Positions 1 through 64,000 of a stretch of DNA of 64,000 bases are shown here, in pieces. The stretch covers positions 1,137,285-1,201,284 of the forward strand of contig NW_019217805.1 in the NCBI RefSeq assembly GCF_002571385.2. Direction: 5' to 3'. The first letter of the stretch is position 1; the number at the start of each line of letters is the position of its first letter. Below the pieces are notes generated by a model. The model did no database searches and was not told the DNA's origin. It saw nothing but the letters and a program-made list of their open reading frames with translations. Source of the DNA: Stylophora pistillata. Lineage: Eukaryota. Both the position numbers and the translations under genes were made by a program.

Positions 1-22400: not shown

Positions 22401-25400
22401 CTCAGTAGCTGCATGGATTTGATTAACGTTTGTGTACAAAACAACAACAATTTACTCTCTTAACCAAAAGTTGGACAAAAGTCCTCGAATTGGTCTTTAC
22501 ATATACTAACCGACCGCAGACAAAGCTCAAGAACGCAGTTTGAATTGCAATTTTTTTCCACGTTCAGTTTTCTATTAAATTTTAAATGAAAAAAGCGAAC
22601 AACATTTTTCGCGGGCGTCTTTAGAATCCATGGTTTCTTGCTAAGATACACAGCCTGCTTGGGAACGATGCGGCGATCAAAAGCCAAATATTAGGTACAT
22701 AAAATTACCGCGGTCCTCTAAGGCCATACAATAACGAACAAGACAATTTTTGATGCGTTTGTGAAATACGGTAACTGAGCATAACTCCTGATGCGATTGT
22801 TGAAACTCTGTATCTGATTTGAGAAATAAGGCTTTTCTTTTCTTATAGACGGGTAGATCACTCAATTGTTTTACATTAAACTTTAATTTTGTCAGCACAT
22901 GGCCATTATCTATTCACTTGCCTGGGGGAAGAATTTCAGACAAAATATGCATGCGCAGAATTTTGAATGTAAACGAAAACACCATACATCTTACTATGAA
23001 ACTAAAATGAAAGATGGGAAACCTGCGCGAAATTAAAATAAATTAGGGAAATAAGTCGGGTGAAGGTCTCCATCTTTCCATAAACGAAATAATCAAAGTA
23101 GAGTTTTTTTGCGCGTAGCCGACGAGGAAACATTGCAAAAGACAAATTGGAACGTCGCATTTTATGTCTAGCGTGTAAGGGAGTTTTGTATTTCGCTTGT
23201 TAGTGAGTCGGAACGCGACTAGAGGAAGTTGAATGGTGAGTCTCAGATGCATTAGGTAATAAATAAATGTACATGCGTAAACAGAGGAATATCTTACGCT
23301 AGGTTCAAGGTCTTAGTAAATATCCATGGATATTTGAACTTCAAGAGTGGCATGTACTTCTAAAAGTAAAATTAACAACCTATTGTGTACCGCGGTCACC
23401 GCAAAGGTGGACGCCTCCAATATGCTTTTATTTCTGCAAGAAAACTTTAACTGTCAATCAAAATAATAAATACACGATGAGAACTCCAGATTTTATTGTT
23501 TTACTTGAATTACAAAAGAAGGGCACAAAACAAGGTCCTAAAAATAACAACTCATGTTTTCCATTAAGCAGTGACTTGAACACTGTGCGGCGGTGAACTT
23601 GCTGCACGGACATCTCAGGATTTGGTGGCAAGACTTTTTCGACATCACAGAAAGTTGGAAATTCTGGAAGGTAAGAGGGTTTTTCAGTGGCAACTGGGCA
23701 CCAAAAGATTTGTAACTTAGGGAAACCGCGAGCATTTTGCCTCCCATCTCTACACGTCCTTTCGTTGCATGGGAATATCAAAGAAGGCATATTTCTGTTG
23801 GCTTCCATAGAATTTTGCCAGCGAACGATCCGTGTTTTAACTTTCTATTCCTAAGAATCCATCCTTTGCTGGGCTACGGGTTTGTTTTGCAGTCAGATTA
23901 GACAATCGTTTTAGTTTAGGGGTGAACTCCCCAACGGTGGTATAGCTTTATTAATGATTGCAGCGGGCAAATTTCTAAGTTAAAGTCTGGGGTTAAATGG
24001 ACGTTTTCCATCTTCTTCATGCCGCCACGAAGGAAAATATAATCCCTGCAAGTCTACGTGTTCATCCTAAAACTGATCTCTTGATGATAGAGCCTAAGTT
24101 GTATCCCGAGCTTCTGAGCGTGCGATTCGGTGCTGGATTTCCAGTGACTTGGAAAATTATTTTTACCTTTAAGGCCTCGATTACTAACAATTGCTTTGCT
24201 GCGTCATTCAGCTTCAAAGTTCTGCACTACAGTACAAAACAGCCCCGCTTATTGCTCTGATTATGCCCAGAATGCCGAAATCAAGTTTACTCATGCCATT
24301 TTTCCAAATGTTCTCTATTTCAAAAATTTCCATGTACTGTGTACTCTGCAATCTTCAGAAATAACCAAGACGTAGACTTGAAGTGAGCAAAGCTTTCTTT
24401 CGGAACTTTTCAAATTTGCTAGAACATCCAAATCGATATTGAGATAGATACACTACTCTTTTTTTCTCAATGTTTCATGAAAAGTTTTCAAATCAAAATT
24501 TTCGGTTCTTGGAACGGATTAACAGAAATATGTAGCGGAGATCACTTCATGTCTTGATTTTATTTTCTGATAAACTCCTGTCTTAGAATAAAATCGGGAC
24601 GGAAATTTAGTCCACTAACAGTAAAATTCATGTTTATGATAGGGACGTAATTAAATTTTCACGATATGTCCACAACGGATAATTCATAGCGAAAGAACAC
24701 GGATGAGTAATTTGATTTAAGTTCTTTCCTTCAATGGGTTGGCGGCTGTCGCTTAACATTGAATCTACTCTATAAACGTCTTACGTTTTTGATACATATA
24801 TCTTATATAAATAATCAATAATATTGAAATCACTTGACACGCTCAGAAAGCTCAGATTTATTATTAATAATTTGCCTGTTTGTTTTAGTTTTTCACCTGA
24901 ACGCAGCTTTTTTACCCCTAGAAACAATTTTTTAGCAAACACGAAGCAACGTTTTTATCTGCTCTCTCTTTGGTGAGCGACTGATATATCTGAGCTAAGT
25001 CTTGCAGATAAAGATCCAGTCTTGATGAATATCAAGCCAATTTGGTCAACTAGAGACAAGGCTTGGTTTCCCTTTCAATATGACATTCATCGTTAAACTT
25101 TGCGACTTTCCTTTCAAAATTAATTTTACCGCACAATGATGGTTTTTCGATACCTAATGGCGCCTTATTTTCCTGTGACTAGCTTTTAAAGATGGCAATC
25201 TCCTAACAAAACTACAGCACAAAGTGGAAGAAATGATAAGTTTCATTTTTTTCATTACCAACGATGGGTCTCTGCGTTATTTTTTGTGAGACGCGATGGT
25301 TAATGCTCGCAACAGCGTGAAGTTAACGAGTTGGTAAATGACTTTTCACACTTTGTTACATGTTTATTGCCGAGTACAAAAGGAAAATGTGTGCAAAACT

Positions 25401-27105
25401 GGCCTATTGATATATTTGCTTTTGCAGGAGATCATTTCATCGCTTTTAAATCGACGATTAGACTGCTTTAGGAATACAAAACGATCGATGATCAAACCTT
25501 AAGGCGAAGTGTTAACTCATTGCATCCAAAAAATCTATTTCATACTGATGTGACGGTTTTGTTATGAGCCGATTGAACGTTCTATCCCTTCCGCGATCAA
25601 AGATTCTGTTGCTTCTTAGCGATCATTCGCTGATCAACACGTGCGTTCCAGCTGATTTATACACGATTGCCTAGATACTACTCTCTGAATTCTAACATAC
25701 AATAGGTAATACAAGCTTGGCGGTATAGAAATTAAAAACAAATTATTCCATGCTCAATATTGATATGCAAATAAAACGGGCCCTACGCTGAATAGGCCGT
25801 GATTGGTGGAAATGTTTCCATTAAGGTGACCAAGAAAATAATGGCCGCAATGATTTTTCCCCTCATCCACGTTCAGTTTCTTGAACTCACAAACAGTAAC
25901 GAACTTGTTAGGCTTCCAGCAGCGTAACGAACGTTAACCGTTTCTTCCTGTTCTTTTTTTTCCCCTTGTTAACTCCTGCAGCTAACAAAAGAGTCCTTGG
26001 TCCTCTTTGTAAACAAGTCGCCAAGGGGCACCAGCGGCTCCTTAACCTGTCGGTCCCAATCTCTCGCGGTCCGAGCTAAATTGTCTTGTTTAAACTTGGG
26101 CAAAGCGCTACCTTTCTGGTATCATTGAAAACTTTGTCGCACTTTTGTTTTGTCCTCTTTTCTTTATTCATTTTTTAAACGGAACAAGTAGAGATTTTAT
26201 TAAAAGATGCGCCTATGTGTCGCGCCATACACAGTCAGAATTTCTAACAGCGTGTTGTTCGGTGCTGTAAGCACGCGCGTGTAATCTTACAGCAAGCGTG
26301 TTTGCTACAGACGAGAAGACGTTTGGCTAATGGCGAACACCTGTGCCTGATCCTTTTACATCATACAAAGAAAGACAAAGAAATTCGCTTAACCAGCTGT
26401 TGAATGCGGAGTTGAAAAACTCAACGGTCATTAAACGGAAATTAAGTTAAAATAAACCGGACACCCTGGCCAAAGAAACAACAAAAACTGCACAGAACTT
26501 TTGTTAGAGCACAGCAAAAATGTTATTTTTAGTTTGCTTCCGGCACATCTAAGTCGCTTAATGCAATTCCACTTCAAGAAGCGGATCATGTCTTCGAGTT
26601 TATAACAATACTCGCTTAGGCACGTGGCGAGTGTCTGAGTTAATTGTTTGCGCGTGCCGCGATGTATGGTTGTATATCTAACAGCTACAGAGCAATTAAG
26701 TGAATGACAATTGACAATGGTCTCTGACACACGCGCCTTAAGCAAACCACGCTAGGCCTAAAACAATGCAGCCTATTGTCTCTGAAGCTTGTAACCAAGA
26801 CACGGTCGTAGTTCCCTACTCTCACTGTCACACATTGGGCGTTTTTGATAGTTGTACTCTGGTGTATAAGGACAGCTAGTGGCTAATTGGGACCCGGCCG
26901 ATCCATGGGCGGTGTATAAAAACTACAAAACTTTAGTTAACAACGACGGCGTATAAACAAAAACTTGGGTTCAAAACCAGCACTCACACCAAGTAGTTAA
27001 TCAGAGCAGCATTTGCAGCGAGAGATCTCAAAAACAGTTCTAACAAACTTGATTTTCTGACAGACGTTGGAAAAGGCAACTCAAAGTGGAATCAGGGTCT
27101 AAACA

Positions 27106-30100
27106 ATGCCTCGAGGATCAGGTGAGTTGAAATGGTTCAGATTATTTGTCCTTTTTTTTCCACCAGAGCGTAGCTATGTAATTAGACTCTCTGAGCGACG
27201 CAGGCTGCAATTATCGCCGAGATAGAATAAATCAGAGCTCTGTCAACATGGTTGTGCCTAAGGCACGCAACTGCATCCAGATTTACTCTTTAGGTGTTTG
27301 AGATGCGTGTTTCTGTGCGGTTTCTATGACTCGCAGGGAATAATTGTTAACTACCTGAACAGCATAGCTCTACAGATTACTGTTGTACGCAGTATATCAC
27401 GCGAGGACTACACTCTCTAACAACTGTGACACCGCAGATTTCACTTTTTCATTTGAGTGTTAGATCGACTTTCGCTTTAGCCGGTGATAATTTCTTTACA
27501 AAATTGGAAACTAGCAAACTTATATTGCGTGTATTTTGATGATAGGCGCACAAATATACACTCGAGAGTGTAAATATACTTATATCCGGTAAAATGAGGT
27601 CTGGATTTTAGACTTTCCATTACTTTGACAGCAAATGCGAGGTTTTTTCGAGGATTTTTACAAGTTACTCTCTTTTTAAGTTAATAAACAAATTATTCAA
27701 AAGGCAACTGTTTAGCTAATATCACTTTTATCGAAGAATTCAGGAGATAATTCCTAACAATACCAGACGGAATGCTCATTGATTTTTGGAACAAATCTCC
27801 ATTTGCCGTCTGTGGCAAACTTTTCAACTTTCTAACATTCCACTGTGGGAGTTTTACGCGAAATACTTCGCAGAATTGACCTTTCAAGTTTACTTTTCCC
27901 TTATTGCTGATATTTAGCGTTGATTCGACACCCAGTAACTAATAAAACACGACCAAAAGATCAAATAAACTCGCTCTGTTTAGAATCACTCTCGGACGAA
28001 AATGTAAATTACGAACTCGTTTGTAAAGAATAGCGCGTGCCACTAATTAGTGCTCGATTTCTGATTGGCGGGCAGCCAAGCGAAACCTCAAAGACAATAG
28101 ATATTATAAAATTATCCTCGGTCGTCTTTTGTTCTCATAAGAAAGAGGCATGTGGCCTGGAGCCTCTTAACTGATACAACTCACTGTCTCGAAAATCATA
28201 AATCAATCTGAAGCGCGATAAGGTTCATTTGCAACTTTATCTAAAAAAATCTGCGTGTAATGGATATGAAATTAACATGTCATCAAAATTTCCGTGAAAA
28301 AAATGACATTAGTACAAGAAATATTGAACTTTACAGAAGTGAGAAACAGTCAGCGACGCCGCACTGTTTAAAAGATAATTTTTTAACATATAAAAAATGA
28401 TGATTTGTTTATCATTTGTGTTAAAATTTGGTATTTCCAATGTTAGAACGCACGTTTTAAAATCGATTACCTTCGATCTCAAATAATGATAAAAAAAAGC
28501 TTACACTGATGAAAACATATTCGATCCGCCAAATTAACTGCAATCTACCGTCATTTCTCTTCGGCTTTCTTTACGAATCATGAAACTTGGCATTAAACCA
28601 CGAGAAAGTTGAAAATCAGAAACAAATCTCTTCAGTAAATGTAACCGAATTTAAATCCGTAATCTTTATGAAATTTCTCAAGGATACTATTACATTCGAT
28701 TAATTGAAGTTAAATATATTTATGTATAAGCATTCTAAAAAGGGATTTCGACGTTTTAATGCAGAGTCTCAACTAAAATAGTGTACGCTTAATTAATTAC
28801 GAAAAATTTAGAAGACAACAAAAGCCACGCAAATAACTAGAGAAGCCATACAGGGGCGGATACTGTTTTCACACCTTGCAAAAACGTTGAAATGCAATGC
28901 TGGCTTTTTTTTTTCCTAAAACACGTTTTTTGATTGGTCCCCTGTTGATATAGAACTGAACGTTAAAGTGACCGTTTATTTCCACCATTCCAGCAGGTTC
29001 TTTAGAGTATTAATGTGTGGATATTTACATAACAACACAACTAACAACAAGACCGAAAAAACACCTCAAACTCACAACGAACATGGAATTAGAGTTTGAA
29101 TTTGGCGGTATCCTCACACCTTTAACACTTTAAAGACTCTATCCGTGCCATCTAAGATGCGAAAGAATAAAAGATTTAGCGCCTTCTCGGCGGAGTCTTG
29201 AAATCTAGCGCGTTTTAAATAACAGAAGGGTTGCTTGGCTTTTTTTCTCGTGCGTTCTAGTGTGTACTTTCATTCACTTTGTTTTTGTCGTTGAATGTAA
29301 GACAGATTAACCTCAAAATATCCACGCTAAGCTTGGCTTTCACTAGCAAACTAAGCACAAACATATAAGCATAACAATCTTATTTTACTGTGAAAACGGC
29401 TTCGACGCAAGCATAAAATTAATCAGGCGCAAATACAAGGATCAGAATTTTTTTCTTTTCTTGTGCTCGCGTCAAAGCCGTTTTCGCGGAAAAATCAGAG
29501 TTTTGTGCTTATGTTTGTGCTTGTGTCGCTATTGAAAACCCAGATTTAAAGTTGAGTGATAAAAGGGGTAACAGTTTTAACTTAAAGCACTAATCCTAAA
29601 AGCTTGCCCCTGTCAGGACAATTGGAATTATTCAATATTGTTCAGTGTTGTTTTTTTTTTTTATCTTAGCCGCATCGTAGCTCCCAGGCATCTACGGTCT
29701 TACTGTCCCCTGCTGTTTTTTACTTAACGCTAACTACTTTATTTGCAGGTCAACAAACAATATATTCCAACAGCCACTATGTGTCGCATAGCAAACTTCA
29801 ATCGCCGTTGACAATTCAGTGGTATGTACATAAAATATCAGTGGTTTGTTAGAAATACGACCTCAAGTTGGTCACCTAAAGTAACTGTGGTCAGTGACAC
29901 GGGAAAAACAACCAGTGAACATACAAACTGAACTTTATTGTTTTAATCGATTTGAACATCACAGGATTGAGTACACAACCTTTTGATTGTCTGCCACCGA
30001 GAGAATAAATAATTTTGAAACTTTTGAAAAGTAAGCAAATATAGAAACACTTTTGGCACGATATGTATAAAAATTCTATAAACCGAAGCCATCGTCTTTT

Positions 30101-33100
30101 CGGATAGGAAAAGAAACTTATAGTCATTAAGAGGCAGCGTAGAGCCATGCGCTTTACCGGCTTCAGTAACAATCAAGAGACGAATAAAACTGCATGTTTC
30201 TAGAGCACGAGTTTAAGACATAACTAAATATTTTACCATTGCAGGCTTCTTATTTTGCTAGTACCGCCAGTTTTGTGTGTTAATTTGAAACTTAGCGCTC
30301 TTTTATAGATCAGTTTTAGTCCTTGTGCGGTTATATATATTCATGTAATTTAATTTGGGTGCATGGTCCGAAAACTTATACCGACGTTACATTCTGTTTT
30401 ACTCTGCAGGCTAAATGAAAACTACGAAGTTTCTGAAGGAGTCAGTTTGCCTCGGAGCGCACTATATTCCCATTACTTGGACTTTTGTGAAAAGAATAAC
30501 TTAGCTCCAGTTAATGCAGCTAGTTTTGGCAAAGTATGGAATGCTTTTTTTTTTCTTTCAATAAACATCCCCCACAAATAAAAGCCTAACACAAAGTTTG
30601 TGACAAAGCAATGAAAAATCTCCTTGACAACAATAATAAGAACAAAATCATTTCGTTTATCTTTCGCTGATGTAAACCAACTCGTGCATCATATAAGCGT
30701 ATGCAAAGTAGGTGGACATCAATAAGAACAAAAACATTTCGTTTATCACTTCTTTCCTTTTTATAGATAATTCGCCATACCTTTCCGAATTTAAAGACCA
30801 GAAGGCTTGGAACACGTGGTCAGTCCAAGTAAGTAAAATCTTATGGTAATGTTAGATATGAAGGTTATAAACCTACCCAGGGGGGTCGATAACAAGTTAT
30901 CAACCGATTGTGGAACTACTTAGGATTATGTATATAAAATGCCGAAAGAAAGCTAAATACAAAGAAAAGAAATAATTACTTATTCAGAGGTTATAATAAA
31001 ATGCTTTCTCCTGCGTTTTTTTTTTTTTTTCGTTTGAAGTGGAAAATCAGCATGCTACATTAACCAAACAAAGCAACTTGAAGAAAGAAATTAAACAAGA
31101 GACAAACTGGCCCAAAAAGTTGCAGTTGACTAGAAACATGTATTCGTGTAAAATTTGAAAGTCTTTCTGTTTTTTGCTTTTTATATATATACACCTCCTA
31201 ATCTTACAGACATCAAGTAATCTTCCTATAACTTTTTAACAAACACGTGGCTACACAATTGAACCCGTTAACTTGTTCAGACCATTGTATGTATCTGAAT
31301 AGCTCGTTAGCATTCCATTAAACAATTGACGAAGATAATGAATCGTTTTCAAAAAACGCTACTCTCCTTTTGTTTGAAAAGCTATCGATCTTTATTCTAT
31401 TTGGTAAATGAAACATAGGGCGATGAGTAACTTGTTTACTAGAGCCTGGTAGAAATCGGTGATAGGCAGTTTCCCGTGTAAAGCTTTTACTGAACGATTT
31501 CAAATATTACGTCTGATTTTTAAAAAAAAAAAAAAACTGGTTGCCTAGGCTTCCAATGTAAAACGTTTCTGCCCTGAAGACAAATCGAGGCGTGGGCGTT
31601 TGTTGCCGGCTTTGAGTGTTTTCCGGCATCAGAATTCGTGGGGGATTTTTCGCTTTAAAACTTTTGATGATCTCAAGTAGTTTTTCTGTAGCAATGGATA
31701 GTTGCTTAGCCTCTTTGAAAAAAGGTTTCAATGTGAGGAAAAAAAATTCTTCTGCTCTCTGAAGAAAACCAAACAGCCCTTAGGCGTTTGTTAGAAGCAC
31801 GTGTGATCAAGCGCATCTAAAACCTTTCCCGAAAGTATCCAGGCTTTGTTCCTTTGAACTGTGTCAGCCAATTTTATTCGCAACCAAAGAAGGTGTCGAT
31901 GAAATATTTTTCATTTAGCTTAGGAGTTCACTGCAATGTTTTATTTTTTAAAGGAGAGGAACAAAAAGTTCCAAACAAAAAAGAATAACACAATGAAAGA
32001 TTCATCGCTATAAAAACTTTCAGTTAGAGACAGCAACCAAATTTATATCACAATGAAGAACACGCAATTGATCGGTCATCGCATGCAAAGTCACCACAAA
32101 AATGAAAGATATGTTTAATTGCGATAAATACATTCCTGTTTTGATTTTTCATGATGAAAATTTGGGTTTATATGCAGCAATGCTGTCATAAAATACACGA
32201 TGAAAAGCCAGACTGTTCATTCATAACAGTTCTTTAATTTCATGCATTTCCCACAAAACAGTCTAATTTGCAAACAGATTCAATGTTGCCGTGCGTTTGT
32301 CCAGTGACAGATCACAGATGACGTCAACATGCGGTGAGAACAAAAGCGTGACACACGAGGCGCTGCCGAGCTCGTCATTGATGCTCTTACCACATTTTGA
32401 CATCTTCTGTGAACGAACCCGCGGCAACATGGAATATGTTTGTTTATGCGATAAAGAAGCAAAATGTTGTTAATGATGACATCATCAATGCGTCTATCCT
32501 CTAATAGACAATAAGTAAGAACCAATCAAAATACGTGTGGGATTTAGTTTATCATATGACAAAAAATTTAAAGTCGTTCGTTTATTGCCAGGTATCACTA
32601 CTATGGAATCACCATTAAATCAACATCTCCATATCATGACACTGTCTGCAATGCAGCAAGGCAAAGTAACACCGGGTAAGACATGTTCATGGAAAATAAG
32701 TCGACTGCTCAACATTGAATAAACCCCTGAAGTATGATACTACCAGCGTCCTCTCAAAAAAACCCTGCAATCTAATTGGCTACACTACTCGCTGTCAATT
32801 CTTTGATGTATAGTGAGTTGAAGTTTACTAAGAGACCAGTCATTATTCCTCACCTCGGGAGCAGGGGGGGAGGGGAGGCAGAGGATTTTGAAGGGGAACA
32901 CTTGATTTTCAGAGGAAACGGAGAGATTATTAGTCGTCGCTAACAGACTATCAAAAGAAGGACTGTAGAAATTCCCTGCCGATGGGACTGGGTCATAAGG
33001 ATACTACAGAGCCTTATGGGAGGAACACTGAGGTAAATTTTATTGGGACACACCAAAGTCCTCCCCCCCCCCCCCGCTCGATCCCTTACGTAATCTCTCT

Positions 33101-33647
33101 CCAAATCTTTCTTTTAAAAAACTTTATCAGCCAAAACAGGGATTACCGCACAAAATCTTAGAATTTGATATTTTTTCTCAGTTTTAGCCAATCATACAGC
33201 AAAACGGACATAGATGAGAGAAGTCAGGGAAATACAATTCATAAGAGCAATCATGGGACTAATTCGTGTGTCACCGCGGCGCCAGGAGGGACGCTATTGC
33301 CTGACTTCCCTAAGCCCAGCAAGTTGACCTTACCGGAGGACGTTCCCCAGGAGAAAGTGAGAGAATATGCTCGATTATTAAGGATACAAATAGCAATAAA
33401 GTTTTTATCATATAAGGGGCAAAATTACTTAATTGTGATTGTTCAAGACAGAGGGCATTTTTTCTTAATTTTTGTAATTGCCCCGGGCAAAATTACTTGA
33501 AAATGATTGGCTGAAAATCGCTTAGCAACGGCTGCCAAGGTAAAGAAATTTCTCTTTGTTTTGTAACAATGGCGTCCCGTTTAGCGCGAGATCAGTGAGA
33601 AAACATTTTTCCCCTTATATTATAAACAAGTAATCACATGGTTCCTC

Positions 33648-33680
<33 letters not shown>

Positions 33681-36600
33681 GAAGTTGCAGAAATTGCCCT
33701 CGTCGACGCGCGCGTGATATTAATCATTAATTTTACTCGGCCCCATGCGATTACCTATACCAATGGTACGGTAAACATTTCTTAGATTAGTAATTGAGAA
33801 ATTTAAGAGAACAGAATAATTTATCTCGGGAGTGGTGGGGATCACTCGGTTTTTATGGGGAGGGGAGGGGGGTCATTTGTCGCTAACAGAGTAAAAAACG
33901 CAACCAAGCTCCTCCGATCTCCCTCTCCACCCCCTCCCTTGGGATCCTTAGGTAAACCCGGCAATTAATGAGCCTCTGATACTTTGGCCTCTGACACTCT
34001 TTTCGAAGGCTTAAAATGGACTCAAACGATATTTTTTTTTTCACAGGTCAAAACGTTTCTCATCATGTACCGTGCACACTGCCAAAGAATTCTAGACACC
34101 ATCCTGAGAGCAAACTTTGGAGAGGTAAGTTGCTTAATGACATAGAGAGTGTTAAATTACTTGAAGACCTGATTGAATTTATTTATTTTTTGTTCATTTG
34201 TTTATCTATTTATTTCTTTGTTTACTTTTGATAACCACGCCATCTCACCGGGCCAAAATCTTTGTTAAGTTGAGGGCAAGAGAATTCCTCGTTAATGGTA
34301 ACTTGCCATTTGAATTCTTAGGTGCAGAATTTCTTAGTTCACTTTTGGCAAGGTATGCCAAGTCACATGCTGGAAGTGCTCAGTTGCAGCGAAGTTGTAG
34401 ACCTAATTGGTCAGTGTGACACCATCCTATACAAAGCTATCAGCGGAGTCTTAATTCCCGGAACTCTTCAGCCTTTACCAGCAAGGTACGATCGTTTGTC
34501 ATTGTGCAAAATAATTAAGTACATATATAAATGATAGAGATTTCAAAATCAACCACAGCCCAAACTTTTGCACATGTTCCTTCCTTTCGAATTCTCCTTT
34601 TTTCTCTTTCTCTCCTTTTACTCTCTTCAGTTGCTTACATTCGAATTCCTTCTTTTATGTCAAAAATATAAATGTCTTATTTTGAAGTTGAGGCCTCTAT
34701 TTTCGCGCCCTTTTATTGCCAGACGCCACCTTGTTGCGTTTCAGTCATTGGATTTTATTGCCTTTTTGCACAAAATTGCTAAGCCGCGATTTTAGAGACA
34801 ATTCACTACCAGCGCTTTTTATCTCAAAAAATTAAGCTTTTCTTATCAGGTTATAGTTTCGTTCTGTTACTGAGATCTTTTTTTTACTGAGTAGATATGA
34901 TTATTTGATTGCAGTTTGACTCAAGCAATCCGTCAGTTTGCACAACAGCTGGACGAGTGGTTGACTGAATCTCTGGCTCATTTGCCAGAACCATTACAGA
35001 ACAAAAAATTGGCAGGTGAGAAAGCGTGATATTTAAGTATTTTGCTACGAATAAGATACCAGCATCACGCCTGTGAATAGGACGCCATAATCATTTTCCT
35101 TTACCGTGCCGTTTTTTTCAGTTGCTAAGAGTTTCTCCCACTCTCTAAGGAGGCAGACGTCTTTAACACATCTTGCACAGGTTAGAAAAACAAAGCTATC
35201 ATTGTTTTACAGTAAACAACTGGAATCGGATGACTATTGGATGACAGTGGTTTGCCTCCGGGGAACAGCCGTTCGTGCTTCATGATTTCACCGATACTAG
35301 TTCTTCTCAAGACTGCTCTTAGCCGGGCGAAAATATGACGTGATAAAATACGTATCTTTATTTGATTGAATGGCCATTTTTTTACTCTCTTCACCTACTG
35401 GATAAATTGTTAAATTTCTTGAAAAAATCGGGGCAGTCAAAAAAGTGGGAAAACAACAGAGCAACATCAACGAAACAAAGTAAAAAAAAATTGAACCACT
35501 TTGAGACTTGAAACAAATGTAACTTACCGTTCCATATGATGTGATCTCTTGAATTTATGGTTGCTTTAATTTGTCGCTTAGTTTTTAAAAATGTCCTCTT
35601 CGTTTATTGCCAGGCTGCTCGAACAGTATTGCACAGCGCAGAGCCTGTATCCCAGATGCTAAACGATTGGAAGCAAATTGACTTCGAAGGAATAGCCCGT
35701 CAGGCCATGTGGACCTTCAGCGAATCGGCAAAGGACGATTATGAATTAGTTTATGAGCGTAAGTGTGAGCGAAAAACTAATTTGAATTGTTTTCCTTGCA
35801 CTTTAAATCTGACGCAGTAAGTTTAGTCTTATTAACAAGATTTTACTGGTTTACTCAAATTTGCAGACTATAAAGAGTTTACGCAGCTTCTCGATCAGCA
35901 AGCAACCATAGATCAGTATGCCGAATGGGCGTCTAGCTTGGTTAACCGCTGTGTTATGAAGGTAAATACAGTACATGTATAGTGGCCGTACTAACGTAAG
36001 GTCCTCTCAGGCAAATGCACAAGGTGTGATATTCTCTTTGAGAGTTGATTTTTCAGATGCATGGCATGAATCATTTATCAAAACACTCTAATGATGAAAA
36101 AGCGAAGGGTGTTTCTCAAAATATTTATAATGCGCTGAACTCGAAAGGTTCATCTTCGGGCTTTTGCCATTTGTTGAGTCCCAGGTTAGGATAATTAATT
36201 TCCACAACCTCTATCCACCCAGGGTATAGGTGCCACCAAACTGTAAGAGAAATTTGAAATATGTTTGAAAAGGAATAACAAGCGCTGAAGCACTGAACCC
36301 AGTATAGGCTCTGTCAGGCGGGGGTTCTGGATTTTAACCAGTTGGTTAATAATGTCTGGTCCCTTAACCCGTCTAACTTTGTACTGAGCAATATTTTAAC
36401 ATTCCCTCAAAGTTCGAATTATCTCTCTTCCTTTCAGCAAGTGGAGGAGACAGGAAAAACTTACAAGGAGTGCTCAAAAGATTTCCTTCTCAAATGGTCC
36501 TTTTTCAGCATAAAAATTGTGCGGGAACTGACATTGCACAGCGCTCACAGCTTCGGTGAGACTTTTCTATACACAATTAAGATGGTCCTGCTGCTTCAGA

Positions 36601-37979
36601 CCTTAACATTTTTGCTTGCATACAAGTTTTAAAGCCACGGGTACGATCGTTTTAACTGACCCGTTGTTGATCTATTGCAGGCTCATTTCACTTACTGCAC
36701 ATGCTCCTAGAGGATTACATCCTTTACACGGTTGAAAACCACAACAATGTGGATGAACTTTCGGTCCAATCCTCTGTTCGCGGTGCCAAGGAGACCAACG
36801 TTCTAGAAGGTTGGTGTTGGGTAACTAACTCGTTCAGCATAAACTGAGTTTATGCTGAACGAGTTAGTTACCCCCTTTAATCCAAGATTAGCCAAGTGAA
36901 GGTTTAGGTATCTTCAAAAAATGTTCCACAATTCTGTTTTCAGTCCGTCATATTTCAGTTCCCCAATTTTTTCGTTCATATCATCCCTTTATCCATTCTA
37001 GTCCCTTTCCATTTTCAATGCTTAAAGTGTAACGTAAAATATTGCCACAAACCTCATTTAAAACAGAGTTATAAACAATGTCAATGATGTTGTGAGTAAT
37101 TCATAGCTATGAAAAAGTTTAAAAGAGAGAACTAACAAATCGAATAACTTTTTTGTCGCAGATTCTACGAGCGAAAGCATGGAAATTGAGGTCGTTGGGC
37201 CGAGGTCCACTGTTGCGATGAAGACTGCTTGTCGAAGACATTCAAGTTCTTCTTCAATCGGTTCTCACAGAGGCTCCAGAGAATTGCCTCCTCAAAGAAG
37301 TCCAGTACCGCCCGCTATGATGCGTTCTTCGTATCACGACATGTCACCCCATCCCATGATGCCGATGACGCCTACCACACCAACAAACAACAACAACAAC
37401 AACAACAATATAGGGAAATACCCCATGATGGCGGAACAGGGCCACTTCCTGTATCCATCGCCTGAAGCCTATGGAGCAAGGTACGGTTATGGGCCTAGCC
37501 AGGGTAGCTTGATGCCCTCTATGAGTCATGGGAACAGCTTTGCCCCGACCGGCGGGAGTGACGGGGGAATTGCCATGGGAGACTTTGACATGTCGACTAG
37601 TTATGCGACAGATGGAACTGCATATGCCGCTGGTCGGTCTAAAACCGGCATGGCGGACTCCAACTACGCAGTTATGAATCCTTCAGCCAACATGGCGGCC
37701 TATGATTACAGAGGGATCTCTCCAATGGACCATATGAAGCATTATTCTCAGTACCCTCTCTCGGAACGAAGCTATCCTTCCAGTTACATGTTTCCAACGA
37801 CTGCAATAACGACAAACGCCATGTATCCTCTGTCGGGAGTCAGGGGCAGCACCAATGACAGGTTTTATCCGGATGTGCTCGAGGAGTTCGTGGACATGCA
37901 GGCTGCAATGCATCATGGGATACCACCTCGATCTGTGAGGTCGGATTACCCTTACACGCCCGCAATCCTGAGCAATTAG
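27106..37979 (+). CDS. RFX4: RFX-family winged-helix transcription factor, RFX4-like (DNA-binding domain, B/C and dimerisation regions, low-complexity C-terminus)
   Basis: Spliced [75 protein letters not shown]; [20 protein letters not shown] and GQSKY are RFX4-type rather than RFX6-type residues. Exons: 27106-27121 (start less certain), 29749-29821, 30410-30533, 30767-30828, 32592-32675, 33188-33356, 34047-34124, 34322-34485, 34915-35015, 35122-35180, 35614-35758, 35867-35961, 36438-36555, 36681-36809, 37162-37979 (TAG). All phases are consistent. Confidence 0.9.
37162..37979 (+). CDS. RFX4: RFX4-like terminal exon, Ser/Pro/Met/Tyr/Gly-rich with poly-Asn
   Basis: ORF 37179..37979, tcgcag| acceptor at 37161, phase 1 matches the preceding donor at 36809. 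Confidence 0.85.
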
Positions 37980-38009
37980 ATATTTTGGGTGGTGTTGAGG
38001 AAAAAAAAA

Positions 38010-38690
38010 ACAGGCCATTTCTGAATGACCCTCGACCTCCTTTTCAAAACGAGGCGTGGTGCTCAACCATTATTGCGAGAATGAGTTTAATTTGCATGTA
38101 AATGAAATATCCGTTAATTAACCAAGCGTGAGGTCAAGATGGCTGGACATTGGCCGAGTCCTTTTGGCGCATTTTTATGGACCGAGACGAAGTCGAGGTC
38201 CCTAAAAATGCGAAAAAAGAACGAGGCTAATATCCAGCCATCTTGACCGAACAAGCTTGGTTAATAAAGGATTTATTATATTGCAAGCGTATTTCGCTAT
38301 TTCAAGAATTAAGAATGACTTGTTTAGTTCGAGAGCCGGGTAAGAAAGCCAACTGTGTTTGTAGGACAACAAACTCACGAGAGTCGTTCCGGTTTTCTTG
38401 GTTTTGACTATCTTCAGCCGCTTTTTGCGATTCCATCGCTGACATTGTTCAAGAATTATGACCGTTGTTCTAATTCAATTTTTTCATGCACGGGATCAAT
38501 GCGGGCAATCCCGAGTGGGCAAGATGGGCCCATCTTGCCCGCTCGGGTAGCCAATAAGGACACAGGATTCGCACCATCTTGCCCACGGGCGCTGAAAGCG
38601 ATATAAGAAAACGTGTTACCACATGAAAAGATAAGCACCAGGACTCGCTTTTGAAAAAGAGGCTGAAGGTAATTCGAAAATGGGCTATTT
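38010..38690. repeat. Nested repeat elements in the RFX4 3' UTR region
   Basis: Outer element (cctccttttcaaaacgag / ctcgcttttgaaaaagagg inverted) split by the ttaaccaagcg family element at ~38110-38605. Confidence 0.5.
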
Positions 38691-40635
38691 AACTGTATAC
38701 CACTAAGATTTTATTAGTCGTAGTTTAAACTTGAATGATATTTTCCCGGAAATGTTCAGTATCTGCTGAACATGCATCATATTGCATATTAGAAATTATA
38801 AAGAAGTTCTTGTAGTAAATTTGGTGATATGACAATGAATGATGAAATCATATCAAAGTCAAAATGGATTCTTTGACTTGAAACTTGAATTTTACGGGGT
38901 TTAAAAATTTTTACCTCTGTGGATGAAATAATGTTACTCGGTTTGTTTGAAAATGATACTATTGTAGTCTGGACAACAACAGAAGTTGGTAAAGTAATTT
39001 ATTCACATTTTGTAGAATTTTGCTGGTAAAAAGACACAACTGAGATTACGATATTATTTAACAATACGATATTTTTACCAGCTTAAACACGAAGTGAGAG
39101 GAAACGGTTTTGGATAATTCTAGATGTTTTTCTTTACATACCAACTTCGTTTCCAAGGCCTTTCAATTAAGGGAACAGGCCCTGAGAACGAGGTTGACTA
39201 CATACGAGAGACGTTTTGGTAAAAAAAATACGAATCAATGTCATTAATCAAGCAACTCCACACCTACCCCTCCCCTAAAACAACAGCAGTCAACTTGATA
39301 ACAACTAATGGTTAATGTTGGGTTAAAGGTGGGGGGGAGGGTAGGTGCAGAGTTTTCAGATACCGTAACGTTCATGTAGCTTTGTTCGAAGCCGTATTTT
39401 GGGCTCGTAAGTTAATCATCTAGCTTACGAGGGAAAATTTCTTGCATGTTCGTAGATTATGCAATGTAATATATTTTATGTAAAAAATCAACTATCGCTG
39501 CAGCATCAAAGCTGTTTTTGAAATAATCTATCGATTAATAAATCAATTAATTTGAACGAAGTCAGGAGCCGGTCACAATTTATCGATTACGAGGGGGGGA
39601 GGGTCAGGAGATTCTGGCTGTGTCAGGTTAATATTAATCTGATCTACTCATAAGGCTTTGTAATTAATCTTATTACACCTCCCTCCCCCCTCCCCTCCCG
39701 CCTTATGGCAGTTAATTGATAGTCAATTTTTTATTTTACCCCATTGTACACTATTGGAGACTACAGATCCCCTCTCCGTTCCACCTGAAAACCATGTGCT
39801 CCCCTCAAAAAATCTCCCCTTCCCCCCACCCCTGCGATGACTAATAACTTGTTTCTTATGTTAATGTTTGTAGTGTCAAATGAATAGAAGTAAAACGTTT
39901 CTGGCGACCGCTTGTGCCGACAATAAGATAGGCTGTGTGCTCATTACCAGATGTAAAATATTTCATGTTGGACAAATAAAATGTTGAACTATTATAAGGT
40001 TTTAATGTTAAGAAATGAATCATCTTGGAGGGACGAATAAAAAAAACTTAAAGCAAGTCGCAGTTTTTAATGGATCATAACTGTTTGATATCGAGTGTGG
40101 TAGAAAAAATAGACAAACAAATAAAAGTGACATAACCACTTGTCATGAGTCACATATTACCAAACACATCTCGCGGATTCTTTTTCCTTGTAGTCTTAAG
40201 TCCACACGCGCGTAATCCAACAATTGCGAGTAGGGAGTGCTGGAAAATAACGAAGTCACGTGCTGAATAGTTCTTAAGCTTTTCTAGGAAATACTCAAAA
40301 TTCAAATCAAAAGAATGCAACTTTATCAACTTTATTAAAGCCTATAATATATTGTAGTAAACAAAGATTATTTTGTGCTAGCTTTGAATGAGTTATGTCG
40401 AGAACGACTGAAAATTCCTGCTTTTCAGCCTTTACAATTGACAGCGACTACCTTTATGAGGTAAGTTCAAATGCAAAGATTTTCTTCAAATAGCTTCTAG
40501 TGGGAGAATTTCATAATTATCCACAAATAACTTTCTTCACTTTTGTGTGCTCTACAGCAGCGCTTGTGTATAAAGAAGAGGCAATTCTCATCAAATTTAT
40601 AGTCTGCTATAATTCCAGAAATACTCTAGACAACC

Positions 40636-40961
40636 GCCCGGTTAGCTCAATTGGTTGGAGCGCTGGATTGTGTTGTGCGGGAGGTCGAGGGTTCGTGCCC
40701 CGGCCGGACCAATACTCATGGTCTTAAAAGAAGTGAGAAGAATTTGCTACCTTTCTATAATCAAGAAATGGATAGATATTCTATTCTTCTCAGATAAGGA
40801 CGAATAAACCGTAGGCCCCGTCTCCGGCAGGGTTAGGGGTAGGAGACGTTAATTTCCCACGCACGAGATTACTGTGTGGTGGATGTCCTCCCCTGGGTGG
40901 GTGTTGGCCCTGAAAAGCCCCTATCGGGAGTGGTCAATTAACCAATATATGTATGTATGTA
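40636..40961 (+). mobile_element. tRNA-headed SINE with (TATG)n tail
   Basis: A box tagctcaattgg, B box ggttcgtgcc, central aaggacgaataaaccgtaggccccgtc motif, 3' gaaaagcccctatcgggagtggtcaattaa followed by tatgtatgtat. Confidence 0.7.
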
Positions 40962-41509
40962 TCAAGAAATGAAAGAGTTTGGAGTCAAAGCATACGACAA
41001 AGAGAAAAAATAAGGGAACCTTTAAAAGCGCTTTGCTTCTTTTTTTCTGATTAATATGTACCGGAACAAGCTACATACTCATGCTGTATAGAACGTCTTA
41101 AACGACTATGAAATTACTTAAATATTCTATTAAATTTGGTTCTTTTAAACGATTTATCATCAAGAACTGACTGTATTCTTTTTATAACCATGTATATAAA
41201 ATGAAATGACGCTAAGAAGAAGAAAGGCTACAGCTAGCTAATATCTGGCGTCTACTTGGAAACGTTTTTGAAGTTCTTACTTATTACACTGGATGTGTTT
41301 TGCGAACGCATCAAACAAGCACGTGGAGAAAAAGAAAATCAAGTTGCAGCGGCATTTAGCTTCTCCTTCTGTTGTAGTTCTACCGAGTTTTTTTTTTTTT
41401 TTTTTCGGTGACAGTCTTCAGAGCGCACGGCATTCTTTCCTACGAGTGTTAGTTTTTTTTTTTACAAGAGGATAAGCTAATGTCAGTCCAAAGTCGAAAT
41501 GTATTCGTA

Positions 41510-41899
41510 TAGGGACCTTAAGCAAGCAGCGACGGCGACAACAACGAGTCGAGGACGTGGAAAAACTGACAAAAGATCAAATGAGCCGAACGATAGCTCA
41601 GCGCGTGCGTTTTAAAACTTTGTAAATTTCAGAGCCGTCCTCTGCAAAGCAACAACGTGATATCATTTTAATTGGCTTGGTCTGAGCACAGAAACTACGG
41701 CTGACGGCAAATTGTTCAAGTTGTTCAAATTTTTCATTTGGAACTGAACACTGCTAGCATACGTTAGGCTCAAGTTGAAGTGCGCCGCCATAAGAGACAG
41801 TTAAACATCCTGCCATTTAGAAAATTCTAACAAAAAGGATAAATTCATTTTTTTAACCTACGTTTTCTTCGGCTTCTTCTGACTACCTAAGGTCGCTAT
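41510..41899. mobile_element. MITE-like element with TA-flanked short TIRs
   Basis: tagggaccttaag ... cctaaggtcgcta termini. Confidence 0.5.
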
Positions 41900-42138
41900 G
41901 AACAGAAAGTGCCCATAATTCTCCTGGAGTGTGCTTTGTTGTCAGTACCATATGGGTGAGGATGTCTTTTGACGTGACCCTATCTACCACGCCGACGCAT
42001 ACCATTTGCCGATGCTGGTATAATTTACCAACCTTTTCCTCATTCAAGGTAAGTTCAACATGGTGCATTTGAGCAAATTTAAAAACAGTACTTGAACGCC
42101 AGCGTCAAAGTACCTCGAAATTCAGCAATCACGTTTAG

Positions 42139-45100
42139 TCATCTTCTCTTCCAAACAAAATCAAAAGATCTGGAAGTTGGTCTTTGTCCGTCACCTCGGC
42201 GATCCCGAGACAGCTGTGCCATGGATGTTTCCAAGTCTGCCAGTCTGTCGGAAAATTCTTCTCTTTGTCGTTTAATTTCCTCCATCAAATCTGCGCGTTC
42301 CCTCTCTAGGGTCGTTATCCTTTCTTCCAATTTAGCAAAAACTTTGCTCTTCACTCTTGGATCCGTATCAGTTCCGTTTTCACTTGCTCTGTTTTTATCA
42401 TGTTTGTTCGAAAGCAATGCGCTGGTCCTTCGTTTGTCATTCTCCAGACGTTTCTTAGCAATATTCTCGATTTTCGTCTTTATTTCCGAGTACTCGTCGA
42501 GCACCTCCATCAGATCGTTTTTAGACAAGCAAAATAACTCCGAATAGCCGACAGAGCGGACCGAGGCTGTTCGACGATTTCCGGCAGCACTCATGCACAA
42601 AACGCTTATATCGCCGAAGTAGCTACCGGCCTCTAACACAGCGTACACTTTGGTTCCTGTCTCTGACACCACCTCAAGCTTGCCCCTATTCACGATGTAC
42701 ATTTCTCGGCCAACCTCACCTTTCCTACAGACGTAATCTCCTGGAGAAAAAGGAAGCAGTTCAGAATTCGGAATAAATAGGGGGATTGGAAGGATTTTTC
42801 AAAGTTTAGGGATCGCAGTTACAAATTTCTTTGGGTGTGTAGGCCAGCTGTTATTCATCCAGCGAGAAAGTCCGGTAAATGAAGTATCTAGCAGTGGAAA
42901 ATATTTCATGCCATATAGCTTTTTGCATACCCGAAGTGTAAGATTTTTGTGTTATTGCGGTGCAGTTCTGTTGAGAGAGGTCTGCTCTTAGAAGGAACAT
43001 CAGTTTTTCAGAGCGGAGGCGCGGCTCGAGGGGAATGGTGCTGACTCCTGCTCCTTTTTAGATGAATTTCTTTTAGTCAAAAACTTGCAAATCTTATACT
43101 TCAGGAGTGCGAAAACATGGAAAACAGACGAATTTACATGGTTTTACCCTGTTCCTTTTAGATGAATTCCTTTAAGTCAAAAACTCACAAATCTTACACT
43201 GCATGGGGACGTTTCTCGAAAGTCCCGGTAACTTAACGGGCCCGTAAAGCTGTTCTGTTTTCATTCAAGATGGGGATTTAAAAATTTTTGAGAATGATAC
43301 AATAAAACTATCAGCTAAAGAAACAAAAAGGACTGGTTTATGTGCCAGAAACCGATTTCCTATCCTTTAAATTTTGATTTTAAAACATGACTTCGGGCTC
43401 GTTAAGTTACCGGGACTTTCGAGAAACGGGCCCTAGGCCCCGGTTGTTGGAAGAGCGGATAACCCCATCCAACAGATAAATCCCTATCCAGCGGATAAGT
43501 GATAGAAAAACGTACTGCGCAATCCACAGGATAGAAATTTATCTTGCGAATGGCGTTATCCATCCTTCGAACAACCGGTGCCAGGAGTACAAAAACGTGC
43601 AAACCAGACGAATTCACATGGTTTTACCATTTGATAATAAAGTTTAATTTTTAAAGTTTAATTTTCATAATTATTTTCGCGGAAATCACTAACTAACAAC
43701 TCATCCTTGGTGCAACTACGCATGAGCCGAGGATCATTTGCAGCGAAACGCAATTAACATGTACAACGCATGAGCAGTTTATTGTGAGCTGGTGGGCTCT
43801 CGGCCAATGAAAAGGAAGTAAATTACCTGGAGAGAACAACTGAGGACGGAGACGCAAGACCAGCTCGCTAAGAAATCCTGCTTCACAATCTTGAAATATC
43901 TCGACCTTTCTCAGCGAATCGAGATGAACGTGGATCGCCAACTCTGCCCTCAATTTATCCGGCAATGACTGCAAGAGTTCCTCTTCGTCTGGATGCTTTT
44001 TGTTCATCCACAGATAGTCAAACCATTTAATAACTCGCTGCTGAAGATGTTGCGGAATCTTGTGAAAACGCATGTAGGACTTGATCCCGTCCATCTTATT
44101 TTGGAAGTCCACCTTAGCAGCATTCTGATTGGTTATGATNNNNNNNNNNNNNNNNNNNNNNNNNNNNNNNNNNNNNNNNNNNNNGGGCGAGTTTGATTTG
44201 AAATCATAAGTATGATTTCAGACCAAAATTGCACGACACGAGGTTCAATTACCACTTTATTACATCCATTTTGAAATCACCCAAATACTGGACTTGGTCA
44301 ATTCAAATATTTTACTGATACAGAACTGAGCCGGTTTTAAAATAAAAAGTGGAACCTGAAACGTTTTTACATCTTATTTTGTATGCAAAACAGAAAGACT
44401 TTGACGTCATGTGTCAAAAACTCAGTCAAGTGTACAATGATGCGATTCAGAGCAAAAAATGGTGCGATTTGGAAATAAATCGCACCAATCAGAGCCAATC
44501 AGATTACAGGGACCACCAGTGATTTCAAAATGGAAACTCGATTTTTAAAAGATGTAATAAAAAAGCAAAATGTCGTTAATGTTGACGTCATCTATGCTTC
44601 TGTCCTGCAATAGATCATACATTATAACCAATCAAAATGGGTGTATAATTTAGCGTAAGGGATGATAACACTTGTCATCGCCAACTTTTTCGGTCACAAC
44701 AATTCAGCGCGCCTTACGTGACGCCCCTCTTACCGCTGTTCTTCCTGTTGTATCAACGGGCCGCGCGAAGTGAGGTACAGAATATATTGTTTATATAACC
44801 AAGATTTTAATACATACCAAAGCCGCTGAGGAAAATAACTTGCTTCGAAAAACGTAGTCCACAAAATTAGCTTTCAAACGAGAGTTTTTTCAAGAAATTT
44901 GGACAAATGACAGTCAAGATATCGCCATTCGAAAACAGGGGATTTTGCAGTTTTATCGTGGACTTCGGTTTGTTAATTTTCTGCTGTTTGGCGGCCAAAA
45001 ATTGAAGGGGCTGAAAAATCGCTCTGAGCTTCAAAATTTAAATTTTGAACCTGGAGAGGGTCTACTACAGAGGTCCTGTCCGGCAAATGGAGCACCTAGC

Positions 45101-48100
45101 TCTGGAAATGATTTATGCCATGCTGATGCTTCGGATTCACGCGTTTTCGCCACCTGAATTATAAGGGTTGTATGGAATATACCTTCGTTTTCGAGAGATA
45201 GTAAAAGGGAGGGTTTACCACACTCGTTTTATTGTTGTTTATTTTTTAACAGATTGCTTTTACTTGTAGTATCAATATCCCCGTCCGGGAAATTGAAAAA
45301 ATTTTTCATGATAGCGAATATTTACAATTTTTACGAGCCTTCCATACAATTCTCTTTAAAATCGGCAGCGATGTTTACAGACATTTTGTTATCAAACCGC
45401 CTGCCTACCGCACGCTCGTGACCGGAATAGTTGGCGATGACATCTCTTTGTTAAAAAGAGTTAACAGAGCTTCAACTTAGGTCTTATGAATGATACCCAA
45501 CTTACCTATTAAATAGTCAATTGTGACGATAATAAATTCCAAATTAGAATCCGGTGGTGGAACCTCACCAATCGTAGTTAACGTTAAAGTTGACCAATAA
45601 AAGGAATAGATGTATTTCCTCGTGAGAGACCTGTGCATTTCAGTCATATTAGCGTTCTCCTTTAATCCGGGGTATACCCAGGAGTCCTTTCCAAATCCAA
45701 TTTTACGCGACACTATAAAATATATACAAGCGTTCCAGTGGATTATGACCAGAATAAATTGCATCAGGGACGCAAGTCTGAACAGGTTTGGGTAGCTTGT
45801 CCTGCTCTCCGTACGGTCCAGAAAAAGCCAGAACCGGTGATACTTGATAAGACGATTCATGCGAATAGCTGGTTCGTGTGCGATGAAAATGTACGCAATG
45901 TCCAACGGGATTACAGATGCGGCGTCCATACAAAACTTCGATGTTCGAAGGTAGTGGCGCCTCATTTTTTTTATGTCTTTTTGCATGATACCATCTTCCA
46001 TGTAGCCTGTTCTGGAGCTGACGAAGATGTCAACAACGTACACGATGTCGCAGAGATAGTCGATTACTATCCAAATATAATGGTGTTTCTTGTGGAGTTC
46101 GGGGAAAGATGACCTTAATATAAGAACCCATGAATTGTACACAACTGCTAAGGACACTATTAAGAGCCAGTAATAGAGTCTGTCACCTGCAACGCAGAAA
46201 ATGAAGAGGAAACGAAATCAGTAATTTCATTCAATTTTTTTTTAATTCCAAACGTCGGATGCTGCTTTACCTCATTTCGACTGAGGAAATAAAAACAATA
46301 CAAAATTGCTCATTTTTTGAAGCACTCTTATTATGTGAAAGGAAGGACTTGGGCGGAATTACCCTAATGATTGGGAATAGTTTTAATCGAAAATGGAAAA
46401 TGAAAATGGAATGATTATCAAATTACAAGAGTACTGAAAAAAAGCACGAAAGCCCATGAGAAACCACAGGGCTTTTAAGCGATGGGCTCCCCCTTAATTT
46501 CGTGCCCAGACCTTCCACAGCCAAGCAGTTGTTTAAGTCCGTACATTTCAGCGACACGGTAGGATCTGAGTACGAGCAAATATCCCAAGCACAGTTTAAT
46601 TAAAGATTCAAAAGCAACGAGTCGATAGTAGAATAGAAAATGAGTAGAACTAAAACGTTATTTTAAATCACTTTGATTATCTTTGGATGTCTTCATTTGA
46701 AGCTTCTCTGTAGCACCCCAGGGAAAATAATTGTTGAGTGCCCCCCCCCCCCCCCTCCTCAAACTCCTACCCTTTTCCTGAGCATTTTATTTTGCGGAAG
46801 TTAAAGCTCACTCAGCATGGAGCAGATGGCAGATGAATGATCCATAATAATATTTTTATCTCCGTCTAAACAGTGGTTTAAAGCAAAAGTTTTTCTTCAT
46901 TTATCTACCATTACCTGGCTCAAGGAAGGCAGCAAATGGTCCTACGATCATAACATGATTTTGCAAAACATTTCAAGGAAGCAGCAAAAGAGGTGATATT
47001 CCAGATGTAGTATATGTTGTTCGCTCTTTGGATAAACACTCCTTCCACATAACTTAATATAGCCATCAGGCGAATAACCATTTTTTATACCTTCTGCATT
47101 AAAGGACATTCGAATGAAGTAATTCACTGATTACGCTCGAAAACAAACTTAAAATGTATTTTTTTTTACAAAAACAAAATCGCAACCGAAATGAAATTAC
47201 AAAACTGTTTTGTGAATGATAAACAGTAGTATTTTGGGATTATCTAACGCATGATTAAAATTCAATTTAAAAGTTGGTAGCCACGGCTATATTGTGTCTG
47301 GCCAAACAGAAATTTGCAAAGCAAATTTGAAAATCCATCCGGTTCTTTTGGACATTTTTTGTTAGATCTTCTATTTGATATAGCGGCCGTTTAGCTATCA
47401 GACCACACTAACCACTACATCTTACGTCTCTGTTACTCGATTTAACCAACACTGATCAACAACATTCAAGAAACATATCTCTTATCAGTTCGATTAGTAG
47501 TTTTATATAAATTTCAACAACCTAAGGTGATACTTTCAGCGTTTGTGAGGAATTAAAATATGATTTATTATAATTATTTTCTGTATTTTTTTTGGCACAT
47601 TTAACATAGAAATAAGTATCCAGGACTCCAGAAAAATATACGAACAGAGAGTGCCGGGGCCGATGAAAAGTGATCTGAACGGCTACGAAAGATCGTATTG
47701 AGGTAATCTTTAAATATGAGCCGAACATATGGTATACTTAGGCTCTATTTTGTATTTATTTTTTATTGACTAAGGAACGATTTTCAATTTGATGTTGTTG
47801 TTTGAATATAAAGATAACTAGATATCGTCTCAGGACCTAAGTCAGTTAGCAACTCTTCGGGATTTTAACCCGATGAGAACGATTTTTTCTATTTTTACTC
47901 AGTGAATCATCAAATCAATGAAATAAAATTTTTTCCTGAGCCTAAAAATTAAGTTACTTCTTTAAAAAAATAAATAAATAGAAAAAAAAAATTAACGAAA
48001 AAAGTTGAAATCAACATGAGTGATTTTACGAGGTAACTGTTATAACTCTGTTTACCTCCAGGGTCGAAGAATCTTAACCAGCCAACTTTTGTTTCTCCAT

Positions 48101-48983
48101 CGCCGAGTAACCCAACTGAAGGGATCCTTACTCGGTTAAGGAACGCTTTTTCGGCCTCACTATATCTTCGACCTCCTTTATACCAGTACCGGAGTAGTCG
48201 CTTGTGGCGAATGTCTGCGTCCTCTTCCTCGCTGAAAGTGTCGGTGTTTGCCGAAAAGCGAACCTTTGATGTCCTGTTTGCCGTTCCTTCGTTCATTTTT
48301 CTATCGTTTTGCGTGTTGGGTGGATCTGAAAAAGGAGGAAGAGAAAGCGGTTATTTACAGGTACGTATCTGAGATAGGCTTCAGTGAAGCTGCGCTCATC
48401 GGCATCTTGTAGATATCTGCTTTTAAAACATCATTTACTTGAAGAGGAAAGATTCTGCTGCAATAATTTTGACGCGAACTTGCTTCTAGTGGGTTCGTTT
48501 ACCGCCGGTCAAATTCATGAATATTATTGAAACTGGTTGTCAAATGCCATTTAAAAGTCATGCTCTGAGAGCATCAACGGGAAACCCTCTGGTCTTTAGA
48601 CATGTTAGACAACTGACAGCGAGAAGGCTTACAAAACTGACGAGTGAAGAGGCGGAACTTGCGCGCAGTGAAAACTTAACTTTGATCTGCCGACTATTCA
48701 GGCCAAGTTTCTTTTTGTTTAAGTGTGACAGTAATAAAAGAGGAATTTGGCATTTTTTCTTGAGTCTTAAACAAAGGTGCACTTAAGCGAGGATAATTAC
48801 GCACGAGTATAACAAGCTGATTTCAATAGACCTCCTGTCAAAACCGAAAAGTTCTCCTACCACGAAATACTTTTCTGTTTAATCCAAACAAAATGAACTG
48901 GGTTTTTATGAAGACAAAGCAAAAGGTTAGTAAAGACACAAGCGAGCAAGTAAGTTTATTGATTCACCTCTACGGTTTGTCAT
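42139..48983 (-). CDS. Cyclic nucleotide-gated cation channel, alpha-type (CNGA-like) subunit
   Basis: Exons 48983-48968 (putative ATG), 48325-48056, 46186-45506 (S1-S5, pore [16 protein letters not shown], start of S6), ~44139-43827 (5' end lost in N gap; C-linker [21 protein letters not shown]), 42740-42139 ([24 protein letters not shown] plus C-terminal coiled coil/leucine zipper). Confidence 0.92.
43205..43582. mobile_element. Two adjacent MITEs inside a ~100-bp tandem duplication in a CNG intron
   Basis: 43205-43432 TIR cgtttctcgaaagtcccggtaacttaacg / cgttaagttaccgggactttcgagaaacg; 43436-43582 TIR ccggttgttggaag / cttcgaacaaccgg; host repeat ..cagacgaatt(t/c)acatggttttacc at ~43125 and ~43605. 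Confidence 0.7.
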
Positions 48984-51900
48984 AATTTTCTTTATGCAAT
49001 TCTAATCCAACCGGATAAAATTCTGTATCGTGAAATTTGTATACTTTTCGATAGTAACCTACCTAGAGGAGAGGCTACTGACAGGAAAGATATATTAATT
49101 CAACTTGTAGTGGCATTGGCATTTGCATCAAATTCACAAAGCTAGAAAGGGAATCCGCCTTTGCTATAATAAACAAACACACCCTACACTAAACAATGTA
49201 CATGTTCGAGCAAAGTAGGCTGCCAAAGTAAAATATATCTCGCTTGTCATAAGCAAGATCTTGTTCCCGAGGTCAGATCGTTCTCTGTCTTTTTCCAACT
49301 ATTTCTAAAAATAAGTCTACTCCAATTTTCCGTTGACTTCCTCGATCTATCTCTCTGCGTGCTTTTAGCGACGCAGATCTCATCCATTCACAGCTAGTGT
49401 TAAAAGTAGACTTGATATTTGAGACGAAAGTAAATGAATGGCTTAGTCAGCGAATTGAGTGAAGGCATCGAACATAATCTGCGCATGTACATGTATCCTG
49501 CAGCTGTTACTACAGCTGATAGCGTCAAACTGCGCAAGTCTGGCCATAGCGGCTAAAAGGTGATTTTCATCCATGATCTTAAGTCATTACAAAATTTATG
49601 GTTTTAACTTTTGCAGAACCCGTTTTAAGATAGTGCATAAGTAATCTCGGTTCGCTTACCACGGCTGTCAAGTTCAAGGTTAATCCTGTTTATCGCATTT
49701 AAAATTATTACTCGCTAATAGTGAGAAAAAAGTAGATTATGGATTTTCGTTTTGTTATCGGAGGACATCTTTTGTCTCCATATCGAGGTCAGGTTGAGAA
49801 GTCCTCTCACGAATGACCGGGCATTTTTGGCGAGGAACATTTTTCGAATATTTACAAAAGCACTCGTCGTTCCTCCCTGTTTTTTTTTTGTTTTGTTGCT
49901 TTTTACTCTGAGATCTTTTACATCGCTACCTCTTTTTTTTTAAATTGCCCGTCAGTGTTTACTAACGAAGGCAATAATAGTAAAATGCGAAATAATTAAG
50001 TGAATTATTCATGCGTTTGGTACGTTTTTCTATACCACGAAGAATCGAATAAGTCGTTAACGAACTGACAGCGTAGTTCATAAATTACACTTAGATTACA
50101 ATCAAATATCTCGACCAAGTGAGAAATGTTCAGCATATTTTCGAAAAGAAAGGGGGTGAATCTTAAAAAGATTCCCTAAACTAAGGTCGAGTAATTTTCC
50201 TGTAGAAAAAAATATAACCTCTCGAAAGCATGATAAAATTTTGACGCAAAAATAGCATTCTGACTTTTATCGTGTAAACTGTGAAAAACAACATACCAAA
50301 GTATAGCCCGTTGTTCTATTTGCATTTTCGCTGCGGTTAAGGTAGTCACATCTTGGAGTTTGTAAGTCAAAATAACTTTGAGTAAATATGTTTCTTTTAC
50401 TTTCGTCTTTTCCTTTCCAACGAAAGAATGTGTCCATACAATTTAAAGGAAAGCAATGCTAATGTTCTCGCGACCATGAGGACAAACCAGGCACTGGGCG
50501 CCGCGAAGAAGAGGTCTAACGTCACGTTCGTAAAATCTCTGTGGATAGCTGTTTTATCAAACGAAGAAAATCGATCTCACAGATTGAGTGGCAGCGCGCG
50601 CAGCTGCTAGCAGGCATTGCTGGCGTTTGCTCATTCTATTAAAGTTTACTTATTCTGCCTCTGCATGAAAAATTCATAAGTTTGAGAGATTGTTGTGATA
50701 AAAAATCCATCATTTAACCATGGAAAGCTAAAAGAATAGTTTGGTTCTAACCAGATTGAATAGCCATGAATAAGCAATTCTCAAGCGAAGTAGGCATTTT
50801 TAAACGTTTTTCGACGACTTTATGGTTGTGTGCGCTCCAGAGAGTGAATCTACGATATCTTTTCGAATTTTTATTTGACAGAGAACTTCGCATTGATTTA
50901 ATCGATTTCTCGCAAGAGGTAGAAATTAACATATTCAAACATATACGCTAAGCAGAGGAGGTTCGGCTAATAACAGCAATAAATTTCCTTTACAGCAAAC
51001 TGAATTAAATATCACCAAGTCTATATTGAGCAGTTTTGGCCTCAATCCGGAGAGAAATGCTTTCGACGCGGGAAATCAAATTGTCACAAAAAAATTCTCA
51101 ATCACTTCCAGGAAAACTGATTTGCTATAGATGACAAAAAAGGCCTTAAATTGAGGTGAGAAAAGTACTTAATGGCTTCCAAATTTCATTGTTTTCTCTT
51201 TATAGCAGGATAAGAGGCTGATGTCAAAAAAAAACGCATAGGGAACTTGTAATATACCTGGAAAACCAATTAGTAGCGCATCCTTACGATATAGATTGCT
51301 TTTGCAGATTTTAATCCCCCGTATTATGAAATTTTTGGATTAGTTTCAGTTGGAAAAGAGAGAGCAATTTTCAAGATTGCACTCGATCGAAATAACCACC
51401 GAGAAGGCGCCCCGGGCGACAGTCAAATACAAAAGTAATTTTTTCAGGTGTTTCAAAATTGAGCATAAACTAAAACCGATACAAAACGCTTTCTCTGTCT
51501 TGGACAATGAACTGATACAAAAAAAAACTCCCAACCCAAAAACAGCGGAAATTAAAATTTTATCAGATTCAATTTCGACCTCAGAGGGAGTTTTGTAGAA
51601 AACACTGCTTTTAGCGTAGATAAGATGCGATAAAAACCATCGGCGTACCTTTTGCTTTCATGACCCGGAGCGATATATTCGATGTCAAAACTTCGCGGGA
51701 GGAAGTTCCAGTGTCCTCAGTCAATGTATAATTTTGTCAACATGAACTAGTGAAACACTCTCCAGGGTTAATCCGTGTAAATATTCGGAACCTTCTGCTT
51801 AGCAGCCGCATCTAATTTACTTGATGAGTTGCGGCTTTAGTTTACATTCAGCAAGTGGTGATTCTTCTCGTGTTTGACACCCAAGCGCCAAGTTTTACCG

Positions 51901-53929
51901 CGTGCCCTTATTTCACATTCTGGAGGAATGACAACTTTTCCTGTGTAATAGGCTGAGACAAGCGTTTGTATTTGTCCTAAAGCCAAAACAAATTCATATT
52001 ACAAAACAATATCCGGTAGATGGAAGAATTTACTTGCTGTAAAACCTTTTATTTGCATTGTGGAATAGAAACATTTGTCTTTAATTGGGATTCATCACCC
52101 GTGAGAGCGCTTTTAATAAGGCAAGAGTTACGAACTTGTCAGGTGAGATCATAGACAAAAAGATACGTCACCTCTATGGAAACTTGACACAAGGAAAACC
52201 TATGAAGTGAATCTACACAATAGGTATCTGCCGCGAAACTTTTCAATTGTCTCAATAGGTTAAAAGCTTTTGAACATCGTTGTAATTGTTCGAAGAGGAT
52301 TTTTACCGATAAAGCATTTGGCTCGGACGAAATAATTTTTTTCTCGGTTGCTACATGAAAGACTGCCTCTAATCTCGGTAAAGTATACTTTAAAAAATAT
52401 TTCATACTTACAAAAAAATGGAGAAATAATTTTATAAAGATTTTTCACTTAAGAGGAAATCGTATCGGGAAACTTCTATCAGATTGCTCTAACACTTTAC
52501 ACGGTCAATATTGTTTGAAACGTCGTTTGTGTCACATGAAAATTTTCAGTCATATAACATTACATGTTGGATAGGGACAATCACCGAAAAACTGGTGATT
52601 ACCATGGATTATCGAAGTTACATTGGATTCGTAACAGAGTCAGTCGACCGGAAAAAAAGAAGCGTTTTCAAAAAGCCGTAGATTACCTTTTAAAAAATGT
52701 ATCAAACTGATTTCATTTCTTAATGTATTTTTTTTCGGTAAGACCAATATTACCTTCTTCGTCAAATAGACCACCCCGGGTACAGTTTGTAAAAGATTTA
52801 TTCATGTCAGGTAAGATTTTTTTTCGTTTGGTATGTAAATTGCGTTTGTTGAGCATGGCGTTTAATACGGATATGGGGCTGAAGATTCTTAAATATCCAA
52901 GAGGATGATTATTCTGTTTTAAAAATTTCAGGTTTATATTCTATCATATAATTCTCTTTTTGTATGTTTTAAGTTAATGGCCCTGCGGCGTAAAATCTAT
53001 TCGTAAACATCTGCTTTATGATGCATTTTGATTAGTTTATAAATTATGTATATTTCTATTTGAATAAATGATGCACATTTTCCTAAAAAAATCTCCAACA
53101 TTTGTCACACAAGTGCTTCCCTTTGCATGAATTCTCTTGCAAAAACGCACAAGTTTGAAGCCCACAAAAATTCGACTCATTTTCACGATTTCATCATCGC
53201 ATAGCGACGCCTTTCGCTTGTTGTTGAAAAGTGTTCCATCGCTAAAATGACTGATCAAGGCGTGATGCAGAATATTAACAAAAACATCCTTTTCTGATTT
53301 AAGGTAATGCAAAATGAATTTATAATAGCCATGTGTAATTCTGCATACACACTCAAGCAATAAAAAAACGTCAGTGTCGTGCAAATTTGCGAATCATGCC
53401 AGTTTTTAAATAGCAGTAGACACAAGGGCGCGTTATGTACCTGTTTAGTATTGTTTCAACTCAGTTGTTTACCGAGCATTTAGCTTTAAATTCGAATCAC
53501 CATGTTAGAATCATGCTCCTTAAAAGATTTCAGAACTAAACACTGTAGGAAATATTTTCTGCAGCAGCTCTCTCTGCGTTAATTACTAAGAAAAAAGGGA
53601 GATGCCACTTTTTTCCATCTTAATTTTTTGCGCCAGCCTTACAATTGTGTCACGCGTGGAGCTTTAGGGAGTTATGGAAAATTTGCGTGTCCGATCTTTT
53701 TAGGGAAAGAATTTAACAAAGGATGTATTAGAATGACAAATTTAACAAATTTAAGTCTCGCTTTGAAATAGAAAAATTAAAAGGTCAATAGTGTAGATAA
53801 ACAAATAAACAAGATCAGCATCATGACCATCATGGAAGGCGCCATCAGAATTGAAAGAACATCTTTTTTTTTCTCTTGAATCTTTTTTTTTGGCACTCCT
53901 TCGTGTGTTTGCTTGCTTGTTTAGGGATC

Positions 53930-54186
53930 GCTAAAAGTTTCGGAAATTTTGGTGCTGCGTCGTTAGGGGTATTACAAGATAATATGGTTTCGTCAACTGA
54001 GTTGGTAACGCAAATTGGCCAGATTTTCTAAAGCTGGCGTTTCGAGCGCTAGTCCTTGTGCAATGCGAACCTTTTGAACCTATCGCTCTGACGAACGACT
54101 AAAACCTCGAAAAGTCACCTTCAGATCAGAAATTCTTTTAAGGTGACCAATTACATAAACAACTCAGTTGATAAATCAAATTATCC
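53930..54186. mobile_element. Degenerate hammerhead-ribozyme-bearing (Penelope-like pLTR/retrozyme-type) element with two divergent arms
   Basis: Sense core CTGACGA(54088-94)..CGAAA.GTC(54108-116), degenerate antisense copy at ~54031-54069, inverted caactcagttga motifs at ~53993-54004 and ~54160-54171, near-perfect flanking repeat tgtttagggatc/tgtttggggatc. Confidence 0.6.
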
Positions 54187-57100
54187 TGTTTGGGGATCAG
54201 TCTATCTCCTTACCGTGTTCCAATTTACAGATGTTTACGGCTTGAGGTGCACTTTGTAATCAAAGAATAAATTTCAAAATGAATTTGGTTTGTATCGGAA
54301 AACATGACAATTCTTTACCACTGGATTGAAAAGCTAAACTGTCTTATTTACTCTAAATGGTTTATGCAGTGAGAGTTTTGCCTGATTTAATTTACGTAAT
54401 CCTGCTGGTTGTATTATTATCATTATCATTATCATTATTAACTTCATTATCATTATCGTCATTTTGTTCGATCTCGCTAAGAAAAGATAGAAATGGTGAA
54501 CCTCTATTGTCAAATGCGAACTCCGACTCATACATATTTACGAGAAGACTTGAAAATTGAAAAAATTGTCACCTTTGAGTTGTAGTACAAAAAGCTAGAC
54601 ATTTGATTCAAAACAAGCTCCAACAAAACGATTTTGTTTTCTTTTTTTATGATCTAGATATGATTTGTTTCTAAAGATGAAAACTACAAACAACAATTTA
54701 CATGTTCGTTTCTTCGACCAAAGGTATCTCTGCCATGACACAAGGATAATGAATGAACAACCCTACATTGAAACTATCATAATGTTTGATGAGCTGAAGC
54801 GATGCACTATAACAACTTTTTTCACAACTACATACCAAGAAACAGAGCCGTTTTCTGAGACAGTTTTCAAAGAAAGATTGCAAATCAAAAACTATCCAAA
54901 TGTATTTTGTCTGCAAGGTGCAGCTGCAGCATTACTTAGTTAGTCAAGTATGCTGTTTTTAATAGGAAGCTAAACAAAAATAAAATCAACGTTATCAACA
55001 ACGTTTGCTTTCTGAATACTCACAATGATCAGGATGTTGCACCAGCGGGGAGCCGGCTTAGGAAAGGAAGTTGATATTCTGTTCGAGATGTGCTTTGCGT
55101 TTTGCTTAAGTTATTGTTTGAACACAGCTTCAAAGCTCTCGCAGATACAGTTTTTATTCGCCCTGGTCTCTGTTGAAACATATTGCTAAGATACCGAAGG
55201 ACGAGTGGAAACATGTACACGAAACAATATTTGCTGAGTAAACCTCAACATCGTTTCGATTAACTACAGAGTAAAAAAAAAAAACGCTCGAATTCGAAAT
55301 AATGTTATATATTAAGACGGTAACAAGACGATGAAAACGATTCTGTGTCATTCTCGGAAAGCCTGTTCAAAGAGCCGAAAATACGGTACAGTTTTTCACA
55401 AAGAGCCAAGGACAAATTAGCTCACAGCTCAAACTGTGCGATCGAGGGTAGATCAGATTTCAAAAACATAGTTACTTTAATCAGGGTAAGCATTCAGTGA
55501 ATACTCTTCAATGTAGCATTCGAATGGTAATTTGAGTAATTCTTAAATCGATATCCTCTGGTATTAATATCACAGAGTGGCTAGAGCGAAAAAAAAAGGC
55601 CTTAATTGTGCTCTAAAATGAAAGAACATTTCTGTTGTGTATAGGACTCCTCACTTAAAAAAAATCAATAAGAATATATCTCTCAACGTCCCTTATTTTA
55701 TTTATTCTTGGAAATCCTATTCAATATACCTTGAATGACAAGTCATAGACACTTTTGGATCCGCATAATATACGATTTAAAATTAAAATGGCAAAATATG
55801 CAAAAGTTCGTGTTATGGCTGAGTTCTTGTTCTTTTCTTTCCCCAGGAGAAAAAAAATCGGAAAATGTTTCGACCCTAGCTTTCAGCTTCAAACTGAAAG
55901 GAACCCCCGTTCGAAAAGCGAATTGAAAAAGGTAAGTTAAAGAGAAATTACAAATATTTAATTGAATATGCAAAGATAAAAAAAAGTATATCAAGTATTA
56001 TTACCCTCAGGATAATTTCTTGTCTTGAAAGTCGACTTGTTTACTGGAAATGGGGTCGCAAATGCAATTATTGCATGGACAGTCAGTCTGACTGCTCATT
56101 CACAAAATCGTTAAGTCTGACTCTCCGACCCACTAAAAAAGTGAATTGCAAGATTGTTCAACTCACTGACTCTAAACAAAAAACTGCGGGAGGCTAAATC
56201 TGTAATTTTTGTATGTTGATTTGTTTCTTCTTTGTGATGTTGAAGTTGTTTGTTGAATTTTGAGGAAAGGTGTTACATCTGAACTTCAGCAAACAAAGAA
56301 GGAAGCCGCCGGGTCTTAACGAAAATAAATAATCCCACTTATACCGGAAACTCCCGTTTTGGATTAAGAGTTAGTTCGAAAAAAAAACCACAAAATGATG
56401 ATTTGGCTGTAACCTCCATTGCCCCTCTGAATGCAGTAAGACAGGAGAGAGCAACCTTTCACCAGCTGCTTTTGCTCGTGTTATTCAAAACTGCAGAAAC
56501 ATTTTTGCATTTAAAGGAACGGTTAGACGCAAATATGACAATCGCTGAAAATTTCGTCAACAACACACGCATGACGCGCATGTTCTAAGTCCAGCGAGGT
56601 GCCGATGAAGGACTTCAAAAAAATAATCACGTCTTCATGTATACCTGCATACTTGGTTGTAAGAATACAACACAATCTTTCCCTTAAAGCGCATTTCGCA
56701 ACGAAACGACGCTAACCTCTACTGTTGGAAATTATTTCTCGCTCAATTCCAAGCGGAAGAATTAACACGCAACTCGTGCGCAAAGGACTCGGAAGGGTTC
56801 GTCCCTAGTCTCTTTGGAGACACTCTCTCGTTCTCAGTCTCATTTAGGCTCCTTTATGCCTCTTGCTCGCTTGCCAATAACCTAGTGCTGTACACTGTGC
56901 ATTGCTAGGGATGAGCTCGGTTTGCTGGGAGAATTAAACGGACAACCTTTATTTGCCGTAATTTGGCCACTCAGTTGAGTGGCCGTTTATTTTTAATACC
57001 AATTCAAATTACAGTAAAACCGGAAATAAAACCTAATCCCAGCAAAGGTGAGGGCAAACACGCCAAACCCCTGATCGACCCGAGAGACAGGGCCGCCCCA

Positions 57101-57689
57101 CCAGAAGCCCAGGCAATGCACAGTGCCCAAACAAAAAACTATTGCAAGAAAGCAACGCGGCTCACACTGGCAAGGAAACCAGCCTAGTGCCCCCTGGCGA
57201 GAATGATAGACTGAAAGCTAGTATCCATGGTACATGAATGGCACAGAGTAATAACACACCCGCCGAGTAAGTATCATGACCCATGCTGACAAAGCCAGAA
57301 CTGTACATCCCTTCCATACACAACCAGAGAGGTGACAACCTGGCCACACAAAAGTAACAACAACTGGGGAAATCAAATAGTAATGATTGCACTGTGACTG
57401 TCTCAGTGAGCATCACAACTAGCTGACTGATATTAGGTCATGCCGATTGAAAGTATTACAACGAGCGTGTAGCTAGTCGTTGGCACCAACTGTAAGTTTG
57501 CCTAGAGCCGCACGGTGGAATGTTTCCCTCAGTGGACTATTGAGTTCAGCCTTGTTGGTTATGCCAAATATTTTCGTCTCAACGTCTTAGGACAGGAGTC
57601 CGTACAGCTTCAAAATACGATTTAAGTCTTAACAACCGAGCTAAGGTGAAGCGAGAGCAAAGGGCCCAAAAACTCGTGGGTAACTTGTA

Positions 57690-57727
<38 letters not shown>

Positions 57728-57741
57728 GTTTTTATTGGCTC

Positions 57742-57778
<37 letters not shown>

Positions 57779-57819
57779 ATTTTTGTACATTGTTAAAATC
57801 CGGTTTCTTCTCACAAAAC

Positions 57820-57859
<40 letters not shown>

Positions 57860-57869
57860 TAATAAAACA

Positions 57870-57905
57870 ATTATTCCACTCTCGCTTGTTGGATATGAGA
57901 TGATT

Positions 57906-57963
<58 letters not shown>

Positions 57964-57978
57964 GCACGTGGAATAATT
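57870..57978. repeat. Palindromic dispersed repeat
   Basis: attattccac..gttggatatgagatgat..tagccaac / gttggcta..atcatctcatatccaac..gtggaataat hairpin. Confidence 0.65.
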
Positions 57979-60133
57979 GTTAATTATCCTGAATCAAATC
58001 GCCCGATCTCAGCTAAGGCAATTAAAATGGAGGCGATGTTGCGAATGTTTTCAGGATCGCACTAGATTGTTTTATCCACTCTAAGCCGCCCCGTCCAAGA
58101 AGTACTACTAAAACACAAAGAAAAAAACTGGCACACCAGTCTAAGTAAAGCCTTCCAAGTGATGTTTGGATCGCTGTTCCTGCAATCTAAATGCTGGCGA
58201 AAGACTAATATTAGACGCGTACACGCAGTGTTCGGCCGCCGCCATGTGATTAGCCTGTATGATTTGTTTGCGATTGACTGCGCTAAATTCAAGTAAACAC
58301 AGCCTGCTTAACTGGAAGGTGAAACGGACAACTCTCGTGACGTCCTTCTGAAAGGAGATAAGGAGGATTCCTTCTAAAAGCCCTTCAGTCTTCGGTAAAA
58401 TGTTTGCCCTGCACCGAAGCTTAACTAAAAGAGGCCCGAAATCACATGTTCGGATGTTTAAGTATCTGCCATTTTAAGTCCCGGTAATAAATGTCATTTT
58501 GGTTGCTCGAGGAGGAGTCATAGGTGGTATATCTATGGTACATCCCGAGTAACTGAAATGATTGATGCAGGTCTAAAAGTCTGCTTTCATTTTCTTTTTT
58601 TTTTTGGCCTTAAGAGTCAATCTTGAAATAGATTTTCAAAAAATAATTATAAAGAAGATGTCTGTTTTTCAATCACCATTGTAAAACTTTTAAATGATTT
58701 ATAAGCCGCTAATTTCTTTCTCAACTCAGTTGTTAAAAGCAAATAGAAAAACATCATTGTAGAACATTCACGTCATTTTGCCTCTAAGGCCGTAAAACCA
58801 TAATTTGTTTCTGTCCTAAAGTTCAAATCAAAATTTTTCCCATGCAGCAGTTGAAAACTTCTTTTCGTGCCATGAAGTGACCTAGCCGTGATAGTCGATG
58901 GTACCATTTATAGAATTGCACCTTAATGTAAGCTATGGTGATATTCAAAGGCAGCCTTTTTTCAACCATTTTCTCTTTTTATCACCCATTTTGTGGTCGA
59001 GTTCACCTCACCTAAAAATTTATCAGGAAACACTTTTCCTCGCCGAAAAACAAGAAAAGGTAAGTTTATATACAAGTACATGAAGCATGCATGGTCGGAA
59101 AAAATCGTTAATTGGATACGAAATGACAACCGTAACTCGCAACTTACTACTGAGAAAAAACAACATAAGTCGGAAAATCCGAATTCATTTTCTTCTGAAG
59201 TTCTTAAGGGTAAAATTAACGTTTACCTCGATTCACTTGAAAAAACTCATATCCAAAGCAGCGAATTCATGCAGCTCTGGCGTTATCCGGTATTTGAACC
59301 TTTTCTTTGCCGCCTTACCGATTCGTCAAAGGTGTGACTCGATTTTTCATCAGTGTTTTGCCTTTGGCAGTTAGAATCGTACGCAGATCATTCATCATGT
59401 CTAAACTAATCGGAGCCAAATAAAAGCCACTTGATATCTTCATCACGCGTTCGTAAGGTCGTAGATATGATTTGGTGGTTTCAACCATGATATATCTAAA
59501 TGTTATTACTGCAAGATATGGAACTCGACCTTGGGTCCACTTTTTCTTTACATGATAGGTTCTTTAATAGGAAGAAATGGCAGCTTTGCACAATAATTAA
59601 CGCCAAAAACTTGTTCCATGGTAGTTCTACGGTCGTTTGCAGCCAAGTAACACTAAATTTTATCGCCAAATTTACAAGTTGCTTTCACAGAGGCGGCTTA
59701 GAAAGCCTGAAAACACCTTAAAATTAAATTATTTAGCATTCAATTTGGTGACAGAACATATTTCACGCCTGCACTAAATTTTTCCACGAACTGAAGCCAT
59801 TCCGCAATGAAACAAGCGATCAGATTATCGGTTGTCTAACCCTCTTTTTGTCACGAAACCCAACGAGTTTGCGAAAGTGGTTTGTTTCTAGATGATAAAA
59901 AACCATCCTGTTTCAGAGTTGAGATTAAATCTCCTTGGCCGAGCCATGGCGCCTTAAACGACTCCAACCAGAGCGAGGCTCCAAATCAAGTGTGCCCTTA
60001 CGAGAAATAAACAAATACTAACTTTGTAAACAATAGACAGTGTAAAAAGTATATAAAAAAGTATATAAAAAAAGTATATAAAATAATAAAAGAAAAAACG
60101 AAAACGATAGGAATAAATCCCTCATGCGGCCGA

Positions 60134-60254
60134 AACAAAAAAAGACATGAGCGAGGAGGAGCTTTTTCAACAACTTAATGACAACATTCGCGCAGAAATT
60201 GCCATCCACGTCAACTTGGACACACTGAAGAAAGTGAAGATGTTTGAGCATTGC
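60134..60254 (+). pseudogene. Displaced CNG C-linker coding fragment upstream of the second CNG gene
   Basis: Translates KKDMSEEELFQQLNDNIRAEIAIHVNLDTLKKVKMFEHC, homologous to [39 protein letters not shown] of the CNG gene at 43827-44139; no splice acceptor, and homology stops abruptly. Confidence 0.8.
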
Positions 60255-60695
60255 TTTTATGAGGTTGTACGGTCGCTCGTTTTTCTACCATTAAGGTGAA
60301 GGCACGAACTTTGTTACAAAAAGCATTCTTTGATTTGGGATTCCATCCCCATTACTTTCCCAACACTGCTGACTCGAGGCCTGATATTCATAACGAGGGG
60401 TTCTACTTACTTCGCTGCATAACTCAGTCAAGATTTAGTGCAAGAATATTAATACTGTCAAAATTTACGTTTTTTGTGAGTAAGTAACAACAAGCAAGGA
60501 GAGAAAAAATCAACCACGGAACGGACGCTCGCTTAAGTTCGCGTTCGTGATTCTCCGCGCCTTTTGTTTCGCTCGCACACTGGACAATTATTTTTGAAAG
60601 GAAAGATGGTCTGTCGATAGACTTAAGTTACAACTATTCTTTGACGATTGTAATGATATTTTTACCGATACAGGTATTTTGTTTGAACATAAAAG

Positions 60696-62586
60696 ATGCA
60701 AAGACCGTCGAATCTCACTCCAGACGAAAGTCCCCTCACTGGGGTGAATCACGCATCTGGTCAAGAGGAGGCTGCTGGCCCACAAATCCCCAGGGTGGTT
60801 ATTGAGTCCACTGGACAGACGCGATTTGCGAGCTCCGTGCTTAGAGTTTTATCTATGCAACGTTTCTACAAGAAAACCGGCAGAAGATCACGCGATTCAT
60901 GGCTCGAGCGCTACACTGGAACATATCAAGAAGACAGAGACTGGCGCCGACCGCTCATGCGCAGATCTGCTTCAAACTCACCCCAAGTTCAGAGCCCTAC
61001 ATCGGAAGGGACGGGAAGTTCTCGAGACGCATCAGATGCCCGGCTTGACCAGGGAAGTTGCAATTGCACGCCAGTATTTGACCCTTCAGGGGACTTGTAC
61101 TTCTTTTGGCTGATCGTAGTTGTTCTCGGAATCTTGTACAATTATTGGACGATTATTTTCCGCGTGGCTTTCTTCGTGCGTGAGCAGAAGTATGTAATAC
61201 CATTCATGGCGATCGACTATAGCTGCGACTTCATATTTCTCCTGGATATCATTGTGCAATTTCGTACGGGGTACTTTCTCGACGGCAAAATAGTCACGGA
61301 TACCAAACAACTAGCCAAACATTACGTGAAATCTCGGGGTTTCTTTCTGGATTGCGTTTCCATCCTACCAATCGACCTTCTCTTTTTGGTGCTGGGCCCA
61401 AGGCCTGCTCTGCGATTTGGTCGGCTCCTTAAAGCGCACAGACTTTTCCTCTTTTGCGACCGCGTTGAGATTTACAGCGGTCGCCCCAAGCTGTTTAACC
61501 TTTTGAAGCAGATTCATTACCTGTTTCTGATAATTCACTGGGTTGCTTGCTTCTACTTTCTTCTTTCATATATGGAGGGATTTGGAGCTGACAAATGGCT
61601 CCATCCCATGCTCCAGGGTCAGTGGGAAGAGGTGAGTAAAAACATATGCCTACTTGAATAGACTATTTCCGAGATGCCCTAGTCGTCTGTTTCAAAGCGA
61701 AGGTGAGCGCGAAGCCTTGGATACGACGACTTATTTTACATTCTTTGGAAATTTAGACTCTGTTACAACTGAAGGCTTTTCGACTGGTCTCATTCCGAAA
61801 ATCGGGGTTTTTCGGAATTCGGAAATGGTTCATCGAAACACACAGCTTAAGCAATATTTTCGGGGTAATAGTGCAGACGACTATGCCTAATTTCGAAATA
61901 TTATTCCGTCCATGTATCAAAAACATTCATGGCATTTTCTCGTGAAAATTCACGTCACAAAATTTTGGTAATTTTACGTTGCAGTTTCTCAGAGAATTGG
62001 GAGAAAATGCAAAAAAAAAATAAAACTTATCGGCTTTCGTGAACAGTTGTGTTCAACTTTCTAACTGAAGATATCAGATAACATAAACCAATCAACATCA
62101 TTCATCCAACCCATTTGTTGGGCCTATTCCTAGTAATCACAAAGGTAAATGCGCAGAGAAAAAATAGAGGGAGGTCTGAGGTCCGGTTACGCATGGAACG
62201 CGTAGGGGACGCGCCACTTTTGCGTTCCGCTTAAGGTCCTCTTTGTTTACAAGCTTAACACCTGTGACTCGGTCATTTAGATATTCGACGATTTGACGAG
62301 CCATTTATATCTATTTTAAGGAGTTTACATTTGTTACAAGACGATATTGAGAGTGTTCTTAACCTCTTTTTAGGTCGGTCCTCAATATCTCTACAGCCTG
62401 TTTCGTTCACTGGTATCCATGACAACAGTGGGTACAGGTAAACAGGTCTCACCCCAGACCACCATGAGCCTAATGTTCTGTATCTTCACGTACTTATGTG
62501 GGGTTCTGATATTTGCTACCATTGTCGGCAACGCAGCAGATATGATTGTTGATCTCAGGAGACATAGAGAGAAATACCATAGAAAG
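60696..62586 (+). CDS. Second CNG-channel-like subunit (S1-S6 exons), divergent pore; gene continues beyond right edge
   Basis: Exon 60674(ATG 60696)-61631: VFDPSGDLYFFWL..DYSCDFIFLLDIIVQFRTGY..S4 LRFGRLLKAHR..IHWVACFYF. Exon 62374-62586: YLYSLFRSLVSMTTVGTGKQVSP..GVLIFATIVGN. In-frame TGA just upstream of the ATG supports the start. Confidence 0.88.
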
Positions 62587-62599
62587 GTCTGTTGTTGTT

Positions 62600-63010
62600 T
62601 CTCGTCCTCTTTTCTCTCAGTGTGTCTGTTTGCCTCTGGCTGTCCAAGTTAGTCTATATCTATCTTTCCGTCTCTGTGAATCTATTTCCCAGTCTGTGTC
62701 TCTGCATTTGTTACTGTCTGTTTCTTTGTCTGTCGTTCTGTATGAGACTGTCCCGTTTTTGAATCTGTCAGTCTGTATGTCCATCTTCCTATCTCTATCT
62801 TTCTGGCTGTCCTATTTCTGTATTTCTCTCTCTTTGCCTGCCTGCCTACCTGTTTGTCTGTCATTGTATCCCTCTCGGTCTCTCTCAGACTGTCCCCTGC
62901 GTGTGTACTTCGTTTATATGTCTCTGTGTCTTATGATTAAAGTGTCCCGTTTGTTTTTCTGTTAATCTGTCATCTCTCTTTCTTTCTTCGCCTTTTTGTC
63001 CGTGTCTGTT
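62600..63010 (+). repeat. Degenerate (TC)/(TCTG)n low-complexity intronic tract
   Basis: Pyrimidine-rich tctctg/tctgtc iterations. Confidence 0.7.
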
Positions 63011-63079
63011 TTTTTTTTTGTTTTATTTTTATTTTCAGTCATTTCATGTGTTACTACCACAGATTTCCTTAGTAGCAAC

Positions 63080-63400
63080 CAGTCATTATTTATTGGAGGG
63101 GGAGGCAGAGGATCTTGGGAGGTCACATGCTTTTCAGGGGGAACCGAGGGGGGATCAGTCGTCAGTGACAGAGTAATAAGGGGGACTATAGAAAATTGAC
63201 TACTAATGAGAGAGATCATTACAATACTACAGAGCCTTGGAGGGGATCTGGTAGATTTTATCATGGCACAACCAAAATCCGACCTTGCTCTCAGGGCCCA
63301 CCCCTAACTGAGAGAAAAGGACTTGGGAGCGAGGTTGAACCAAAATCCTCCGACGCCTGCCCCACTCCCACCCCGAGTACTAAATAATGACCGGTTTCTA
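63080..63400. repeat. Dispersed G-rich repeat family; relatives at ~32835-33075, ~33830-33960, ~39570-39850 (reverse)
   Basis: Shared accagtcattatt..ggaggcagaggat..ttttcag.gg.aac..gtcgtc..acagag..actatagaaaatt..atactacagagcctt sequence. Confidence 0.55.
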
Positions 63401-64000
63401 ATTAATCCAGGGATATAATCGAAGATGACATCCCTGCGTATGGCAGTTTATTTTTCAACTTAGATGCATTTAGTAATCAACTAAACAGGTGTGTCGTTTA
63501 TTTTCGACCCGCAATTCTGATATACAGCTTTAGCATTTCAGCCCTTAGGCACATACCGCAAAGTCATTTAGCAAACTGCTGAGCACATAGCTTGCTAGCA
63601 GACTACTTATTACACCATTAACTTCGTATAATTTCATATCAAATATGACTATATAACTATGACGTCACTAACTTCAACACCTGGAAGTCGATCTGCTGCA
63701 AATGCAGTAGGTCACGTGATCTTCTATTAGTTGGTAACTGCTGCTATTAGTACTTTCTATCGGCCGCATGAGGGATTTATTCCTATCGTTTTCGTTTTTT
63801 CTTTTATTATTTTATATACTTTTTTTATATACTTTTTTATATACTTTTTACACTGTCTATTGTTTACAAAGTTAGTATTTGTTTATTTCTCGTAAGGGCA
63901 CACTTGATTTGGAGCCTCGCTCTGGTTGGAGTCGTTTAAGGCGCCATGGCTCGGCCAAGGAGATTTAATCTCAACTCTGAAACAGGATGGTTTTTTANTT

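Follow-up and report, generated by a model that had tools for sequence, protein, structure and literature searches.

What kind of channel subunit does a coral build when the selectivity filter of a cyclic-nucleotide-gated (CNG) channel is replaced by a sequence that belongs to neither CNG nor K+ channels? In a survey of CNBD channels, TIGE is given as the filter of metazoan CNGs throughout the clade, and larger departures from it are put down to individual channels (PMC7576140). Against that view, a whole subfamily common to a sea anemone and stony corals keeps a different pore under strong selection. We analysed a member of this subfamily, CNG4, in a 64,000-nucleotide stretch of the 398-Mb Stylophora pistillata genome (hereafter the window; G000:C22:1137285-1201284), for which the closest named relatives are stony corals. 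Features of the window are collected in Table 1.

Table 1. Features of the CNG4/CNG1 locus, in window coordinates
Feature	Position	Strand	Remarks
CNG1 (canonical CNG gene next to CNG4; named CNG1 by Baker et al., likely CNGF)	42139..51661	-	TTIGE filter, Asp at 604, C-terminal CLZ-like coiled coil
CNG1 coding exons	about 51649-51661, 48055-48325, 45498-46190, 43825-44136, 42139-42741	-	
Conserved non-coding block	51500..52146		Holds CNG1 first exon and a stretch matching the CNG4 transcript 5' end in relatives
Inverted repeat, left arm	59896..60139		244 nt, 99%; X5 depth about 11,600
Partial copy of CNG4 C-linker exon	60138..60254	+	Upstream of exon 1; its part 60170-60254 has the same sequence as the in-place exon past the window end (G000:C22:1203245-1203329)
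CNG4 coding exon 1	60696..61631	+	ATG, N-terminus, S1-S5, turret; 312 codons
CNG4 coding exon 2 (pore exon)	62374..62586	+	Arg in place of pore-helix Trp; TTVG-TG-K filter lacking Glu; S6, its hinge Gly and cavity-gate Phe/Val intact; C-linker start
Inverted repeat, right arm	63754..63997		In intron 2, beside N at 63998

CNG4 is an intact and expressed gene

The plus-strand frame of the pore exon reads VGPQYLYSLFRSLVSMTTVGTGKQVSPQTTMSLMFC...REKYHRK. It lies between canonical splice sites, AG at 62372-62373 (acceptor) and GT at 62587-62588 (donor); the joint between exons 1 and 2 is GT..AG in runs X8, X15 and X23, and both borders of the pore exon are splice junctions in RNA contigs of X8, X15 and X18. 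A preliminary description of the window had drawn attention to the unusual pore TTVGTGK beside the canonical pore of CNG1, and the same letters were recovered from independent DNA and RNA runs. In DNA run X5 (2024, a separate study), the whole exon lies inside one contig with no variant letters listed within it. The RNA contig of X15 differs from the window by a single silent base in this exon, and a polyA RNA contig of X18 matches it exactly and joins it to the C-linker start that is missing from the assembly. The 3222-nt contig of X8, a run taken as RNA by guess and whose contig is spliced, leads from exon 1 through the pore exon, a 125-nt stretch that the assembly contains only in part, and two more exons to the last exon. 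It stays in frame through all coding exons and encodes 977 aa, as counted from the joints, with no stops downstream of the pore. Stranded raw reads of X23 over exons 1-2 place first mates on the minus strand, as for plus-strand RNA, at a thin depth of about 1-5 on the exons and with 2 reads across intron 1; contigs of X17 and X19 are unspliced over the locus and uninformative on splicing. Positions 62374-62586 are the pore/S6 exon of an intact, spliced, expressed coral CNG gene of about 977 aa. [quoted passage not shown] By its 6TM, C-linker and CNBD sequence and fold, CNG4 is a member of the metazoan CNG family.

The assembly is faulty beside the pore exon and past the window: there is an N at 63998, a duplication of 1977 bp, and a C-linker exon short of about 95 nt, with the remaining CNG4 exons about 2.0-5.2 kb beyond the window end. 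These faults would suit a sequencing error, a mis-assembly or a decaying pseudogene. That explanation is ruled out for practical purposes by the agreement of independent DNA and RNA runs, by one RNA contig that spans all coding exons in frame, by orthologues with the same pore, and by dN/dS far below 1 (see below).

The partial copy of the C-linker exon upstream of exon 1 has an X5 depth of 287, compared with 94-215 on nearby single-copy stretches. A separate X5 contig continues from 60225 into exon 1, and both continuations of the C-linker piece are present in X5. The copy is likely a real partial exon duplicate that sits beside a high-copy repeat and was collapsed by the assembler. The 244-nt inverted repeat that flanks CNG4 exons 1-2 is marked by its very high depth as a dispersed high-copy repeat. 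Past the window end (L003:4999-5188) lies a palindromic, MITE-like high-copy element of ~190 nt with X5 depth above 10^5, and further copies are found near 10.0-10.8 kb and 13.6 kb of the window. At about 4150-4720, the same translated stretch is read on both strands (4156, plus; 4715, minus), which indicates another inverted duplication.

Identity and phylogeny

The gene is not new to print. Baker et al. (2015) list it as Nvec_CNG4 and Ofav_CNG4, and its neighbour as CNG1, as outgroups only and with function unexplored (PMC4640657, S1 Table). Nvec_CNG4 (XP_001627476) is the Nematostella orthologue, and Ofav_CNG4 carries the same coral pore. Lagman et al. (2022) describe CNGE as a cnidarian-only, CNGA-like clade, report CNGD, CNGE and CNGF to overlap in Nematostella metacells, and find CNGE to be the most highly expressed CNG gene in larvae and the top one in larval neurons (PMC9803222). 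Anthozoans are reported to have five CNG subtypes and no CNGB, and Lagman et al. postulate a CNGA-like subtype in its place; the words 'pore' and 'selectivity' have 0 occurrences in their main text (PMC9803222). According to a bioRxiv preprint, CNGE is specific to anthozoans, which possess five out of the six types of subunit (10.1101/2023.09.14.557824), and we located five CNG genes in the S. pistillata genome. The subfamily has thus been named already; no discussion of its pore or its pairing turned up in the literature searched, which included PMC7576140 and PMC12749960 and took in few subscription papers.

Relationships were inferred from a maximum likelihood tree (LG+G4) of 40 rows, holding no CNGB or HCN row, after 16 redundant or long rows out of 56 had been left out. 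The CNG4 clade of Nematostella and corals stands alone (100/100), with no bilaterian in it among the 40 rows. CNG5 groups with CNGA (100/99); CNG2 and CNG3 join clades that hold spider and annelid sequences (99/95 and 100/100); and CNG1 joins an arthropod clade (80/84; 246/300 bootstrap trees). Other sister groups of CNG4 were not rejected by the AU test (p 0.154, 0.065 and 0.061), the value of 0.065 being that for CNG4 and CNG1 as sisters. Because the other four paralogues join clades with non-cnidarian members (CNG1 only at 80/84), CNG4 is most likely CNGE, a name reached by elimination in the tree; by the same elimination, CNG1 is likely CNGF. CNGB orthology is not supported for CNG4, which scores 431 bits to CNGA3 compared with 263-294 to CNGB and has neither TIGG nor the S6 Arg gate, the tree being one without a CNGB row.

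CNG5 (L007:5149-6330, G000:C358) has an odd pore as well (YWSSRMLTTGETENPP), with a pore-helix Arg and GQF in S6. By eye, this Arg lies two residues before the CNGB3 R403 position, and the same is seen in Baker's Nvec/Ofav_CNG5. Opposite the CNG5 3' end runs a 745-aa TPR-repeat open frame (G000:C358:26000-35999; L007, minus strand).

A pore signature kept across the family

A protein search with the pore exon gave 9 proteins among 39 candidates. In a search with the S1-CNBD core (2448 matches of 7985 scored), four family clusters from Oculina, Acropora, Montipora and Nematostella reached at least 667 bits and the next match 475; a six-row profile search gave ten family matches at 119-156 bits, followed by one at 71. 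Word-limited protein searches named no orthologue from Exaiptasia, Actinia, octocorals or medusozoans, which is weak evidence of absence. A metagenome scan of 79 loci separated 11 at 93-97% from others at no more than 45%, and these 11 together with the window comprise 7 distinct pore-exon sequences. Across their 21 pairs, pore-exon dN/dS (Nei-Gojobori) is 0-0.107; for the window against the other six it is 0.012-0.044, at dS 0.93-1.54. The CNG4 pore is kept under strong purifying selection in stony corals, and decay or error, which a canonical TIGE in orthologues would have suggested, finds no foothold here.

Arg replaces the pore-helix Trp, and the filter Glu is missing, in the orthologues of Oculina, Desmophyllum, Acropora, Montipora and Nematostella alike. 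Among the 40 stored family proteins, which include redundant isoforms, none has an acidic residue after TTVG, and all 34 whose pore helix is present have the Arg that the preliminary description had pointed out. The Trp is kept in 54/54 other CNG subunits aligned, a comparison set hand-picked from several hundred. Three further traits had been read from the coral sequence and hold for part of the family. Lys after GTG, at the normally acidic site, occurs in 34/40 proteins, among them those of all the named stony corals, and is absent in Nematostella and two other clusters. The GxG spacing is found in 38 of 40. The loop exceeds the canonical CNG length by 2 residues in corals (TTVGTGK..), by 3 in P0009 (TTVGTGVHIGAP) and by 5 in Nematostella (TTVGAGVIGTIATP, containing TTVGAGVIGT), and in P0304 (TTVGTITIP) it has 0 extra residues. 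On these alignments, the stable family-wide signature is the change of Trp to Arg with loss of the outer-pore acids, and the Lys and the K+-channel-like spacing are clade-level details.

A return to K+ selectivity can be set aside on sequence. The pore-exon profile scores 59 bits to CNGA, 32 to EAG and 25-28 to HCN. In the usual alignment of K+ and CNG channels, the two added coral residues would fall at the YG position of K+ channels. Compared with TVG(Y/F)G(D/N), however, CNG4 has Thr/Ala at the Tyr and Lys/Val at the Asp; with neither the filter Tyr/Phe nor the Asp in place, nothing suggests K+ selectivity.

The charge of the pore is reversed. From the pore helix to upper S6, four coral CNG4 rows carry +2 or +3 with zero acids, and four CNG1 rows carry 3-4 acids with zero bases. 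A shift in outer-pore net charge from -3/-4 to +2/+3 per subunit could mean that CNG4-rich channels have given up cation preference and pass anions, all the more as the filter Glu, which is essential for Ca2+ permeation and block, is described as repelling Cl- (PMC10761061), and as a basic cluster follows S6. Against this, CNG4 retains the backbone-carbonyl TTVG filter, Nematostella lacks the Lys, and an Asp has been gained at the inner end of S6. P-loop channels are not known to include an anion-selective one. Anion permeation strikes us as very improbable; an anion-permeable cyclic-nucleotide-gated pore would, as far as is known, be the first for the P-loop superfamily.

Changes outside the filter

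Of the columns conserved in the 54 comparison subunits, the CNG4 family has changed 5/13 in the pore helix and loop, 3/10 in S5, 3/10 in S6, 12/39 in the C-linker and 4/56 in the CNBD. Three of the residues concerned, the pore-helix Trp, an S5 Arg and an upper-S6 Glu, are lost in 6/6 family rows and kept in 54/54 other CNGs; the S5 Arg has become Asn in all six, and the S6 Glu Ser, Thr or Cys. By counting from H310, the S5 Arg maps to R297 of bovine CNGA1. Replacement of R297 by Ala or Cys leads to inactivation, with R297C poorly expressed, and W353 of CNGA1 has been modelled as packing the pore helix on S5 (PMC5758780). The earlier statement that the rest of S1-S6 is intact and CNG-like does not wholly hold, the S5 Arg and the S6 Glu being missing as well.

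The hinge Gly and the cavity-gate Phe/Val, as defined in PMC10761061, are present in S6 (GVLIFATIVGN), with Ser at the hinge in one cluster. At the column of the CNGB S6 Arg gate, CNG4 has Ala or Gly. The phosphate-binding residues of the CNBD (FGE..R-T-A) are present as FGEIS and RRTAS in corals and LRTAS in Nematostella; CNG4 keeps its nucleotide-binding residues and is predicted to be gated by cyclic nucleotides. At position 604 of the C-helix, CNG4 has Gln, compared with Asp in CNG1. Gln at 604 is associated with a weaker cGMP preference and is also found in a functional alpha subunit, for which reason it was dropped as a beta mark (PMC2233835). In an AlphaFold2 monomer of an orthologue (L016 product, 60-row alignment), the CNG fold is predicted with a mean pLDDT of 80.8. 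Residues 192-208 form an intact pore helix, the loop of 12 residues has pLDDT values of about 75-84, and the model's best fold matches are CNGA chains.

These retained elements raise the prospect that CNG4 functions alone, as a homotetramer. This would be a NaK-like, non-selective channel for monovalent ions, gated by cyclic nucleotides, which Ca2+ would permeate or block little if at all. TTVG, the S6 hinge, the cavity gate and the phosphate-binding residues are intact, the monomer model retains pore helix and CNG fold, and high CNGE expression in larval neurons (PMC9803222) fits such a role. NaK, with TVGDG, is non-selective and conducts as a homotetramer, and neutralising the acid in a CNG mimic abolishes Ca2+ binding (PMC3082925). 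However, a homotetramer would have Arg in all four copies of a Trp site that is normally buried, along with four Lys and no outer-pore acid, an arrangement expected to repel cations; loop length differs by 5 residues among orthologues, unlike other conducting CNG filters; and the S5 coupling Arg is lost. We consider a homomeric channel rather unlikely.

The C-terminal tail also sets CNG4 apart. After the CNBD, it extends for about 400-500 aa in CNG4 versus about 110 in CNG1. Pfam CLZ (PF16526) was found in neither. A CLZ profile built from 31 CNGA tails was non-discriminating (all below 8 bits), hence a crude heptad score was used instead: it is 0.43-0.70 for CNG1 tails (n=4), 0.63 for CLZ-bearing CNGA (n=3) and 0.23-0.33 for CNG4 (n=4). 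CNG4 does not fall within CNGA proper, given the lack of PF16526 and the low heptad score, CNG5 being the paralogue that groups with CNGA. Nor does it have the makeup of a principal, alpha-type CNG, as it is without the filter acid, the pore-helix Trp and the S5 Arg; the S6 hinge and gate are retained.

Joint loss of the filter Glu and of the W353 and R297 equivalents, a freely variable loop length and the long tail could all point to a subunit that does not conduct, either silencing or lowering the current of the tetramers it enters or serving as a nucleotide-sensing scaffold through its tail. The low dN/dS of the pore exon, with TTVG and the gate included, is a better fit to a pore-lining, conducting role, and an inhibitory or non-conducting partner seems unlikely to us.

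Head-to-head pairing with CNG1

CNG1 reads TTIGEVPPP in its filter at about 45600 on the minus strand, and its ATG at 51661 is spliced in frame to 48325, by inspection. The head-to-head orientation of CNG4 and CNG1 was read in the S. pistillata window. The pair has consecutive locus tags in Oculina and Desmophyllum, and accessions 2-9 numbers apart on equally long contigs in Acropora palmata, A. cervicornis, Montipora foliosa and Nematostella; in M. capricornis both genes lie on equally long contigs with non-adjacent accession numbers. The pairing is conserved in six named genomes, from Nematostella to corals.

In the 12 kb between the genes, only two stretches align to the coral locus L010. 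One, the block at 51500-52146, has 73% identity over 662 nt. In relatives, transcript contig L016 links the two genes' 5' UTRs, and L019 matches 51986-52146 with its 5' end; other CNG4 5' exons also occur there (L015, L017), and not every transcript starts at the shared region. With this transcript support from relatives, the block is likely a shared bidirectional promoter. The other stretch, at 50544-51272 in the first intron of CNG1 (67% over 750 nt), may be a regulatory element or an alternative exon.

Two further observations concern CNG1 and its surroundings. Its CNBD, at about 42680-42690 on the minus strand, reads FGDIS here and FGEIS in orthologues, which may reflect an allele, a species change or an error. 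Downstream, an unrelated gene is suggested by a 288-aa Met/Pro/Ser/Tyr-rich open frame on the plus strand (37113-37979).

A predicted beta-like modulatory subunit

The reading that we favour, and hold to be somewhat more probable than its negation, is that CNG4 is a beta-like modulatory subunit, evolved separately from CNGB, which is predicted to co-assemble with CNG1 and to weaken Ca2+/Mg2+ block. The idea of a modulatory role in heteromers draws indirect support from the conserved pairing, the likely shared promoter, the missing CLZ-like zipper and the published co-expression. Divergent transcription from one conserved promoter region would lead the same cells to make both subunits. The CNG1 coiled coil would favour trimers, and the zipper-less CNG4 would fill the fourth place, as CNGB does. 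CNG4 would bind cyclic nucleotide and supply a normal S6 gate, coupling weakly when alone because its S5 Arg is lost. Its loop would exchange one Glu of the ring for a neutral or basic segment, with less divalent binding and Ca2+ permeation and more monovalent current. CNGB offers a precedent: it has lost the Glu and carries an extra basic residue in the pore helix (R403), and in this way weakens Ca2+ block (PMC10761061). With CNG4, a beta-type subunit would then have arisen independently within the CNGA-like part of the family, in a lineage reported without CNGB.

A 3:1 pore/C-linker model of three CNG1 chains (P0159, 232-428) and one CNG4 chain (L016 product, 140-331) scored 0.63, with the best control at 0.00, contact agreement of at least 86% and partner pLDDT of at least 67; the pore-helix Arg of CNG4 (202 in the L016 product) is not among the listed interface residues. 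The mark used for complexes was reached by 51/78 solved versus 2/108 mismatched pairs, and in eukaryotes by 71/105 versus 2/126, with our own alignments left unused. Because solved CNG tetramers exist, the score shows likeness, namely that the odd pore fits a CNG tetramer, and not that CNG4 pairs with CNG1.

The complex tool cannot distinguish family members, and the principal partner could be CNG2 (likely CNGD) instead, with the pairing to CNG1 a mere old tandem arrangement. CNGD is also co-expressed (PMC9803222), and CNG4 and CNG1 as sisters were not rejected. This assignment is nonetheless quite improbable, in that the pair has been kept from Nematostella to corals with a conserved overlapping 5' region.

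Several findings count against a beta-like subunit. The S6 gate, hinge, TTVG and CNBD of CNG4 are fully alpha-like; a top-expressed CNG gene in larvae (PMC9803222) fits poorly with a minor role; CNG4 is not a CNGB, and its Gln at 604 is no beta mark; a TVGxG homotetramer conducts in NaK; other 5' exons are in use; the naming as CNGE and CNGF is by elimination; and the AU test, at p 0.06-0.15, did not reject other sister groups.

Lagman et al. gave no structural candidate for the CNGB role. CNG4 would supply one, with a named partner and residue-level predictions, and bears on the repeated origin of modulatory subunits and on the way Ca2+ entry is adjusted in the cyclic-nucleotide signalling of corals, for example in light sensing.

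Comparison with known systems

CNG4 is the same gene as Baker's CNG4 and most likely CNGE, and neither its pore nor its head-to-head pairing was found in the accessible parts of the two papers. The K+-type relatives CNGK, EAG, SthK and HCN share the TVG start, and coral CNG4 has its two extra residues at their YG place; it differs in having neither the Tyr/Phe nor the following Asp/Asn, and it is a single repeat, not fourfold. NaK likewise has TVGxG without the aromatic residue of K+ channels, but its x is Asp, compared with Thr or Ala in CNG4, and it is a two-helix bacterial channel without a CNBD. CNGA4, a known modulatory subunit (PMC10761061), resembles CNG4 in its CNGA derivation and TVG filter start, whereas its filter retains an acid (TVGD) and its S6 hinge residue is Ala; CNG4 has no acid and a hinge Gly (Ser in one cluster).

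With CNGB1 and CNGB3, CNG4 shares a filter without Glu, a basic pore-helix residue, the lack of CLZ and a retained CNBD. It differs from them in being CNGA-like in sequence, in a longer loop with TTVG(T/A)G (TTVGTI in P0304) compared with TIGG, and in lacking the S6 Arg gate. Its Arg stands at the W358 position, three residues N-terminal of CNGB3 R403, and its long extension is C-terminal.
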